IMG/VR virus record: IMGVR_UViG_3300021171_000008
Span: 1-64,000 of that record
Reading direction: 5' to 3' (one strand)
Length of the DNA stretch: 64,000 bases
From: a virus
Shown here: positions 1 through 64,000 of the stretch, one piece after another
How the letters are laid out: every line of letters starts with the position of its first letter
Position numbering within the stretch: position 1 is the first letter of the stretch
Position numbers and translations under genes: made by a program
Notes under the pieces: model-generated
What the model was told of the DNA's origin: nothing
Databases searched by the model: none
What the model saw: the letters and a program-made list of their open reading frames with translations, nothing else

Positions 1-423
1 GACGCCGCCAACAAGACCTACGTCGACAACTTGATCGCCAATCTCCGGCTGTTCCTGGGGACGTGGCAAGTCGCGGCGAACACTCCTGACCTAACTGTCA
101 CGGCGGGATTGACGGCGGGCGATTACTTCATCGCGGTCACCGTCAACCCGACCGTGCCCGAGACGGCGCCAGCAGGCGTTCCTGGCATTGGCGGCCAGCT
201 GATCGCCAACGGCGATATTGTGATCTGGAACGCTGGACTGGCGCTATTCGAGATCATTCAGGGCTCCGGCCTGACGATGGCGGAAGCCGACGGGCTCTAT
301 GTCAGGCTGGACGGCGGCACGATGACCGGCGATCTGATTCTCGATGGAGACCCGACGAACAATTTGGGCGCCGCGACCAAACAGTATGTTGACAATGCGG
401 TGATCGACGCGGGAACTTTCTGA
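1..423 (+). CDS. 3' part of tail fibre/structural protein (5' end outside window)
   Basis: Open frame from window start; GGTMTGDL..AATKQYVD repeats typical of tail fibre shafts. Confidence 0.7.
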   Translation, partial: DAANKTYVDNLIANLRLFLGTWQVAANTPDLTVTAGLTAGDYFIAVTVNPTVPETAPAGVPGIGGQLIANGDIVIWNAGLALFEIIQGSGLTMAEADGLYVRLDGGTMTGDLILDGDPTNNLGAATKQYVDNAVIDAGTF

Positions 424-472
424 TGCACTAAGGGCCGGAACATTCCGGCTGCGACGCGAGGGCTAGATAGCC

Positions 473-1876
473 ATGGTGAACCGCGTTCAGACGCTTCGCT
501 CTTCGGTGCCGGGGACTGCCCCCGCCCCAGGCACGCGCCAGCCCGGAGAGCTGTACGTAAACTTCCCCGACAATGCGCTCGGCGTCATCGACCCGACGCA
601 AAATCCCGTCGACCTGATCCCAGTGCGCTATTTCTCGTCTTTGGCGAGCTACTTCACCGGGGACTGTGTTCTCCAGAACGGGAGGATCTACGTCGCCACG
701 GGCATTTTCGGACCGGGTCCATTCAACCCGGCCGATTGGAACGTCGTGACGATGGCGACGGACCTCGCCCTCTACATGCCCCTCTCGGGAGGGACGTTCA
801 CGGGCGTGGTGCGGTTCCCGGCGAACAACAGCGTCGTCATCAACGGAGCCGCCGCAAGTCAACGCGCAATCCTCGGTCAGACAGCTGGGTTGAACCGTTG
901 GCAGATGCAGCTGGGGGACTTCACCGCCGAGAGCGGCGCGAACGCGGGGTCCAACTTCGTCCTGACTTCGATGAGCGATGCCGGAGGCAATCTGGGCGTT
1001 CCTCTGTCGATCAGTCGCGCTAGCGGAATAACCACTCTGCAAGGGTTGTCGCTGCCAGGGGGCGCGGCTGGAGACGCACTGACCACAGATGGTGCGGGCA
1101 ACCTATCGTGGGCTGTGCCTGCTGGTGGCGGCCCATCGGGTCCTCCCGTCATAGTCAGCGATACTCCGCCTGCCAATCCGGTCGAGGGCGACCTGTGGTT
1201 TGATAGCATCAGCGCTCAGACCTTCCTTTGGTTTACGGATGCGACCTCAAGCCAGTGGGTAATCGCCAACAACGCGCAGGGCGTGGCGGGTCCGCCAGGG
1301 CCTGCCGGCCCAGCGGGCGCCCCCGGCGCGCCTGGAGCGCCTGGAGCCCCCGGCGTGGGCTTCCCCGACGCACCGACAGATGGCCAGATCTATGGGCGCC
1401 AGGACGTCGCTGGAACCATGAGCTGGACGGCCGCAGCGGGCATCATCGGCGTCATCAATGGCAGCGACGCCGCCGCCGGTCAGGTCGGCGAAGTCATATC
1501 CAGCGTTATTTCTTTTCTCAATCGGGTGAGCGTTCTGGCCAACGCAGTCACCGTTGTCACATCAATTGCGCTGACGCCGGGAGATTGGGACGTTTCTGGC
1601 AATGTTGCGTGTTATTTAAACGCCGAAGTTGCCACGGCGATAAGCGCTAATATTAGTAATTCTGCGACAGTCCTTTCTGCGAATGCGCTTAACGGTTCGA
1701 TGAATGCGCTTCGGCCAAATGGCGGCTTTGCTAGTGCTCAGACAAATTATCTTCCACTCAATACTTGTCGTGTTTCTGTATCGGTTCCGACGACTTATTA
1801 TCTTCTTTGTCAGGTCCAAACCGCGACAATGACTTCCAGTGCTAGCGGCTTTATTTGGGCGAGGCGAGCGCGATGA
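473..1876 (+). CDS. Tail fibre protein with short collagen-like repeat
   Basis: GELYVN N-terminus, LSGGTFTG, SDTPP..GDLWFD module, GPPGPAGPAGAPG repeat; lower-GC C-terminal region. Confidence 0.75.
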   Translation: MVNRVQTLRSSVPGTAPAPGTRQPGELYVNFPDNALGVIDPTQNPVDLIPVRYFSSLASYFTGDCVLQNGRIYVATGIFGPGPFNPADWNVVTMATDLALYMPLSGGTFTGVVRFPANNSVVINGAAASQRAILGQTAGLNRWQMQLGDFTAESGANAGSNFVLTSMSDAGGNLGVPLSISRASGITTLQGLSLPGGAAGDALTTDGAGNLSWAVPAGGGPSGPPVIVSDTPPANPVEGDLWFDSISAQTFLWFTDATSSQWVIANNAQGVAGPPGPAGPAGAPGAPGAPGAPGVGFPDAPTDGQIYGRQDVAGTMSWTAAAGIIGVINGSDAAAGQVGEVISSVISFLNRVSVLANAVTVVTSIALTPGDWDVSGNVACYLNAEVATAISANISNSATVLSANALNGSMNALRPNGGFASAQTNYLPLNTCRVSVSVPTTYYLLCQVQTATMTSSASGFIWARRAR

Positions 1877-3264
1877 TCGACTTCCCAGCCAGCCCCACCA
1901 TCGGCGATCAGTTCACATCAGGCGGAACCACTTGGGAGTGGGACGGGGCCAAGTGGACGATCGTCCCAGGAACCTCGGGGCCTCCCGTCATCATCAGCGA
2001 CACGCCGCCCGCCAGTCCAGTAGTCGGCGACTTGTGGTGGGATAGCATCGGCGGCCAGCTCTATTGCTGGTTCGTCGATCCGACCTCGTCGCAGTGGGTG
2101 GTGGCGACCAACAACAGCGCGGCGATGCAGGGCTACTTGCCTTTAACGGGCGGCGTACTCAGCGGTCCGCTGACGGGTCAGGCGGCGACCTTCAGCGGGA
2201 TGCTGACTGGAGTGAACGCCACGCTCACCGGCGCCCTGGTCGCCAGCGGCGGCGGCACGCTCGGCGGCGCGTGGACCTTCAGCAACAATGTGACAGTGAA
2301 CGGCGCGACGACGCTCGCCAGTCTCACGACGAACGCGGCGACGGCCAACAACGGCCTCACGGTCACGGGCGTTCTCCCCGGCGGGCCGTTCGCCACCTAC
2401 GGCCTAGCGGTCGATGGCGGCGCGGATGGGGGGTACATCGCGCTGAACGCTGCGACGGCTGCCGCCGGAACCGGCGTCTTTGGTTATGTCGGCGACTTAG
2501 CGCGTTGGGGAATCAATCTCGGCGATGGCGCGGCGGAAACCGGCGCCAATGCCGGGTCGAACTTTTCAATCACTTCTTACGACGACACGGGCGCTGCTCT
2601 CGACACGCCGCTCTCGATCAATCGCGCCACCAGCAGCGCGACGTTCAGTAGCAACGTCACCGCCATTGGCTTTTTTACGACTAGCCTTGCAAGTGGTGAG
2701 TCGGTGATCGAGGTCGGCGGCGGGATACCCCAAGCCGGTGGCGGCCCTTGGTGGTTTCACACTACTGGCGGCGACTGCTTCGTGACTTTTCTCATTGATG
2801 GTGCGTTCGGGACCAATTTCGGCCTCAACGCCAACGGCCACTTCTACCAGGGCGGCTGGTCTGACGGCCCTGTTTACACGCAGTTTTGGACGTCAGCCGA
2901 CTTCGCCAATCCGGCTTGCGACTACCGGATCAAGGCGGATGTCGCGCCGCTCGCCTCGACCTGGGATCACGTCAAAGCGCTCAAACCGATCCGCTATCGG
3001 CAGAAGGAATTTTCGTTTCAGGAGCTTCCGGCGCCGACGCAGAGACGCGAGACCAATGTACCGTTGATCGAGGCCGACGATCGAGAGCGCTGGGGCTTCA
3101 TCGCCCACGAGCTTCAGGAGACGCTGGGTGAAACCGCTGCGACCGTAAGCAAGGATCATCCTGATCGGCTTCAGTCTCCGAACTTGATGGCTTTGATCGC
3201 CGCGCTGACGCGCACGGTGCAGGAACTCCAGGCGCGCGTCGAAGAGCTGGAGGCGCGGCCATGA
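1873..3264 (+). CDS. Tail fibre/spike with C-terminal intramolecular chaperone (peptidase S74-like)
   Basis: ATGA overlap with upstream gene; CDYRIK..GFIAHELQE..ELQARVEELE C-terminus. Confidence 0.8.
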   Translation: MIDFPASPTIGDQFTSGGTTWEWDGAKWTIVPGTSGPPVIISDTPPASPVVGDLWWDSIGGQLYCWFVDPTSSQWVVATNNSAAMQGYLPLTGGVLSGPLTGQAATFSGMLTGVNATLTGALVASGGGTLGGAWTFSNNVTVNGATTLASLTTNAATANNGLTVTGVLPGGPFATYGLAVDGGADGGYIALNAATAAAGTGVFGYVGDLARWGINLGDGAAETGANAGSNFSITSYDDTGAALDTPLSINRATSSATFSSNVTAIGFFTTSLASGESVIEVGGGIPQAGGGPWWFHTTGGDCFVTFLIDGAFGTNFGLNANGHFYQGGWSDGPVYTQFWTSADFANPACDYRIKADVAPLASTWDHVKALKPIRYRQKEFSFQELPAPTQRRETNVPLIEADDRERWGFIAHELQETLGETAATVSKDHPDRLQSPNLMALIAALTRTVQELQARVEELEARP

Positions 3265-4520
3265 TCGACTTTCCAGCCTCCCCTACGGTAGGCCAAGAAT
3301 TTACTTTCGCAGGCGTTACTTGGACTTGGGACGGGACCAAGTGGCTGGCGGCTGGGACCAGCCCTGGCTTCCTGCCGCTGACCGGCGGAGTCCTGACCGG
3401 CAATCTCGGCGGCGTAACCGCTGATTTTAGTGGTCAGGTGAATGCTCAGACGTTGGCTGGCCCAACCGGCGTTACGCCTCCCGTGGCGGCGGCGTCCCCT
3501 CCAGTCGCCGACAACAGCCTCGATTTGGCGACCACGGCGTGGGCCAACGCCAACGTCAAGATGGGCGACAACAGGCTCATCAATGGCGACATGCGGGTCG
3601 ATCAGCGTGGCGTCGCCAGCGGCGCGGGCGGGACGGCGGCCGGTTATACTATTGATCGCTGGCAATATTCTGCGATACAGGCTGCCAAAGGGACATGGAC
3701 GCGAAGTGCTTCGTCTGCGCCTGGGTTCCCTTATGCCTTGATGTTCACATCGTCGTCGGCTTACGCCGTTGTGAACAACGATATCTTCCTCTTCCTCCAA
3801 AACATCGAAGCCGACATGATCAGCGACTTCGCGTGGGGAACACCCAATGCGCAGCCGGTCACCTTGTCGTTTTGGGCTTATTCCAGTCTGATCGGGACGT
3901 TCAGCGGTGGTATCCGCAATCTCGCTATCCAGCGTGCTTATCCATTCACCTATTCGATTCCGGCTGCGAACACCTGGACGAAGATCAGCGTCACCATTCC
4001 GGGTGACACGGGTGGCGCATGGCCGCTTTCCGGCAGTGGAATCGGCGCGACGCTGGGTTTTAGCCTGGGGGCTGGGACCGGGACTTATAGCGCCCCTGCC
4101 AATGTGTGGGGCTCGACTTATGCCCTTGCTGCCCCTGGCTCGGTTAGCGTCGTCGGGACCAACGGCGCGATTTTTCAGATCACCGGCGTCAAGTTGGAGA
4201 TTGGCCCCGCAGCAACGCCGTTTAATCGCCAGTCGCTGGCCAAGAGTTTGGCGGATTGTCAGAGGTATTATCAGGCAAGAACGAATATGATCCAAATCGT
4301 TTCTTACATTAACGCTGGGGCTGATTTATATCAAGTCAATGGACTCCCCGTAACCATGCGTGTTGCTCCAACTGTCAACTTCACTGCTGCTTCATACTCT
4401 AATTGCAGTGCCGCTACTCTTAATCAAATTAGCCAAGATTGGATTACTGCACAAGCATCAGCTACAGCGACGGGCACTGCCTTCTTTACCATAACTTACG
4501 AGGCATCAGCGGAGCTTTGA
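3261..4520 (+). CDS. Tail fibre/receptor-binding protein
   Basis: MIDFPASPT N-terminus shared with previous gene; NRLINGDMRVDQR...DRW...VKLEIG..ATPF...CQRYY carbohydrate-binding-type fibre motifs. Confidence 0.8.
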   Translation: MIDFPASPTVGQEFTFAGVTWTWDGTKWLAAGTSPGFLPLTGGVLTGNLGGVTADFSGQVNAQTLAGPTGVTPPVAAASPPVADNSLDLATTAWANANVKMGDNRLINGDMRVDQRGVASGAGGTAAGYTIDRWQYSAIQAAKGTWTRSASSAPGFPYALMFTSSSAYAVVNNDIFLFLQNIEADMISDFAWGTPNAQPVTLSFWAYSSLIGTFSGGIRNLAIQRAYPFTYSIPAANTWTKISVTIPGDTGGAWPLSGSGIGATLGFSLGAGTGTYSAPANVWGSTYALAAPGSVSVVGTNGAIFQITGVKLEIGPAATPFNRQSLAKSLADCQRYYQARTNMIQIVSYINAGADLYQVNGLPVTMRVAPTVNFTAASYSNCSAATLNQISQDWITAQASATATGTAFFTITYEASAEL

Positions 4521-4522
4521 CC

Positions 4523-4738
4523 ATGGCCTATACGCAAGTCTGGGATTCTACGCGCAACCAAGTCCACGACGGCATTATCCAGCGCGACGAGGACGGCGCG
4601 TTCATCCCGTTCGACCCCGCTAACCGCGACTATCAGGACTATTGGGCTTGGCTCAATGAGGGCAACCAGCCCGCTGCGCCAGCGCAGACGCCTGCCCCGC
4701 TGCCAGCTAGACCGCCGCAAAAATCAAGCCGCAAATGA
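4523..4738 (+). CDS. Small tail-fibre assembly-associated protein
   Basis: IPFDPANRDYQDYWAW motif, directly after fibre genes. Confidence 0.55.
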   Translation: MAYTQVWDSTRNQVHDGIIQRDEDGAFIPFDPANRDYQDYWAWLNEGNQPAAPAQTPAPLPARPPQKSSRK

Positions 4739-5535
4739 GCTACACCTACGCCCAGTTTCAGCTCGCGCTCGCGAGCGAAATGATCGTTCCGAACAACAAC
4801 GTGAACGAGCCGAATTTCGTGCTCATTCTGCCAACGATCATCGATTACGCCGAGCAGCGCTGCTACCGCGAGCTGGACTGCCTGCACGCCGAGGCGCGGC
4901 AATGGTTCCCGATGACCGCCTACCAGCGCGAGCAGAGTTTCCTGGCGAGCGCCGCGACTTCAGCGAACCCGTCCCCCGCGCAGCAGATCCTCATCCCCGA
5001 GCGCGTCATCATCCAGCCTGTCGGCGCCACGCCTCCGATTGCCGGCGTGCCGCCCACGATGGGAGGCGAGCCCGCCGTTCCGGTCACCGTCGATTATATC
5101 GACGCCATCTACAGTGGCCTGTTTCCCGATCCTGGCCCATTTGGTCGGCCGAAAGTCTTCGCGCCGCTCACCGACACGGTCCTCGCTTTCGGCCCGACGC
5201 CGGATCAGCCCTATTCCTTCCTGATCCATGGCAAGTGCCGGCCGGTCCCGCTCTACAACGCGCCGCCCGGAGACGGCACACAGACGACGTTCCTGACCCA
5301 GGTCTTGCCCGATCTGTTCCTCGCCGCCGCTATGGTTTCCGCGAGCGGCTATCGCCACAACTTCGGCGCCCAGTCCGACGATCCGCGCATGGCGGTGAGC
5401 TGGGAGGGCCAGTACAACGAGCTGCTCGGCAGCGCGAAGAACGAAGAGACCCGGAAGCGCTTCCTCGGGTGGAACCAGCTGTCGTCCTACAGCGCGACCC
5501 AGGCGGCGCAACCGCAACCGGCCCCAGCGGGATGA
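4735..5535 (+). CDS. Tail tubular protein A / head-tail adaptor
   Basis: IIDYAEQRCYREL, GPTPDQPY, LPDLFLAAAM motifs; synteny. Confidence 0.65.
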   Translation: MSYTYAQFQLALASEMIVPNNNVNEPNFVLILPTIIDYAEQRCYRELDCLHAEARQWFPMTAYQREQSFLASAATSANPSPAQQILIPERVIIQPVGATPPIAGVPPTMGGEPAVPVTVDYIDAIYSGLFPDPGPFGRPKVFAPLTDTVLAFGPTPDQPYSFLIHGKCRPVPLYNAPPGDGTQTTFLTQVLPDLFLAAAMVSASGYRHNFGAQSDDPRMAVSWEGQYNELLGSAKNEETRKRFLGWNQLSSYSATQAAQPQPAPAG

Positions 5536-5538
5536 TCG

Positions 5539-7752
5539 ATGCCTTTCTCCACGGTGAAATTGATGCCGGGAGTCAAGGCGGTCCAGACGCCGACGCTCCT
5601 CCAGGCGAATGTCGTCGCGTCTAATCTGATCCGCTGGAGAGGCGGCCTGCCGGAGAAGTACGGCGGGTGGATGAATTTCTTCTCCTCCATCTTGGGGCCT
5701 TCGGCCGGCGGCCCGTCGAACGTCGCGATCCCCGGCGTCACGCGCGAACTGTGCGCATGGGCTGACCTCAACCTCCAGAACCATCTCGCGGTCGCTGGCA
5801 CGGCAGGCCTAAGCGCCCTGACGCCGACCCAGAACGGCACGCCATTCACGCGGAACATCTCGCCGCAATATATGGTGAGCAATACGAGCCAGATCTTCGT
5901 GACTGCGGCGGGCTCGCCGGTCGTTCAGATCACTGACAACGGCGCGGCGGTCAATAATTACGGCTCGGTCCAAGTCCAATGCCATGTCGCGGTCGGCGGC
6001 ATCGTCGTCTTCGGTTCGTTCCCGGTCACGGCGATGCTGACGGCGTTGCAGTACACAATCATGCTGCCCTTCAATGCGGCCTCGGCGGCTACGGTAAGCG
6101 CGCCATGCGTCGCGACGTTCACCTCGGTCCCGAACAGCGAAGTGATCACCGTCAATCTGCCCAACCATGGGCTCGTGCAGGGCTCGACCTTCGCCCTCCC
6201 GATCCCGACCGTCGTCGGCGCGAATGGCGAGGTCTCGCTTCAGGGCTTCTTCACCGTCCAGCTCATCATCGACGCGAACAACTTCATCATCTTCGCGCCG
6301 TTCTCCGTCCCGACGGCGGCCACCGTTCCCGAGGGCAATTTCGCCGGCTATCCGCAGATCCTCTATTGGGTCACGCAGGCGCCGCTCCTCCCGAACTCAG
6401 GCTGGGGTGTGGGCGGCTGGGGCGTCGGCGGCTGGGGCTCCGGCGCGCAGCCTACCCCGATCGTCGCCAATGAGTTCCCGCCGAATCCTGGGACGCCGGG
6501 GTTCGGCAACATCTCCGAGGACAGTTGGTCGCTCGGCAACTGGGGCTCGCAGCTGATCGCGAACGCGACCAATGGTCCTTTGTTCTTCTGGGACCCGATC
6601 AGCGGCATTCAGAACGCTCAGATGATCGCCAACGGGCCGAGCAATTGCACCGGCTTTTTCATTGGCATGCCCGAGCAGCAGATCATCACCTACGGCGCGA
6701 GCACCGCCCAGGTGCAGGACCCGATGCTGGTCGCATGGTGCGACAACGCGAACTTCAACGCCTGGACTGCGAGCGTCTCCAATCAGGCGGGAACCTACCG
6801 CCTCACGCGCGGGAGCAAGATCGTCGGCGGCATCCAGGGGCCGCAGCAGGCGATGCTGTGGACCGACGTCGGGCTCTGGGCAATGGCGTACATCGGCTAC
6901 CCCGACGTGTTCGGATTCAACGAGGTGGCGCAAGGCTGTGGGCTGATCGGCAAGGACGCCATCGCTGTCTACGGCCCGCAAGTTTTCTGGATGTCGCGTG
7001 ACGCCTTCTGGATGTACTCCAACGGCGTCGTGCAAAGATTGCAGTGCGACGTCTGGGATGTGATCGTCAAGAACCTGAACAACGCGAGGGACAGCAGCGG
7101 AAATTATCTCTATTTCGCGCACATCCGGGGCGCGGCGAACAGCGGCTACGACGAGGTCATGTGGCACTTCCCCTCGCAGGCCTCGGTGAACGGCGAGAAC
7201 GATAGCTGGGTCAAATTCAACCCGGTCACGGGCGAGTGGGACTATTCGCTCTCGACCCCGCAGCAAGGCATGGTCGGCAATACGCCGATCAATGTGAGCG
7301 CGTGGATCGACAACAACATCTTCGGCCATCCGATCAGCTCGATGATCGCGGCCGGCGGCGCGACCTCCATCATCATGCAAATGGAGATGGGAAACGACGC
7401 CAACGGGAAGCCGATCAATTGGATGATCCAGACTGGCTTTTTCATGCTCTCCGACGGCGAGGACAAAGTCTTCGTCGACTTCCTGCTGCCGGACTTCCGC
7501 TGGCGGCGCTGGCAGCAGCCGCAGAGCGTCAGCGCCCAGGTCCAGATCACACTTTACACGGCCGAATATCCGGACGATCCGCAAGATCAATGGGTGGCCT
7601 ACGGTCCCTTTATTGTCACGAATGCCACGGGAGGGATTGAGCCCCGAGCAAGAGGGCGCTATTTCTTCGCCGAGATTCAGGGCAACGACCTCGGATCTTT
7701 CTGTAGGTTGGGCGGTATAAAATTCCGGTTCGCCGCAGACGGGCGAAACTGA
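5539..7752 (+). CDS. Tail tubular protein B / nozzle (P22 gp10-like)
   Basis: 737 aa beta-rich protein; LIRWRGGLPEKYGGW start, GCGLIG, RARGR..RLGGIKFRFAADGR end. Confidence 0.7.
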   Translation: MPFSTVKLMPGVKAVQTPTLLQANVVASNLIRWRGGLPEKYGGWMNFFSSILGPSAGGPSNVAIPGVTRELCAWADLNLQNHLAVAGTAGLSALTPTQNGTPFTRNISPQYMVSNTSQIFVTAAGSPVVQITDNGAAVNNYGSVQVQCHVAVGGIVVFGSFPVTAMLTALQYTIMLPFNAASAATVSAPCVATFTSVPNSEVITVNLPNHGLVQGSTFALPIPTVVGANGEVSLQGFFTVQLIIDANNFIIFAPFSVPTAATVPEGNFAGYPQILYWVTQAPLLPNSGWGVGGWGVGGWGSGAQPTPIVANEFPPNPGTPGFGNISEDSWSLGNWGSQLIANATNGPLFFWDPISGIQNAQMIANGPSNCTGFFIGMPEQQIITYGASTAQVQDPMLVAWCDNANFNAWTASVSNQAGTYRLTRGSKIVGGIQGPQQAMLWTDVGLWAMAYIGYPDVFGFNEVAQGCGLIGKDAIAVYGPQVFWMSRDAFWMYSNGVVQRLQCDVWDVIVKNLNNARDSSGNYLYFAHIRGAANSGYDEVMWHFPSQASVNGENDSWVKFNPVTGEWDYSLSTPQQGMVGNTPINVSAWIDNNIFGHPISSMIAAGGATSIIMQMEMGNDANGKPINWMIQTGFFMLSDGEDKVFVDFLLPDFRWRRWQQPQSVSAQVQITLYTAEYPDDPQDQWVAYGPFIVTNATGGIEPRARGRYFFAEIQGNDLGSFCRLGGIKFRFAADGRN

Positions 7753-7753
7753 A

Positions 7754-8044
7754 ATGGCGGGTCAGGTCAGCGGCGGCGAATTGCAGACGTTGATCTCAAC
7801 GCTGCAAAACGGAAACACGCAACTCGGCCATATTTTTCAGGCGCTAGGCGGCGTTGCCCCGCTGGCCACCGCGATCTCCGCGCTCGCTGCCACCTCCGCC
7901 GCCGTCCCGCAGATGGGCGAGGTCGTGTCGCGCACTGGCGGCGCTGGCCTCTCAGCGCCTCTGCCGGACGCCCCAGAGGGCTACGTCACCATCGACATTC
8001 CTGGCGTGGGGCCTCGGCTCATTCCTTACTATCCGGTGGGATAG
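7754..8044 (+). CDS. Hypothetical virion protein
   Basis: Tightly packed ORF in structural operon. Confidence 0.5.
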   Translation: MAGQVSGGELQTLISTLQNGNTQLGHIFQALGGVAPLATAISALAATSAAVPQMGEVVSRTGGAGLSAPLPDAPEGYVTIDIPGVGPRLIPYYPVG

Positions 8045-8048
8045 CGCC

Positions 8049-8768
8049 ATGAACGGCTCCGGCTACAACCCTTCGGCGATTCAGATCCGGCGGCAGCTCG
8101 GCGCCACGCGGCCGGTTCGCCCGCCGAGACTGCCGACGGCGAACGCGAACCCGAAGCTCGGCGGATCGCTCAACCTTCACTCGCTGATGCGGCCAGGGCG
8201 CGCGAGCGGCGGCGCAATCAACGACAGCCCCGAGACCCCGTTCACGGGCGGCATCATGTCGGTTGGAGCTGGTCGCGCCGATGACGTCCCGATGCACGTT
8301 CCTGACGGGGCTTATGTCGTGCCGGCGTGGGGGGTCAGCCACCTGGGCGAGGGGAACACGATGAGCGGCATGGCCATGCTCAAGGGCATGTTCGGGCAGC
8401 CGTGGGGCGCGGCGAAAGCGCCGTGGGGCGCGCCGCAGCCCAAGTCGATGTCGGGGGGAAAGGGCGTCCCGATCCCGAAGCCTCCGCCCATGCATTTTCA
8501 GCCGCCGAATTTCTATCCGCAGGGCATGTCAGCGGAGAACCCCGCGCTCGCGGACCCGAGGCAGAAGCACGGCGGCGCGGCGCGCGGCCCCGGTCCGGCA
8601 GTCCCGATTAACGCGAGCGGCGGCGAGTTCATTATCGCTCCAGATGAGGTCGCACGGATCGGGGACGGTAATATCGACAAAGGACACCTTGTCCTCGACA
8701 AGTGGATCACGCTTCTCAAGAAGGAAGCCGCGAAGACACTGATGAAGCTACCGGGACCAGCCAAATGA
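8049..8768 (+). CDS. Virion/internal protein with xAxGG motifs (GRADDVP..ASGGEFII)
   Basis: ORF in structural operon; 8607-8636 matches the decoded neighbouring array. Confidence 0.6.
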   Translation: MNGSGYNPSAIQIRRQLGATRPVRPPRLPTANANPKLGGSLNLHSLMRPGRASGGAINDSPETPFTGGIMSVGAGRADDVPMHVPDGAYVVPAWGVSHLGEGNTMSGMAMLKGMFGQPWGAAKAPWGAPQPKSMSGGKGVPIPKPPPMHFQPPNFYPQGMSAENPALADPRQKHGGAARGPGPAVPINASGGEFIIAPDEVARIGDGNIDKGHLVLDKWITLLKKEAAKTLMKLPGPAK

Positions 8769-8800
8769 ACTGGGAGGACGAGACGTGACCCTCATCCTCC

Positions 8801-8914
8801 CAGCCTTGGCGTGCCTGCCTGCCTTGCCTTGCCTCGCCATGCCACGCCAAGCCTCGCGCCGCCCCGCCGAGCCGCGCCTTGCCATGCCTCGCATGGCCAC
8901 CGCCATGCCCCGCC
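8801..8914 (-). ncRNA. Stand-alone GGY-NN pentamer array (putative guide RNA unit B)
   Basis: GGC-NN periodicity; upstream promoter-like TTGCAG..TATCT; 5' hairpin GCATGGC-GGTG-GCCATGC; 3' hairpin 8770-8803. Confidence 0.8.
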
Positions 8915-8954
8915 CAGATAACATGATTTGCACGAACTGCAAGGGCGCTCAGCC

Positions 8955-9521
8955 ATGAAAGATTTTAGCCGCGAGCACGAGAACGAGCTGCGCTCGACGC
9001 CACCGCGCATCCCGATCCGCTTAGCCGACGACGACGACGAGTTGGGCATCTTAGACATGTGCCGGTTGATGCACCGCGAGCAGCCCTATCACAGCTTAAA
9101 CATCGGCAAGGTCGCGGCGATGATTCGGCTAGCCATCCATCAAGGGCCGGAGCGGCGCGGCATCCTCGGCGTCATTGGCGAGCGCGATCATCTCAGGGCG
9201 GCCATCTTCCTGCTGATCGAGCCGATTTGGTACAGCGACGACTGGCAGTTGTTGGAATTTTTCAATTTCGTGCGGCCCGAATATCGGCGCCAAGCTTACG
9301 CCCAAGACCTCATCGCTTACGCCAAGCGCTGCTCCGATCAGATCGGCCTCGATCTCACCATCGGCGTGTTCTCGAACGTCCGGACCGCCGCGAAGATCCG
9401 GCTCTATCGCCGCTGGGTCCCGCAGTTCGGCGCGTTCTTCTGTTACGCGCCGCCGAACCGGAAACCGTTTATCGATCGCCTCGCTGAAATGACCCCCGCG
9501 AACAAAGTCGCTGCGGAGTAG
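8955..9521 (+). CDS. GNAT-fold acetyltransferase-like protein
   Basis: IRLADDDD start, FNFVRPEYRRQAYAQDLIAYAK motif A-like; usual position before podovirus ejection genes. Confidence 0.6.
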   Translation: MKDFSREHENELRSTPPRIPIRLADDDDELGILDMCRLMHREQPYHSLNIGKVAAMIRLAIHQGPERRGILGVIGERDHLRAAIFLLIEPIWYSDDWQLLEFFNFVRPEYRRQAYAQDLIAYAKRCSDQIGLDLTIGVFSNVRTAAKIRLYRRWVPQFGAFFCYAPPNRKPFIDRLAEMTPANKVAAE

Positions 9522-9523
9522 CC

Positions 9524-12500
9524 ATGGGCTCCAAGGGCGGGACCACTCAGCAAACGTCATCCTCTTCGGGGCCGCCTCCCCAGGTAATGGCTGAGTATCA
9601 GGGCTTAGTCGACCGCGCCACCAACGTCGCGAACCAGCCCTATCAACCCTACACGGGCGAACAGGTCGCCCCGCTGACCAGCCAGACGCAGGCAGGGCTC
9701 GGGGGAATCAGTCAGTACGCGGGCGCGGCGCAGCCCTATCTCGGTGCGGCGGGGGCGATGACGATGGGAGCGAGCGCTCCCGTCAATCCCGCGCAATTCC
9801 AAGGCATGGGTAGCCTTAGTCCTTTCATGAATCCGTACACGTCCTCGGTCGTCGACACGACCCAGGCCGAAATGAATAATCAGAACCAACAGCAAAGCCA
9901 ATTTTTAAACAGCGCCAACATCAGTTCTGGGGCGTTTGGCGGCGACCGCGCCGGCATCGGTCAATCGATCCTCGCCAACCAGCAGCAGCTCGCCGAAGCG
10001 CCGACGATCGCGGGCCTCAACCAAGCGAACTTCACCCAGGCGATGAGCGACTGGACGGGCCAGCAAGGCGTCAACCTCGCGGCGCAGCAAGCCAACCGGA
10101 GCGCCCAGCTCGCGGGCGGCGCCCAGCTCGGGCAGATCGGCTTGAGCGCGCAGAACGCGGGCATGCAGGGCGCACAGGCGGACATCCAGGCGGGCATGAT
10201 CCCGCAGCAGGAACAGCAGGCGATCGATACCGCCGCCCAGCAGATGTACCAGCAGGGCCAAGCCTATCCGTTCACGACGACGGGATGGCTCGGCAATATT
10301 ATCGAGGGCGTTGGCGGCCAATCAGGAGGCCAGAGCCAGACCACTTCGCCGGGACCGAACTCGATCACGCAGGGGCTCGGCGCGGCGTCGCAAGGCCTCG
10401 GCCTTCTCACCAGCCTCATCCCCGGCCTCTCGGACGTGCGCGCGAAGGAAAACGTGGAGGAGATCGGCAAGACCTACGACGGGCAGAACATCTACCGCTA
10501 CAATTTCAAGGGCGATCCGCGCACGCAGATCGGCTTAATCGCGCAGGAGGAGGCCTACCACGATCCTGGCAGCGTCCAGCGCGTTGGCATGGGCGATCTG
10601 CTCGGCATCGACTACGAGCGCGCGACGGAAGGCGCGGCCGAGCGCGGCCATTTCGCCGACGGCGGCGCGCCGGATCAAGGACCGCCTCCTGGCGGCATGA
10701 CGCAGGGCGTGACGCAGGGCGCCGGCCAGCCGCAGCAAAGACCGCAAGCGATGACGCCCGATCAGTCGCTCATGTACATGGGCGATCCCAGCGCGCGCGC
10801 GGGCATGGGCTCGTTCGCTCTCATGGGCGGGACCAATATGCATCCCCAGCCCGAGATGCCGATCGCGGGATCGCGAGGAGCGCCGCCGCCTCAAGTTCCA
10901 CTGGGTGGAGGTGGAGCTGGCCTGTCGCCTCTCGGCGCCCCCTTGGAGCCTATCTTCACAAGCCAACCCCAAGGCCAAGGGAGCGGCGGCGCGTGGCGCG
11001 GCGGGCGGCAGGGCTTCCAAGGCGGCGGCCAAGCCCCCGTCGCGGGTAACCCCGCGTTCGGCATGGCGACTCCTGGGTTCCAGCCTGGGGTCGATCCGCT
11101 GAATGATCTCGCGGGCGTTAACGAGGCCGTCTTCGGCGAGGAGACCGCCGGCTCCAAGAACCCCTACTACGGGCTCGATTTTGACCAGATCCAGGCGATC
11201 AGCGGCGGGCAGTGGATGCCGCCGCAGACCGGCGCGGTGCAGCCGGACTATGGGAACCTCCAGACCTCGCCCGAGTATGGCGCGGCCGAGTCTTCTCTCG
11301 CAGGGCAATTCGGAGGCGGCTACACGCCGGGATCGACGACGCTTGGACCCGGCGGCGCGGGCCCGACAGCTCCTGCCGCCAATGCTGGTGGCGGCAGCGG
11401 CTTCATGGGCGCCCCGGCGATGGGCGGGATTGTCGGCGGAGCGCGGAGTCCTGGCGCGATGGGCGCGGCCGGCGCGACGCAAGGCGGGCTGTCTCGGGGC
11501 CAGCTCTCCGATATCTTTAGCGAATATTTTGGCGGCGAGTCGCCTGCGCAGGCAGCGCCGCCGCAGGGGCCCCTCCCAGGTCACGCGGACGGTGGTCGCA
11601 TCGAGCGGCAGATGGGCGGTCCGACGTCGACTCTGGCGCTCCCCATCAATCAAGGGCCATGGGGCGTTCAGAGCGGCGGGAGCGGCGGCGGGACCCAGCC
11701 AGCGGCGAATAGTGGCGGCGGGGGCGGGCCATGGACGCAGATGATGGGCACCCCGAGCGCCATAAACCCGAGCGGCAACGCGCAAGTCGGCATGGCGAAC
11801 TGGGCCGGGTTCTCAGGCCCGCAAGGCATGATGGAAGCGGACGCGGAAGGCTTTAGGGCCGACGGAGGAGGAGTGAACATGAACGGTCGCTCTGGCTTCC
11901 AACGCGGAGGCAGCCCCTTCACCACGTACCAGCCCACGGCGAACCCGGCGCGCAATCCGCCGACCTACACCGCGCTCGACCTCTCGCACCTGTTCGGGGG
12001 CGGGCAGCCGCAGCAAGCGCCGCGCGCCATCCAGATCCAGCGTCAGCTCGGGCAGGCGCGCGCCAAGGCGGCGGTTCAGCGCGGCATGGTGCGCCCTCGC
12101 GTCATCGCGCCGGACCCGGTGACCGGCCAGCATCACGACATCACGCCGCAACCGGACCATCCTTCGACCGCGCGCTATCCCGGTTGGCCGACTCCTGGCC
12201 CTGGCTCTCCCGAAGGGCTGCCGATGTCGGCGCCACGATCGGTCGCGCCCGTGGGAGGTCAAGATCCCCAAGCCGCGAGGGGCCCGCTGCAGCTGAGTTC
12301 GCGCGGTCCTGGCATGGGCTATCCGGCCAGAGGCATAGTCCCGGCAGAGGCAGCAGGAACGCCTGAAGCAGGAACGCTGACCAATGCGGCGTTCCGGTAT
12401 CCCATGCCGAAGCAAGAGGTCCCTGCGAGATCTTCGCCGATTTATGAGGGCGGGCGCGGCCTCGCGACGGTCACGCCGCCGCTTGAGGCACGCAGGAGTG

Positions 12501-12769
12501 GAACAAGCCTTCGACCAGTGTCGAAGAGCCGATGGAGAGCCGCGAATTTTCAGAGGCTCCTACCGGGCGTCCGCTGGCCGCGCCGAGGCTCGTCGGCGCC
12601 GATCCGATGGGGCAAGGCCATAGCCTCTTGGCGCCGCACTCGATGCAGGCGCTCCCGCCGCCGTCGGGCGATGAAGCGCCCATGTGGACGAACGACAACG
12701 TCGACATCCCCGGCGTCTTCCGAGGCGCGGGCCGAGGGTTCACTGAGGCGCGCGGCGGTCGGGTCATGA
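9524..12769 (+). CDS. DNA ejection/internal virion protein with internal S74-like chaperone domain; probably continues into next ORF
   Basis: MGSKGGTTQQTS start, FMNPYT..SGAFGGDR, SDVRAKEN..IGLIAQE; last ~95 aa look out of frame. Confidence 0.65.
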   Translation: MGSKGGTTQQTSSSSGPPPQVMAEYQGLVDRATNVANQPYQPYTGEQVAPLTSQTQAGLGGISQYAGAAQPYLGAAGAMTMGASAPVNPAQFQGMGSLSPFMNPYTSSVVDTTQAEMNNQNQQQSQFLNSANISSGAFGGDRAGIGQSILANQQQLAEAPTIAGLNQANFTQAMSDWTGQQGVNLAAQQANRSAQLAGGAQLGQIGLSAQNAGMQGAQADIQAGMIPQQEQQAIDTAAQQMYQQGQAYPFTTTGWLGNIIEGVGGQSGGQSQTTSPGPNSITQGLGAASQGLGLLTSLIPGLSDVRAKENVEEIGKTYDGQNIYRYNFKGDPRTQIGLIAQEEAYHDPGSVQRVGMGDLLGIDYERATEGAAERGHFADGGAPDQGPPPGGMTQGVTQGAGQPQQRPQAMTPDQSLMYMGDPSARAGMGSFALMGGTNMHPQPEMPIAGSRGAPPPQVPLGGGGAGLSPLGAPLEPIFTSQPQGQGSGGAWRGGRQGFQGGGQAPVAGNPAFGMATPGFQPGVDPLNDLAGVNEAVFGEETAGSKNPYYGLDFDQIQAISGGQWMPPQTGAVQPDYGNLQTSPEYGAAESSLAGQFGGGYTPGSTTLGPGGAGPTAPAANAGGGSGFMGAPAMGGIVGGARSPGAMGAAGATQGGLSRGQLSDIFSEYFGGESPAQAAPPQGPLPGHADGGRIERQMGGPTSTLALPINQGPWGVQSGGSGGGTQPAANSGGGGGPWTQMMGTPSAINPSGNAQVGMANWAGFSGPQGMMEADAEGFRADGGGVNMNGRSGFQRGGSPFTTYQPTANPARNPPTYTALDLSHLFGGGQPQQAPRAIQIQRQLGQARAKAAVQRGMVRPRVIAPDPVTGQHHDITPQPDHPSTARYPGWPTPGPGSPEGLPMSAPRSVAPVGGQDPQAARGPLQLSSRGPGMGYPARGIVPAEAAGTPEAGTLTNAAFRYPMPKQEVPARSSPIYEGGRGLATVTPPLEARRSGTSLRPVSKSRWRAANFQRLLPGVRWPRRGSSAPIRWGKAIASWRRTRCRRSRRRRAMKRPCGRTTTSTSPASSEARAEGSLRRAAVGS

Positions 12770-15700
12770 GGCTGGCAGGAGGCCGGATCGGGTTCGCCGA
12801 TGGCGGCGATATCGACACGTCCTACGGCCCGCAACAGTCCGTAAGCGATCTGAGCGATGCGCAATTCGGGAGCGCGCTTCAGGATGAGATGAACCAAGCG
12901 GGCTCCGGCAACCTCGGCTGGATCGACCAGCTGGATACCTCGTCGATGGGTTCATCGCCCCGGCGCGCTCAGATCGATCCGCGAGCTGTCGCCCAAGCGC
13001 CTAGCTTCCAGGGCGCTGGCGGCGGCGGAGGCGGCGGTCCGCCCTTCACTCAAGTCTCAAACATGGGCGGGCCGCCGATCTCCGCGCTCGACCTTTCGGG
13101 CCACTACACGCCGACGACCGGCAACGCTCGGGGGGCGACCTACGTCCCTGGCTCTCCTGGGGCCGGCATCAGCCCGAACGCGCGCGCTCAAGCGCCGGAG
13201 CATCCTGCGATCAAGATGGCTCGGCATATCTACGCGGCGGGCCATGCGGCGGGGAGGAAAGCGGCGGCGGCGCCAAATATCGACACGTCCTACGGCCCGC
13301 AGCTCTCGGACAAGATCGATACGTCCTACGGACCGCAGCAGCCGCCTGCAGCCTATGGCCACAGCTCGATCTCGCCCAGCTTCCAAGGCGGCGGCGGCGT
13401 CATGGGCTCCTCGCCCGTGATGAACGCGGGCGGCTACACGCCACAGGGCGAGGGCGTGACCGGCCAGACCTCGCAGGGCCGAGGCATGGGTTTCGGCGAC
13501 CTGTTCGGAGGCGGCGATCGGGCTGGCTTCGCCAGCGGCGGGCTGTCTTCCACAGCCGATCCGTTCCTGGCTGAGATCACAGCTTCGATGCCGCAGGCGC
13601 AAGGTGGGGGCGGGCACGGGCCTCCTGCGCCGCCTCCACCGGCGCCCCCTCCGCCGGCCGGCCAAGATCCGACGAAGGGGCTCGGCGACAGCCTGGGCAA
13701 GCTCGGCACCGCCGCGAAGAAATTCATGGGCCAGGACGCCGGCAACCAGACGACGCCGCAGAATTTGTCGCCGGCTGATCAGGCCACCATGCCGAACTTC
13801 ACGCCGGCCGACACGTCGACGATAGACGCTGGGATGTCAGGCTCCGTCTTTGACGGGCTCCAAGACTCGGATCTCGGCTTTAAGACAGGAGGTGGCGTAG
13901 GGCTTGGCTCCCTGCGCGGTGGCTTTTCAGATGGGGGGACGCCCGATACGGCCGATGCGCCCTCTGGGTTCGATCTCGCCGTTACGGGCGCTGCGCCGGT
14001 AGCCGCTCCGACGGGCGGTGGCGCCGCTCCTGCGGTGCCGGACTTGATCAAGCAGAACTTCGGCAGTCGGGCTGGATACGCCTCGACCATCTCCTCGCTC
14101 GAAAGCGGTTATGGCAAGAACTATGTCGGCGATGACAGCTCGTCGTTCGGGCCATTCCAGCTGCATATGGGCGGGCTCAGCGAGAAATATCCCCACCCTG
14201 GCCTCGGCGATGAGTTCAAGAAACAGACTGGCCTCGATGCGCGCGATCCCAAGACCGTGCCGCAACAGATCGCCTTCGTTTCGGACTACACGGCCAAGCA
14301 CGGCTGGAACGACTGGTCGACGAAGGCTCAAGCAGACAAGATAGCGGGCGGAGCCGACGTCCCGAGCGCGAGCGCTCAGCCCGCCCAAGCGAGCACGGAA
14401 TCCTACGGCGGCGGCTTCCAGCTTCCTGGCCCAAGCCAGAGCGGTCCTCCACCGGGCCAGCTGGACCGATCGAATCTCCAGGCGCCCACCATGGGCGACG
14501 AGCTGAAGCACGATCCTGGCGGTTACCTGATGAGCGTCGGCGCGGCGATGATGGCCAGCCGCTCGCCCTGGCTGGGCGTCGGCATCGGCGAGGGCCTCGT
14601 GGCCGGCAACAAATATCTCCAAGAGCAAAAGGAGCTGGAGAAGAGCTGGGGCTCGACCCAGGCGCAAATCAACAACCTGTCGCAGGAAGCGCGCGACCAT
14701 GGCGCGGACGCGGATCTGAAGGCCCAGCAGATCCAGATGGGCGCGCTGAATATGAGGCTCTATATGGCGGTGCTGCGCCAGAAGGGCTTGCTCGGCGGGG
14801 GGAGCACTAGCGACGGATCGGCCCCGTCAGGGCCCACAGGAGGCCCAGCAGCGCCCTCGACGGGTCTCAAGCCCTTCACGGGCCTCGGCGACCAGACGGG
14901 CTCCAGCGCGGCTCCTGGCGGCCCTGGTGGGCCGTCTGGCGCGGCTCCTGCGGGCAGCATCCCTAGCCTCAACGATGACCCAGCCTATAAGGCGGGCGTC
15001 GCCCTGGAAGCGCAGGGCAATCAGCAAAACATCATCAGGCCGGGGATCGGCAACGATCTTATCACAAAAGGCAAGGCCCAGCAGGAAGCCGCGAAAGCAG
15101 CCTGGGATAAGAAGGCCGAGATCGCGGCCAAGGGGCAAGAGGCGGTAACGTCGGCGACGACCGAGGCGCAGAAGCCTGCCCTTCAGTCCTATATAGAGAA
15201 CAGGCAGAAATTCGAGCAGAACTACGACCAGACCCGGAGCGAAATCTCCGAGCTGTCGAACATCTACCAGCATTTCCAGGCCGGTCGTTCGACCGAGGCG
15301 CAAGCCGAGCTGGCGAGCTGGGCGAATGCTTTCGGCCTCAAGCTGCCCCAAGCGGCGGGCTTCGACGCCGGAATGAAGTCGGCGATTCAGCAGGCCTTCG
15401 CTGCTGTCGCCAACTCGGGGCTCCAGAAAGCGCCGCGCGCGGGATTGCGCGAGGCCACGATGATGGTCGCCTCGCCATCGCGCGACCCGGCCGCGTTGCG
15501 CAAGATCCTCACCGATCAGCTCGCGACGCTCGATTACAATCACGATCTCTACCAGAACGTCCCTGGCCACAATCTGAGTGTCAGCGATGACATCGAGGGC
15601 TTCACCAAGGCGCACAAGTACGAGGACTATCTGGGCAAGGCGCGGAAAGAGATTCCGCTGTTCAAGGGCATCACGCCCGAGACGCTGAAGACTACGACCG

Positions 15701-15825
15701 GCGAAGATTGGCCGGCACCGGCTTTGCCGAGCGGCCTCCCGGCTGGGACGAGGTGGAGTCCATCGCAAGAGAAGTGGTTCGACCCGTCGGGGAGGGCTTA
15801 CGACCAGACTGGGAAACCGATCTGA
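12532..15825 (+). CDS. Large internal virion/ejection protein with lysozyme-like segment
   Basis: ISSLESGYG..SSFGPFQL transglycosylase-like motif; many FAxGG motifs. Confidence 0.6.
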   Translation: MESREFSEAPTGRPLAAPRLVGADPMGQGHSLLAPHSMQALPPPSGDEAPMWTNDNVDIPGVFRGAGRGFTEARGGRVMRLAGGRIGFADGGDIDTSYGPQQSVSDLSDAQFGSALQDEMNQAGSGNLGWIDQLDTSSMGSSPRRAQIDPRAVAQAPSFQGAGGGGGGGPPFTQVSNMGGPPISALDLSGHYTPTTGNARGATYVPGSPGAGISPNARAQAPEHPAIKMARHIYAAGHAAGRKAAAAPNIDTSYGPQLSDKIDTSYGPQQPPAAYGHSSISPSFQGGGGVMGSSPVMNAGGYTPQGEGVTGQTSQGRGMGFGDLFGGGDRAGFASGGLSSTADPFLAEITASMPQAQGGGGHGPPAPPPPAPPPPAGQDPTKGLGDSLGKLGTAAKKFMGQDAGNQTTPQNLSPADQATMPNFTPADTSTIDAGMSGSVFDGLQDSDLGFKTGGGVGLGSLRGGFSDGGTPDTADAPSGFDLAVTGAAPVAAPTGGGAAPAVPDLIKQNFGSRAGYASTISSLESGYGKNYVGDDSSSFGPFQLHMGGLSEKYPHPGLGDEFKKQTGLDARDPKTVPQQIAFVSDYTAKHGWNDWSTKAQADKIAGGADVPSASAQPAQASTESYGGGFQLPGPSQSGPPPGQLDRSNLQAPTMGDELKHDPGGYLMSVGAAMMASRSPWLGVGIGEGLVAGNKYLQEQKELEKSWGSTQAQINNLSQEARDHGADADLKAQQIQMGALNMRLYMAVLRQKGLLGGGSTSDGSAPSGPTGGPAAPSTGLKPFTGLGDQTGSSAAPGGPGGPSGAAPAGSIPSLNDDPAYKAGVALEAQGNQQNIIRPGIGNDLITKGKAQQEAAKAAWDKKAEIAAKGQEAVTSATTEAQKPALQSYIENRQKFEQNYDQTRSEISELSNIYQHFQAGRSTEAQAELASWANAFGLKLPQAAGFDAGMKSAIQQAFAAVANSGLQKAPRAGLREATMMVASPSRDPAALRKILTDQLATLDYNHDLYQNVPGHNLSVSDDIEGFTKAHKYEDYLGKARKEIPLFKGITPETLKTTTGEDWPAPALPSGLPAGTRWSPSQEKWFDPSGRAYDQTGKPI

Positions 15826-17762
15826 TGGCCGCGCTCCCCGATGATCTGGTTGACCCGGCACCGCCGCCTTCTGCTGCGCCCGCTGCGCCCGCGCTCCCGA
15901 GTGATCTCGTCGATCCAGCTGGCGCAGCTCCAACTGCGGGAGCTGGCGATAGCGATAGCGCCGCAGGCGCCTTCGGTTACGGCGTGATCAAGGGCATTCC
16001 TGGCGGCTCAACTATCGCCTCGCATGGAGTTCCGATCGCCATGCGTATTGGCAACGCCCTGAACTGGCTGAAGGGCGGCCCCAACGCAGACCAAATAAAA
16101 GCCATGGGCGGGGTGCCCCAAGATGCTGACGCGGCAAGCGCGGCGCTGTCGTCCAAGGGCAAGGCAGCGGCTGAAGAACACCCATGGCTTTATACGGCGG
16201 GAACCGCGCTCCCGATGGCTTTGGCTCCTGGGAGCGGCTCAGTCGCGGGGGCGGCTGGCTACGGCGGAGCGCTTGGCGTCAGCGAGGGCGTCGATGAAGG
16301 CGACAGCTACGCCGGCATCGCCACCAAGGGGGTTCTTGGCGCGGCTGGAGGAGGTCTTGGAGCCGCCGCCATAAACAAGGTCGTTCCCGTTTTTGGAGAC
16401 GCCACGCGCAAGGCCGTTCTTGAAGCCGCACAGCGCTTGAACACGACCATGCCGCGCTTCGCGGCCTCGACGAGCCCGCTTGTTAAGCGTGCGGGCATGA
16501 TTGGCTTCAGCGTCCCTGGCATGTCGACGCCGATCGAGGAAGCAACCCACGCATCAGTGTCAGGAATGGGCGCTGCTGCGGAGCAGACGGCGGCTGGCGC
16601 GACGAAGCAAACCGCTGGCGAGGCGGCGAGCACCGGCCTCAAGGATTGGATCGGACCAACCTCACAAGGCGAAGTCGACGCCTACTACAACCGCGCCAAC
16701 GCCGCGATGAATCAGAGCGCCAAAACGCCGCTCTATACGACGCAGTCCATCGCCAGTCAGATCGCCCAACGCCGACAAGCCGCCGGCATCTCAGGCACCG
16801 GAGGCGCGGTCGACCACGTCATGGATGCGCTCCAGCGGCCCGGTGGGCTGACATACAACGGCATCAAAGATCTGCGGTCGAGCGTCGGCGAAATGATGAA
16901 CCAGAGCATCCTCCCGCAGGGGATGTCTGGGGCCGAGCTGAAACAAATCTACAGCGGCTTGAGCACCGATCTCGATCGCGCAGCGTATACGGCTGGTGGC
17001 CAGCAAGGATTGCAGCTGCACAACGCCGCGAACGCTTTCGCGAAACAAACCGCCGACCGCCGGGATCAGTTATCCGCGCTCTTGGGTGGTCCGAAGGCGG
17101 GTGCGTCGGATGAGGCGGTCTTTCAGGCGCTCAAGACCGCCGCTGGCAAAACAGGCGGAGCAGACATCGATCTCTTGAGGAAAGCGAGCACGGCCATTAC
17201 GCCGCAGAGCTGGGACCATGTCGCTCGTGGCATGGTTTCGACGCTGGGCCGAGACGCCGATGGCAACTTTAGCCCGCAGCGTTTCATAACCGATTACGGG
17301 AAAATCTCGGACGACGCGAAGGGCGTCCTGTTTGGGCAGAATCCCCAGCTGCGCCAGAACCTCGACGACCTCCACACTGTATCATCACAGTGGAAGAGCC
17401 TTTACAAATACGCGAACCCCTCGGGGACCGCCGGACATGGCGCGGGCATCGGCATGGCGATCGAGGGCTGGCGCCACCCGCTTAAAACGCTCGGGCTGTA
17501 TCTCACTGGATCAGGCGTTGGCAAACTCTTGGCGACCCCTGCGGGCGCAGGAGGAGCCGCAAATTTTGTGAGGGCAGTAGGCTCTGGGAATCTCAACGCG
17601 ATCCGAGACGCGGCGACGCGGGTTTCGGCGACCGCAGGGGCACAGTTTGGCGCGCGCGTCGATCCTATGGCGCTGGCCGCCTTGGCGATGGAGCGGCCTT
17701 GGGAAGGAGAAGGTGGAGAGCACGGCGCAGGGGATACAGGCGGCGGCGGGCAGCCTCAATGA
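15825..17762 (+). CDS. Ejection protein (P22 gp16/gp20-type position)
   Basis: TGATG overlap; Ala/Gly-rich; FSPQRFITDYGK..ANPSGTA motif. Confidence 0.6.
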   Translation: MAALPDDLVDPAPPPSAAPAAPALPSDLVDPAGAAPTAGAGDSDSAAGAFGYGVIKGIPGGSTIASHGVPIAMRIGNALNWLKGGPNADQIKAMGGVPQDADAASAALSSKGKAAAEEHPWLYTAGTALPMALAPGSGSVAGAAGYGGALGVSEGVDEGDSYAGIATKGVLGAAGGGLGAAAINKVVPVFGDATRKAVLEAAQRLNTTMPRFAASTSPLVKRAGMIGFSVPGMSTPIEEATHASVSGMGAAAEQTAAGATKQTAGEAASTGLKDWIGPTSQGEVDAYYNRANAAMNQSAKTPLYTTQSIASQIAQRRQAAGISGTGGAVDHVMDALQRPGGLTYNGIKDLRSSVGEMMNQSILPQGMSGAELKQIYSGLSTDLDRAAYTAGGQQGLQLHNAANAFAKQTADRRDQLSALLGGPKAGASDEAVFQALKTAAGKTGGADIDLLRKASTAITPQSWDHVARGMVSTLGRDADGNFSPQRFITDYGKISDDAKGVLFGQNPQLRQNLDDLHTVSSQWKSLYKYANPSGTAGHGAGIGMAIEGWRHPLKTLGLYLTGSGVGKLLATPAGAGGAANFVRAVGSGNLNAIRDAATRVSATAGAQFGARVDPMALAALAMERPWEGEGGEHGAGDTGGGGQPQ

Positions 17763-17964
17763 GAGCCGCGCGCGCCTCGCGCGTCTCGCGCGCATTGTAT
17801 TCCTCCAACGACTCCCCGCCTCGCGCCTTCTGCGCCCTCCAATATTCCTGCGCCCATTTTTCGCGCTCCTCGGTTTCCTTGCGGTCGTTAGAACCGCCGA
17901 AAAGCACTTCGGCGAGAAGGATAAGGATGAAGGTTGCGGGGGAAACAATCCAAATGACGGTCAC
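17665..17964 (-). CDS. Small membrane protein (moron-like, own promoter)
   Basis: GTG start after GGAGTCGAA RBS; CTTGCA-N16-CTATAT promoter; N-terminal hydrophobic helix. Confidence 0.5.
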   Translation of the reverse strand: MTVIWIVSPATFILILLAEVLFGGSNDRKETEEREKWAQEYWRAQKARGGESLEEYNARETREARAALIEAARRRLYPLRRALHLLLPKAAPSPRRPAP

Positions 17965-18093
17965 GGTTTCGACTCCTGTAGGCGACATAAATATAGCGTT
18001 ATTTGCACGATCTGCAAGTGCCGGTCAGGGCTCGCACACCTTGTCCGAAGCGGCAGTCGGTACCATGCTTCAGCGGACGCGATGGTCATCAGG

Positions 18094-18423
18094 TCAGGCC
18101 TCCCGGCGCCGCTGCGCTGCCGCTTCAAGATCTTCTGCTCGGCGAATGAGCCCTGCGGCTCTCGCCCTCAACTGCTCGGCGCGCCTGATCAGAAATTCTG
18201 GGGCGACCTCATTGGCCGTGAAGCGTTCGCCGTCGATGGCGAGTTCCAATTGATCGGATTCCAGCTCAGTTGCGATGATCTGTCGGAGGCGAGTCCGGCC
18301 CAGGCGCTCGCGGGTTTTTTCCGGCAGGCTTGCCCAGACTGCGTCTTCAAGCGTGGTGGAGCGGTGCTTGTCGGCAAGGGCGGCTTGGATACGGTCTGTG
18401 ATGGGGGTCTGGTCATCTTGCAT
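18094..18423 (-). CDS. Hypothetical protein
   Basis: ORF divergent from 18482. Confidence 0.4.
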   Translation of the reverse strand: MQDDQTPITDRIQAALADKHRSTTLEDAVWASLPEKTRERLGRTRLRQIIATELESDQLELAIDGERFTANEVAPEFLIRRAEQLRARAAGLIRRAEDLEAAAQRRREA

Positions 18424-18481
18424 CTGGCTGTCTCTCGCGTCACCCTTCCGATCCCCTACCATGACGTGAGAGACACCGAAA

Positions 18482-18787
18482 GTGGCGATTACAAGAGACA
18501 GAGAAGGACCCATTCAGCGGGTGATACTGGCGACGCTGACGCGGTTAAACAACCTCACTGTTCTCGATTTGACGGCGATAGGGCTCAAGATCGAGCGCGA
18601 GAAAGCGACAGACATCCACATCAGAAGCGTGAAGCGCGCGCTGAAGCGTCTAATCGAAACTGGGAAGGTCATCGAAACCCGCTTTCGCACAAAGAACGGG
18701 GAGAAACAATATTCGCTCGTAGGCGGAGCCCAAAGGAAGCGCGAGCGGAAACCGCCGCCGCGAAAACCGCTATCGGTCGTCAAATAG
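18482..18787 (+). CDS. Small basic putative winged-helix DNA-binding protein
   Basis: SVKRALKRLIETGKVIE wHTH-like segment. Confidence 0.4.
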   Translation: MAITRDREGPIQRVILATLTRLNNLTVLDLTAIGLKIEREKATDIHIRSVKRALKRLIETGKVIETRFRTKNGEKQYSLVGGAQRKRERKPPPRKPLSVVK

Positions 18788-18796
18788 GAGGCCGCC

Positions 18797-19798
18797 ACGG
18801 CTAGCACGTACACCCCCAACCTCGCCCTCGAAATTCCGGCCCACGGCGACTACGCGGCGACGGGTTGGGACAATCCGATGGACAACTCGCTCAATCAGCT
18901 CGACACGGGTTATGGCGGGTTTCTCTCCCTCTCGTGCACAGGCGGCAGCCTCTCCCTCACCGTCGCCCAGGCCTCGAACCCGGTCATCGAGCTGTACGGC
19001 ACGCTCTCCAGCGACCAGTACATCTCCTTCCCGCCGATCGCCGGCCGCCGCGTCATCATCCAGGCCATCAATCTCAATGGTTTCACGCTCTATGTGCGCG
19101 GCAACAACTTCAACGACCCGACCGGGATCTATTTCTTCACCAGCTTCGGCATTCCCTATCCGATCATCGTCACCCCGAGTCGGGTCTACTGGGATTACGG
19201 TCCCGTCGGGCCGGGGACGATCGCGGAGATGCCGACGACGTTCATTCACAATGGCTGGCTGCCGTGCGACGGCCGCTATGTGAGTCAGACGCAGCACGAT
19301 CTCCTGTACGACATCATTGGCGGGACCTGGGGGATCAGCGGCGCCTATTTCGCGCTTCCCGATTATCGCGGGTCGGTGACCGCGATGGCGGACAACATCG
19401 GCGCCGTCCCGGCCTCGGGGCCTTACTCCGTCAATGAGGGTAGCCGGGGCGTCCTGAACGGCTGGGGGGTGGTGACCTTCGCGGGCGAGGCGGCGCATCA
19501 GCTTCAGGTCGCCGAGCTGCCGGGGCACAATCACCCCGGCAGCGGGGACTCGGGGCACGCGCACGGCGTCTACGATCCTGGCCACGCGCATGGCGGGGTC
19601 GTCACCGGCTTGTCAGTGCCGGGACCGATAGCGGGCGGACAGGGCGGCAATCTCGCCATGGGCGTCTCCGCTGCGGCGGGAACCGGCATCGGCATCGAGG
19701 TCGGTTACGCCAACATCGTCGTCGCGGCGCAAGGCAGCTGGGTGGCCCACAACAACGTCCAACCGACGACATGCACAATGAAGATGATCAGGTGGTAG
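18797..19798 (+). CDS. Tail collar-domain tail protein (apparent ACG start)
   Basis: GWLPCDG..LYDIIGGTWG..FALPDYRG collar motif; ASTYTPNL N-terminus after AGGAGG. Confidence 0.75.
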   Translation, partial: TASTYTPNLALEIPAHGDYAATGWDNPMDNSLNQLDTGYGGFLSLSCTGGSLSLTVAQASNPVIELYGTLSSDQYISFPPIAGRRVIIQAINLNGFTLYVRGNNFNDPTGIYFFTSFGIPYPIIVTPSRVYWDYGPVGPGTIAEMPTTFIHNGWLPCDGRYVSQTQHDLLYDIIGGTWGISGAYFALPDYRGSVTAMADNIGAVPASGPYSVNEGSRGVLNGWGVVTFAGEAAHQLQVAELPGHNHPGSGDSGHAHGVYDPGHAHGGVVTGLSVPGPIAGGQGGNLAMGVSAAAGTGIGIEVGYANIVVAAQGSWVAHNNVQPTTCTMKMIRW

Positions 19799-19870
19799 CC
19801 CAACGGTCACGGAATCGTGTTATCGCCTGAGGGCTCGAAAGGGAGAGACCCCCCAAAAGGAGAAAAAGCA

Positions 19871-20626
19871 ATGGCACGAGGTCAACGTCAGCTAGTTTGG
19901 ATTACACCAGTTCATTTCGATCACTCGGGACGCCCCGTCGATCCCGACTATGGAATCGATGAAGGCGGACGCCCCGGACAGGGGCTTCCCGGTTGGGGCG
20001 GTCGTCCCGAAGGCGGGTGGGATCGTCCCGAGCGTCCCGAGCGCCCTGGTCACCTTCCGGGTTGGGGCGGTCGCCCTGTCGATCCGGGCTATGGCGTCGA
20101 GGGGCCTGAGGGCGGCGGCGGCGAGCCTCCCGTCTGGCCGGTCGATCCGGAATACCCGGATCAGGGCCTGCCTCCGTCTGTGCCTCCTGGCATTCCGGAG
20201 CTGCCTCCGGGCGCCATCTGGCCGCCGTTGCCTCCGAGCATTCCTCCCGGCAAGGCAGTTGCGATCATCTACATTTCCGGCGTCGGCTCGCGCTGGGCGG
20301 TGATCGATGTTCCGGAGCGCCCCGAGCGGCCCGAGCGGCCGGTCGATCCGGACTATGGCGTCGATGAAGGCGAGCAACCCGAAACCCAGCCGCCAGGACG
20401 GCCAGGACAGGGCTTGCCGCGCCCGCCGCAGGGTGGCCGTCCAGAGCGCCCCGGCCAAGGCTTGCCTCCGCAACGTCCGGGTATGCCCGAGCGCCCAGAG
20501 CGTCCCGAGCTTCCAGGCCAAGGCCTGCCCCCGACCCGCCCGACACCTCCCGCAGGCGGCGTCGGCGGCAGGCCTCCGCAGCGTCCAGGCCCAGCTCCGA
20601 TCCCGCCGCGTGAGCCGAAGCGGTAA
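19871..20626 (+). CDS. Pro/Gly-rich repeat protein
   Basis: Repeats PVDPDYG, PERPE, PGQGLP; GGAG RBS. Confidence 0.6.
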   Translation: MARGQRQLVWITPVHFDHSGRPVDPDYGIDEGGRPGQGLPGWGGRPEGGWDRPERPERPGHLPGWGGRPVDPGYGVEGPEGGGGEPPVWPVDPEYPDQGLPPSVPPGIPELPPGAIWPPLPPSIPPGKAVAIIYISGVGSRWAVIDVPERPERPERPVDPDYGVDEGEQPETQPPGRPGQGLPRPPQGGRPERPGQGLPPQRPGMPERPERPELPGQGLPPTRPTPPAGGVGGRPPQRPGPAPIPPREPKR

Positions 20627-20793
20627 AACAAATCGCCGAGTCTCTAGCGCGGGGACATAGGCGGTAAGGCAGCGGCGGCGCGTTCCTCCCACAGCGTCGC
20701 CGCAGCTGATTTTTTGCACAGCTTGCAAATTACGTGTTATGAATTTGTGGTCTTAGAGTCGTAAACCCAATCTCGAAAGCGGGGTACTTCGGA

Positions 20794-21516
20794 ATGAACA
20801 AGCTTCTATTGACCACAGCGCTGTTCGCGGCGATCGGCGCGAGTCCGGCCAAGGCGACGCTCCAGATCGCCTTCACTGACGGTTCGACCGTAGTCACTTG
20901 CGCCGACGGTCAGTCCTGCGATCTCGCTGGACCGGCGCACAACATCATCATCCTCAACGAAACGGTGGGCGCGTTCCACATTATCGGCACCGTGGCCGCG
21001 AGCGTCAGCGGCTCGGCCGAGGATAACCTCCAGTTCTCAACCTCGCTGATCTCGAACAGCGGATCGAGCGAAGGGCATTTGCGGATCGTGGTGGGCGACA
21101 CCAATTTCGTCGGCCCGGTCAATGCGGTGCGGGAGAGCGCATCCCTGACCTTCAACGATGCGCTCGGCAGCGGGCCTTCGACGCTCGGCTTCTTCGCCGA
21201 TCCGGCCAATGGCCAGCCAGCGGGCATCGGCCTCGCCACTCCCGGCCAGACCCTGTTTCAGGACAGCGGCTCGCCGTCGTCCAACCCGTTCTCGTTCGCG
21301 GGCTCCAACCTGTCGCCGTTCTTCGCTAATGGTCCGTTCAGCATGTCGGAAGCAGCTACGCTCGGATTGCGCGGCGGCGCGAGCATCACCGGCTTCAACG
21401 AGAGCATGGAATCGAACGCGATCCCCGAGCCCTCGACCTGGGCGATGATCTTGCTCGGCTTCGGCGTGCTGGGGCTCCTCGGGTTTCACAAGCGCAAGGC
21501 CCAGCTCGTGGTCTGA
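20794..21516 (+). CDS. PEP-CTERM (PEPxxWA-CTERM) exosortase-substrate surface protein
   Basis: Signal peptide MNKLLLTTALFAAIGASPAKA; C-terminal IPEPSTWAMILLGFGVLGLLGFHKRK. Confidence 0.9.
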   Translation: MNKLLLTTALFAAIGASPAKATLQIAFTDGSTVVTCADGQSCDLAGPAHNIIILNETVGAFHIIGTVAASVSGSAEDNLQFSTSLISNSGSSEGHLRIVVGDTNFVGPVNAVRESASLTFNDALGSGPSTLGFFADPANGQPAGIGLATPGQTLFQDSGSPSSNPFSFAGSNLSPFFANGPFSMSEAATLGLRGGASITGFNESMESNAIPEPSTWAMILLGFGVLGLLGFHKRKAQLVV

Positions 21517-21542
21517 CCGGCTTTCTCCAGTAGTCGGTTCTT

Positions 21543-21567
21543 GGGGCGGCTTCGGCCGCCCCTTTTT
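21543..21567 (+). terminator. Intrinsic terminator
   Basis: GGGGCGGC-TTCG-GCCGCCCC-TTTTT. Confidence 0.85.
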
Positions 21568-21654
21568 GTTGCGGGAACGAATCGAGATCGTTCGCGACCG
21601 CCGTGCGGATGTGGCATAACGATGGCGGGCTAGCCGTTCGGCATGGGGGAACCC

Positions 21655-22110
21655 ATGACCCAACTCACAGAACATTTCACGCTCTCGGAGTTCACCGACT
21701 CGCAGACGGCAGCTCGCCAGGGCATCCACAATGTGCCGCCGGCCAGCAGCCAGGAGCGCAAGAACATCCAGCGCACCGCAGAGGTGATGGAGAAGGTCCG
21801 CACCCTCCTCGGCGACAAGCCTATCTTGATCAGCTCGGGCTACCGCTGCCCACAGCTCAACGCAGCGGTGGGGGGCAGCAAATCGAGCGCCCACATGAGC
21901 GGGCTCGCGGTCGACTTCAGTTGCCCTGGCTATGGCACGCCGCTCCACATCTGCAAGCACTTGCACTCGCACATGAAGGAGCTGGGCATCGACCAGCTGA
22001 TCCACGAATATGACACTTGGGTGCATCTCGGGCTGCGCGCTACTGACATGACGCCGCGTCATCAGGCGCTGACCATCGACAGCAAGGGCACCCGCAGCGG
22101 GTTCGCATGA
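21655..22110 (+). CDS. Endolysin, peptidase M15 family
   Basis: LTEHFTLSEF, ISSGYRCPQLNAAVGG..SAHMSGLAVD, WVHLG. Confidence 0.9.
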   Translation: MTQLTEHFTLSEFTDSQTAARQGIHNVPPASSQERKNIQRTAEVMEKVRTLLGDKPILISSGYRCPQLNAAVGGSKSSAHMSGLAVDFSCPGYGTPLHICKHLHSHMKELGIDQLIHEYDTWVHLGLRATDMTPRHQALTIDSKGTRSGFA

Positions 22111-22418
22111 TGCTCGCCCAGCTTCCGCCGACGGCCTCCACAAAGATTGTCGATTACCCAGGAGTGGTTGCGTGCATTGGCATCGCCACCGTCACTGCGG
22201 GGCTTTTGTGGGTCATCAATCGATACGATGCGACGGGCGGCACGCTGACCATCTCACTGATTGTGGTGCTGGCGTTTGTCGCGGTCGTCGCGTTCTCTTT
22301 GCTCTACAATATCCCTTCAGACGATGAGGTGACGCCGGGAGTTGTTGGCGGCCTCGTCGCCGCGTTCGGCGCGGTCGTCGCGTTCTGGCTGGGGAGATCA
22401 AGGGAAGGTCCGAAATGA
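22107..22418 (+). CDS. Holin-like membrane protein
   Basis: Three hydrophobic helices; next to endolysin. Confidence 0.55.
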   Translation: MMLAQLPPTASTKIVDYPGVVACIGIATVTAGLLWVINRYDATGGTLTISLIVVLAFVAVVAFSLLYNIPSDDEVTPGVVGGLVAAFGAVVAFWLGRSREGPK

Positions 22419-22603
22419 GTCCGCTCGGAATCATCCTCCTCATCGTCCTGATCGTCATCTTGTTTGGAGGGATCAGCCCGCACTTCTATCAGGGCGCGCC
22501 TTGGGGACCGGGCTACGGCTGGGGCAACGGCGGGATCGGCCTCATCGGCATCCTCCTGATCGTCCTCCTCCTGCTGCTGGTCTCGGGGCACTTCCCGTAC
22601 TAA
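22415..22603 (+). CDS. Small two-TM membrane protein (DUF3309-like)
   Basis: LGIILLIVLIVILFGG..GYGWGNGGIGLIGILLIV. Confidence 0.6.
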   Translation: MSPLGIILLIVLIVILFGGISPHFYQGAPWGPGYGWGNGGIGLIGILLIVLLLLLVSGHFPY

Positions 22604-23711
22604 AGGGGAGGCCGCACTTCCGTAGGAGGTAAATCTAGGAGAAGGCGGCCTCCCAAGTCGCCCCCCGCAAGGGCGGTGCAAGGGGGGCTGACATGGCTAG
22701 GTTGTGGGACCCAGCCAATTCCACGCCTATAGCGCGGTCCACGGGGATTTGCACGTTCTGTTTTGCACCCCGTGCTAGGGATAACTACCTAGCGCGGGGG
22801 AAGTTCCTCACCGCTGGCCGCTCCAGCCATCTTCGATCCACGGGGCGTCTTCTTGCCGTCGCTGCGAGTGCTTGGCCCACGGCGGCTCCTCGGGAACCTT
22901 GGCCCGGTCTTGCCGTTGCAACTCTTTGATATTCGCGCGCAGCGTTGCGATGGCTTGTCTGGCTTCGTCCAGACCGGGCTCCCCGGCTTTCTCCAAGCGG
23001 GCAAAATCAGCCTCGCAGATATCAAGGATCTTCCAGTACGGCTCTAGGTCCAGCATATTCGACTCCGTTGACTGTCACGACAGCGCGATCAGCTGATCGG
23101 CGATGGCGTAGGCCGTGTCCGTGTCCTTCGTCGACCAGTCCGTGACCGGGTTCTGGCCGCGCCGCACGATCGCCAGCGAGACAGCGAGGATGGCGTCGCG
23201 CCGCGCCTCGGAGCGCTTGATCGCGTTGCCGTTAGCGGCGGCGGCGATGCCGAGATCCACATCGCCATGGATCTCCTTGTCGGACGGCGGGATGGAGCCG
23301 AGCATGCGCTTGAACGCAGGGGCTTCGCGCAGCGGCGCGCTCGCTGGAATGCCGACGCCAGGGCGAATGGCTTCGTGATCAGCAAGAGAAGATGTGGTGG
23401 CTTGGTAGGCGTCGTCACTCATTTGAGTTGTTCCTTCAGTTTATTGAGTCCCCTGGCCCGGTCGGGGTCTTGGACCGTCTCTGGCGCCGTGACCTCGATG
23501 CGCGGCTCGTCGAGGTTCCAAGTCGGAGGCAGCTTGGTGATCTCAACCGTCCAGTCGCGGTCTTGCTCACCGGCGCGATGCTGAAGCGCCTCTGGCGCAT
23601 AGGCGGTGTAGCAGCGTTGCGGCCACGGGTACTTCCAGATGGCGTGCTTGCGACATGCGGCGGCCGAGGGGGTCGCCAGTGTGATGGCGATCACAGCGAG
23701 CGCGGCCCGTT

Positions 23712-24242
23712 TCATGCGCCACTCAGAGCTTCAAGGACTTGGGCGAACGAATGATGATCCTCAAGGACATTGCCTTGCGCCTTCTCAAGCCACTCGCGGC
23801 TCTCCATCATGTATGGCGGGATCAGCACGAGCCCCTTCTCCCCGTCGAAGCGGACGAGCCCGACGAATCCGGTGCGCCGAATCAGCCATGCCCGCAGCTC
23901 GGGGTCCCGGTGGGCGTCAGGGTATTTCGGATCACACCAGATCTGGATGGCGGGGATTCGGACCTCGCCGAACTTGGGGTCCTGTGCCGTCACATAGTCC
24001 GGCATGATATCGATTACGTAATGGCTTCGATCCGGGCGGCGCAGATCGCTCGCGTCATCGCCCTGAAGCCAGACGCAATTCCACATGCCGCATTCCCAGG
24101 GAAAGCCTAGCTCCGGCTTGTGGTAGACGGCGCACCCCTTCCCGTGGCGTTGATGCTGGCAGCGCGTGTTCGAGGGCTTGTTGATGCCTTTGACGGGCAG
24201 CAAGCGGCAGCAAAGGGTACAGCTCCCGCATTCTCGACTCAT
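23712..24242 (-). CDS. Cys-cluster (YkgJ-like) protein
   Basis: CGSCTLCC..C..GCAVY..C..C. Confidence 0.6.
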   Translation of the reverse strand: MSRECGSCTLCCRLLPVKGINKPSNTRCQHQRHGKGCAVYHKPELGFPWECGMWNCVWLQGDDASDLRRPDRSHYVIDIMPDYVTAQDPKFGEVRIPAIQIWCDPKYPDAHRDPELRAWLIRRTGFVGLVRFDGEKGLVLIPPYMMESREWLEKAQGNVLEDHHSFAQVLEALSGA

Positions 24243-25281
24243 GTCATTCCCCTTGGGCCGCCGCACGGCCCCGTTGTTCAGAGCGTGTCGTCGCCCTGGA
24301 TGTCGATTGTGCCGAACATGGCCTCGTGGCGTCCCGGCGCGCAATTGCAGATGAAGGCGTCCATCCGCCGCATCGCGACTTGCAAACTATCCGAGATCAC
24401 GGGCATCAGCGGCGGCTCGCTCGGTGCTGGCGGCAGCGGCAAATGCCGAGGCGCTTGCGATCGATGGTCGCTGCTCCGGTAGCTCTCCAGCTGCGCTTGG
24501 CTCCTGATGTAGTCGCGTTCGAGCTGGAGGCGTGTGCGCTGTTCCTCCACGAACATGCGGAGGAGCGCATCGTGCGCCTGTCGGAGGCGCCGCAGCTCTT
24601 CGTTCTCCACCTCCGCGTGCGGCTGATATGGCGACGTGATCGTGCGCAGCTGGGCATCGCTTTGGTCGCGATCGGCGCGGGCCGCGTCGCGGGCCGCCTC
24701 GCAAATGCGCAGCTTCTCCTTCAGCTCGGCGATGTAGGTGAGCAGCGTCTTGTTCGGGTCCAGCTCGGGCCGCTTTGGCCGCGAGAGAATCGCGCTCCCA
24801 ACGAGCGACAGTATGAATGCGAGTGGTCCTGTCATGTGCTCTCCTCCTTCAGTAACCATTTCCTCGACTTGCTTCGACCCGACCATTCCCTTGCCCCTTT
24901 CTTTCCAGCGCCTCCAGCCGCGCCGTCATCCACTCCACCTCGCGCCGATAGACGATCAGCGCGGCTAGCGTGGCCTGGGTCGCTTTCTGTGTGCGCCATG
25001 CGTACCAAGCGCTCCCGGCGACCATGACCAGAATCCAGATTTGCAACGCGAGAGTCGTCCACTGGATCATTGGATCGACTCGATCCAGTCGATGACCTTC
25101 TCCCGGTCCTCGCTCATCGCGTGCATCGTCCCAGCCAAGACGAAGGCGTGGTGGATCTTCATATCGCGCCGCCGGTTGACCTCGACGCCGATCAGCTGAA
25201 CTGCATGCTGGAGATCCCCGGCGCGCGCCAGCTCCAGCGCCCGCGCTTTGAGATCGGCTAGCCATTCCTCCTTCGTCTTCA

Positions 25282-26559
25282 TTAAGCCCCCACCTTGTCA
25301 GCGACGACGCGCCATGCTTTCAACTGCGCCAACGAGATCCGAGCCATCTCGTCCGGGGGTAATTCGTTCACCCATTTCTCAAGTTCAGGGCGGCCCTTTT
25401 GGGCCATGTTCGCGCCGCGCATCTCGATCGACGGCGTCAGGAGATCGGAACGCTCGGTGCGTTTACGGGATGTCCCACCGGGAGCTTGCGAGGGGGTTTT
25501 CGCCGCTCCCGGTGGCGCTTGCGAACCGGATAATTGCGGCTGATCCGGCTCGGGCGTGACGACCGAAGAGCGGGGAGCCCCCTGGTCGCCAGCATCCGGA
25601 GCCGGGGGAATCTCGGCCCCAGATTCAGATAGTTGCGCGGCCCCCTCGGAAGCCCCGGCGCCTACTCCGGAAACATCGTCATGGGGGGCCGCGCGTTCCT
25701 CGGACGCAGGAGTCGCCACGTCGTCGGAAGCTGGAAATTCGCCGGTCTCGGGATCGACTCCTACGAGAAAGTCTAGGCGGTCTGACAGTACGCGCGGCGC
25801 CTGAACCCGGTCCGCGCGATCGCGGTCAACATCATATAGCTCATCATCCCGCGATAACAAACCAAGGATGTCGCTCGACATTGGGAGCTGCTTGGCATGA
25901 CGCCGCGCGACCGTTTTTTTCGCCATCTCGGCGAACGATCGCCGCCACGCGGGCGAGAACTCGCCCTTGCGGTTCTTCCGCGCATAGGTATCGCGAACCA
26001 GCTCGACCTCGGCGCGGGTCATGACGTCGCGCGACTTGTCCCCACCCTTTATCGTCGCGACGGAATAGACATGGGTGAGGACACCATGGTCGAGATGTTG
26101 ACGCAGGCGCTTGTTGAAAGCGGCCTCGTCTTCGTCCGTGCCACGCTCCAGCGTGGGGGCCATGTAGGGCTTGTGGCGGATGAACGGGGTATCGCCCAGC
26201 TCGTAGTCGAAGTGATCCTTGGAGAAGACTGCCGTCACATCCCATGAGGTGACGTCGCCCGACCGGCGGACCTTCTTTCTGACGCCGGCAACCATCGGCA
26301 TCCAAGTGACTTGACCGTCGAAGGCAACCAGGGCGCCGTCATGCCCGTCCGGCACCAGCCCGTCGCTCGCCGCCTTCATGGCCGCGTTCATCAGGCTGCG
26401 TCGGTTGGCGTTGAGCAGCTCCGGGTTGAGCGCGATCGCTGTCATGATGACGCGAACGAACTTTTTCGGGCTGATGCCGGACCCGGCCAGCGCCGCCTCG
26501 AACTGGCTTACGCGCTGGCCCAGCTCCTGCGCGATCGTGAGATCTCTAGACTCCGCCAT
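25282..26559 (-). CDS. recT: RecT-family single-strand annealing protein
   Basis: SLMNAAMKAASDGLVPDG, VMTRAEVELVR, AW..EMAKKTVARR. Confidence 0.9.
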   Translation of the reverse strand: MAESRDLTIAQELGQRVSQFEAALAGSGISPKKFVRVIMTAIALNPELLNANRRSLMNAAMKAASDGLVPDGHDGALVAFDGQVTWMPMVAGVRKKVRRSGDVTSWDVTAVFSKDHFDYELGDTPFIRHKPYMAPTLERGTDEDEAAFNKRLRQHLDHGVLTHVYSVATIKGGDKSRDVMTRAEVELVRDTYARKNRKGEFSPAWRRSFAEMAKKTVARRHAKQLPMSSDILGLLSRDDELYDVDRDRADRVQAPRVLSDRLDFLVGVDPETGEFPASDDVATPASEERAAPHDDVSGVGAGASEGAAQLSESGAEIPPAPDAGDQGAPRSSVVTPEPDQPQLSGSQAPPGAAKTPSQAPGGTSRKRTERSDLLTPSIEMRGANMAQKGRPELEKWVNELPPDEMARISLAQLKAWRVVADKVGA

Positions 26560-27490
26560 CATCGATTCCTTTGACCGAAACTTGCGGGTATTGCGTCGGC
26601 TTCACGGTGTAAGATTTCTTTTTAATTACTTTCACCGTCACCACGCGCGAACCGCAGCGCGCGCCAGGAGCATTGGCCAACTTCATCATGATCCGCGCGT
26701 CGAGGATCTTGCGCTGATCCGTCGCGTCCGCGCCCGCCTTTTCGACCTGCTTAAATTGGGCTCGATCGTTGAGGATGTCGCGAAACTCGCCATCGTCCGA
26801 CAGATCGATGATCGGCCCGGAGCCTTCCTCGTAGAGGTCGAAGACGGTCTTCCGATCTTTCCCGAAATCCGGGTCATAGGGCTCGTCCTCGGCCACGCGG
26901 CGCCAGAACTCGCCAACCAGATCCTCGATTCGGTGAATCAGGTGGGGCTTGAGCGGGATGTCGATGTAGAGCACCTCGATGCCGCCGTCGCCAAGCTTCA
27001 TCGCCGCCACGCCAGCCCAGGACGCGCCGATCAGATAGGCCTCGATCGAGGCCTGGACGGCCACCCAGGTAGGCACCGCGATGTCGCCGTGCTCATCGTG
27101 CCAGCGGCGCTTGAACGCGAACTGGCCGACCGTTTTGATCTGGACGGTCCCTCGGCCGTAATCGGTGGGCCGGGTGGCGTAGACGTCCGGCGTGGCGCCG
27201 ATCCGCGTCGAATCGTCCCAGTAATAGACGTTGGCTGGGCTAAGGTGCCAGTCGGGGTAATCCTCCTTTAAGATCTCGATGACGATTGGCTCGAACAGCC
27301 GTCCCCGCCGCAGGATCTTGCTGTCACCGGGCTCTGGGATCTTCTCGCACTTCAGCGCCCAGAGTTTGTAAGGCGTCAAAAACGGATGGATCTCCGGGCC
27401 GAACAGCGCCGCGATCTCGCTGGCGTTGACGTTCTGCTTTCGCCGCGCGAGCCATTCCTCGCGGGAAGACACTGGCCAGCTATGGATCAT
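26546..27490 (-). CDS. YqaJ-like (lambda Exo) exonuclease
   Basis: EWLARRK..ASEIAAL..TPYKLWALK, ATPD, QIKT. Confidence 0.85.
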   Translation of the reverse strand: MIHSWPVSSREEWLARRKQNVNASEIAALFGPEIHPFLTPYKLWALKCEKIPEPGDSKILRRGRLFEPIVIEILKEDYPDWHLSPANVYYWDDSTRIGATPDVYATRPTDYGRGTVQIKTVGQFAFKRRWHDEHGDIAVPTWVAVQASIEAYLIGASWAGVAAMKLGDGGIEVLYIDIPLKPHLIHRIEDLVGEFWRRVAEDEPYDPDFGKDRKTVFDLYEEGSGPIIDLSDDGEFRDILNDRAQFKQVEKAGADATDQRKILDARIMMKLANAPGARCGSRVVTVKVIKKKSYTVKPTQYPQVSVKGIDDGGV

Positions 27491-27915
27491 TCAGCCTTCA
27501 CCGCGCGCGTCTTCTGGTTAACGAGGTATTTGCGAACCATCGCCCGATGCCCGATTTCGGCGTCCTCCCAGCTGCTGTAGCGCTCACAATCGAGCGATGT
27601 CGGATAATAGATCCGCTCGCCATAGGCCCCCTCGAACCATTTGCCTTCCTCGATAAAGGCCATGGACTCGAACACGAGCGGCGGCCCGCCGCCCATGTGC
27701 CGGTGATCGAGGCCCAAGAAAACGGTGCTCACGTACTTGGTCTTGTTGCCGGTGAAGGCGACTTGACGATGCCCAACATCGTTGAGCCACTCGCCCCATT
27801 GGGTGAGCGAATAGCAGGGGATCGGCGTGCGCCCCTCTTCGCCGCCGAGGATGTACTGGCCCAGCCATGGCATGTCTGGAAAGTCATCCAGCATGCGCGG
27901 TTTGCGTCGGCCCAT
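27487..27915 (-). CDS. Conserved phage hypothetical protein
   Basis: VSTVFLGLDH..PLVFESM motif. Confidence 0.55.
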   Translation of the reverse strand: MGRRKPRMLDDFPDMPWLGQYILGGEEGRTPIPCYSLTQWGEWLNDVGHRQVAFTGNKTKYVSTVFLGLDHRHMGGGPPLVFESMAFIEEGKWFEGAYGERIYYPTSLDCERYSSWEDAEIGHRAMVRKYLVNQKTRAVKAE

Positions 27916-28306
27916 CGTTCAGACTCCAGAATCTGCCATCTCGGACGATCTTCCCCTGTTTTTGCCATTGCGAGATCAGGCTGTTCAGCGAGCTTTCGGA
28001 GAGCCCGCCCGCCGCAAGGGCCGTCCTTAGATCGCCCCAGCGTTTCGGTCCCGTCCGCAGCGCAGCCTCGACTACCTCTTGGCGCTTGCCAGGAACCGCA
28101 GCCCTACGCTTCGGCGTGGCGACCTTCTTGTAGAGGTTCTCGTCGATCATCTTGCGGGTGTGCGCGTAGCCTGACTCTTGCGGCGTTGGCTGAGACGCAG
28201 GCCAGAGCTTCAGCTCCGGATCGTAATCGAGCTTGCCGCCAAAGGCGGCTGCGACGACATCAGGCAGGCGGGTGGCGCTGACCAAAAATTGAACGCGATA
28301 TTTCAT
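27884..28306 (-). CDS. Hypothetical, possibly wHTH C-terminus
   Basis: GGAGTCGAAC RBS; first gene of leftward operon. Confidence 0.5.
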   Translation of the reverse strand: MKYRVQFLVSATRLPDVVAAAFGGKLDYDPELKLWPASQPTPQESGYAHTRKMIDENLYKKVATPKRRAAVPGKRQEVVEAALRTGPKRWGDLRTALAAGGLSESSLNSLISQWQKQGKIVRDGRFWSLNDGPTQTAHAG

Positions 28307-28533
28307 GTTCGACTCCCTGCGGGGGCGGCCCACATAAAGGCCGCCCCCGACCTCCCACGGACCGCTCAGCTCATTGGCGCGCGCCTAAGCGGCCACTTCG
28401 CTGCCGTTCCCGACGACCAGCGCATCGAATCGGCCGAACGAGCTGAACGATGGGCACGCCTATCTTGCCGGTTGCACCAACTGCAAGTCAATCGAATTTG
28501 CATTCGGCGCAAGAACGCCTATCTTTCGCCGCC

Positions 28534-28749
28534 ATGCGACTGAGCGTGTATCTCGCCAAGAATCAGCTGAACCCCGAGCAGTTCGCTGCGCGGGTAGGGG
28601 TCCACCCTACGACTATCTACCGGCTGCTATCCGGCGCGACGATTCCTAAGCGGCAAAATCTGAAGAAAATCTTGGCTGCGACCGAGGGCGAGGTCGACAT
28701 TAGCGATCTGATGTTCGCGGTCTCCCAGGTCGGCAAGGAGGCAGTATGA
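28534..28749 (+). CDS. Cro/XRE-family HTH regulator
   Basis: LNPEQFAARVGVHPTTIYRLLSG..P; at divergent promoter with two operator boxes. Confidence 0.8.
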   Translation: MRLSVYLAKNQLNPEQFAARVGVHPTTIYRLLSGATIPKRQNLKKILAATEGEVDISDLMFAVSQVGKEAV

Positions 28750-29189
28750 CCGATCGACCGAATGGGCCAACTCAAGAGGAAACCGAGGAAGTCGTCCAGG
28801 CGATCGAAGGCTATATGGCCGATCTCCTGTCGGAGAAAGCGCTCTACATGTCGCGCTGCAAACCCCTCCATGAGGCCATCAAGGACACGATCGAAGACGC
28901 CGTCAAAACCAAGGGTTTCGACAAGAAGGCGTTGAAGGTGGGCGTGAAGCAGCGCGAATACCTAAGAAAAATGGAGAAATTGGAGAACGAGCTGGACGAG
29001 GTCACGCAGACCGCGCTCGATCGCCTCCAGAGCCAACTCGGAACGTTCTCTGATTCGCCGCTCGGCAGGGCCGCCATGGACGCGGCGAAAGCTGGCACGG
29101 CGCGGCGCCCGCGCAAGAGGCGCGACCCCATCGATGAGCTGGTGCGCGAGGAAGACCAGCCGCCGGAAGACGCCGCCGCCGCCGAATAA
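28746..29189 (+). CDS. GapR/DUF2312-like DNA-binding protein
   Basis: IKDTIEDAVKTKGFDKKALK..KQR..LQSQLG. Confidence 0.55.
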   Translation: MTDRPNGPTQEETEEVVQAIEGYMADLLSEKALYMSRCKPLHEAIKDTIEDAVKTKGFDKKALKVGVKQREYLRKMEKLENELDEVTQTALDRLQSQLGTFSDSPLGRAAMDAAKAGTARRPRKRRDPIDELVREEDQPPEDAAAAE

Positions 29190-29200
29190 CCGGGGCGGCC

Positions 29201-29758
29201 ATGACCAAGATCCTGGCGATCGACTGCGCGACGCAATGCGGCCTCGCTTCCGGCGAGCCGGGAGAAACTCCACGACTCGAAACCGTTCACTTTGGGGATA
29301 ACGGGGACAACCATTTGCAGGTTGGCGCCCAGTGCTTGAAGTGGATCGCCTTTCGGCTGTCTGATGACCGTCCGGACGAGATCTGGATGGAGGAGCCGTT
29401 GGCGTTCAGTGGGAAGGAAGGCGAAACGAGCGCCGCGTCCCGCGTGCGGCTTAACGGCCTTTACATGATCATCGGCGCGGCGGCGCGCCTCAAGGGCGTG
29501 CCTGTGCATCCCGTCAAGATCACGACCGCCCGCAAGGGGTTTCTGGGCCATGGCGGGCTCAAGCGCGCTGTGGCGAAGAAGCGCTCTCGCGCGATGTGCC
29601 GGTTGCTCGGCTGGACCCCTCAGAACGACGACGAAGCGGACGCCGGCTGCATATTCTGGTTCGCCGGCCTCGCCCACGGCAAGCCCACGCCGATCTCCAA
29701 GCTCATGCAGAAGCAGATCGTCGAGGTTGTCCCGTTCCGGCGGCGGGTAGCCGCATGA
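29201..29758 (+). CDS. RuvC-like Holliday junction resolvase
   Basis: KILAID, MEEP, NDDEADA catalytic pattern. Confidence 0.75.
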   Translation: MTKILAIDCATQCGLASGEPGETPRLETVHFGDNGDNHLQVGAQCLKWIAFRLSDDRPDEIWMEEPLAFSGKEGETSAASRVRLNGLYMIIGAAARLKGVPVHPVKITTARKGFLGHGGLKRAVAKKRSRAMCRLLGWTPQNDDEADAGCIFWFAGLAHGKPTPISKLMQKQIVEVVPFRRRVAA

Positions 29759-30508
29759 CCGAGACGGAAGACTGGCACGCTCTGAATAAGCGCTATGTCG
29801 CGTTCATGATGACCGATCTGGGCAAGCTCTATCGCGCTTACGACAAGGCTCTGATCGACTATTGGCGGCATGAGCGAGACGACAACATCTCGCACAATAT
29901 GCGCAAGGAATTGGAGGAGTGCTGTCGGGAGGCGACTAACGCCTTTGTCGCTCAGCTGATGGAGCTGGCGAATGTCTGACACGAGCATCATCGATCGCAA
30001 GGCTGACGAGGCGGCCAAGGACGTCAAGCGCGAGCGCATGCTTGAGTTCATTCGCGACACGCTGATCGAGCGCGCCTACGGGCTGCGCACCGGCTTTGAG
30101 GCCAATTCATTCCTGTACTGCCAGAGCCCCGAAGGCAAAGAACACTTGAAGCGGCTGATCGCCATGGAGGCGGCGGCCGACGTTTTCACGCACCTCGTCG
30201 GCCAGTGGCAGAGCGCCGACGAGAGGCACCCGCGCCCGGAGTGGCTGAAGACGATCGCCCGACAGGCGATGGCCACCTTTATCGAGGCGTTTCAGTGACG
30301 CTGCCAAAGGAGGTTTGGGACCATGGACCGACGCTGACGCGAAAGCAGAGTGAGTTCTATCAGCCGCGCAAATCGCGCGAGGCCACCCAGGTCTACGATC
30401 GCGCAGCGGTGCAGGAATATCTCAGCGGGAAGATACCCCGCGAGGAGATGCTGAGACGAATAAGAAGACGTTGAACTTAGCGCCCAAATTCGGAAGGCGG
30501 ACCGAGAG

Positions 30509-31705
30509 ATGGCGCGTGCAAGTAGGGCAGAATGGGAGAACTGGATCGCGCTCGCCCGAACGCGGGACATCCATGATGTCGCGGTCGAATATGGCGCCCA
30601 TCTAAAGCGCGATGGCCATGAGTGGATCGGCCCCTGCCCCATCTGCGGCGGGCGAGACCGCTTCGCCGTCAACCAGCAGAAGCGCATCTTCAATTGCCGA
30701 GGCTCGGGCGAGGGCACGTATGGCGCCGGCGATTCCATCAACTTGGTCATGCACGTCGTCGGTTGCGATTTCATCGAGGCGGTCGAGCGCATCACCGGCA
30801 CGCCGCGACCGGACCGGACCCGCGACGAGAACGCGGACGAGCGCAAGAAGCGGGAGCTACGGCACCGCGCGCTGGCGACCGAATACGCCAAGCGCGAGGC
30901 GGACGAGCGGGCCGCCATGGAGCGCAAGGCGGCGCGGGACGAGGCGTCGATCGCCGACATCATCAAGCGCGCTAAGCCGCTCGACGGGACAACCCACGCT
31001 GACCACTACATGCGCGTTGCGCGCCACCTGAATCCGCCGCGTTGGCTTATCGGCGATCTGCGTTTCGTCGCAACCTTAGACTATTGGGGAGCGGGCGATA
31101 ACGGCAGTAACGAGCCTGTCCTTCTCGCCAGCGTACCGGCTCTGATCGCGATCATCCGCGACCAGCTCGGCGACGTCATCGGCATCTCGCAGACCTTTCT
31201 TGATCCCAACGAGCCCACAAAGTGGAAGCCAACCGGGAGCCCGCGAAACAGCCCGAAGAAAATTCGCGGGCGTAAACAAGGGGGCATGATCAGGCTGGGT
31301 CGCCCAGCTGAAACGATCGCGATAGCGGAGGGCTGGGAAAATGCTCTGGCGTGGCATGCGCTTGGGTTGGGGCCGGAAGAGGTCATGCTGGCCGCCGCCG
31401 TCGATCTCGGCAACCTAGCAGGCCGCGCGACCGGGCAGATCGCTCACAAAACGCTGGTCGATCCAGAAGGGCGACCTAGGCGAATGCCGAACGGTCTGCC
31501 GGACCCTAAGAGCCCCGGTGTGATCCTGCCAGATGGGATCAAAAACGTAATCATCATCGCGGATTCTGACTCCGAAAGCTACGCCACGGCGGCCCTTCTC
31601 GCGGTAGCGGTGCGGCGCTTCCAGGCGCAGGAACTCAACGTCGAGATCAGCTGGCCGCCGACAGGCAAGGATTATAACCAACTTTTGCTGGAGGAGAGTC
31701 GATGA
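30509..31705 (+). CDS. DNA primase (Zn finger + Toprim)
   Basis: GPCPICGGRDRF, IAEGWENALA, IIADSD. Confidence 0.85.
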   Translation: MARASRAEWENWIALARTRDIHDVAVEYGAHLKRDGHEWIGPCPICGGRDRFAVNQQKRIFNCRGSGEGTYGAGDSINLVMHVVGCDFIEAVERITGTPRPDRTRDENADERKKRELRHRALATEYAKREADERAAMERKAARDEASIADIIKRAKPLDGTTHADHYMRVARHLNPPRWLIGDLRFVATLDYWGAGDNGSNEPVLLASVPALIAIIRDQLGDVIGISQTFLDPNEPTKWKPTGSPRNSPKKIRGRKQGGMIRLGRPAETIAIAEGWENALAWHALGLGPEEVMLAAAVDLGNLAGRATGQIAHKTLVDPEGRPRRMPNGLPDPKSPGVILPDGIKNVIIIADSDSESYATAALLAVAVRRFQAQELNVEISWPPTGKDYNQLLLEESR

Positions 31706-31739
31706 CGCCACTTGCACCAACTGCAAATTTGGCTAGCCT

Positions 31740-33065
31740 ATGACCATCTACCCCGCCGTTCTGGAGCACCCAGTCGGGATCGAATCCGGTGCCGATTTCC
31801 TCAAGCGAATCGCTTTCATCTTCGACCAGCCGGTGAGGAGCAAATTTGGAGCACTTTACTTGGACGAATTGGACAACCCCGGACCCGAACACAACTGGCT
31901 CGTACAGGGCTGGTTGGCGGCCAACGAGGTGAGCGTCGTCGCCGGCGCCTCGCGCTCGGGCAAGAGTTTTCTCGCCCTGGAGACTGGGCTGTGCGTCGCC
32001 GAGGCGCGCCCGTTATTCGGGTTGAAAGTGAAGCATGGCGCCGTGGTCTATCAAGCGGGCGAGGGCGCGATAGGCGTCAAAAAGCGCTTGCGTGCTTGGC
32101 GCCAGCATCATGGCCGGGTCTGGACCCGAGAAACCCCGTTCGTCTTGTTGCAGCGGCCGATCGATATCTATCACTCCACCGAAGAGGTCGATTCGCTGAT
32201 CAGCGAGATCCTGGCGCACGCGAAAGTGTTCGAGGACCCGCTCCGGCTCGTCGTCATCGACACCTTAGCGACAGCAACCCCCGGAGCCGATGAAAATTCC
32301 GGCCGGGACATGTCGACGGTTCTCGGGAACGTCGCCAGGATCTGCGACAAGTGCCAGTGCCACGTCATGCTCGTGCATCACTTGAACGCGGCCGGGGGCA
32401 AACTGAGGGGCCACACAAGCGTCTACGCAAATGTTGGTCAGGTGATGCTGGTCGAGCGTGACGAAGACACCGGAATCAGGACGGTCAAGCTCGACAAGCA
32501 AAAAGACGACATTGATGGCAAGGAAATGAAATTCGAGTTGATGCAAGTTGTGATCGGCGTGGACGAGGACGGCGAGAAGATCACGTCCTGCATTTGCCTC
32601 CCCGTTGGCGAGAAGGACGCCGTCCGGCGCGAGGAAGAATTAAAGGGCTTCCGCCTCAATAAGACCCAAGAGGTCTTCATGCAGGCGTTCTTCGACGTCG
32701 AGCGCCGATACGGCCAGCCAGTCCCGCGCGAGGTTTCCTTGCCCGTCTACGTGCGTTCGCTGGCCCCATGGGAAGACGTCAAACGGGTGTATGGCGACAT
32801 GAGCCCGTCCGACGCCCTCACGCCAGATCAACAGACGACGGCCGAGGCGGAGATCGCGGACAAGCGCTGGCGCGAGACGATGAAAAAACGAATCCAAAGG
32901 ATGCGCGAGGATCTGGAAGCGCTCGGCATCCTGGGCGTCGTGCGCCACGAGGGGCGGACGTTTGTCTACTGGACCGGCAAGCCGCTCCGCGCGTTTCCCG
33001 AGACACAACCCCGCCCCAGGACCGAGAGCGAAGATTCGGAGCCTGTGGCTGACGTGGAATTTTGA
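31740..33065 (+). CDS. RepA/AAA_25 replicative helicase
   Basis: Walker A GASRSGKS, LVVIDT, DENS, LVHH, RGHT. Confidence 0.9.
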   Translation: MTIYPAVLEHPVGIESGADFLKRIAFIFDQPVRSKFGALYLDELDNPGPEHNWLVQGWLAANEVSVVAGASRSGKSFLALETGLCVAEARPLFGLKVKHGAVVYQAGEGAIGVKKRLRAWRQHHGRVWTRETPFVLLQRPIDIYHSTEEVDSLISEILAHAKVFEDPLRLVVIDTLATATPGADENSGRDMSTVLGNVARICDKCQCHVMLVHHLNAAGGKLRGHTSVYANVGQVMLVERDEDTGIRTVKLDKQKDDIDGKEMKFELMQVVIGVDEDGEKITSCICLPVGEKDAVRREEELKGFRLNKTQEVFMQAFFDVERRYGQPVPREVSLPVYVRSLAPWEDVKRVYGDMSPSDALTPDQQTTAEAEIADKRWRETMKKRIQRMREDLEALGILGVVRHEGRTFVYWTGKPLRAFPETQPRPRTESEDSEPVADVEF

Positions 33066-35234
33066 GCATGCGCAAACGTGACCGCAAGATCCCGGTGGCA
33101 GATTCGGTGCAGTGGATGGGCCTCTGCCCATGCGGCTGCGGCGCGTACAACGCTATCCTCCTCGATGAGCACGAGAAGGAGATCGGCATATTCGGCTGGG
33201 ATCGCGAGGGCTGGATCGCCTTCCTAGCGGGCGTGATGCGGCAAATTGACGGGGAGGAGTCGAGTGAAGGGCCTGTATGCGAACACCACACTGCACACTG
33301 AGTCGGCGTGCCTGAACTGCGGCAAGGGGCTCGATGCTTCCTCGGTGCATAGCATAGAGCAGCCTAGTCGCGGCCCTGGCGATGGCGACATCACGATCTG
33401 CATCTATTGCCGTCACGTCATGGCGTACCGCGCCGATCTCTCCCTGCGGCCTCTAACTGACGCAGAGATCGTCGATGTCGCTGGAGATCCGCGCTTGGTT
33501 TCGATGATCGATCTTGTTGGCGCCTACCAGAAGGACAAAGAACTTGCGGCCCGACGTCGAGAAGGTCGTCCACTCGCTGGCGACAAAGAAGCTAGCCGAC
33601 AAGTACATCGGCAGGCACGGCGAGCCGCCATCGCTTTTCTCACGGCAGCTCGCCGCGAGGCAGCAAGACCTAAACGATGACGACCGCAAACACCTCAAAT
33701 GGTGCCTGGGCGCAATTGAGCGCGGCATTGCAAGGGGGAAGATCGAACAATTTAAGGATGCGCAGGCCGCGCTCGACTTCATCACCGCGCTGCTTGAGCG
33801 TGACTACAACCTGTACCCAGAAAGGCAATTACATGGTGATCGATGAATTGATTGACCTGACCAAGCTGTTCGCCAAGACGCTGCGCGCGCCGATCAGCGC
33901 CCATGTCGAAAAGCATGGTCTCGTCATCGTCGGAAACGATCTCCTGATCGCCCACGATCCGCACACCGGCCGGATCGTCATCACGTTTGAGGTCGAGCAA
34001 GCGTTGCCGGTCAGGCAGGCGGCCGAATGACCATTGGGCCAGGAAAATACGACGACCTCGTCACCCCAATACAAGCCTCGACGCAAGCGCGCGGCGTGAT
34101 CTTGATCGTGGTCGGCGGCAATCGAGGCGAGGGCTTCTCCTGCCAAGCCACGCTGGAGGTGACCTTGGCCTTGCCAGCGATGTTGAGAAGCATCGCGGAT
34201 CAAATGGAGGCAGATATCCCGATTGTGAAAGGTGAAGCACAATGAATGACACCGCGCCCCCTACCCATCCCTTCCCGCGCTCGATCGAGGCGTTCGAGGA
34301 GATCCTGAAGCGCGCGCAGGATGCGCAGATCTCAGCCTTCGCCGTCATCACCGTCGATCCTAACGGGATTGTGGGGTGGCGTTGGCATTTCGGCAACCGG
34401 CCCCAAACGGATCTCATCGGGGGCATCGAGTGCATGAAATGGACGATCGTCACCAAAGCCATGCAGCCGATCGAGCAACCTCCAATTCCGGACCCGCCGA
34501 CTGATGTCCGACAGTGAGCTGAAGGCGTCGATCGCGGCGGTGCTCGCGGCGGCCGACGAGATCGAGGCCTACCTCGTGGATCTAAGGAGTCGAGATGGGG
34601 ATCGGGAAAATACTACTGGGCGGCTTCCCCGTGATGAAGCGCCAGTGCGAAACGTGCATTTACAGCAAGGCGTGGCAAGAGCTGGGCGGGACGCCGATCG
34701 CGGTCCTAGAAGATCAGGTCCGCGAAAAACATAAGGGCGCGACCGGCTTCAAGGGATCTCGGATCTGCCACTCGCAGGAAAAGGGCGGTAAGGCCACCTG
34801 TCGCGGTTTCTGGAACCGGCACAAGGATGAGTTTGCGGCGGGCCAGATCGCGCAGCGGTTCGACTGCGTCGAGTTTGTGGAGCCGACAAAATGATTTCGC
34901 TCCGGCGTCCCGGTGAGACACGCAACCTCGGGATGGGTCCCCAGGAGAAGGGATCGGCTGAACCGTTCCTTCCACGCCCTCGTCGGCGTTGGGACTTTGC
35001 AATTGGCTCAACGAAAGCACGGGCGGAACGGGGGAGGGCTAATGGCTCTCCCCTTGTCGCCTCGCCAGTTCAGCCTCGCACTCCGCCTTGTCCCGGCTGG
35101 CAAAGATCACGCCCAGGCCTTCGATGACCGCCCAGGCCTTGCCGAACGGCGCGACCTGCATCGGCCGGCTGGCCGCCGGGTTAGGCCCCGGCGGCAGCCG
35201 CGCTTCCGATTTCTTCGCGCGTTTTGAGGCGGCC

Positions 35235-35774
35235 ATGGGCAAGCGCTCCACGTTCGAGAGGGTTGAGAGAGATCTCTACAATACGCCTGCGGAGGCCGTC
35301 AGGCCGCTCCTGGGCTGGCTCCATCGGGGAACGCCCTTCATAGAGCCTTGCTACGGCGAAGGGGCGCTGGCGCGCTCCCTAATGGCCGCAGGGCACCGGC
35401 TGATGGCACGCCACGATCTGCCGACCGACGCGCGCGAGCATGACTACGGCGTGCTCCCCGGCGAGATCTTCATCACAAATCCCCCAGCATGGGGCCGGCC
35501 GAAAGATCTGCATCCCTTGATCGAGAACCTCTCGGATCAGGCGCCGACGTGGCTCCTGATGTCGAGCGACTGGCTGTTCAACCAGTCCTCCGGCGCGATC
35601 ATCGCCAAGCGGCTGCGCCGGATTGTCGCCGTCGGCCGCGTGCGGTGGATTCCCAATTCGCCCCATGTCGGTAAGGACAATTGTGCGTGGCTGCTATTTT
35701 ATCGCTACGGTCGCCGCGCAACCTTTATCGGCCGCGCCAATGGACAATCTCGCCAACGGACTCTCGTGTCGTGA
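35235..35774 (+). CDS. Small N6-adenine DNA methyltransferase-like protein
   Basis: DLYNTP, EPCYGEG (motif I), ITNPP (motif IV). Confidence 0.65.
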   Translation: MGKRSTFERVERDLYNTPAEAVRPLLGWLHRGTPFIEPCYGEGALARSLMAAGHRLMARHDLPTDAREHDYGVLPGEIFITNPPAWGRPKDLHPLIENLSDQAPTWLLMSSDWLFNQSSGAIIAKRLRRIVAVGRVRWIPNSPHVGKDNCAWLLFYRYGRRATFIGRANGQSRQRTLVS

Positions 35775-35970
35775 GCGCGAATGTCTCCTATGGATCGCTC
35801 GCGGCAAAACGTACCACGAGACGGCGACGATCACTGGCATCGCCTACGGGACGGTCAAAACCTATCTCGACAAAGCGCGCCACAAGCTCAATTGCGCCAC
35901 CCTGCCACAAGCGACCGCCCTCGCGGTCGCGCGGGGCATCCTCACGTCGATTGATCTGGAAGGGCGCTAG
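35740..35970 (+). CDS. LuxR-type HTH protein
   Basis: LSCRERECLLWIARGKTYHETA..GTVKTYLDKARHKL. Confidence 0.85.
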   Translation: MDNLANGLSCRERECLLWIARGKTYHETATITGIAYGTVKTYLDKARHKLNCATLPQATALAVARGILTSIDLEGR

Positions 35971-38288
35971 AGGCTTCTCGGCTCTATTCATCCCGAGAGC
36001 CTCCTGTCGTCGTCGGGCCACAGAGGGCCGTGCGGCAGGCTCCAGCGACCGTCGCGCGTGAGCACCTTGCGGATCTTGTACGGCAGAGCCTCGACTTGAT
36101 CCTCGTCGAGCGTGGCGAGGCCGCGATTGACCGCCTCGCGCAGCATCTCGAACTCGTTGTCTGTGAGGCGCAAGCGCCAACCTCGGCGCATGCGTGAGAC
36201 GTTCATCATTTTGACTCCTCAGAGTAAGTGAAGCTGAATAATAATTGGCGGGGATGGCGCAGAGAAGTGAACAATAGTAAGCATAATGCCTGCCCATGCC
36301 GCCGTCATGGTAAGCAAAGTGGCGATCGATTTGATTATTTCCCAGCGCTGTTCTTCGTCATTCATCGTCGTCACTGAGCTTGACGGTCGAGCCATCCTTG
36401 AAACGAAGCACGCGGTCCGAGAACCACGACCGCAACACAATGCCGGCCGTCATTCTCCGGGTTCCGTTGTTCCCGTCTCTCGGGATCGTATCCGGCGGAC
36501 AGTCGAGCGCCTCGACCAGGGCGACAAACTTCGCGAACGAAAATTCGCCGTCCTGGCCGCGCGACCGCTCGGTGAGGAAACGGTCGTAAGCGTCGCCTGA
36601 GTGTTTTGGGTATTGCCTGCGCCTAATCCGCGACACGGTTCACCTCGCGGACTTCGATCTTCAGCCTGTCGATGCTGTTTTGCAGCCGCGTGGTGAGCGC
36701 AACTTGAACGACGAATTGGTCGCGCAAGTCTGCGAGGTCATGCTCGATTCGGGTCAATTGCTGTTGGATCTTCTTAAGGACCGCGAGAGTTAGGCTTTCA
36801 GCCTCCGTCATCGGACACCTCCCCGGCGTGACAAATCACCTTGGTGATGCGCGCGCCCTCGTGCTCGCTAACCCATGGGAAGTCAGCGCTACGCGCCATG
36901 TCGAGCGCTTTCGCTTGCGCTTCGCCGAACCCCTCGGCCACGATTTCGATCGTCGCCTCTTGGCGCGGGTATCGTTGCAGCTCGACCGTGAAGCGCTGCT
37001 TCATGACGGCCTCCGCAACAGGAAGCCCAATAGCACTGCGGCGGCGCGATAATGGAACGCCTGGACCTTCTGCCACTCCGCCGCGTAATCGGGCATGCCC
37101 CGGCGCAGCGCGTCGACGGACTCAGCGTGAGCAAACGCCGCTGCGCCTTGATGCAGCGCGGCGCCGTGCTTCAGCTCCTCGTCGGTTAGAAAGGTCCATG
37201 TTTGAAAGGGCTGTGCGCTCAATTCGCCCTCCGTTTGTTGTCGAGAAGATTGTCGAAAACGCCGGTGAATCGGTCCTCGACCGCCGAGAGGGCGCGCAGC
37301 TCGGTGCATGTTCCATCGGCCGCGCGCACCGTCTGCAAGGTCTGGTAGCGATGCTCGCCGGCCTTGTTGGCGGCCATGGCGACGACGCACTCTTGCCGGT
37401 CCGGGCTCTCGCTCGGCATCGGCCCGGTGTACTCCTTGCTCGGATCTCCCTGGACGCGCAGCATCCAGGCCTCGGTCAGCATGCTGTACGCGGTGCACCG
37501 CCTCTCGCGCATGACGTCGCGCATGGTTTCGATCACGAGATGCTTCTCGCGATTGTTCCCCCACGGCGTGGCGTAGACCGTGACATCGTCCGGCTTGTCG
37601 CCCTTCTCGGTGACCAAGAGCCATATGGGCGTCAGCTCGTCCTTGGTGCCGACCATCACCCGGTTAGCTTGGTCCTTGGCCAGTTCCATCATTTTATCCA
37701 ATGTCATCGCTTAACCCTCCGAACCGCGCTCGTCCGCGTCCTCGACCGGCCAAAACCAGGGCTCCTTGCGCGCGAACATGTTGAAGTGAAGCTTCTGGGT
37801 GGGCTCGATCGCCTCGACGATCTCCCGAAGCTTGCTGATCAGCTCGCGCATTTCGCTCACGCTGAGATATTGCGCGCTCGCGTATGCGATCTCGCCGCGC
37901 AATTGCAGCGTCGCGCTTTCCGGGCTCGACTTGTACAGGCGGATCATAGGCGTGCGATCGACCTCATACCGGCGTGGGTAACGCCCCATTTCGATATGCT
38001 TCTTGATATTCAGCTCATTCATTTTTCGACTCCTTCCGGGGATTGCCCGCGACCGCGCCCCATCTCTGAGGCGCGCACGCTGGCAATCAGTCCAGCTGGT
38101 CGAGGAGATCCTCGATCGCCGCCTCTTGCGTCGGTCCGGTTCCGACCTTGCAGCCTAGATCGTAGTCGCCGACCGTCGCCGACCATCCAAAATGCGAATA
38201 GCGCGGCGCGTAATCGTCATAGGTCTTGATGTCTTCCAGGCGCAGGCCCCTAGCTGCACAGATGCGGTGCAGCCGCTCGTCGTTTTCG

Positions 38289-40286
38289 TTAGCCATTTGG
38301 TTTCGACTCCTTAATGATCGCCAGCAGATCGGCCGGAACCTGCCGCCCATACTTGATCGCGAGCTTCCGGCCGTACTGGGCTTGCTTCTGGCTCAGCGAT
38401 TCGCGGTGGGCCAAGCTGTGGCCAAAGTCAGTGTCCAATTTATTGAAGCCGCAGCCATCAAGGACTTGAGCGCCGTCACATAGCCCCGCGATGATCCTCA
38501 GAGCGTCGTGGACGGCTTGGACTTGCTGGCCGGTCAGATCATCCGCGCCAGGAGCCGGAGGGGCCTGGACGGGCTTCTCTGGGGCTCGGACGGGCTCATC
38601 GAGAGGCTTGGGCGCCGGGAGCGCGGCCCCAGGCTTGTCGAGCGCCGCGTCGGCAATCGCCGCCTTGTCCACGTTCACCTGCGCAATGTGCGCGTCCAGC
38701 GAACCGTCAAGCACGACATACTGGATGAGAACCGACTCGCGCTGACCAATGCGGTGGGCCCGATCCTCGGCCTGTTGGTTCCAACCTGGGGTCCAATCTT
38801 GCTCGGCGAAGACAACGTGAGTCGCCGCCGTCAATGTGATGCCAACGCCGGCGGCCTTGATCGAACCGACAAACACGCGGCAGCTCGGATCAGATTGGAA
38901 ACGGTCAATCCGCGCCTGCTTATCGGCCGCGCTATCGCCGCCCATAAGCTTGACGGCGCCGACATCGGAAAACTCTTTCGTCAGGGCTTCGACGACGTCC
39001 CGGTGATGGGCGAAAAGTAAAATTTTACCTTCGCTGCCGTCCAGCGCATCGCGAACGTGCTCGATCACTTGCGGGAGCTTGGCGAGGGCGATTTCATGCC
39101 GCAGCGCGCTCATCTCCTCGAAAGCGGCCCCAGAGGCGTCCTCTAGGGCCGCCACAGCCGCCTCGAACGCTTTGGGGTCTTCTGAGGCCTTCGACGCCTG
39201 GAGGGCTTCCTTGGCCTGCGTGACGCGCTCTGCGAGGGCGTTCTGCCGCTCGATCAGGGCGCGCGCCTTCTTGCTCGGCTCAAGCACGATTACCTGCCGA
39301 CGCTTGGGGGGCAGCTCGGTCAGAACCTCGCTCTTCAACCGGCGGATCATGAACGCAGCGCGGAGCTTGCTGTTCAGCTCAGGGAGGTTCGACGCGCCGT
39401 CGATGTCCCAGCCATATTCGGTCTGATGACCGGCACAGTAGCGGACGTGGAAGCCCCGCCAATTGGCGCCCAGCCCCTGCCGGTCGAGCGCGTGAACGAT
39501 CGTCCACAGCTCTTTCGGGCGGTTTAAGATGGGCGTGCCGGTCAAGAACAGGCGGCGCGCAGCGCGGATCGGCGCGACCTTCCAGGCCTTCGCGGCAGCG
39601 TCCCACTTGCCGAATATCGCCTGGGTGCGCTGCGCCTTGCCGTTCTTGACGTAGTGGCACTCGTCGAAGATCGCGAGATCCCAGTCCACCGCCTTGATCT
39701 CGGCGTCGAACTTGCGCAGCACGTCATAATTGACGATCACCACGTCAGTCGCCGGCCAGCCGCCGTTGGCGACGCCAATGCTGAGCGGACGCACCAGCCA
39801 CTTTCGCAGCTCCCGCTCCCAATTGATTTTGAGGCTCGCAGGGCAGACGACCAGAACCTTGCGGATCGACGGCGTGGCATTGATGACGCCCGCAGCCTGG
39901 ATCGTCTTGCCCAGGCCCATTTCATCGCCGATCAGGGTATTGGTGCGCGCCGCCGCATAAGCGATCCCGGCCCGCTGGTAGGGGAGGTAGTTGAGCCCTA
40001 ACTTGCGGCAGACGTCGGACAAGGGAAGGTCGATCGCGGCATCGGTCGCGTGCGAGGCGACAATGGAGGCCTCGCGAGCCTGATGCTGCGCCTGCCGCTC
40101 GGCGTTAATGCGGGCGACGAGGTCCGCGTTGTCGCCGTCGATCTTCGCCGCGATCTCCGGCTTGTCGGTCCACCAGACTTTGCGATCGGGGTTCCACCGG
40201 AACCCGGCCGCCTTCACGATATCCTTGTCCGCGTAGTCGGACCGCGCGATCCAAATGCGGCCCTCTTGCACAACTTTGATTGCCAT
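38289..40286 (-). CDS. SNF2/HARP-like helicase
   Basis: DEMGLGKTIQ, DECH, LTGTPILNRP, GVGITLT, QAEDRAHRIGQ. Confidence 0.92.
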   Translation of the reverse strand: MAIKVVQEGRIWIARSDYADKDIVKAAGFRWNPDRKVWWTDKPEIAAKIDGDNADLVARINAERQAQHQAREASIVASHATDAAIDLPLSDVCRKLGLNYLPYQRAGIAYAAARTNTLIGDEMGLGKTIQAAGVINATPSIRKVLVVCPASLKINWERELRKWLVRPLSIGVANGGWPATDVVIVNYDVLRKFDAEIKAVDWDLAIFDECHYVKNGKAQRTQAIFGKWDAAAKAWKVAPIRAARRLFLTGTPILNRPKELWTIVHALDRQGLGANWRGFHVRYCAGHQTEYGWDIDGASNLPELNSKLRAAFMIRRLKSEVLTELPPKRRQVIVLEPSKKARALIERQNALAERVTQAKEALQASKASEDPKAFEAAVAALEDASGAAFEEMSALRHEIALAKLPQVIEHVRDALDGSEGKILLFAHHRDVVEALTKEFSDVGAVKLMGGDSAADKQARIDRFQSDPSCRVFVGSIKAAGVGITLTAATHVVFAEQDWTPGWNQQAEDRAHRIGQRESVLIQYVVLDGSLDAHIAQVNVDKAAIADAALDKPGAALPAPKPLDEPVRAPEKPVQAPPAPGADDLTGQQVQAVHDALRIIAGLCDGAQVLDGCGFNKLDTDFGHSLAHRESLSQKQAQYGRKLAIKYGRQVPADLLAIIKESKPNG

Positions 40287-40337
40287 TGAACTCGACTCCA
40301 AAAAAGAAAACCGGGCGGTAGGCGCCGCCCGGTCCTG

Positions 40338-40366
40338 ATATGGCATGCTCTGCAAAAACCGTCAAG
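40338..40366 (-). promoter_or_regulatory. Sigma70-type promoter
   Basis: CTTGAC-N17-CCATAT. Confidence 0.7.
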
Positions 40367-41304
40367 ATGACGCCAGTTTTTATCTCGCCGCATAAGCCTT
40401 GCGGGCGTAACTCAGCGCGCAGCGGAGCGTGCAGAACGGGTCATAGCCGCCCGTCCACGATTCGCCGTCCCACACTTCCCGGTAGGCGTGCAGGGTGGGC
40501 GTGTCGGTGTAGAAGCGCGGGTCCGGCTCTTCCCTCTTGCGCGCGAGGCCGCCAGCCCATGAGGTTCGTTTTTGCTGATCGGCCAGGAACTCCGCTTTGA
40601 GCCCCAGCCGGCTCGGCTCGCTCGTCTTCCAGACGACGCCGTTGCCGGTATAGCTCGGCATCGGCTCGCCCTCGGGCCAGCGCACGTCCTCCTGATGCGT
40701 ATGGCGCTGGCCATACTTGGCGCCACAGTGGACGCAAACCGGGCGGCTGGACCTCGCCATGCTGTGAGGCCGGGTCACAGCTCCACCTGATTGCGGACCC
40801 AGCTATAGCGCAGGCTCATCGCAGCCCCCTATGGGTTGGCCCATAAGGCAAAGCGCGGCCTAAACAATTGTTCATTTCCTGCGCCATATCGCGGCGCGCA
40901 TCGGCTGTCCGCAGCTCGGGTTTGTCGTTGCTCTCAAAAAGCTTAGTCATGATGCGACAAAGCCGGATGTAATCGTCGCGATCGAGGAGGTAGTGCTCCG
41001 CGTCTCGCGCGCTTTGGTGTTCCATGGGTTCGACTCCTTCTCGGTTTCGATCGATCGATCGTCCGGTCATGCGCGCCGCCTAGACGCGCATGGCCTCACG
41101 TTCGCTCAACCCATCGCGGCGAGCTGGAGGGCGTCGCACATATGCTCGAACGCCTTCCACTCGTTGTCATCGCGAGTGATCCGCGATTGCTCGCTTCTGA
41201 GGCGGCCCAGCGCGTAGCCAACCTCCTCCGCCGAATAGAGTCCGGCGAGCGCGAGGGCGCGCAACGCCACGCGATACAGTTCAACGGCGTCTTCGCTTGG
41301 GGCA

Positions 41305-41592
41305 TCAATCATGGTTCGACTCCTTCAATCGACCGAGGGCGCGTGCCGCCTCTGCTTGTCGTTTCTCTTGAGCGGCGGCGCCCCTAACCTCGTTCCAATG
41401 AGCGCGCAGCTCACGATCCAAACAGCCACAAGACTTTGTGTGGCCCCTGCGCAGATTGTTGCTGCGCGCGATCGAGGTCGCGCCGCAGTCGCATGAACAA
41501 TTCCAAAATGTGTGCTTGCCAGCTCGCGCGGCGAGTCGGACGGCAATGAGCCGCCCGAAACGGATTCCGCTCAGATCGACGATGGCGGGCAT
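41305..41592 (-). CDS. N-terminal remnant of HNH/AP2-type homing endonuclease
   Basis: DLSGIRFGRL..WNCSCDCG..LRRGHTKSCGC; no nuclease domain follows. Confidence 0.6.
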   Translation of the reverse strand: MPAIVDLSGIRFGRLIAVRLAARAGKHTFWNCSCDCGATSIARSNNLRRGHTKSCGCLDRELRAHWNEVRGAAAQEKRQAEAARALGRLKESNHD

Positions 41593-42506
41593 TAGGCGGC
41601 CTCCAGAGCGGGTTCCTCCTCGTCCGCCTCCTCTGCACTCACCTTGCCGCGTAACCAGTCTACGGCCTTGCTGGCCGCACTGGCGGCGGTCACGATCGCC
41701 GTCTCTTTCTGGGACAGGAGCGAAACCCAGTGGTCGATGTAGGCGGCCGGAGCCTCGCCCATGTCGATGCCCCACTCGGCGCAGACGAAAGCCGCCGTTA
41801 GCTCGGCGATCAGCTCCTCGGCCGCATATTCGCGGTCCCCAAACTTGCCCTTCAGCTCGCGGCCCAGGCGCGAGGGATGCCCGGTCGCGTGGCCCATCTC
41901 ATGAAAGAGCGTGCTGTAGAAGGCATGGGCGCCGACAAAGGCCTCAAACGCGGGCATCTGGATGCGATCGAGCGAGGGCGCATACTGGGCGCGCGCGCCT
42001 CGGCCTTCCTCGATGCGGATCTCGGTCGCGGCGACGAAGGCGTCGAGATCAGCGTCGCGCCCGTCAGGATTGACCGGGGCATGCTGGCGAGGCTCGCCCA
42101 GGCCCATGACCGAATCCGGCAGCCCCTCGCACTGCGCCACGTTGAAAACCGTGTAGCTGCGCAAGAAACCAATGGTCTTTTTCTCGCCAGGATTCTTATC
42201 GTCCTTTACGAGCATGCGCTTGACGAAGATCACGGCGACGCCGTGCTCGTGTTTCTTGACGTTGCCGCCTGCCGCCTTGGCCTGCTTGAAGGTCAGCCAG
42301 CGCGGCGTGCTGTAGCCCTCGACCTCGGCCACGCCCCAGAGCAACAGGACGTTAGCGCCGCTGTAGAAGCGGCCGGTGACCGCATTGCGCGGCATCACGC
42401 TGCCATGCGCGCCAACGCGCTCGGACCAGGGCTTGCGCCAGGGCGCAACGCCAGTTTTCAGCTGGGCGAGAATCTTGTCGGTGATCTCGCGGTGCATGTC
42501 TCGCAT
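41592..42506 (-). CDS. ardC: ArdC-like ssDNA-binding antirestriction protein
   Basis: PWRKPW, YSGANVLLL, WLTFKQA, VFNVAQ, HEMGHATGH, YAAEELIAE. Confidence 0.88.
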   Translation of the reverse strand: MRDMHREITDKILAQLKTGVAPWRKPWSERVGAHGSVMPRNAVTGRFYSGANVLLLWGVAEVEGYSTPRWLTFKQAKAAGGNVKKHEHGVAVIFVKRMLVKDDKNPGEKKTIGFLRSYTVFNVAQCEGLPDSVMGLGEPRQHAPVNPDGRDADLDAFVAATEIRIEEGRGARAQYAPSLDRIQMPAFEAFVGAHAFYSTLFHEMGHATGHPSRLGRELKGKFGDREYAAEELIAELTAAFVCAEWGIDMGEAPAAYIDHWVSLLSQKETAIVTAASAASKAVDWLRGKVSAEEADEEEPALEAA

Positions 42507-42557
42507 TGGGTTCGACTCCAAAAAGTTAAAGGGCGCGGGTAGGCCTGCGCCCCTCTC

Positions 42558-42586
42558 AGATAGCGTTAGATGCAAAAACTGTCAAG
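42558..42586 (-). promoter_or_regulatory. Sigma70-type promoter
   Basis: CTTGAC-N17-CTATCT. Confidence 0.75.
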
Positions 42587-42956
42587 ATGGCGACGATTTT
42601 GGATTGCGGGCGCGCCGCTCGGCCTCGGCCCTGGCCGCCGCCTTTTCCTTGGTGCAGTGGCGAATATGCGCCGCCTTCCCCAGCGCATTGTTGGTGATAC
42701 GATCGCCGCAGATCGGGCAGACGACACGCCGCCAGCGAATTTTGCGGGTCATCAGCGCAGCTCCTTCCGCCGCGAATCCAGCTCGGCGCGGATGGCCTGA
42801 AGGTGAAGCTCCAGCACGCTCATCGCCAAACCGCACCGGGTTGAATCGCCGCTCTTGATGGCCTCTTCCGCGCGGCGCGCCTCGCGACGAATCTCGCGGC
42901 AGCGCGTAATGATGTTTACGCAGTCCATTTCTCGACTCCTTCAGATTGCTGTGAGT

Positions 42957-43022
42957 AGGCTCATCAGGCGGCGCCTTACGCCGCGACACAGAGGCCCCAG
43001 GACGGGCCTCCGCGTTTCGCCC
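42957..43022 (-). ncRNA. Hammerhead ribozyme, type II
   Basis: GGGC-GAAAC-[GCGGAGGCCC/GGGCCUCUGU]-GUC-[GCGGCG/CGCCGC]-CUGAUGA-GCCU. Confidence 0.9.
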
Positions 43023-43411
43023 TGGTTCAGAGTCCCGCTCGCGTTCCTCAGACGTAGACTTTCCCGCTGCCGCCCTCTTCGATGTCGATCGGGTCATATT
43101 CGCCCGTGACCGCGCCGAACTCGTCAGGCTGCAACAGATATTCGCGGACATGTTCCCAGCCGCGATCTGCGGTGCGAGGCACGATGCGCAAAAGATGCTC
43201 CGGCGGGAACCCAAAGGACTCGTCCTCAAAATCAACGCGCACGCAGTCCGCCGTCTCGCGCTCGCTTCCAGTGACAGTCGCCAACTCGCAAGCGACCAGC
43301 CGTCCGTCCCAGTCGGCAATGTCATCGCCCTCAAGGTCCACTCGGTCGCCAATGCGAATATCGGCGGCCTTCACTTCGATCATGCATTCCATGGTCTTCG
43401 ACTCCGTTGGT

Positions 43412-43467
43412 AGGCTCATCAGTGGCGGCCAAACCGCCAGACGCGCGCCAGAGCGCGCGTTTCGCCT
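43412..43467 (-). ncRNA. Hammerhead ribozyme, type II
   Basis: AGGC-GAAAC-[GCGCGC/GCGCGC]-GUC-[UGGCGG/CCGCCA]-CUGAUGA-GCCU. Confidence 0.92.
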
Positions 43468-43646
43468 TCAGAACTTGACCGGGATCATGGTGACGCAATT
43501 GTCCTCTGTCTTTTCCAGGCGGACATGGCGCCACATATGGAGTTCGCGATCCCGGCGGATGCGCGCGAACTGTTTAGCCTCGGACTCATTGTCGAAGGCG
43601 CGGATCAGGTCTTGAGTGATACCGGGGTAGGTCACGATCCACTTGG

Positions 43647-44039
43647 TCATGCTGCCCTCCCGAGCGGGAACCGCACCGGCAGAGCCTCGCGGGCAAGACG
43701 ATCGCGCTTGGCCGCCATGGCCGCCTTGTAGGCCTCGACAATGCCCCCGTGCATGCCGACGCGGTCGAGGGAGAGTTTGCCGGTCGCCCAGGCGGCGCGA
43801 TCGGCGTTAGCCTGCGCCGCGAACTCAGCGCGAATCTTCGCGCGGTGTTTGGCGTCGTCGACGTGCGCCGTCTTCTGCCCGCTCGGGGCATTAGTCGGCC
43901 AAGTGTCGACCGCGACCTTGCGGCCGGGTTTCGCTGGCTTGGTGTAAATTGGCCCCCAGGACTCGGGCTCGACGCGCTTGCCGTCGCGATAGGGCAAGTC
44001 CTCGAACGAAAACGGGCGCAGATCAGATTCGCGTGACAT
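43647..44039 (-). CDS. Hypothetical early protein
   Basis: Follows promoter 44084-44112 and GGAGTCGAACCC RBS. Confidence 0.55.
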   Translation of the reverse strand: MSRESDLRPFSFEDLPYRDGKRVEPESWGPIYTKPAKPGRKVAVDTWPTNAPSGQKTAHVDDAKHRAKIRAEFAAQANADRAAWATGKLSLDRVGMHGGIVEAYKAAMAAKRDRLAREALPVRFPLGRAA

Positions 44040-44083
44040 GGGTTCGACTCCAGTTTGGGCGCCGTAGGCGGCGCCTGTCCCTC

Positions 44084-44112
44084 AAATAGGGGGTTACGGT
44101 ACGCCGGTCAAG
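44084..44112 (-). promoter_or_regulatory. Sigma70-type promoter of early operon
   Basis: CTTGAC-N17-CTATTT. Confidence 0.75.
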
Positions 44113-44443
44113 CTATTTTCGTCGTCATCGTGACGATTTTCTCGAGCCGGAACGGACTCCTTATTACATTGTCCCCAGCCAGTCCCCTTCCCAGGCTCGA
44201 GGAACAGCCAGTTTGTCCCGCGCTTGTCCCCAGCTCGGACATGTCCTCGTTTGTCCCTCGCAGCTGTCCCTTTTCGGTCCCTCAAGCCACAAAACGCGAT
44301 AGGCGATTAAACGGCCAGAAACGGTCGCTGAGACGCCCCTTTTTGCAGTCGATGCAGATCCCCTAGATTGCAGAGCGCCCGTCAGCGCCCTGTTTAAAGC
44401 CCAGCAAAGGGCTAAAGGTGTTACAACCTAAGCGTCAGTTGTG

Positions 44444-44746
44444 TTAGGTCGGTTTCAGGTTTTTGAGGTAATTTTCCGAAATTTGCGCGCTAAGCCTTTG
44501 GCGACCTTCAGTGTACCAAGCTGGGGTTCTTTCCCTCGCAAGCGGATTCGGCGGCTTAGGCGGGACATGCAGGCTCAATCCCCGACGCCGTTGACCGAGG
44601 GCATAGATCTGCCGGACCCGCTCGCGCGACAAGCCAAACTCATCGCCGACCGATCGCAGCGTTCGCCCCGATAGGACCGCAAGCCTTATTGCCTCATCGC
44701 GTTCCGGCGTCCTCGTCCAATTGCCTTCAGCGATCCCGTACAGCAT
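44444..44746 (-). CDS. Sigma70 region-4-like HTH protein
   Basis: GRTLRSVGDEFGLSRERVRQI. Confidence 0.7.
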   Translation of the reverse strand: MLYGIAEGNWTRTPERDEAIRLAVLSGRTLRSVGDEFGLSRERVRQIYALGQRRRGLSLHVPPKPPNPLARERTPAWYTEGRQRLSAQISENYLKNLKPT

Positions 44747-46120
44747 GGTTCGACTCCTCACTCCACTTGCAGATCATGCAAATGGACGCCAGGAATGGAT
44801 CGCGGTCAAGAGCGCTTCAGTGGATCTCGTCGTCGACGTCGAAGTCTCGCTTGGGCGATGGCTCACGGTCGTCGATCGCTTGCCAGTTGCGCTCGGTCTT
44901 TTGAGCGCGAATTTTCGCCAGCTCTTTGTCCGTGAGCGTGCCGAACCGATCGACCAGCTCAAGCTTGCCGCCGTTGTACCAAGCCGCGCCTTTGGTCGGA
45001 TTGATGAGCCGACGCCAGACGTCGCCGTGCTCGGCCTGGAAGCGCAACCGTCGATCGCGGACGAAAGCGCTGTCCGCAATGATCTCCACCGTGTCAGGGA
45101 TCTCGCCACGCCGCAGATAGGGCCACAGGCGCGCAGCGATGATCCACTCGCGGCAATTGGGCTTGCGGAACGCCTCATGCGCCCAACGCCCGCAGTGGGC
45201 TAATTCGCCGCTATCGCGAATCCAGGCCAAATCGCCATAACGCCGCTCGGTCAGTACGCGCGCCGTCAAAGTGCGGTCCGAGCGTTTCGCGGCCGGTCCA
45301 GGGCGCCGAATGGAACAGGTGATCAGCACCGCGCGCGTGGCTCGATTGATCACCGCCCAAGGCTCAAACAACGCCAGAACCTCATCAGCGCTCGCCAGGG
45401 TTGGACTTCCCCGCCTCGCAATTTCAATCATTTGCGCCTCCGCTACCAAAACCTGTCAAGCGAAATCGCCACTCCAAAAACCCCAATCTTATCAAAGCCA
45501 AAACCCTAAGCCCTTGACATCCTTCAACTGTCCCTGCTATCCCCTCGCGCGCGAATCCCTAACAAATTACAGCAGCCCACTGGGCCTAGGCGTCGCTAGG
45601 CCCCCTGTGGGGATGCGACTGCAAATGATCAACCATAAAAAACCTTCGATCTTAGGGCTTCTAGGGGACGTTAGCGTCCCTATCTCCTCCCTTTCTGCAC
45701 CTTCTGCAAGCGCTTCTAAGCGCTTCGCGCCTTACGGCGAAGCTTAGAAGCTCTCTCCTATAAAAAGACAGCACAGAGCCTCTACCTTCGTTCCCCTTCA
45801 CCCGCTGGTCCCTTCCTCGGAGACTGAAACGAGTGTCGTTTTGTCCTGTCCCTGGCCGGTTCTGCGCCGGTTGCGCGTCGAGCGCTGCGAGCGGGCTCAA
45901 ACAGGGGCTAAGTGCTTGATGTTGCTGAGTGCTGTGCGTGTATCTGAAGATTGTGAGACACGCAATAAACGCATACCACTTCCGGGGCGTGCATCGTGCC
46001 AAATCAGTGCCAATAGAGGGCCGCTGCGGCGGCAGGAGGGTGGGGGGGGGACCGCCCATCTTGAACTTTTAGGCTTGTAGCGTTGAGGTAAAAATCTGGT
46101 TGGTTTGGCGGAGATTGAAC

Positions 46121-46699
46121 ATGGCAGATCCGGGAAAGCCAAGGGCACGGAAGAGCAGGGCGCTGACGAGTGAGGAATTGGCGGAGCGGGAGAAGCAGGC
46201 GAAGGAGATGGAGGGTTCGATTGAGCAGATGTCGGCGAATGGTCTGACGCCTCAGGAGATCAGTTTGCTGACGGGGTTGAGCGCGGATCGGCTGTACAGG
46301 AAGTACAAGGGGCAGATGATGAAGGGCGGGGCGAGGCGGACGAACGAGGTTGCGCAGGCGGCGTATTTGATGGCGACGGGGGGACCGGAGAAGAACTGGC
46401 GACAGGCTGACGCGAGTATGAACAAATTTTGGTTAGAGCGTCGTGGTGGGCCGATCTGGGCGCCGCCGAAGCCGGATCAGGAAGCGGGGCCGGACTTGAC
46501 GCGGTTGAGTGTTCCGCAATTGATTGAGTTGGAGCGGGCGTTGCGGCCGCTAGCGAGACATCCGGTGCTGATTGATGCCGAGGTCGAATCTACCGAGCCA
46601 CGAGGCGGTGGTGGCGGAGTTGATGAAAAGGGAGCTGGGGATTTCGTCGATGGAGGCGTCGGCGAGCGTGTCGACGGTTCGGGAGCGGTGCCGGAATAG
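46121..46699 (+). CDS. Terminase small subunit (putative)
   Basis: HTH-like N-half, KFWLERRGG; directly upstream of and overlapping TerL. Confidence 0.65.
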   Translation: MADPGKPRARKSRALTSEELAEREKQAKEMEGSIEQMSANGLTPQEISLLTGLSADRLYRKYKGQMMKGGARRTNEVAQAAYLMATGGPEKNWRQADASMNKFWLERRGGPIWAPPKPDQEAGPDLTRLSVPQLIELERALRPLARHPVLIDAEVESTEPRGGGGGVDEKGAGDFVDGGVGERVDGSGAVPE

Positions 46700-48233
46700 T
46701 TTGGTGAATTTTGTTGAGGAGGCGTGGCCGATTTTGGAGCCCCGGATGGTGTTTGTGAAGGGGCCTTTGGTCGAGGCGATCTGCGAGCATTTGGAAGCGG
46801 TTTCGGCGGGGCTGATTACGCGGCTGTTGATCAATGTTCCGCCTGGGTCGGCGAAGTCGCTTTTGGTCAGTGTGCTTTGGCCGAGCTGGGAATGGGGCCC
46901 TCGGGGTCTGACGTCGTATCGGTACATCAGCTCCAGTTTTGCGGAGAGCGCGTGCGTTCGGGACGTTCGCAAGATGCGGATGTTGGTGACCAGCGACTGG
47001 TATCAGCGTCACTGGCCGCATGTTGAGTTGACGCGCGGTGGGGAGCTGTCGTTTGAAAATTCGATGACGGGGACGCGGGACGGGGTTGCGTTCTCCAGTC
47101 TGACTAGCCGGCGCGGTGACAGATTGATTCTGGATGACCCGCACAGTGTGGAGAAGGCGGAGAGCCCGAACGATCGGGAGAAGGCGACGCGGCGGTTTCG
47201 GGAGAGCGCGGTGAACCGTCTGAACGATCAGGCGCGCTCGGCGATCGTTGTGGTGATGCAGCGGCTGCACGAGGCGGACATCAGCGGGGTGATCATGGAG
47301 TACATGCCCGATTATTGTTTGTTGGTTTTGCCGATGGAGTACGAATCGTCGCGGCATTGCGAAACGAGCATTGGATTTAGCGACTGGCGGCGCAGCGAGG
47401 GGGAGCTTTTGTTTCCGGCGCGGTGGGGCCGGCAGGAGGTTGAGAACCTCAAGCGGGACATGGACAAATTTGCGTGGGCTGGCCAGTACCAGCAGCGGCC
47501 GGCGCCGCGAGGCGGGGGGCTGTTTCCGTATGGCGGCTGGGAATATTGGCATCGCGGGATTGCGCTGACGTTCGGCAGGAACGAATCGCAATATCCGGAC
47601 ATGGACGTGATCCTGGGCTCGCTGGACCCGGCTTACGGCGAGAAGCAGGAAGCCGATTTTTCGGCCTTCATCGTGCTCGGGCTCTGGACGAACCATCGCG
47701 GGGTGCAACAGGCGATGTTGATGGCTTGCTGGCAGAAGCGGCTGGCGTTGAACGATCTGGTCGAGGAGGTGATCAAATCGTGCAGAAAATTGAAGGTCGA
47801 TCGGCTCTTAATCGAGCTGAAAGCGTCAGGGATCTCGGTCGCGCAGGAGATTTCGCGGCTGACGCGGGACGAGGAATTTGCGGTCCAGCGGATCGATCCG
47901 GGTAATATGGACAAGGTTTCGCGCGCGAACGCGCTGTCGCATTTGTGGGGCGAGGAGCAGGCGGATGGCAGTGTGCGCAAGGGCGTCATCTGGTGCCCAG
48001 CTCAGACGCAGAGTAACGGGGCGGTTTGGCCTCGGGATTGGGCCGAGCTGTGCATGAGCCAGTGCGCGAGCTTCCCGAAAGGGAAATTCGACGACATCGT
48101 TGACGCCTTGTGTCAGGCGCTGAAGTGGTGCCGCGATCGGGGCTTGCTGAAGAAGTCGACCGAGGTCCAGGCGGAGGAATACGCGGAGCTGATGGCGTCG
48201 CCGCTTCCCCCGCAGCCGCTGTACCCGATTTGA
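46575..48233 (+). CDS. terL: Terminase large subunit
   Basis: LLINVPPGSAKS, LILDDPH, VVMQRLHE, QYQQRP, IELKASG, FPKGKFDDIVDA. Confidence 0.95.
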   Translation: MPRSNLPSHEAVVAELMKRELGISSMEASASVSTVRERCRNSLVNFVEEAWPILEPRMVFVKGPLVEAICEHLEAVSAGLITRLLINVPPGSAKSLLVSVLWPSWEWGPRGLTSYRYISSSFAESACVRDVRKMRMLVTSDWYQRHWPHVELTRGGELSFENSMTGTRDGVAFSSLTSRRGDRLILDDPHSVEKAESPNDREKATRRFRESAVNRLNDQARSAIVVVMQRLHEADISGVIMEYMPDYCLLVLPMEYESSRHCETSIGFSDWRRSEGELLFPARWGRQEVENLKRDMDKFAWAGQYQQRPAPRGGGLFPYGGWEYWHRGIALTFGRNESQYPDMDVILGSLDPAYGEKQEADFSAFIVLGLWTNHRGVQQAMLMACWQKRLALNDLVEEVIKSCRKLKVDRLLIELKASGISVAQEISRLTRDEEFAVQRIDPGNMDKVSRANALSHLWGEEQADGSVRKGVIWCPAQTQSNGAVWPRDWAELCMSQCASFPKGKFDDIVDALCQALKWCRDRGLLKKSTEVQAEEYAELMASPLPPQPLYPI

Positions 48234-48781
48234 CCTAAACGGCCACGGCGGCTATATTCGCCATTATGACCACAGATGAGGCCGTGACCATTTTGGACAA
48301 CATTCCGGGGAATGTGGTCGTTCCGGCCGCTAAGGTCGTTCAGATGTTGCGCGCATGGAAAGGCGTCGATGCAAACGAGGTCATCGACGTGCTGGAGCAG
48401 TTGAGGCCGTCTGAGGTGCTTGAAGTCGTCGCGTTCGCCGAGCGCAAAATCGCCCGCCGGAATCGGCCGCGCTAGGAGCGTTGGAAGATGACGCGGGCGG
48501 AGGCGATCAGGGCGATGGATCGGCGGATGAGGGTCCGAGTCGGTGCGTTCCGTAATCCGGACAGCTGGGGTTATTGCGAGGGAGTGATCACGCACATCTG
48601 CCGCTGCGGCGTGGTTGGCGTCGAGGACGATGGCGGGACGACCTATTTCCGGCCGCAGCGGACTGTGCGGGCGGTGGGACCGGCCCCAGCGCCGGAACCG
48701 GCCCCTTCAGTCCATCCGTGAGGCGCGTTGGCGGACCGAACCTCCGGACTGTACACCTCCATCCTGGGAGGAAAAAGCGAC

Positions 48782-49606
48782 ATGACGCTGATCCGGGTGT
48801 TTCCACGCAAGACGAAGGCGACGCCGGACGACGAGCTGGCCTATTTCGGACCCCCTGATTTGTTCGCGCGCGCCGACGAGGTGCATGTTTCGGTGGCGTT
48901 CACCTACGACAAGCCGAAGGCGGAATGGCTGGCCGAGCAATGGCGGCATGTTGCGCCGGTCAAGGTCGGCGGCGTCGCTTATGGCGATCGCGGTGATGAG
49001 TTTGTTCCTGGCCGCTACATCAAGCCAGGGTACGTCTTCACCAGCCGGGGGTGCCCTCGGCGTTGCTGGTTCTGTTCGGTCTGGAAACGCGACCCGGTTC
49101 CGAGGTTGTTGCCGGTCATCGACGGCTGGAACATTCTCGATGACAATCTTCTCGCCTGCCCGCGCGAGCATGTCGAGGCGGTGTTTGCGATGCTGCGGGG
49201 GCAGAAGCGGCGGGTGGAGTTCACTGGGGGTCTGGAGGCGCTGGCCTTGGAGGATTATCAGGTCGATCTCTTGGCGGGTCTCACGCCTCGACCGAACATG
49301 TTCTTCGCCTACGATCCCGGCGACGAGTTCGAGACGCTGCGCTCGGCGGCGCGGCGGCTTTTGGATGCCGGGTTCACTGCCGAATCGCATCGGATGCGGG
49401 TCTATGTGCTGATTGGCTATCCCAAGGATACGATCAGCGCCGCCGTAGAGCGGTTGCGCGCTATGGAGGGAATTGGGTTCACGCCGATGGCGATGCTGTG
49501 GCGCCCGGAGACGCTGAGTCAGGAGAAATGGACGCCGGATTGGCGCTGGCGCGGGTTTCAGCGGCGGTGGGCGCGGCCAGCGCTGATTCATGCGCGTGCG
49601 GTGTAA
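48782..49606 (+). CDS. Radical SAM protein
   Basis: TSRGCPRRCWFC (CxxxCxxC), LDDNLLA, YVLIGY. Confidence 0.85.
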   Translation: MTLIRVFPRKTKATPDDELAYFGPPDLFARADEVHVSVAFTYDKPKAEWLAEQWRHVAPVKVGGVAYGDRGDEFVPGRYIKPGYVFTSRGCPRRCWFCSVWKRDPVPRLLPVIDGWNILDDNLLACPREHVEAVFAMLRGQKRRVEFTGGLEALALEDYQVDLLAGLTPRPNMFFAYDPGDEFETLRSAARRLLDAGFTAESHRMRVYVLIGYPKDTISAAVERLRAMEGIGFTPMAMLWRPETLSQEKWTPDWRWRGFQRRWARPALIHARAV

Positions 49607-50273
49607 CCCCGATGGGCATCTGGGCGTTGATCGTGATGTGGTGGCGGGCGCGGCAGCGGGACGTCGACATGGAGATCCTGTGGCCGATCTGCCTGCGGGA
49701 GGCGGGCGATCTCGACCGGGCGAAAGCAGCATTTGCATTTCATGCTATGAACGACCCCGCGTGGTTGTGCCTGGGCGAGGAGCGGTTGCTCGCCTTCATC
49801 GACCGCCTGGAGGCCTATGACTGATGCCGACGAGCCGCCGTCTCTATGGAAACGCGGTTGATCAGATTGCCGATCGACTGACGGAGTCGCGCAAGCTCCT
49901 GCTTGAGGCGTTCAAAGCGATGGTGGATGAGCGCCCTGGCGAGGCGCAGACGTTGCTCGAACAGGCTGAGATGACGATTAGCGGCGCGGCGACGTTGGCC
50001 AAGTGGGCGACGACGCTCGTGAAGGAGGCGCGATGAGGATCGCGATTGTGCTTTTGGCCAATGCGCTCGTTTGGACGGCGCTTTGGCAGCTGGCGTCAGC
50101 GATGGCGCAATTCCGATGACCTCGCCAGCGCGGCAGCGGTTGTTGGACTTGGCGCAGAAGCTGGAGGATAGAGTTCCTCTGACGCCGAAGGAAAAGGCCT
50201 TTCTCGTGAGCGCCCTGTTAGCGATCAGCTTGGGCGTGGACGCCAATGAGGCGCTGTGGCTTAAGGACCGCAA

Positions 50274-50350
50274 GCCCAGGTAGCTCAGTTCGGTAGAGCG
50301 CTGCGTTGAAGGCGCAGGCGTCGGAGGTTCGATTCCTTCCTTGGGCACCA
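50274..50350 (+). tRNA. trnF: tRNA-Phe(GAA) with encoded CCA
   Basis: Full cloverleaf: GCCCAGG/CTTGGGC acceptor, CTGCG-TTGAAGG-CGCAG anticodon arm, GGAGG-TTCGATT-CCTTC T arm. Confidence 0.9.
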
Positions 50351-50820
50351 ACCAACATGCCAGATTCATCGAGCGCTTGCGCGGCTCGAAACCGGGCGTG
50401 TTCGCTTTCGCCTATTGGCTCAACTCGCGCGGCTACTGGGTCGAGATTGCGCCGACCAGGGAAGCGCCGTGCGCGGCCGAGCACCCGCAGTACATCGACG
50501 GCGGCGACCTATTCGCCTGGAAGGATGGCCCGAGGCTGCGAATCGAGGTCAAGACGCTTGGCGTCACCTTTCGCGGCCGAAACGATTGGCCCTATCCCAA
50601 TGTTTTCGTCGCTAGCGCGATGTCGGTCGATCGCGCGATCGGCGAGGTCTATGCCTGGGTGAGCGTGAGCCATGACCTCGCCGCCGCCGTGATGATGGAG
50701 GCGACGACGTTCGGGACGTGGACCCGCACAACGAAGACCGCCAGCAATACCGGGAATGACGAGATCTTCTACGCGGCCCCGATGGAGGGGGTGAAATTCA
50801 TCAAATTGGCTCAGAGTTGA
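50341..50820 (+). CDS. PD-(D/E)XK nuclease-like protein
   Basis: DGGDLF..RIEVK; start uncertain (TTG inside tRNA). Confidence 0.5.
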   Translation: MGTNQHARFIERLRGSKPGVFAFAYWLNSRGYWVEIAPTREAPCAAEHPQYIDGGDLFAWKDGPRLRIEVKTLGVTFRGRNDWPYPNVFVASAMSVDRAIGEVYAWVSVSHDLAAAVMMEATTFGTWTRTTKTASNTGNDEIFYAAPMEGVKFIKLAQS

Positions 50821-51185
50821 CACTAGTTGACACCATCTTGACGGTTTCTGCGGTTGGTGCAAGATGGCGGTCGCCAACCTTAAAGGGAGGCGCGTCACAG
50901 GAGTAAGCGGATGGCCACTACAGACACGTATAAGTCGATCAACGATCCGGGTTATCGGATCGATGAGGTCGATCAGGCGAAGGAGCGCATTGCGGGGCGG
51001 TTTCGGCGCAAGATCGAGCTGGTTCAGCAGATCAATCGGGCTAAGGGCGAACTCTATGCCATGGAGATGGAGGACGCCGCCGATCGGTATCTCATCAAGG
51101 AGCTGAACAAGTCGCCGTACAGCTCGCTGAAGAGCTACTTCAAGGTTGAGGCCCGCAACCAGCCTGAGTTGCGGAACTAAGGGGG

Positions 51186-51209
51186 AAGGGCCGCTTCGGC
51201 GGCCCTTTT
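51186..51209 (+). terminator. Intrinsic terminator upstream of RAMP operon
   Basis: AAGGGCCGC-TTCG-GCGGCCCTT-TT. Confidence 0.8.
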
Positions 51210-51295
51210 CATTTCTGGGCCTTGACGTTTCGCAGATCGTGCAAATATGGGCGAAACCACGGCCTACCGTTGGCTATTACAGCAAAGGAGTCGAA

Positions 51296-52111
51296 ATGAA
51301 GTCCCCGAGGGTGACGGCTAAGAAAGAATCCGTCGAAATCAAACCGATTGAGATGCGCAAATTCGTCGTCCATCTGGTCGGCGAGAATCTTCTCATGCAC
51401 CGCTTCGCGCAAAAAGCGTGGCAAGAACTGCTTTTGCCCGCCTCGAAAGGGAAGGCGGCCGAAGGCGCGCCGCTCAAGCATGATCCTCTGAGCGAGTTTC
51501 GCGATTCGCTCTATCGCTGCCGCGACGTCCAGGCGCCAACCCTGTTTCACTTGCCGAACGGCATCGTGAGCAAGGCCATGGCGGCGGCGGCGCTCGACAT
51601 GGGCGGGGCGTTCAAGACACAAATCCAGCGGCTGACCATGGTTCTGACGCCGACGCTGCATTTGTACGGCGTGCCGGAGCTGCGCATGGACATGGTGCGC
51701 AACTCCGATATGGCCAGGACGCCGGATGTGCGGACGCGGCCGATCTTTAAGCGCTGGGCGCTCCCCAATGTGGTGATCCAGTACAAGGTCGCGCCGCTCA
51801 ACGACAGCCAGATGCTGAATCTGCTCGCGGGCGCCGGCCAGATCGTCGGTTTCGGTGATGGTCGCCAGCAAAAGGGCGGTGGCCCGGAGGGCGGCCCGTT
51901 CGGCTGCTTCCGCATCGTCAGCGATCACAATGATCCGGAGCTGAAGGAGATCATGGCGACCGGCGGGCGGGCCGCACAGCAGGCCGCGTGGACCGATCCG
52001 GAGATGTTCGACGAGAACACCGCCGAATTGATGGACTGGTTCAACGTTGAGATCGATCGCCGCCACAAGCCTCGTCGGGGCGATGGCGCCGCCGTGCAAG
52101 TGGGAGCTTGA
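51296..52111 (+). CDS. Cas7/RAMP-like RNA-binding protein, putative effector of the GGY-NN arrays
   Basis: VHLVGENLLMH first strand, HLPNGIVSKAMAAAA helix, C-terminal Gly-rich loop AGQIVGFGDGRQQKGGG..FGCFRI; own promoter CTTGAC-N17-AATATG at 51221-51249. Confidence 0.75.
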   Translation: MKSPRVTAKKESVEIKPIEMRKFVVHLVGENLLMHRFAQKAWQELLLPASKGKAAEGAPLKHDPLSEFRDSLYRCRDVQAPTLFHLPNGIVSKAMAAAALDMGGAFKTQIQRLTMVLTPTLHLYGVPELRMDMVRNSDMARTPDVRTRPIFKRWALPNVVIQYKVAPLNDSQMLNLLAGAGQIVGFGDGRQQKGGGPEGGPFGCFRIVSDHNDPELKEIMATGGRAAQQAAWTDPEMFDENTAELMDWFNVEIDRRHKPRRGDGAAVQVGA

Positions 52112-52112
52112 A

Positions 52113-52604
52113 ATGGAGCAAGAACGACGAGAGCTTTTGTGGCAGGCGTTGGTCGCCAGCGCTGTTGACGGTCTCATCACGGCCGATAGCGTGGTCGAAG
52201 CCGCGAAGGACCCCGCGAACGTCCTGCACGGCGAGTTCGAGTGGCGGGACGATGTCGCCGCTCACCGATACAGGCTGCAACAGGCGCGGCAGCTGATCCG
52301 GATCTATTCCCCGCGAGTGGATTACATCTCGATCAAGGACGAGGCGCCGGTCGAGCGCGACATCGTCTACTTGCACGATCCGCGCGTCGGCCCGCGTGTC
52401 CAGGCCTACGTGTCGTCGGCCACTCTCGCGGACGATGGCGACGCTTCGCTCACGGCGGTCTTGCTCGAACTCAGGTCCGTCAGCGCGGCGGTGACGCGGC
52501 TCGCGCGCGTCGCTCATGCTCTGGGAGTCGAGTGCCCGACTGGGGATCTGGAGGCCGCCGTCCAGGCGTTGGCTGAGCGTCTCCAGGGGCGGAATGCAGC
52601 GTAA
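52113..52604 (+). CDS. Partner protein in RAMP operon
   Basis: VVEAAKDPANVLHGEFEWRDDVAAHRYRLQQARQLIR; lies between RAMP gene and array. Confidence 0.7.
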   Translation: MEQERRELLWQALVASAVDGLITADSVVEAAKDPANVLHGEFEWRDDVAAHRYRLQQARQLIRIYSPRVDYISIKDEAPVERDIVYLHDPRVGPRVQAYVSSATLADDGDASLTAVLLELRSVSAAVTRLARVAHALGVECPTGDLEAAVQALAERLQGRNAA

Positions 52605-52614
52605 GTGCGTATCA

Positions 52615-52884
52615 GGCAAGGCAGGCACGGTTAGGTGGGGCCGGGTAAGGCGAGGCAGGGTCAGGTTAGGTCCGGTGAGGCAGAGCAAGGCAGGCGCGGC
52701 TGGGCTGGGCAAGCCTTGGGCGGCATGGCTGGGCGCGCTTTGGTATGGCTCGGCAGGGCTCGGCAGGCACGGCGTGGCAAGGCGCGGCGAGGCTTGTCAA
52801 GGCATGGCTGGGCTAGGCGAGGCAGGCGAGGCAAGGCGAGGCTCGGTCTGGTGCGGCCGGGTCAGGCGAGGCAGGCCATGGCAC
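52615..52884 (+). ncRNA. Main GGY-NN pentamer array (four units separated by GGCA), putative guide RNAs
   Basis: About 50 GGY-NN units starting 10 nt after the partner gene stop and ending at a terminator. Confidence 0.85.
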
Positions 52885-52889
52885 GGGGG

Positions 52890-52915
52890 AGGGGGCGGCT
52901 TCGGCCGCCCCCTTT
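52890..52915 (+). terminator. Intrinsic terminator after array
   Basis: AGGGGGCGGC-TTCG-GCCGCCCCCT-TT. Confidence 0.8.
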
Positions 52916-53566
52916 CTATTTGTCGACCATCCTCGACACGACCGATCGCGTGAACGGGCGGCCGGACGAGCTGACAAAGCCCTGGTTCGCCAGCGCTGCG
53001 CGCACCGCGTTGAGCGATGCGCCTGCCTGACGCAGCTGCTTTGCGATCTTGGTCATCTTCGGGTCCATTTCGGCCCAGGATTTTCTGCCCTCGCACTTGC
53101 CGGTCGTGGCCTTCTTGCGGTCGCGCGCCGCCTTGAGCTTGGCGACCGTCAATGCCCGGTCGAACTCAGCGACCGCGCCCAGGATCTGCCGGACCAGGGA
53201 CGCCGTCGGCGTGTCCTCGACGAAGCTCCCAGGCGAATCGACGGCGACCAACTCGACGCCGAGATCTTGAAGCATCTTCCAGCCGGTTTCCTGCACCATG
53301 AGATCGCGGGCGAAGCGGTTGGCGGTCTCGACGAGGATCGTTCTCACGCCATTCCCGGCGATCCGCTGGAGCATGAGGCCGAAGCCCTCCCGCTGGGTGA
53401 CCGGATCGGCGCCGGAGACGGCGGCGTCGTAATATTCGGCGACGATCGAGATATCGTTTCGCTCGGCGAACTGGCGGACGGCCCGCTCTTGGCGGCCGAG
53501 GCTGTCCTTGTCGACGCCGACGTTGGTGGCGGACGAGGTTCGGAAGTAGGCGACGGCTTTTTTCAC
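52916..53566 (-). CDS. Serine recombinase (resolvase family) with C-terminal HTH
   Basis: AVAYFRTSS, SLGRQ, DAAVSG, NRFARD, ILGAVAEFDR. Confidence 0.9.
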   Translation of the reverse strand: MKKAVAYFRTSSATNVGVDKDSLGRQERAVRQFAERNDISIVAEYYDAAVSGADPVTQREGFGLMLQRIAGNGVRTILVETANRFARDLMVQETGWKMLQDLGVELVAVDSPGSFVEDTPTASLVRQILGAVAEFDRALTVAKLKAARDRKKATTGKCEGRKSWAEMDPKMTKIAKQLRQAGASLNAVRAALANQGFVSSSGRPFTRSVVSRMVDK

Positions 53567-54287
53567 TGCTAAACTCCTGTTGGCGACCGAGTCGCCTTTC
53601 TCCTGTTGATGACGGGGGCCGCCGCGAATCCGCAGGCGCGGCGGCCTTTCTCGTTAGCTGGCGGCGGATCACGAGCACCCCAGGTTTAGTCCCCAGGAGC
53701 GGCAAGCCGATGCCGTGTCCGCCTGTTTCTCATATAGCGCATTGCGAGACAGGTTGCAAGTTCTGCAAATCGACGTATCGTGCAAATCAGCGGAGACTCT
53801 TGTCCCGCTCGGGCGGTTCGCGAGCGAAACCCGCCCCCCGGATATCGCGATGGGGCCGCCCGTCCTTTTGGAGGAAACCAAGTGAGCGAAACGAAGGAAA
53901 TTGTTGAACGATTGAACCGTCTGTTGAAGACGGTCAGCCGGGTGATCGGGCTCGATATCGAGGTCGAGGAATCCGGCGATCACCTGATTTTCATCGACGC
54001 GGACGGCGAGCCGATCACGAATGACGGCGAAGAAATTATCGCCGCGACGCCGCAAGAGCTTGAGGCGAAGACGTTCCTCGTCGACTTCCCGGTTCGGGCG
54101 TTCCGGGCGGGCATGATGGCCAAGTATCAGGACATCTCCAGGGCGAGGTCAGAGCCATGAGCGTCTTTCTGGACGAGCTGGACGAGCTGATCGAGTCGAC
54201 GATCGAGGATGGCTCCATGACGAAGGACGCGATCATCGCCGATCTGGAGCTGAAGGTGGCGATGCTCAAGGAGGAGAAGGGCGACTC

Positions 54288-54644
54288 ATGATCGAGATCG
54301 GACGACGCGGATTCATCACTGGGCTTGCCGCTCTCGTCGCCGCTCCGGCGATCATTCGCGTCGCGCCGCTCATGCCGATCTCGACGCGGCTCACCCCGCT
54401 CTATGTGCCGATCGATTGGCTCGCGGATGCGATCATCGACATGGGGAATCGGGTTGAGAGGACCGGGTTGGGGAAGCTTGAGAGGATCGAGTTGGAGAGG
54501 CTTGAGAGGATCGAGTTGGAGAAGCATGCGTGGTCGAGGCCGCTGGCGGACAACTGGATCAATCTCCGCGATTACGATCCTGACTTCGTCCGGCAATGGA
54601 CCGGCAATGGCGAACTCACGAGTCCGGAGTACTGGCTGTCATGA
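54288..54644 (+). CDS. Small protein with twin-arginine-like leader
   Basis: IGRRGFITGLAALVAAPA; internal LERIE duplication. Confidence 0.5.
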   Translation: MIEIGRRGFITGLAALVAAPAIIRVAPLMPISTRLTPLYVPIDWLADAIIDMGNRVERTGLGKLERIELERLERIELEKHAWSRPLADNWINLRDYDPDFVRQWTGNGELTSPEYWLS

Positions 54645-55569
54645 GCGACGACTTAAATGGCGTGCCGGACAATCAACTCTTGAATCGCGCCGCGCGACTC
54701 AACGCCGAGTTACGTCGAGGGCGTAGACTGGTGAAAGAGGGTGAGGGGATCATCAGGGCAACCATTGGGGAATTTGTCGCCCATCAGAACGAACTCCAGT
54801 CTCGGGCGTCCCAACGCCTCGAACAAGAGACAGACAGGTTGGAGACGGTATGAGCGAGCATCAGCTCCGCCAGCAGGCTAAGATCCGCAGCGCTTTCGAG
54901 GTGCGGCCCATCCTCGACAGGATCGCGGGCAAGATCGGCGAGTTCCACGGCGTCGTGCTCGGCGTCGGTCATACGCCCGAGGGGCTGTTCTTCATCAACC
55001 AGCTCGGCGAGATCGTGCGCGACGGCCCGGTGCACCTGATCGCTTGCAGCGAAGAGGAGATCGGGAGCGGCGAATTTTTGAAATTTTTCACGCCGAGATG
55101 CTTCTATGCCGCGCTGTGCGAGGCCTTCGCCCAGGACTATGTCCGGAGGCAGATGGGCGGCATCAATTGACCTTCACGAATCGAGAGCTGGAAAAGTGCG
55201 CGGCGCGCGAAGTGGCGATGCGCAAGAACGTGTTCGGCAAACGGGGCATCGGCCCGAAAGAGGAGCGCGAGATCGCCCTGATGGAGGCAATCGCCGCGCA
55301 TTTCAAAAAGCTTGCCGACCAAGCGCTGGCCGACCAAGCGCTGGCCGGACCGACGGGCGACTTCCCGCACGGCAAGCTCAGCCCTGATGATGAGGGCGGA
55401 ATCAACGTCGCGCTCAGCCACTTTAACGCTCCGGACGGCACTCGCATGGTGCGGCTAGACTACGGCAAAGAGGTCGCGTGGCTGGCGTTGCAGCGCGAGG
55501 AAGCGGTTGCGTTTGCGTCTCTCATCCTGCGACATGCCGGAGTGGGAATCGAGATCGGAGCCATGGGCG

Positions 55570-55812
55570 ATGCCGGCGATCCTAGAGAAGGCGGTCAAAG
55601 CCATTAAGAAATCGAGCCCTGGCGTGAACCCGTGGGCTGTGGCGACGAGTACGCTGCAAAAGGCGGGCGAGCTGAAGAAGGGCACGAATCAGCCGACTAA
55701 GCTTGGCGTGAAGCGCGGCAAGATGTCGCGCGCAGAGCGGCACGCGAAGCCGCTCGCGATCGGCGGCGCGGCGAAGGCGCCCTCACTCGGGAGAACTGGG
55801 CGCCATGGCTGA
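55570..55812 (+). CDS. Small basic protein
   Basis: Ends GGAAKAPSLGRTGR, shared with ORF 62867. Confidence 0.55.
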   Translation: MPAILEKAVKAIKKSSPGVNPWAVATSTLQKAGELKKGTNQPTKLGVKRGKMSRAERHAKPLAIGGAAKAPSLGRTGRHG

Positions 55813-56451
55813 CGAGATCGAACCGACTCAGCCGCCGCCGCCCAAGGCTGCTCCGGCAGTGGACGAAGGGCTTTCCGCCTGGGCGAATCTAGTCCGCGAC
55901 CATCTTACGGCGCAGAGCGGCGTCGAGATCGTTGGAAAGGACGGTGGATCGGTCCATTTCAAGTTTCGCGGCCAGGAGTTCTCGATGTACATCCAGCGGG
56001 TCCGCTAGCCTGCCTCTTGACGAGTCGCCCAGTCGCTGCGCGAAATCCTCGCCCGCAAGTAGGCGAGGAACCCCATGGCCCAATCTCCCCAACGTCCGGC
56101 GTCGCCCAGTCGGTCCGCGCCGCCCACCCGAGAACCGCCCCCGCGCCATCCCGCGCAGCCGCCGGCCGCCCGTCCTGGCGTTGCCCAGCGCGATCAGCAG
56201 CCCCAGCCGGAACCAGAGCCAGAGAAGGAAGAGAGAGCTGTCAATCCGGCCGAGGCCGGTGCGCTCTTCCGCGCTGGTCACCGCCTCAAGAGACGGGGCG
56301 ATCCACCGGACAAATGGTTCGCGGCGTTCCGACTGCACAACACTCTGGTGATCTGCTACCCGATCGATGACGAGATCGAGAAGCAAGTGCTGGATCAGGA
56401 TCTGGTCCTTGCGGACGAACCGCCTACCCAGTGACGTGACGGAGGTCCGCT

Positions 56452-59208
56452 GTGGCTGGACTCGGTGGACTTGGCGCAATCAGGCTGCCTCCGAGTCCGA
56501 TCGACGGCAGTCTCGATGACCCGGACGACTTAGCGACTCGGTTCGCGCCGAAGGACATCGACCTCGACGCGGACGACGGCGATATCGACTACGACAAGGC
56601 GACCAAGATTGAGACCGAAGACGGCGGCGTTGTCGTTTTTGTCGGTCCCAGGCGCATCGCGAAAGAGGATACGGAGTTCGGCGACAACCTCGCCGAATCG
56701 CTCCCCGAGACCCAGCTCAACTCGATCGCCGACGAGCTGATCCGGCTCATCGAACAGGACAACGAATCCCGCCGCGAGTGGCTCGACACGCGCGCTCGCG
56801 GCATGGAGCTAATGGGGCTGCGCATCGAGGCCATGCGCTCGAACGGCAGTGATGGCAGTGCGCCGCTGGAGGGCCAGTCGCAGATCCGGGCGACGCTACT
56901 GGCGGAAGCGGTAATCCGATTCGGCGCCAACGCCTTCGCCGAGTTGTGCCCCAGCGATGGGCCAGCCAAAGTCTCCGAAGACACATCGGGCTCGACTGAA
57001 GATCTCGACGTGCTTTCCAGTGCGTTGGAGCACGATCTCAATCACTACTTGACCACCACCGACAAGGTTTGGGTTCCCGACACGGACCAGATGCTCCTCA
57101 GAGTGGGTCTCGATGGGTGTGTCTTCAAGAAAATATACCATGACCCGATCCTTAGAAGGCCGGTAAGTCGTGCGGTATTCGGCGATGATCTGATCGTCAA
57201 CAATTCCTCTACTTCGATCTATGACGCGGGCCGAATCACCCACCGGGTTTTCATGCGGCCCAGCATGATACGTCGGATGCAGCTCTGCGGAGCTTATCGC
57301 GACTGCGATCTGAGCGAACCTGGGTACATCGAGAAGACGCCGACCGAGATGCAATCGGAGCAGATCTCAGGCATCCGCAAATATGATTCCTGGGAACAGG
57401 ACGATCGTGATCATGAGATCCTCGAAACCTATTGTGAACTCGATCTGGAGGGGTTCGAGCACGAGACCGACGGCGAGCCGGATGGCTTGGCGGTCCCCTA
57501 CAAAGTGGCGATCCACAAGGAGACAAGAACAATCCTCGATATGCGGAGGAATTGGAACGAAGACGACGAGATGTGTTTGCCGAAAACGTATTTCGTACAG
57601 TTTCCGTTCATCCGTGGCTTCGGATTTTATGCTATTGGCCTCTCGCATCTACTTGGCAATATTACGAACGGCATCACGGCTGCTTGGCGAGAGATCGTCG
57701 ACGCCGGCATGTTCGCCAACTTTCCTGGCCTTCTAGTTGCAAAAGGCGCGGCTAGACAGAATAACAACATATTCAGGATTCCGCCAGGGGGCTCGGCTGA
57801 AGTCGAGACTGGGGGTTTGCCCATCCAACAAGTTGCGATGGGCATGCCGTACAAATCCCCGGACGCGGTCTGGACGAGCTTCGTCCAGCAGCTCAACCAA
57901 GAGGGCAAGAGCCTCGGCGGCACGGCTGAGATCATGGTCGGCGAGGGCCGCCAGGACGCGCCGGTTGGCACCACGCTGGCGTTGATCGAACAGGCGATTA
58001 AACCGCTCATGGCGACGCACAAGCGGTTGTGCGCGGCCCAGTCCGACGAGCTTCAGCTCCTGTGCGAGCGCTTCAAGGAGGACCCCGAGGCGTTTTGGCG
58101 CGCGAACAAGCGGATGGCCTGGGATTGGGACTCGCAAGTCTTCCTCCTGGCGCTCGAACGGAGCGAAATTGTCACCCGCGCGGACCCGAATACGGCCTCG
58201 CACCTCCAGAGGATGCTGCGCAACGCGGCCCTCTATCAGATGGCGAAGGACGAACCGGGCGCCTTCAACGTCACCGTGATCCGCCGCATGTGCATTCGCG
58301 GCATCGGCTTCTCGAACCCGGACCAGTTCATCAATCCGATGCCGCAAGGGCCGCCGCCGGACCCGAAAGCGCAGGCTGCGATGCTGACGGGCCAAGCGGC
58401 GATGCTCGACGCGAACACGCGAGCCGGCCAGCTCCAGTTCGACAAGCAGAACGCGCCGCTTGAGGCGCAGCGGCAACAGGTCGAGAGCCAGACCAAGATC
58501 GAGACGTCGAAGATGGCGCTGCAAAAGCAGCAGCTCGCGACCAAGACCGCTGGTTTCCAGGCTCAGAATGAGGCCCGCAAGCCGCAAATGGAGCAAGCGA
58601 AGCAGGTTCACGAGAGCCAGGAGGCTCAAGCCGATCGCGCGCACGACACGGCGAAGCAATTGCGCGATCAGGCGCACGAAATGAACCTGGAGAGGGGCGG
58701 CTGGGCGCACGAAGACCAGCTCCACGCGCGCGATCAGCAGCATGAGACCCAGATGGGCGTCCGCGATCAGATGCACGAGCGGGTGATGGGCGCGCAACAG
58801 CAGCAATTCGAGGCTCATCAGGGCGCGCAGGACCGCCAAATGGACGCCGCGAACGCGCAGCAGGACCGCGTGCACGAAGATCGGATGGGTCAGCGCGAGC
58901 AAGCGGTCGAATCGCAGCGCGAAGAGCGCGGCATGCAGCATGAAGAGCACATGAGCGAGCGCTCGCAGCAGCATGAGCGCGTCATGGGCCAGCAACAGGC
59001 TCGTGCAAAGATCCAAGAGGTGAAAGCGCGGCCTCAACCGCAGCGATCGAGCAGCTCGGGCTCAGATCGGCAGAAACGGGCGAGCGGCGGCTCGGTCCAT
59101 CATCAGATTGACACGCCCTACGGCATGGCGCGGCGGGCTCCTGACGGTGAATTTTACGTCCAGCATCCTCACACCGGGCAATATTTCAGGATTCGGAGGC
59201 GAGCATGA
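56452..59208 (+). CDS. Portal protein with Gln/His-rich C-terminal extension
   Basis: DNESRREW, FKKIYHD, YFVQFPFIRGFGFYAIGL..LG, APVGTTLALIE; downstream of terminase. Confidence 0.85.
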   Translation: MAGLGGLGAIRLPPSPIDGSLDDPDDLATRFAPKDIDLDADDGDIDYDKATKIETEDGGVVVFVGPRRIAKEDTEFGDNLAESLPETQLNSIADELIRLIEQDNESRREWLDTRARGMELMGLRIEAMRSNGSDGSAPLEGQSQIRATLLAEAVIRFGANAFAELCPSDGPAKVSEDTSGSTEDLDVLSSALEHDLNHYLTTTDKVWVPDTDQMLLRVGLDGCVFKKIYHDPILRRPVSRAVFGDDLIVNNSSTSIYDAGRITHRVFMRPSMIRRMQLCGAYRDCDLSEPGYIEKTPTEMQSEQISGIRKYDSWEQDDRDHEILETYCELDLEGFEHETDGEPDGLAVPYKVAIHKETRTILDMRRNWNEDDEMCLPKTYFVQFPFIRGFGFYAIGLSHLLGNITNGITAAWREIVDAGMFANFPGLLVAKGAARQNNNIFRIPPGGSAEVETGGLPIQQVAMGMPYKSPDAVWTSFVQQLNQEGKSLGGTAEIMVGEGRQDAPVGTTLALIEQAIKPLMATHKRLCAAQSDELQLLCERFKEDPEAFWRANKRMAWDWDSQVFLLALERSEIVTRADPNTASHLQRMLRNAALYQMAKDEPGAFNVTVIRRMCIRGIGFSNPDQFINPMPQGPPPDPKAQAAMLTGQAAMLDANTRAGQLQFDKQNAPLEAQRQQVESQTKIETSKMALQKQQLATKTAGFQAQNEARKPQMEQAKQVHESQEAQADRAHDTAKQLRDQAHEMNLERGGWAHEDQLHARDQQHETQMGVRDQMHERVMGAQQQQFEAHQGAQDRQMDAANAQQDRVHEDRMGQREQAVESQREERGMQHEEHMSERSQQHERVMGQQQARAKIQEVKARPQPQRSSSSGSDRQKRASGGSVHHQIDTPYGMARRAPDGEFYVQHPHTGQYFRIRRRA

Positions 59209-59466
59209 GCCAAGCACTCGATCCCCAGGAAGCGGCCACCCTGTTTTACTCGGGCTCGGTGATGGCTTTTGTTGGCGCGCCCACAGAGAGCTTCGTTTGC
59301 GGTCAATGGCAGGGCCAGCGCGCCATGGTCTTCCCGATTCCGTTCGATGACCCGGTCGCCTACTTCACCGCTCACCCAGTTATGCTTTTCAACCCGGACG
59401 CGCCTGGAATGACGGCGACGATCACGGTCGGAACTCCCTACACGCCGGCTCACAAGGAGAGGAAAC

Positions 59467-59907
59467 ATGGTCGAACTTAACACTGGACAATCTGTCGATC
59501 TGACCGTCGCCTACACCGATGCTCAGGGCGCACCCGCCCACCCGCCTGGGCCGGTCAATTGGACCTCGTCTTCCCCCTCGATCGCGACCGTCTCGGCCGG
59601 GGACGATGACACCCAGGCGACCGTGGTTTCGGTTGCCGATGGACCCGCGACCATCACCGCCGAGTCGAACGGGATCACTTGCGCCATCGATCTGATGGTT
59701 GGCGGAGGCGAGGCCGGGGCGAGTGAGGGGGAAATCACGGCCGGCGAGCCCTACGACACGACGGGGACGCCGGTACAGCCTCTGCCGGATCAGCCGCCCC
59801 CAGGCCCTGGTTGGCTACCGGGTCAGCGGCCAGGGGTGCAGCGGCCGGGTCAGCCGGCCCCGCGACCGGGTCAGCCGGTGGTGCGGACAACGACGATTCG
59901 CAGGTAA
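59467..59907 (+). CDS. Ig-like (Big_2) domain virion protein
   Basis: VNWTSSSPSIATV..GPATITAESNG. Confidence 0.7.
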   Translation: MVELNTGQSVDLTVAYTDAQGAPAHPPGPVNWTSSSPSIATVSAGDDDTQATVVSVADGPATITAESNGITCAIDLMVGGGEAGASEGEITAGEPYDTTGTPVQPLPDQPPPGPGWLPGQRPGVQRPGQPAPRPGQPVVRTTTIRR

Positions 59908-62232
59908 ATGGTCGACGATCTCGGCGACTATGATGTCACCCCTGTCGAGGGAAACCCCTTCGGCTCGATGGCGTCGTCGCCGAACGACTACGACGTCTCG
60001 CCGGTCGATCACGATCCTTTCGCTGGCGCTGGCGAAAACCCGGCGCCAGACCAATTTGAGCTAGCCTCGCGGCAGCCCGAGGCCACGCCGTCGAGCGCAG
60101 GCAGGCCACCGCTCGATCCTGGCGATCGCGATCTCCTCATCAAAACGGTTTTCGGCGAGGCGAGCGGCGAGCCGCCGCTTGGTCAGGCTGGCATCGCCCA
60201 CGCCATCCTGAACCGGGTCCGCGCTGGCGACTATGGCTCGGGGATCGCGGGCGTCGTGAAGGCTCCGGCTGCCGGCTTGAACCCGCGCCTTGGCTACCAT
60301 GAGTTTTCGCCCTGGAACACGGGGCGCGCCACCGAGGGCAATCCCACCGCGCAGCACCTCTCGCCAGACAATCCGAATCCGGTTCTGGCCAGGGCCTACC
60401 GCAACATCGGCGACGTCGTCGACAAGGCCTATTCGGGTCTCATACCCGATCCGACCGGCGGCGCGACCCACTATTACGGGCGTATGCGCGGTCACCCGTC
60501 TTGGTCGCCGCCGCTCGCCGCGCAGAATCAGGTCCGGATCGGGGGCACGACGTTCGTCGGCCGCGAGCACGGCCCAGGCGAAATAGCGAGCCAGACGGCC
60601 AGCGGCTACGCTGGCGGCGGTCCAGTGCAGCTCAACGCAGACTTGCGGCGCCGCCTCTCGATGATCACGCGGCCTCGCTTCGCCGAGGGCGGCGCGCCGG
60701 ACGATGATCCACTGGGCTCCAGTGTCACCATGGCGTCTGACCAAACCGCCGACGCGCCCATTGCCTACACGCCTGAAGACATCGACCAACCGGGGCCGAT
60801 GACGGAAACGCTGGCCCATTACGCAGGGAACCCGGCGCACGCGATGCCGATGCGGGTCGGCGCCGCGATCGGCGAGGAGGCCAAGCGCATGGGGCAGGGG
60901 CTCTGGAGCGCGGCCACGGTCCCTGGCGACGTCGCTACCGGCAAAGCCTCGATGGCGGACCCGGAAACACAGCAGCGGGTCACGAGCCTCGCCGCGTCGT
61001 TGCCAGGAGGGGGGCCGGAGGCGGCGCTCGGCGCGCGCGGGCCGGTTGGCGCGGCGGCCAAGGCGGTCAAGGGCGCTCCGGCGACGCGCGAGCTTAATGT
61101 CTGGAATCCGACGACCGGCCTGTGGGAGGGCCCGAAGCCGACGCTGAACCCGCCGGAGGGCGTGCATTACGATCCGATGTTCAATTTCGATCCGGCTTTG
61201 ATGAACAAGGTGCCGGACGTGCCGCAGTTTGAATTGCAGCGCTATGACCCGCCGCGTGGCGTCTCGGACCGCATGCGCGATCTGGTGACCAACTCGGACG
61301 TCCGCGCTCAGATGATCGGCATCGTCCGCAACGGCATGCAAACGGTGGGGCTGAGCTGGTACAATACCGGCCAGCTTCGCGCGATGTTCTTAAAGGAGCT
61401 TGGCGACGACGCCGGCCAGCAGGCGTTCGAGAAGTATATGAACCTCGTGTCGGCCACGAGCCCCGAGAATAAAATCCCGCAGAACATCCGGACTGCCAGC
61501 TATTTCTATGAGCGCGACGCCGCAGGCGTGCCGCCGCCGGAAAGAGGGGACCCGATCGCGCAGCCTTACGGCTCGAAAGCGCAGAAGCTGCATCAGCAAA
61601 ACGTGGGCAACGTCCTGACCGAGGGCTACGACGTCCTCAAGAACCCGAAGCCGCCGTCCTTCGTTCAGAATTTGATGGGCAATTACGCCCCCGGCACGAT
61701 GGACCGGCACGCCTTCAAGTTGCCAGCGATTCTCTCGCGTGATCCGCGTTTCTTGGAGACGTCGTTCACGCCGGAAAAGGGCGTGGAGCCGGTGCGCCCA
61801 CAACGGATGTTCCAAAACGGTGAACTGTCGATAGACGACGCCGTCAATCAGCCGACGATGTGGGCTGGCATGCCGAACAAGAACGAGTATGCCGCGCTTG
61901 AGGGCTGGTACAAGTCGATCGGCGACGAGCTGGGGATCACGCCTGCCCAGGTGCAGGCGTCGGCCTGGGTTGGCGGGGGACATATCACGGGTCTGGCCTC
62001 GGCCGCCGACGAGACCTTCCTGCATTCCTTCCAGGGACGGGTGTTCAATACCGCTCACCACACCGGCCAAACGCCCTCAGAGGTGGTCAAGCGGATGATC
62101 AGGGGCGAGCAGCCTTTGCTTTCCGGCGGGCCGGGGATGGCTCCGACAGCAGCTCAAACTTCGACGGCTGGGGCGGGAGGTTCGCCTCCGCCACCATCTG
62201 ATCAAGCAGAGCCCGGACATCCGTTTTATTGA
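59908..62232 (+). CDS. Multidomain virion protein: SleB/Hydrolase_2 cell-wall hydrolase plus uncharacterised C-terminal domain
   Basis: TVFGEASGEP..ILNRV..EFSPWN..DPTGGATHYY; C-terminal SATSP..FVQNLMG..MDRHA..TPAQVQASAW. Confidence 0.7.
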   Translation: MVDDLGDYDVTPVEGNPFGSMASSPNDYDVSPVDHDPFAGAGENPAPDQFELASRQPEATPSSAGRPPLDPGDRDLLIKTVFGEASGEPPLGQAGIAHAILNRVRAGDYGSGIAGVVKAPAAGLNPRLGYHEFSPWNTGRATEGNPTAQHLSPDNPNPVLARAYRNIGDVVDKAYSGLIPDPTGGATHYYGRMRGHPSWSPPLAAQNQVRIGGTTFVGREHGPGEIASQTASGYAGGGPVQLNADLRRRLSMITRPRFAEGGAPDDDPLGSSVTMASDQTADAPIAYTPEDIDQPGPMTETLAHYAGNPAHAMPMRVGAAIGEEAKRMGQGLWSAATVPGDVATGKASMADPETQQRVTSLAASLPGGGPEAALGARGPVGAAAKAVKGAPATRELNVWNPTTGLWEGPKPTLNPPEGVHYDPMFNFDPALMNKVPDVPQFELQRYDPPRGVSDRMRDLVTNSDVRAQMIGIVRNGMQTVGLSWYNTGQLRAMFLKELGDDAGQQAFEKYMNLVSATSPENKIPQNIRTASYFYERDAAGVPPPERGDPIAQPYGSKAQKLHQQNVGNVLTEGYDVLKNPKPPSFVQNLMGNYAPGTMDRHAFKLPAILSRDPRFLETSFTPEKGVEPVRPQRMFQNGELSIDDAVNQPTMWAGMPNKNEYAALEGWYKSIGDELGITPAQVQASAWVGGGHITGLASAADETFLHSFQGRVFNTAHHTGQTPSEVVKRMIRGEQPLLSGGPGMAPTAAQTSTAGAGGSPPPPSDQAEPGHPFY

Positions 62233-62684
62233 GAAGCTCGTTGAGCGGCAGCCGCTCAAGCACGGTTCCGCCGTCCTCGCCGAAGACTTCCAGCTCCCAG
62301 CGGCCACCTAAGCTGCCGTGCTCCCGCCAGAGCGGCCAAGCTTTGTAAGCGCTCATCGTCGACTCTCTTTAAGCGCCGGGGCCTTCAGCGGCCTAGTCCC
62401 CGGCAGTCCGTTCTCACCCGCTAGCTTAGGCGTCCGCGAACCTGTATCCCTACTATTTCCGCGCCGTTGGGTCTTTCGGCAACGCGGCGATCAAGCGTTG
62501 GTGGCGCTCATATTCGGCGAGGCCGACGGCGAGGTCGGGGTGCTTTCCGGCATGGATGCTTTGCATCTTGGAGGCAAACCGAACCGGGCCATTGGTCTTG
62601 CCATGTTTGTCGATGTCCTGCGTAAGCGTGCTCATTCGACTCTCCTATTTGCATGACTGGGGCGGGACCCACGGCCCCGCCCCC

Positions 62685-62762
62685 TGCCTGCCTCGCCGCG
62701 CCTTGCCTTGCGCCGCCCTGCCACGCCTCGCCAAGCCTTGCCTTGACAGGCCTTGCCTCGCC
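62685..62762 (-). ncRNA. Stand-alone GGY-NN pentamer array (putative guide RNA unit C)
   Basis: 14 pentamers plus 2 GGCA; promoter TTGCAA-N17-TATCTT (62813-62785); 5' and 3' hairpins. Confidence 0.82.
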
Positions 62763-62866
62763 TCGGTGCATTTGCACCAACTGCAAGATAAGGGCCCTTT
62801 CGCGCAATTGCAATCGGCGCTAGGAATTGCCGCGTTGAAAGGCTGGACCCCAAAGAGGGTTCCGCC

Positions 62867-63757
62867 ATGGGCGAACACAGTCAAAAGAGCTTCACGGCCG
62901 ACAAACTCCGAAAGTTTGAGGTCTCGGGCAAAAACGGCGGCTCCGGAAACGGAGACAAGGGCGCTTCGGCAGACGATTTCGGGCGGAAAGCCGCCCGCAC
63001 GAGCGATTCTTCCGCGTTCGCCGCTGGCGGCGCCGCGAAGGCGCCCTCGCTTGGTCGCGCCGGCCGCGCGAAAGGCGGACGCATCAATCGCCCTGCGGTG
63101 GCTTCGGCTGACTTTAAGCCGTCGAAGACCGGCGGCAATTATCCCGGCAAGATTCCAGACAACGAGGGCGGCAAGGCCCGCAATCTTTCTATGCTCACCG
63201 ATGGCGGTCCGCGATCCTATGGCGATCGGCCGTTGATCATTGGCCATGGCGACCAAAACGCCATGCGCGCTAGAGGCGGCAAGGTTTCGCGCGCCAGGGG
63301 CGGCCGAACCGAAATTAGTGATCTGAGGGACGACAAGACTTCGCTCGCCAGAGGCGGGCGGGTCGGCCGCGCGCACGGCGGCAAGGCCAAGGGCGCGAAG
63401 GGCAAAACCGTCGTCAATGTCATCGTGGGCGGCAAAGGCGATCAGCAGCAGCCGCCTCCGACGCCTCCGATCATGCCGCACCCGATGGTGCCTCCTCCAC
63501 CTCCTCCGCCGCCGCCGCAGGGGATGCCTCCTGGTGGGATGCCGCCGGGGATGCCTCCTGGCGCTGGTATGCCGCCTCCGCCGCCGCCGAGACCGCCTAT
63601 GCCGCCTCCGGGTGGCATGCCGCCGGGAATGCCTCCTCCGGGCATGGGCCGCGCGCACGGCGGGCGGATCTCCGAGAAGTTCGGCGCGGGCTCCGGCCGA
63701 GGCCGGATGGAGAAGACCAAGCGCCAGGGCCACGGGAAGGTGAAGCTAGCCGAATGA
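62867..63757 (+). CDS. Basic Gly/Pro-rich virion protein with repeated RAxGG motifs
   Basis: RAKGG, RARGG, RAHGG repeats; 62900-62935 matches the decoded adjacent array. Confidence 0.65.
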   Translation: MGEHSQKSFTADKLRKFEVSGKNGGSGNGDKGASADDFGRKAARTSDSSAFAAGGAAKAPSLGRAGRAKGGRINRPAVASADFKPSKTGGNYPGKIPDNEGGKARNLSMLTDGGPRSYGDRPLIIGHGDQNAMRARGGKVSRARGGRTEISDLRDDKTSLARGGRVGRAHGGKAKGAKGKTVVNVIVGGKGDQQQPPPTPPIMPHPMVPPPPPPPPPQGMPPGGMPPGMPPGAGMPPPPPPRPPMPPPGGMPPGMPPPGMGRAHGGRISEKFGAGSGRGRMEKTKRQGHGKVKLAE

Positions 63758-63993
63758 GCCATGTCGTGAACGTGAACAGCGAGAGCGATGAGCGCGTCGT
63801 CAACAACGACGTGCGCCACCAGTACCGCGTGCTCTCCGATCCGGAGAAGGCGGCGATGGTGCGCCTCAAGGATCTCGGGCTGGAGTTCCTCAAGGCGATC
63901 GATGATTGCGTGCCGGTGGGGCGCGAGCGCTCGCTCGCCCGCACCAAGGTTGATGAGGCCGTCATGTGGGCGGTTCGCGGACTGACGCAATGA
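63754..63993 (+). CDS. Acb2/Tad1-like anti-defence sponge protein
   Basis: QYRVLSDPEKAAMVRLKDLG..F..GRERSLARTKVDEAVMWAVRG. Confidence 0.65.
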   Translation: MSHVVNVNSESDERVVNNDVRHQYRVLSDPEKAAMVRLKDLGLEFLKAIDDCVPVGRERSLARTKVDEAVMWAVRGLTQ

Positions 63994-64000
63994 GCGAGCT

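Follow-up and report, generated by a model that had tools for sequence, protein, structure and literature searches.

A GGY/NN repeat guide of an uncultivated soil phage matches the serine recombinase of sibling phages exactly and that of its carrier imperfectly

Introduction

The Viral Interference Programmable Repeat (VIPR) system, described in 2026, relies on Vipr, a small Cas7-like RAMP protein that coats the GGY/NN repeats of a guide, the vrRNA, typically comprising 9–16 repeats with a constant GGY and a hypervariable NN (10.64898/2026.04.26.720920). According to the available text of that preprint, the NN dinucleotides pair with double-stranded DNA, one target base, usually in the wobble position, being skipped between the pairs, and binding represses transcription; most natural targets are in coding sequence. 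In the available text of the VIPR preprints Vipr is characterised as a minimal RAMP with an RRM core, a G-loop and a thumb; cryo-EM structures have been reported (10.64898/2026.04.26.720927). A guide against a serine recombinase is already known, since in a study of phage-satellite competition the vrRNA4 of SUSP1 silenced the excision serine recombinase of F5 satellites (10.64898/2026.10.15.759431), and it was argued there that a target cannot escape without breaking the gene. Natural VIPR targets have been mapped mainly in elements of E. coli and Pseudomonas, whereas here a statistically secure guide-to-target assignment is reported for an uncultivated soil phage.

Genome and organisation of the locus

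The genome IMGVR_UViG_3300021171_000008 comprises 78,422 bp and is 100% complete according to CheckV. The window analysed is its first 64 kb (positions 1 to 64,000) and has a G+C content of 63%; the features discussed are listed in Table 1. Three GGY/NN arrays, with about eight guides in total, are present in the 78-kb genome, namely a main array in the vipr operon and two solo arrays located 44 kb upstream and 10 kb downstream of it.

Table 1. Coordinates of the features discussed (positions in the window unless a phage locus is named)
Feature	Position	Strand	Basis and remarks
Promoter-like region of the vipr operon	51,222–51,252	+	TTGACG, 17-nt spacer with TCGCAGATCGTGCAAAT motif, TATGGG; putative promoter function
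vipr, 271-aa Cas7-like RAMP, presumed vrRNA-binding effector	51,296–52,111	+	profile and AF2 model
Candidate vap (accessory) gene, 163 aa	52,113–52,604	+	coding GC3 and position; putative role
Main vrRNA array, GGY/NN pentamers, units U1–U4, 4-nt GGCA junctions	52,615–52,876	+	
Unit 4 (U4)	52,825–52,872	+	NN string GA AA GA TC CT GC CG CA GA, NNs at 52,828–52,869
Intrinsic terminator, 14-bp GC-rich hairpin, UUCG loop, U-rich tail	52,886–52,921	+	fold and sequence
Small serine recombinase (resolvase/invertase type), 216 aa, GTG start	52,916–53,566	-	PF00239
Own near-target of U4, codons 19–27, DKDSLGRQE	53,486–53,512	-	mismatch at codons 22 and 24
TTGCAG-N-GTGCAAAT copies	8,926–8,942; 18,001–18,017; 28,470–28,486; 31,710–31,726; 62,770–62,786	-	
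TTGCAG-N-GTGCAAAT copies	44,767–44,783; 51,230–51,246; 53,754–53,770	+	
Two solo GGY/NN arrays, own promoters	8,800–8,930 and 62,690–62,770	-	each ends in GGCAGGCAGG and a hairpin
Array of Mycobacterium phage Donkeykong (Cheoctovirus)	L006:2915–3270		about 37 kb into the genome
Array of Mycobacterium phage Quico (Cheoctovirus)	L007:2985–3250		about 37 kb into the genome

The main array starts right after the stop codon of the preceding gene; GGC or GGT alternates in it with a variable dinucleotide, and it scores 9/9 for GGY at 5-nt spacing. Unit 4 lies between the GGCA junctions at 52,821–52,824 and 52,870–52,873 and reads GGC GA GGC AA GGC GA GGC TC GGT CT GGT GC GGC CG GGT CA GGC GA. Its nine repeats all carry GGC or GGT, while U1 and U3, with 13 and 11 repeats, respectively, contain some degenerate triplets. 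No structured 3' tail accompanies the repeat tracts of the main array, which has GGCA only and a single terminal hairpin. Tail-less 'staggered arrays', which the main array resembles, exist in other VIPR types according to the available text of the first preprint (10.64898/2026.04.26.720920), and the tail-less units therefore argue against a type II architecture rather than against VIPR. Readings of the array as a coding sequence, a G-quadruplex or a TRAP-like protein sponge were dropped, the content of the NN positions being explained by the VIPR code.

The terminator was recognised by its fold and sequence; a simple terminator scanner did not call it. Its hairpin spans 52,886–52,917, and the last two bases overlap the stop codon of the resolvase gene (52,916–52,918), so that this gene does abut the array terminator, as originally predicted.

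The motif TTGCAG-N-GTGCAAAT occurs in eight copies in the window against 0.07 expected. It holds the inverted repeat TTGCA/TGCAA, and three of the copies are placed directly 5' of the vipr operon and of the two solo arrays. The motif is probably a phage promoter or operator common to the VIPR parts and other early units. Among the small ORFs of the window lies a tRNA-Phe (GAA) gene at 50,274–50,350 (+), and a 118-aa ORF contains a 24-nt tandem repeat in three copies (89% matches; 54,454–54,525, +), in which a LERIELE-type peptide is repeated.

The Vipr homologue and the candidate accessory gene

The 271-aa protein has 199 metagenomic homologues, none of them named. A profile built from 40 of these homologues matches PDB entry 36pp, 'SUSP1 Vipr protein', with an E value of 3.8e-7; the match spans the region of the GDWRP-type loop, and the similarity is confined to about 50 residues. 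The best PDB matches of an alignment-based AF2 model (pLDDT 83) are Csm3/Cas7 chains of type III-A complexes, including 6ifn_F/E (E 1e-4). The 163-aa ORF shows a coding GC3, its sole family match being phrog_15946, whose function is not known, and no Pfam match was obtained. It sits between vipr and the array, as in the published vipr-vap layout.

A Vipr homologue, GGY/NN pentamers and in-frame targets with a 1-nt skip were thus all found. As in described VIPR systems, a Cas7-like vipr gene adjoins GGY/NN arrays, the 1-nt skip of the guides coincides with the wobble position, a phage encodes the system, and its targets are in other phages. The locus differs from known VIPR systems in the 4-nt GGCA junctions, in the terminal hairpin being the only one, with no conserved tail or pseudoknot between the units, in the two further solo arrays with their own promoters far from the operon, and in the length of Vipr (271 aa against 202 aa in SUSP1). 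Class 1 CRISPR-Cas systems are comparable in that a RAMP backbone (Cas7) coats the guide at a fixed periodicity, and in that guides directed against relatives need a mismatched self copy; unlike them, the locus has no CRISPR repeats, no cas1 or cas2 and no contiguous pairing, and according to the preprints double-stranded DNA is recognised without a PAM. Taken jointly with the silencing function proposed below for U4, the vipr gene, the candidate vap gene and the vrRNA array probably form a VIPR locus.

A blastn search with the main array returned 27 mycobacteriophage records containing GGC-NN pentamer arrays of about 300 nt punctuated by TGGCAGGC and placed, within the early rightward operon, directly 3' of a DUF7304 gene. 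The array of Donkeykong is annotated as hypothetical protein gp48, and that of Quico carries no annotation. By their sequence these look like staggered vrRNA arrays; mycobacteriophages receive no mention in the available text of the VIPR preprint (10.64898/2026.04.26.720920), and the DUF7304 protein has no detectable relation to the vap candidate or the Vipr profile.

Between two minus-strand genes, at 43,406–43,467 (-) of the window, is a type II hammerhead ribozyme (Rfam RF02276) that scores 39.3 bits, the gathering score being 37. Arrays interspersed with hammerheads are mentioned in the available preprint text (10.64898/2026.04.26.720920); no GGY/NN array adjoins this one.

Match of unit 4 to the resolvase of its carrier

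The neighbouring minus-strand ORF matches PF00239 (E 1e-25, residues 4–153) as well as phrog_95 and phrog_125, and the catalytic-Ser motif YFRTSS at residues 7–12 is invariant in 12 homologues. With 216 aa the protein is of resolvase/invertase size and is not a large serine integrase. The original prediction that U4 decodes to the N-terminus of this recombinase was borne out by a direct reading of the unit and of codons 19–27, GAC AAG GAC AGC CTC GGC CGC CAA GAG. The agreement amounts, as predicted, to seven of the nine dinucleotides, or 15/18 read bases (83%), the differences being a swap of the Ser codon box at codon 22 (AGC against guide TC) and Gly for Ala at codon 24 (GGC against guide GC). 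NN4 is mismatched in full and NN6 in its second base, which places three mismatched read bases in the middle of the footprint. The matching codons are read in frame on the coding-sense strand, each skipped base being a wobble base, and U4 matches nowhere else so well on the two strands of the 78,422-bp genome. The site lies early in the gene, some 600 bp from the array.

This position would suit a guide meant for the resolvase of its own phage, in which the 15/18 match provides weak, tunable repression, for example in the timing of recombination. The identity of 83% also passes the threshold of at least 80% of the read bases at which targets are called in the available text of the preprints, a text from which mismatch tolerance is absent, so that weak self-repression stays a rival reading. 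A self-regulating guide is expected to track its own target, however, and the siblings are matched perfectly while the carrier is matched imperfectly; the mismatches leave the protein the same or almost the same, while base pairing is lost. Moreover, the guide against the large terminase gene (TerL) also fits relatives better than self, and a phage should not repress its TerL. Autoregulation is accordingly considered unlikely.

When the order of the NN dinucleotides of U4 was shuffled 500 times, a match of at least 15/18 read bases was found somewhere in the genome in 10% of the shuffles and one of at least seven of the nine NN in 5%, so that with about eight guides the self-match of U4 is not significant by itself. 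These rates would accord with mere chance resemblance, the guide being short and, like the coding sequence, rich in GC, and in the randomised-guide comparison that had been proposed as a refutation the match in the own genome indeed fails to stand out. None of the 500 shuffles reached 18/18 in the own genome, and it is the exact matches in relatives that supply the support.

Exact targets in sibling phages

A search of IMG/VR with the exact NNx pattern of U4 gave ten matches, nine of them at the same codons of resolvase homologues, where they encode DKDSLARQE with Ser as TCN and Ala as GCN. The gapped search in resolvases of related phages, which had been suggested as a check, thus yielded complete nine-of-nine matches in at least nine IMG/VR contigs and in four further metagenome contigs. 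The nine IMG/VR targets represent five distinct 27-mers that differ in wobble positions only, as expected of a code that ignores every third base. A control pattern containing the dinucleotides of U4 in reversed order gave a single match in IMG/VR. In 185,579 prokaryote genomes (596 Gb) the exact pattern matched 21 times, always in unrelated sequences, which represents the chance rate; none of these matches was in a resolvase of this family, and no host was indicated.

Compared with the control and the chance rate, the concentration of exact matches in the resolvase shows tuning of U4 to this family and, judged by these sequences, to the allele that encodes Ser by TCN (codon 22) and Ala by GCN (codon 24). 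A match of 18/18 at the same codons in nine independent viral contigs leaves chance resemblance with hardly any probability, and for practical purposes these matches and the reversed-order control refute it. The resolvase gene of the carrier as the thing decoded therefore stands in part: the match is real, but the guide fits the allele of the siblings, and the own gene is an imperfect partner. Searching IMG/VR for the full guide and the JGI metagenome contigs for a 7-NN core revealed no further carrier of U4, so that the link between the guide and the self allele comes from one genome.

Alleles of the target and exchange of cassettes among siblings

Twelve distinct resolvase homologues were compared in IMG/VR, nine of which carry the perfect target (9/9 NN, 18/18 read bases). 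The other three are L020 and L021, with AGC/CCC at codons 22/24, and L026, which differs at codons 23 and 24; the carrier has AGC/GGC. In a tree calculated without the nine target codons the own resolvase is sister to L018/L019, which have TCG/GCC, while L020/L021 group with phages having TCA/GCC (97% support), and codons 22 and 24 therefore changed at least twice. In an unbiased sample of 80 metagenomic homologues the close clade again has TCN/GCC, with one contig, L029, having AGC/GCC (8/9). Homologues of less than 70% identity differ in at least four target codons and mostly use AGC, and it is from the tree that the direction of the codon change is read.

Eight homologues agree in the first two bases of 120 codons. 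Only four of these are changed in the own gene, codons 22 and 24 among them, and the location of two of the four own-specific changes inside the U4 target has a hypergeometric p of about 0.03. At codon positions 1 and 2 the own resolvase and its sister differ by about 10%, and the probability of two changed codons in nine, estimated from this divergence, is near 0.5. Ten of the 15 Ser columns of the family are polymorphic for the codon box; such switching is frequent, and the swap at codon 22 is thus not unique.

The closest siblings, L013/L019 and L017/L018, have flanking genes that are 94–100% identical in protein. The L013/L017 siblings, represented by two fragments, share the terminator and the promoter and possess the perfect U4 target, but a cassette encoding an HNH and a membrane protein replaces vipr, vap and the array. 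The arrangement is that of one promoter slot with exchangeable cassettes (window 51,215–52,915 against L013:3,465–4,250), the sibling cassette encoding a fusion of an HNH endonuclease with a membrane domain; in L021 the slot contains an array followed by an HNH gene.

Neither a Vipr match nor a GGY/NN array was found in G001, G002 and G003 (91–100% complete) or in G005 (59% complete), all four of which carry the perfect U4 target. G004 has arrays with other guides and, like L021, the allele AGC/CCC. No U4-like guide was found in these two VIPR-positive phages, so that AGC/CCC cannot be self-avoidance of U4 there; it would be an escape from the guides of others. Contigs with a nearly unchanged VIPR cassette are present in the soil metagenome runs X3 and X4, as are contigs with the TCG/GCC/CAG allele and a junction into the HNH cassette, which means that the VIPR and HNH forms occur in the same soil runs. 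A search for RNA runs containing the locus listed none.

U4 might alternatively be a relic, recording a past conflict or copied from a resolvase gene and no longer processed or used, with ordinary divergence accounting for the difference between self and non-self. It is the shortest unit of the array and the last one ahead of the terminator, its two changed target codons are compatible with the overall divergence of the gene, and the searches of IMG/VR and JGI metagenome contigs gave no second carrier. All nine of its GGY triplets are nevertheless intact, its 18 read bases still match five present-day alleles that differ at the wobble only, and a sibling bearing the target co-occurs in the same soil runs, all of which makes a relic improbable.

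Other guides

The 11-NN core of U1 matches TerL in 22/22 read bases in G003, G005, L012, L013 and L017, against 18/22 in TerL of the carrier. The 12-NN core of array C (62.7 kb) has a single exact match (24/24) in all of IMG/VR, located in G001, a VIPR-less phage that also carries the U4 target; the own gene matches at 20/24. For the array at 8.8 kb the values are 18/20 in relatives and 16/20 in the own gene. The best own-genome match of each solo array is the adjoining gene. The self near-matches of U4, U1 and both solo arrays, four in all, keep the reading frame and follow the coding-sense strand.

Neither U2 nor U3 has a self-match better than shuffles. The exact full-length pattern of U3 and the 10-NN core of array B gave no matches in IMG/VR, nor did U3 match five relatives with up to three mismatches. 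Guides of the G004/L028 array compared with the own genome and seven loci all remained below 18/20.

The array of L021 (L021:2,990–3,260, -) consists of four units with other guides. The first of them matches 9/12 NN at a different site of TerL (ICEHLEAV...) in the own phage and several relatives, and one of the mismatches, in L016, is a difference of the Leu codon box (guide TT against CTC).

Switching of Ser codon boxes

In TerL (46,572–48,233), compared with L012, L013 and L016 at 90–93% protein identity, 31–45% of the conserved Ser pairs are switched between the TCN and AGY boxes. This is 62–93% of the value for full randomisation, and in these comparisons fourfold-degenerate third positions are at 63–66% of saturation; switching in the resolvase is similar to that in TerL. 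In the neighbouring genes (48,488–50,820), compared with the same sibling at 96–99% protein identity, none of 25 Ser pairs is switched. Two substitutions are required for a box switch, and under neutrality it would not be expected to keep level with synonymous changes made in one step. Such parity would fit selection to alter the read bases without altering the protein, and is offered as a lead.

In this phage clade each guide that has been decoded spans a Ser codon for which carrier and best-matching relatives have opposite boxes; no sequence with the TCN allele spelled by array B was found. It is conceivable, though we hold the idea at somewhat less than even probability, that switching between the boxes of six-fold degenerate codons, chiefly Ser TCN/AGY, evades VIPR and separates self from sibling, leaving a population-wide footprint of VIPR conflict.

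A proposed role of unit 4 in competition between siblings

The comparisons favour a guide that probably silences the resolvase of rivals, the allele of the carrier being the non-matching variant. By homology with SUSP1 the array transcript would be cut at the GGCA junctions. Vipr protomers would then coat each unit, one per GGYNN repeat, and the U4 particle would read double-stranded DNA by the NNx code with its 1-nt skip over a 26-bp footprint, both by analogy with SUSP1. Binding early in the resolvase gene of a sibling would block its transcription, as VIPR does on the satellite recombinase in E. coli. A co-infecting or resident sibling could be handicapped by U4 in combination with U1, whose target is TerL, and array C, whose target is a virion gene. 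The mismatches due to Ser TCN->AGC and Ala->Gly (GCC->GGC) would spare the own gene, presumably by abolishing binding. The own gene may have been recoded after U4 arose, or U4 may have been kept on a stretch where self already differed from siblings.

Like vrRNA4 of SUSP1, U4 reads codon positions 1 and 2 in the catalytic domain of a serine recombinase near the active-site serine and ignores the wobble. The target of vrRNA4, however, belongs to an unrelated satellite, and no phage homologue is at risk, whereas the targets described here are siblings' orthologues of a gene of the carrier, which creates a self/non-self problem. For the solo vrRNAs of SUSP1-like phages that target vrRNAs, self-match scores are also below competitor scores, interpreted by the authors as a means of avoiding autoimmunity (10.64898/2026.10.15.759431); those targets are non-coding vrRNA loci, while here they are protein-coding orthologues distinguished by protein-neutral or near-neutral codon changes. 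In contrast to the claim that targets cannot escape, two lineages here changed the read bases with Ser kept (TCN->AGY, together with a tolerant Ala codon).

What is new is that the guides are directed at sibling genes with orthologues in the carrier itself, namely resolvase, TerL and a virion gene, and that near-identical phages from the same soil runs carry either a VIPR or an HNH cassette behind one promoter, which constitutes a natural experiment. New too is evidence from nature that a Ser box switch and a tolerant neighbouring codon can circumvent the 'no escape' argument for wobble skipping. The allele pairs TCG/GCC, AGC/GCC, AGC/GGC and AGC/CCC make the mismatch tolerance of VIPR testable. 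If selection underlies the switching of codon boxes, its rates could reveal genes under VIPR-type attack without knowledge of the guides.

What the first reader, a model, noticed from the sequence alone, without database searches (positions are those of the whole stretch)
62685..62935. Array C decodes to the 5' end of the neighbouring virion gene
Minus-strand NNs: GA AA CT AA AA TT GA GT AG GG AA AA (GC GA). Codons at 62900-62935: GAc AAa CTc CGa AAg TTt GAg GTc TCg GGc AAa AAc (DKLRKFEVSGKN). 10 of 12 dinucleotides are identical. The two differences are Arg vs Lys/Asn and a synonymous Ser swap (TCG vs AGY). The array has its own promoter (TTGCAA-N17-TATCTT), a 5' hairpin (TGGTGC-AAAT-GCACCG) and a 3' hairpin, and sits about 140 bp from the matched site.
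Basis: seen in the sequence. Interest (0 to 1): 0.93.

Follow-up and report, generated by a model that had tools for sequence, protein, structure and literature searches.

The report
Solo VIPR guide RNA against sibling phages
Array C is a guide-RNA gene of a phage VIPR system (a CRISPR-related, RNA-guided DNA silencer first described in 2026 preprints). Its variable letters spell the first two bases of 12 consecutive codons of a gene in rival sibling phages, so it is real but belongs to a known class.

Summary
On the minus strand, 62690-62764 holds 15 NN-GGC pentamers. Twelve of the NNs match codon positions 1-2 at 62900-62935 in 10 of 12 places. The next best site in the window scores 6 of 12.

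The only exact 12/12 hit in IMG/VR is the in-frame orthologous site of a 78-kb sibling phage, which has Lys AAA and Ser AGT there. Three other guides of this phage also have exact in-frame targets in relatives: terminase, recombinase and the ORF next to array A.

The relatives carry no arrays. They also lack the two genes at 51296-52604.

The 271-aa product is Cas7-like (Z about 9.5). It matches the characterised Vipr of phage SUSP1 (hhalign E 2.4e-10), with the GGY-contact residues Arg, Asp and Arg conserved. Only a 1-nt skip gives matches.

This is therefore a VIPR system (bioRxiv 10.64898/2026.04.26.720920, .720927 and 2026.10.15.759431), and array C is a solo vrRNA. This scan has already met VIPR systems on several other genomes.

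Details that look new:
- Three of four guides lie within 620 bp of the resident, mismatched allele of their target.
- The Vipr clade is divergent.
- The targets are core genes of sibling phages.

Expression, loading onto Vipr and silencing are inferred, not shown.

The parts
62690..62764 (-). vrRNA-C repeat tract: 15 NN-GGC pentamers (13 GGC, 1 GTC, 1 CGC). Units 2-13 form the matching core.
62659..62689 (-). 3' end of vrRNA-C: two short units (AGGC, AGG), then an 11-bp GC-rich hairpin (arms 62673-62683 and 62659-62669). No T-run follows.
   Evidence: Arrays A and B end with the same layout (AGGC units, then a GC hairpin).
62765..62778 (-). 5' hairpin GGTGC-AAAT-GCACC, just upstream of the first repeat.
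62772..62786 (-). Inverted-repeat motif TTGCAGTTGGTGCAA, operator-like. Six copies in the window; another copy precedes array A.
   Evidence: 6 found, 0.16 expected.
62785..62813 (-). Promoter-like TTGCAA-N17-TATCTT for leftward transcription. Conserved in relatives that have no array.
   Evidence: Not called by the consensus scan.
62654..62776 (.). The 123-bp insertion that carries vrRNA-C, relative to the array-less relative L010. It is flanked by the 7-nt direct repeat ATTTGCA (62647-62653 and 62770-62776).
62453..62635 (-). 60-aa ORF. Its 5' UTR now contains vrRNA-C.
   Evidence: No family found.
62900..62935 (+). Resident near-match site, codons 12-23 of ORF 62867-63757 (10/12). The orthologous sites in relatives score 11/12 and 12/12.
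51296..52111 (+). vipr: 271-aa Cas7-like RAMP protein.
52113..52604 (+). Candidate vap: 163-aa accessory gene of unknown fold.
52615..52876 (+). Main vrRNA array B. Guides are separated by 4-nt AGGC units: U1 52627-52691, U2 52696-52764, U3 52769-52823, U4 52828-52872.
52891..52922 (+). Intrinsic-terminator-like hairpin and T-tract that close array B.
   Evidence: read from the sequence.
8821..8890 (-). Solo vrRNA-A repeat tract (14 units). It lies inside a roughly 290-bp insertion that also carries a motif/promoter copy (8928-8942) and a hairpin at about 8727-8760.
8607..8639 (+). Resident near-match of vrRNA-A in ORF 7854-8768 (INASGGEFIIA, 8/11). Relatives score 10/11, and one metagenome contig scores 11/11.
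47568..47600 (+). Resident near-match of guide U1 in the large terminase (TFGRNESQYPD, 8/11). Five relatives score 11/11.
53486..53512 (-). Resident near-match of guide U4 in the serine recombinase, codons 19-27 (7/9). Ten viral contigs score 9/9.

Best explanation
Array C is a solo vrRNA gene of this phage's VIPR system.

How it most likely works:
1. It is transcribed leftward from a pre-existing promoter as the leader of a small gene. This step is inferred.
2. Copies of the phage's Vipr protein (51296-52111) would bind the RNA, one per pentamer. They hide each GGC and expose each NN.
3. The filament pairs the NNs with a DNA strand while skipping every third base. This builds an R-loop that blocks transcription. 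Steps 2 and 3 are taken from the VIPR preprints, not shown here.

The twelve core NNs spell codon positions 1-2 of codons 12-23 of the ORF 62867 orthologue in sibling phages that lack VIPR. The guide would therefore silence that gene, and probably the operon behind it, in a co-infecting or resident rival.

The phage's own copy differs at two of the twelve dinucleotides (Lys to Arg, and the Ser codon box). This presumably spares it.
For: Shown here:

(1) Repeat architecture. 15 NN-GGC units, followed by AGGC units and a GC hairpin. All three array loci share this layout.

(2) Skip rule. Only a 1-nt skip gives strong matches: 12/15, 9/9, 10/13 and 10/14 in relative G001, against at most 8 for skips of 0, 2 or 3.

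(3) Exact in-frame targets in orthologous genes of relatives, for all four decodable guides:
- C: 12/12, one hit in IMG/VR where about 4e-4 is expected (my estimate).
- U1: 11/11 in five terminase genes.
- U4: 9/9 in ten contigs.
- A: 11/11 in one metagenome contig.

(4) Self matches are always lower than non-self matches. For C: self 10/12, relatives 11/12 and 12/12. For A: self 8/11, relatives 10/11.

(5) Complete relatives have no arrays and neither of the two genes. Arrays A and C are insertions relative to them.

(6) The 271-aa protein is Cas7-like.
- AF2 model: pLDDT 83, pTM 0.80.
- Foldseek: all top hits are Csm3/Cas7, prob about 1.0.
- VIA: Z 9.0-9.6 over residues 17-211.
- hhalign against SUSP1 Vipr ALH47069.1: probability 96.8%, E 2.4e-10. 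This aligns R148, D188 and R190 with the published GGY contacts R138, D177 and R179.

(7) Genetic linkage. Homologues of the 271-aa protein lie in at least 26, and of the second protein in at least 24, of about 120 viral loci that were fetched by the array pattern alone. Where I compared coordinates (about ten loci), both genes lie on the array's strand. The order is usually gene, gene, array; in L046 and L051 the array lies between the two genes.

From the literature: the filament, the 1-nt skip, DNA binding, transcriptional silencing, solo vrRNAs, and self scores lower than non-self scores.
Against: - There are no RNA data. All holder runs are DNA, so expression, strand, ends and processing of vrRNA-C are unproven.
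- The promoter is a weak consensus match and no terminator is called.
- The residue that stacks on the second G in SUSP1 Vipr (W178) is Gly in this protein and a small residue in its five closest homologues, although it is W or Y in 34 of 40 family members.
- The accessory protein is unrelated to SUSP1 vap1 and has no recognisable fold.
- The 3' ends of the three loci share a layout but little sequence.
- The phage's own site keeps 10 of 12 core pairs. This is 83% of the core, above the preprints' 80% cut-off if only the core is counted, and 67% of all 15 units. Self-sparing by two mismatches is therefore an assumption.
- Three guide units (U2a, U2b, U3) have no target.
Confidence: 0.9

Rival explanations
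1. Self-regulation. vrRNA-C acts on the phage's own ORF 62867 site (10/12, 136 bp away) to time or damp its own gene. The better match in relatives would then only reflect the ancestral sequence.
For: The site is adjacent, promoter-proximal and in frame. Core identity of 83% exceeds the 80% cut-off the preprints use for calling targets. The array sits beside an operator-like motif shared with other transcription units.
Against: - All four guides match non-self alleles better than self, and each has an exact non-self target.
- The resident sites differ by two to three dinucleotides, including changes that preserve the protein. This is what self-avoidance predicts.
- The preprints report that disturbing NN pairing abolishes silencing, and that self scores are lower than non-self scores.
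Confidence: 0.1
2. Decoy or hijack. The solo vrRNAs A and C are made to load a rival phage's Vipr and redirect it, as satellite-borne solo vrRNAs do, rather than to arm the phage's own Vipr.
For: Solo vrRNAs with that role are described in 10.64898/2026.10.15.759431. A and C lie 10 kb and 44 kb from the vipr gene.
Against: - The phage has its own vipr.
- A and C use the same NN-GGC unit and the same AGGC-plus-hairpin ending as the vipr-linked array B.
- Their targets are essential-looking genes of relatives that have no vipr at all. There is no rival Vipr to redirect in the known targets.
Confidence: 0.05
3. Coincidence. Array C is a vrRNA or a plain repeat whose resemblance to the neighbouring codons is chance.
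For: The scan reads very many windows. One other array among 79 reached 9/12 in its own flanks, which is within chance expectation.
Against: - The observed score is 10/12 against a next best of 6/12.
- No shuffle of 300 reached it.
- The site is 136 bp away and in frame.
- There is an exact 12/12 match at the orthologous site of a relative, as the only hit in IMG/VR.
- Three further guides behave the same way.
Confidence: 0.01

Closest known systems
VIPR systems (Vipr + vap + vrRNA). Reference system: type II of Escherichia phage SUSP1. bioRxiv 10.64898/2026.04.26.720920 and 10.64898/2026.04.26.720927.
   Same: - A Cas7-like single RAMP protein with the Arg / Asp / Arg GGY contacts.
- A second small gene beside it.
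- Guide RNAs of 9-16 pentamers with constant GGY and variable NN.
- The 1-nt skip, aligned to the wobble base.
- Targets in competing phages.
- A guide array downstream of the two genes.
   Different: - Vipr is 271 aa here, against 195 aa in SUSP1, with a C-terminal helical extension.
- The Trp of the G-loop is Gly.
- The accessory protein is unrelated to vap1.
- Guides in the main array are separated only by 4-nt AGGC units.
- The 3' ends are simple GC hairpins rather than a conserved pseudoknot tail.
- The host is an uncultured soil bacterium.
- No tblastn hit to this Vipr in 50,697 GenBank phage records.
- Which of the seven published types it belongs to could not be determined, because the type tables are not held.
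Solo (orphan) vrRNAs of satellites and of VIPR-null phages. bioRxiv 10.64898/2026.10.15.759431.
   Same: A stand-alone vrRNA far from any vipr gene. Wobble-aligned targets. Self match lower than non-self match. A recombinase is among the targets of the system.
   Different: Here the solo vrRNAs sit in a phage that keeps its own vipr. They are inserted right beside the resident allele of the gene they target in relatives. The targets are core genes of sibling phages, not a satellite, a vipr gene or host REP decoys.
Class 1 CRISPR effector backbones (Csm3 / Cmr4 / Cas7 filaments).
   Same: The RAMP fold (Z about 9.5). One protomer per guide segment. Thumb-driven periodic base flipping.
   Different: No repeat-spacer array and no other cas genes. 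The guide period is 5 with only 2 pairing bases, and the target period is 3. In CRISPR the pattern is 5 paired plus 1 flipped.
Free-standing homing endonuclease genes of T-even phages (marker exclusion). An analogy from my own knowledge, not tested here.
   Same: A weapon gene is placed next to the resident, immune allele of the gene it attacks in related co-infecting phages.
   Different: The agent is a protein nuclease, not an RNA guide. It cuts DNA and drives gene conversion. No such drive is shown here.

Membership tests
VIPR system | A Vipr protein with the RAMP fold (RRM core, glycine-rich loop, thumb) outside a CRISPR context. | tested here: met
   AF2 model pLDDT 83. All top Foldseek hits are Csm3/Cas7. 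VIA Z 9.0-9.6, rmsd about 3.3 A, 138-157 residues aligned. Glycine-rich loop at residues 181-203 and a long beta-hairpin at 145-165. No other cas gene was noticed among the ORFs examined, and no CRISPR-type repeat in the TRF output.
VIPR system | Sequence homology to an experimentally characterised Vipr, including the residues that hold GGY. | tested here: met
   hhalign of the family profile against SUSP1 ALH47069.1: probability 96.8%, E 2.4e-10 over 52 columns. R148, D188 and R190 are invariant in 40 of 40 sequences and align with R138, D177 and R179. The W178 position is Gly here (W or Y in 34 of 40).
VIPR system | A vrRNA of about 9-16 tandem pentamers with constant GGY and hypervariable NN. 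| tested here: met
   Array C has 15 units, 13 of them with GGC. Array A has 14 units. Array B has units of 5-13 with GGC or GGT.
VIPR system | A conserved, structured 3' tail after the repeats. | tested here: inconclusive
   All three loci end with AGGC units and then a GC-rich hairpin. The sequences are not conserved, and a pseudoknot was not tested.
VIPR system | The 1-nt skip rule between guide NNs and target. | tested here: met
   Skips of 0, 1, 2 and 3 were compared on this genome and on two complete relatives. Only skip 1 gives 9/9 to 12/15.
VIPR system | The skipped base falls on the codon wobble position of coding targets. | tested here: met
   All four decoded sites are in frame with their ORFs.
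VIPR system | Targets lie in competing mobile elements, and the self match is lower than the non-self match. | tested here: met
   Exact hits occur only in relatives. Self scores are 10/12, 8/11, 7/9 and 8/11. The relatives lack VIPR.
VIPR system | An accessory vap gene next to vipr. | tested here: inconclusive
   A 163-aa gene follows vipr and co-occurs with it and with arrays in many viral loci. It is not similar to SUSP1 vap1 and has no fold match.
VIPR system | The vrRNA is expressed, binds Vipr and silences its DNA target. | not testable with these tools
   No RNA run holds the stretch. This needs bench work.
CRISPR-Cas | A repeat-spacer array (direct repeats of about 23-50 nt) with adaptation or other cas genes. 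| tested here: not met
   Tandem Repeats Finder lists only period-5 tracts at the three loci. Rfam gives no CRISPR repeat family. The locus has only the Cas7-like gene and one small gene.

The most novel reading that the evidence does not exclude
The guides may be placed on purpose beside the resident, mismatched allele of the gene they silence in rivals. The distances are 136, 182 and 614 bp for C, A and U4. The chance that 3 of 4 fall within 1 kb in a 78-kb genome is about 6.5e-5.

Two readings are possible:
- New guide cassettes are born by a local copying step from a co-infecting relative's allele. That would be a primitive guide-acquisition route, which the VIPR preprints leave open.
- Linkage of guide and immune allele is selected as a selfish, marker-exclusion-like module that spreads by recombination between sibling phages.

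Neither idea appears in the parts of the three preprints that I read or word-searched.
Probability: 0.2. Interest if true: 0.75.

Novelty: new member of a known kind. Interest (0 to 1): 0.4.

Why it matters
The class is only months old and is known mainly from enterobacterial and Pseudomonas systems. This phage offers a clean natural case from soil.
- Every decodable guide has an exact target in the orthologous gene of sibling phages that lack the system.
- The carrier keeps near-matches of 67-83%.

That gives a natural calibration point for how many NN mismatches protect against self-silencing.

It also shows VIPR aimed at core genes of close relatives (terminase, recombinase, structural-module genes), and adds a divergent Vipr clade with a different partner protein.

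The tight linkage of guides to the resident alleles is a testable lead on how guides arise or spread.

Tried and rejected
- **Artefact or planted sequence.** Rejected. Many independent soil runs hold the stretch, and a contig from one of them bridges the array.
- **Chance.** Rejected.
- **Do NN-GGC arrays of other viral contigs decode to their own flanks?** No signal.
  - 79 arrays at dinucleotide level: mean best 5.85, against 5.84 for shuffles.
  - 213 arrays at amino-acid level: 4.50 against 4.42.
  - The single 9/12 in L067 is chance-level and lies only in a short (~45-aa) open frame.
  - Near-self matches are therefore a peculiarity of this phage, not of the class.
- **The serine codon-box swap as a special self-avoidance signature.** Only suggestive. 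Boxes differ at 114 of 611 (G001) and 82 of 552 (G003) conserved Ser residues genome-wide. Three of 4 in the target windows gives P of about 0.02.
- **Rfam.** No family at any array.
- **Promoter and terminator consensus scan of 62300-62950.** Nothing called.
- **Guides U2a, U2b and U3.** No significant site in this genome or in two relatives. The U3 pattern has no exact hit in IMG/VR.
- **Array A, 10-unit pattern.** No exact hit in IMG/VR. The hit was found later in a metagenome.
- **The 163-aa protein.** No Pfam, NCBIfam or PADLOC family. No Foldseek match at E below 1.
- **tblastn of the 271-aa protein against GenBank phages.** No match.
- **Supplementary tables of the discovery preprint.** Not held, so the VIPR type could not be assigned.
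- **Depth and joints.** Low contig depth over 51.4-52.7 kb and a joint 51281 to 52887 (side 29) hint at variants without the cassette, but this is too weak to use. A firmer joint, 62365 to 62797 (side 98), shows a variant in which the 60-aa gene and array C are absent or replaced.
- **Early ideas dropped.**
  - A TRAP-like ring-protein binding site or G-quadruplex leader. These came from memory and were superseded by the Vipr evidence.
  - Translation of the array in any frame.
  - A -35 box (TTGACA) on the GCC strand.

Full report
**1. What is there**

The window is the first 64 kb of a complete 78,422-bp IMG/VR virus record.

On the minus strand, 62690-62764 reads as 15 pentamers NN-GGC. Two units are degenerate, GTC and CGC. 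The tract is preceded by a small hairpin. It is followed by two short AGGC/AGG units and an 11-bp GC hairpin. The RNA fold is -79.2 kcal/mol, z -5.2.

Two more such tracts exist in the genome and no others:
- Array A, 8821-8890, minus strand.
- Array B, about 52615-52876, plus strand. It is a string of guides separated by 4-nt AGGC units and closed by a hairpin with a T-tract.

**2.

Units 2-13 of array C equal codon positions 1-2 of 62900-62935 in 10 of 12 places. The site is in frame with ORF 62867-63757 and lies 136 bp away.
- The next best of about 128,000 positions in the window scores 6/12.
- None of 300 shuffles of the NN order reached the observed segment score on the whole genome. This holds for dinucleotides (8, against a maximum of 7) and for encoded residues (10, against a maximum of 7).

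The DNA is natural.
- Twenty-two soil-metagenome runs of 2018-2022 hold at least half of its sampled words. Two hold all of them and about ten hold 0.9 or more.
- A 640-nt contig of an independent run covers 62214-62853 with one difference.

**3.

The exact 12-unit pattern, with wobble bases free, has a single hit in IMG/VR. It is the in-frame orthologous site (DKLKKFEVSGKN) of a complete 78,058-bp relative. There, codon 4 is AAA and the serine is AGT.

Scores of other relatives and of the phage's own site:

| Sequence | Core match |
|---|---|
| Relative G001 (L135) | 12/12 |
| L006, L007, L010 | 11/12 |
| G003 | 10/12 |
| L013 | 8/12 |
| Resident site | 10/12 |

The other arrays behave the same way.

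| Guide | Target gene | Exact non-self match | Self match |
|---|---|---|---|
| U1 | large terminase | 11/11 in five relatives | 8/11 |
| U4 | serine recombinase, codons 19-27 | 9/9 in ten viral contigs | 7/9 |
| A | ORF 7854-8768 | 11/11 in one metagenome contig; 10/11 in three relatives | 8/11 |

I checked it myself.

Only a 1-nt skip gives these matches. Skips of 0, 2 or 3 give at most 7-8.

Units U2a, U2b and U3 have no detectable target.

**4. The partner genes**

Complete relatives have no arrays. They also have no homologue of the two genes upstream of array B.

Those two genes travel with such arrays elsewhere. About 120 viral loci were fetched only by the pattern (GGCNN)x8. At least 26 encode a homologue of the 271-aa protein and at least 24 a homologue of the second protein. 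Where I compared coordinates, both genes are on the array's strand. The array usually follows the pair, though it lies between the two genes in two loci.

The 271-aa protein:
- It has no Pfam, NCBIfam or PADLOC family. It falls in PHROG 4652, of unknown function.
- Its model (pLDDT 83, pTM 0.80) matches only Cas7-family chains. Foldseek probability is about 1.0. VIA Z is 9.0-9.6 over residues 17-211.

**5. It is a known class**

A literature search led to the VIPR preprints.
- The discovery paper describes the class: a phage-borne ancestral RAMP protein (Vipr), an accessory gene (vap), and vrRNAs of 9-16 pentamers with constant GGY and variable NN. These recognise DNA with a one-base skip that falls on the wobble position. 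They act against competing phages by transcriptional silencing.
- The structural paper shows one Vipr protomer per repeat, GGY sequestered, NN paired to the target strand, and an R-loop triplex.
- A third paper describes solo vrRNAs and self scores lower than non-self scores.

I located the reference locus in phage SUSP1, KT454805, and compared proteins.
- The profile of the 271-aa family matches SUSP1 Vipr at probability 96.8%, E 2.4e-10.
- The match places the invariant R148, D188 and R190 on the published GGY contacts R138, D177 and R179.
- The Trp between Asp and Arg is Gly in this protein and small in its five nearest homologues, but it is W or Y in 34 of 40 family members.
- The second protein is unrelated to SUSP1 vap1 and has no fold match.

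This scan has already filed VIPR systems on several other genomes.

**6. Anatomy of array C as a solo vrRNA**

Compared with the array-less relative L010, the window carries a 123-bp insertion (62654-62776). It is flanked by the 7-nt direct repeat ATTTGCA. It sits in the leader of a leftward 60-aa gene.

The promoter-like TTGCAA-N17-TATCTT upstream is present in the relatives too, so it was co-opted, not imported. It is too weak for the consensus scan.

An inverted-repeat motif, TTGCAGNTSRTGCAA, overlaps it. The motif has six copies in the window against 0.16 expected, and one copy precedes array A. That copy arrived with A's roughly 290-bp insertion. The two solo guides are thus probably under the same phage regulator. 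This is an inference.

The guide's NNs equal the coding strand, so it would pair with the template strand. The preprint reports that either strand works.

The site is 33 nt into the gene, which is a good place for a transcription roadblock.

The target gene's function is unknown. It lies after the portal gene and a lysozyme-domain gene.

**7. What may be new**

- Three of four guides lie within 620 bp of the resident allele of their target. P is about 6.5e-5 for 3 of 4 falling within 1 kb.
- The arrays of other viral contigs show no near-self matches in their flanks. This linkage is therefore not general.
- The resident alleles differ from the guides by two or three dinucleotides, always including a serine codon-box switch. 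Such switches are common between these phages (15-19% of conserved Ser). The enrichment is only suggestive, P about 0.02.

**8. What is not shown**

Expression, RNA ends, loading onto Vipr, silencing, and the protective effect of two mismatches are all inferred from the sequence and from the preprints.

Noticed in passing
window 43406-43467 (-): A type II hammerhead ribozyme (39.3 bits, gathering score 37) lies in the gap between two small minus-strand ORFs. It is 9 kb from the nearest array. The VIPR preprint mentions ribozyme-interspersed arrays, but no repeat tract lies next to this one.
   Followed up: partly
window 8928, 18003, 28472, 31712, 44767, 62772: Six copies of an inverted-repeat motif, TTGCAGNTSRTGCAA (0.16 expected). 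Several are followed by a -10-like box. It is probably the operator or promoter element of a phage regulator. Two copies head the solo guide RNAs A and C.
   Followed up: partly
whole genome vs relatives G001 and G003: At about 78% protein identity, 15-19% of conserved serines use the other codon box (TCN vs AGY). The terminase gene alone holds about 20 such switches. Whether this high rate reflects pressure from wobble-skipping guides was not tested.
   Followed up: partly
window 52696-52823 (+): Guide units U2a, U2b and U3 of the main array have no significant match in this genome, in two complete relatives or (U3) in IMG/VR. Their targets are unknown.
   Followed up: partly
window 51857-51868 (residues 187-190 of the 271-aa protein): The G-loop reads G-D-G-R, where most family members and SUSP1 Vipr read G-D-W-R. 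The five closest homologues also have a small residue at that position.
   Followed up: partly
window 51281-52887: One contig of a soil run joins 51281 to 52887 (short side, 29 letters). Contig depth is low over the vipr-vap-array stretch in two runs. This is a weak hint that some strains lack the whole cassette.
   Followed up: no
window 50274-50347 (+): A tRNA gene (60.8 bits) lies about 950 bp upstream of the vipr gene.
   Followed up: no
window 54454-54525: A 24-nt tandem repeat, 3 copies, 89% matches.
   Followed up: no
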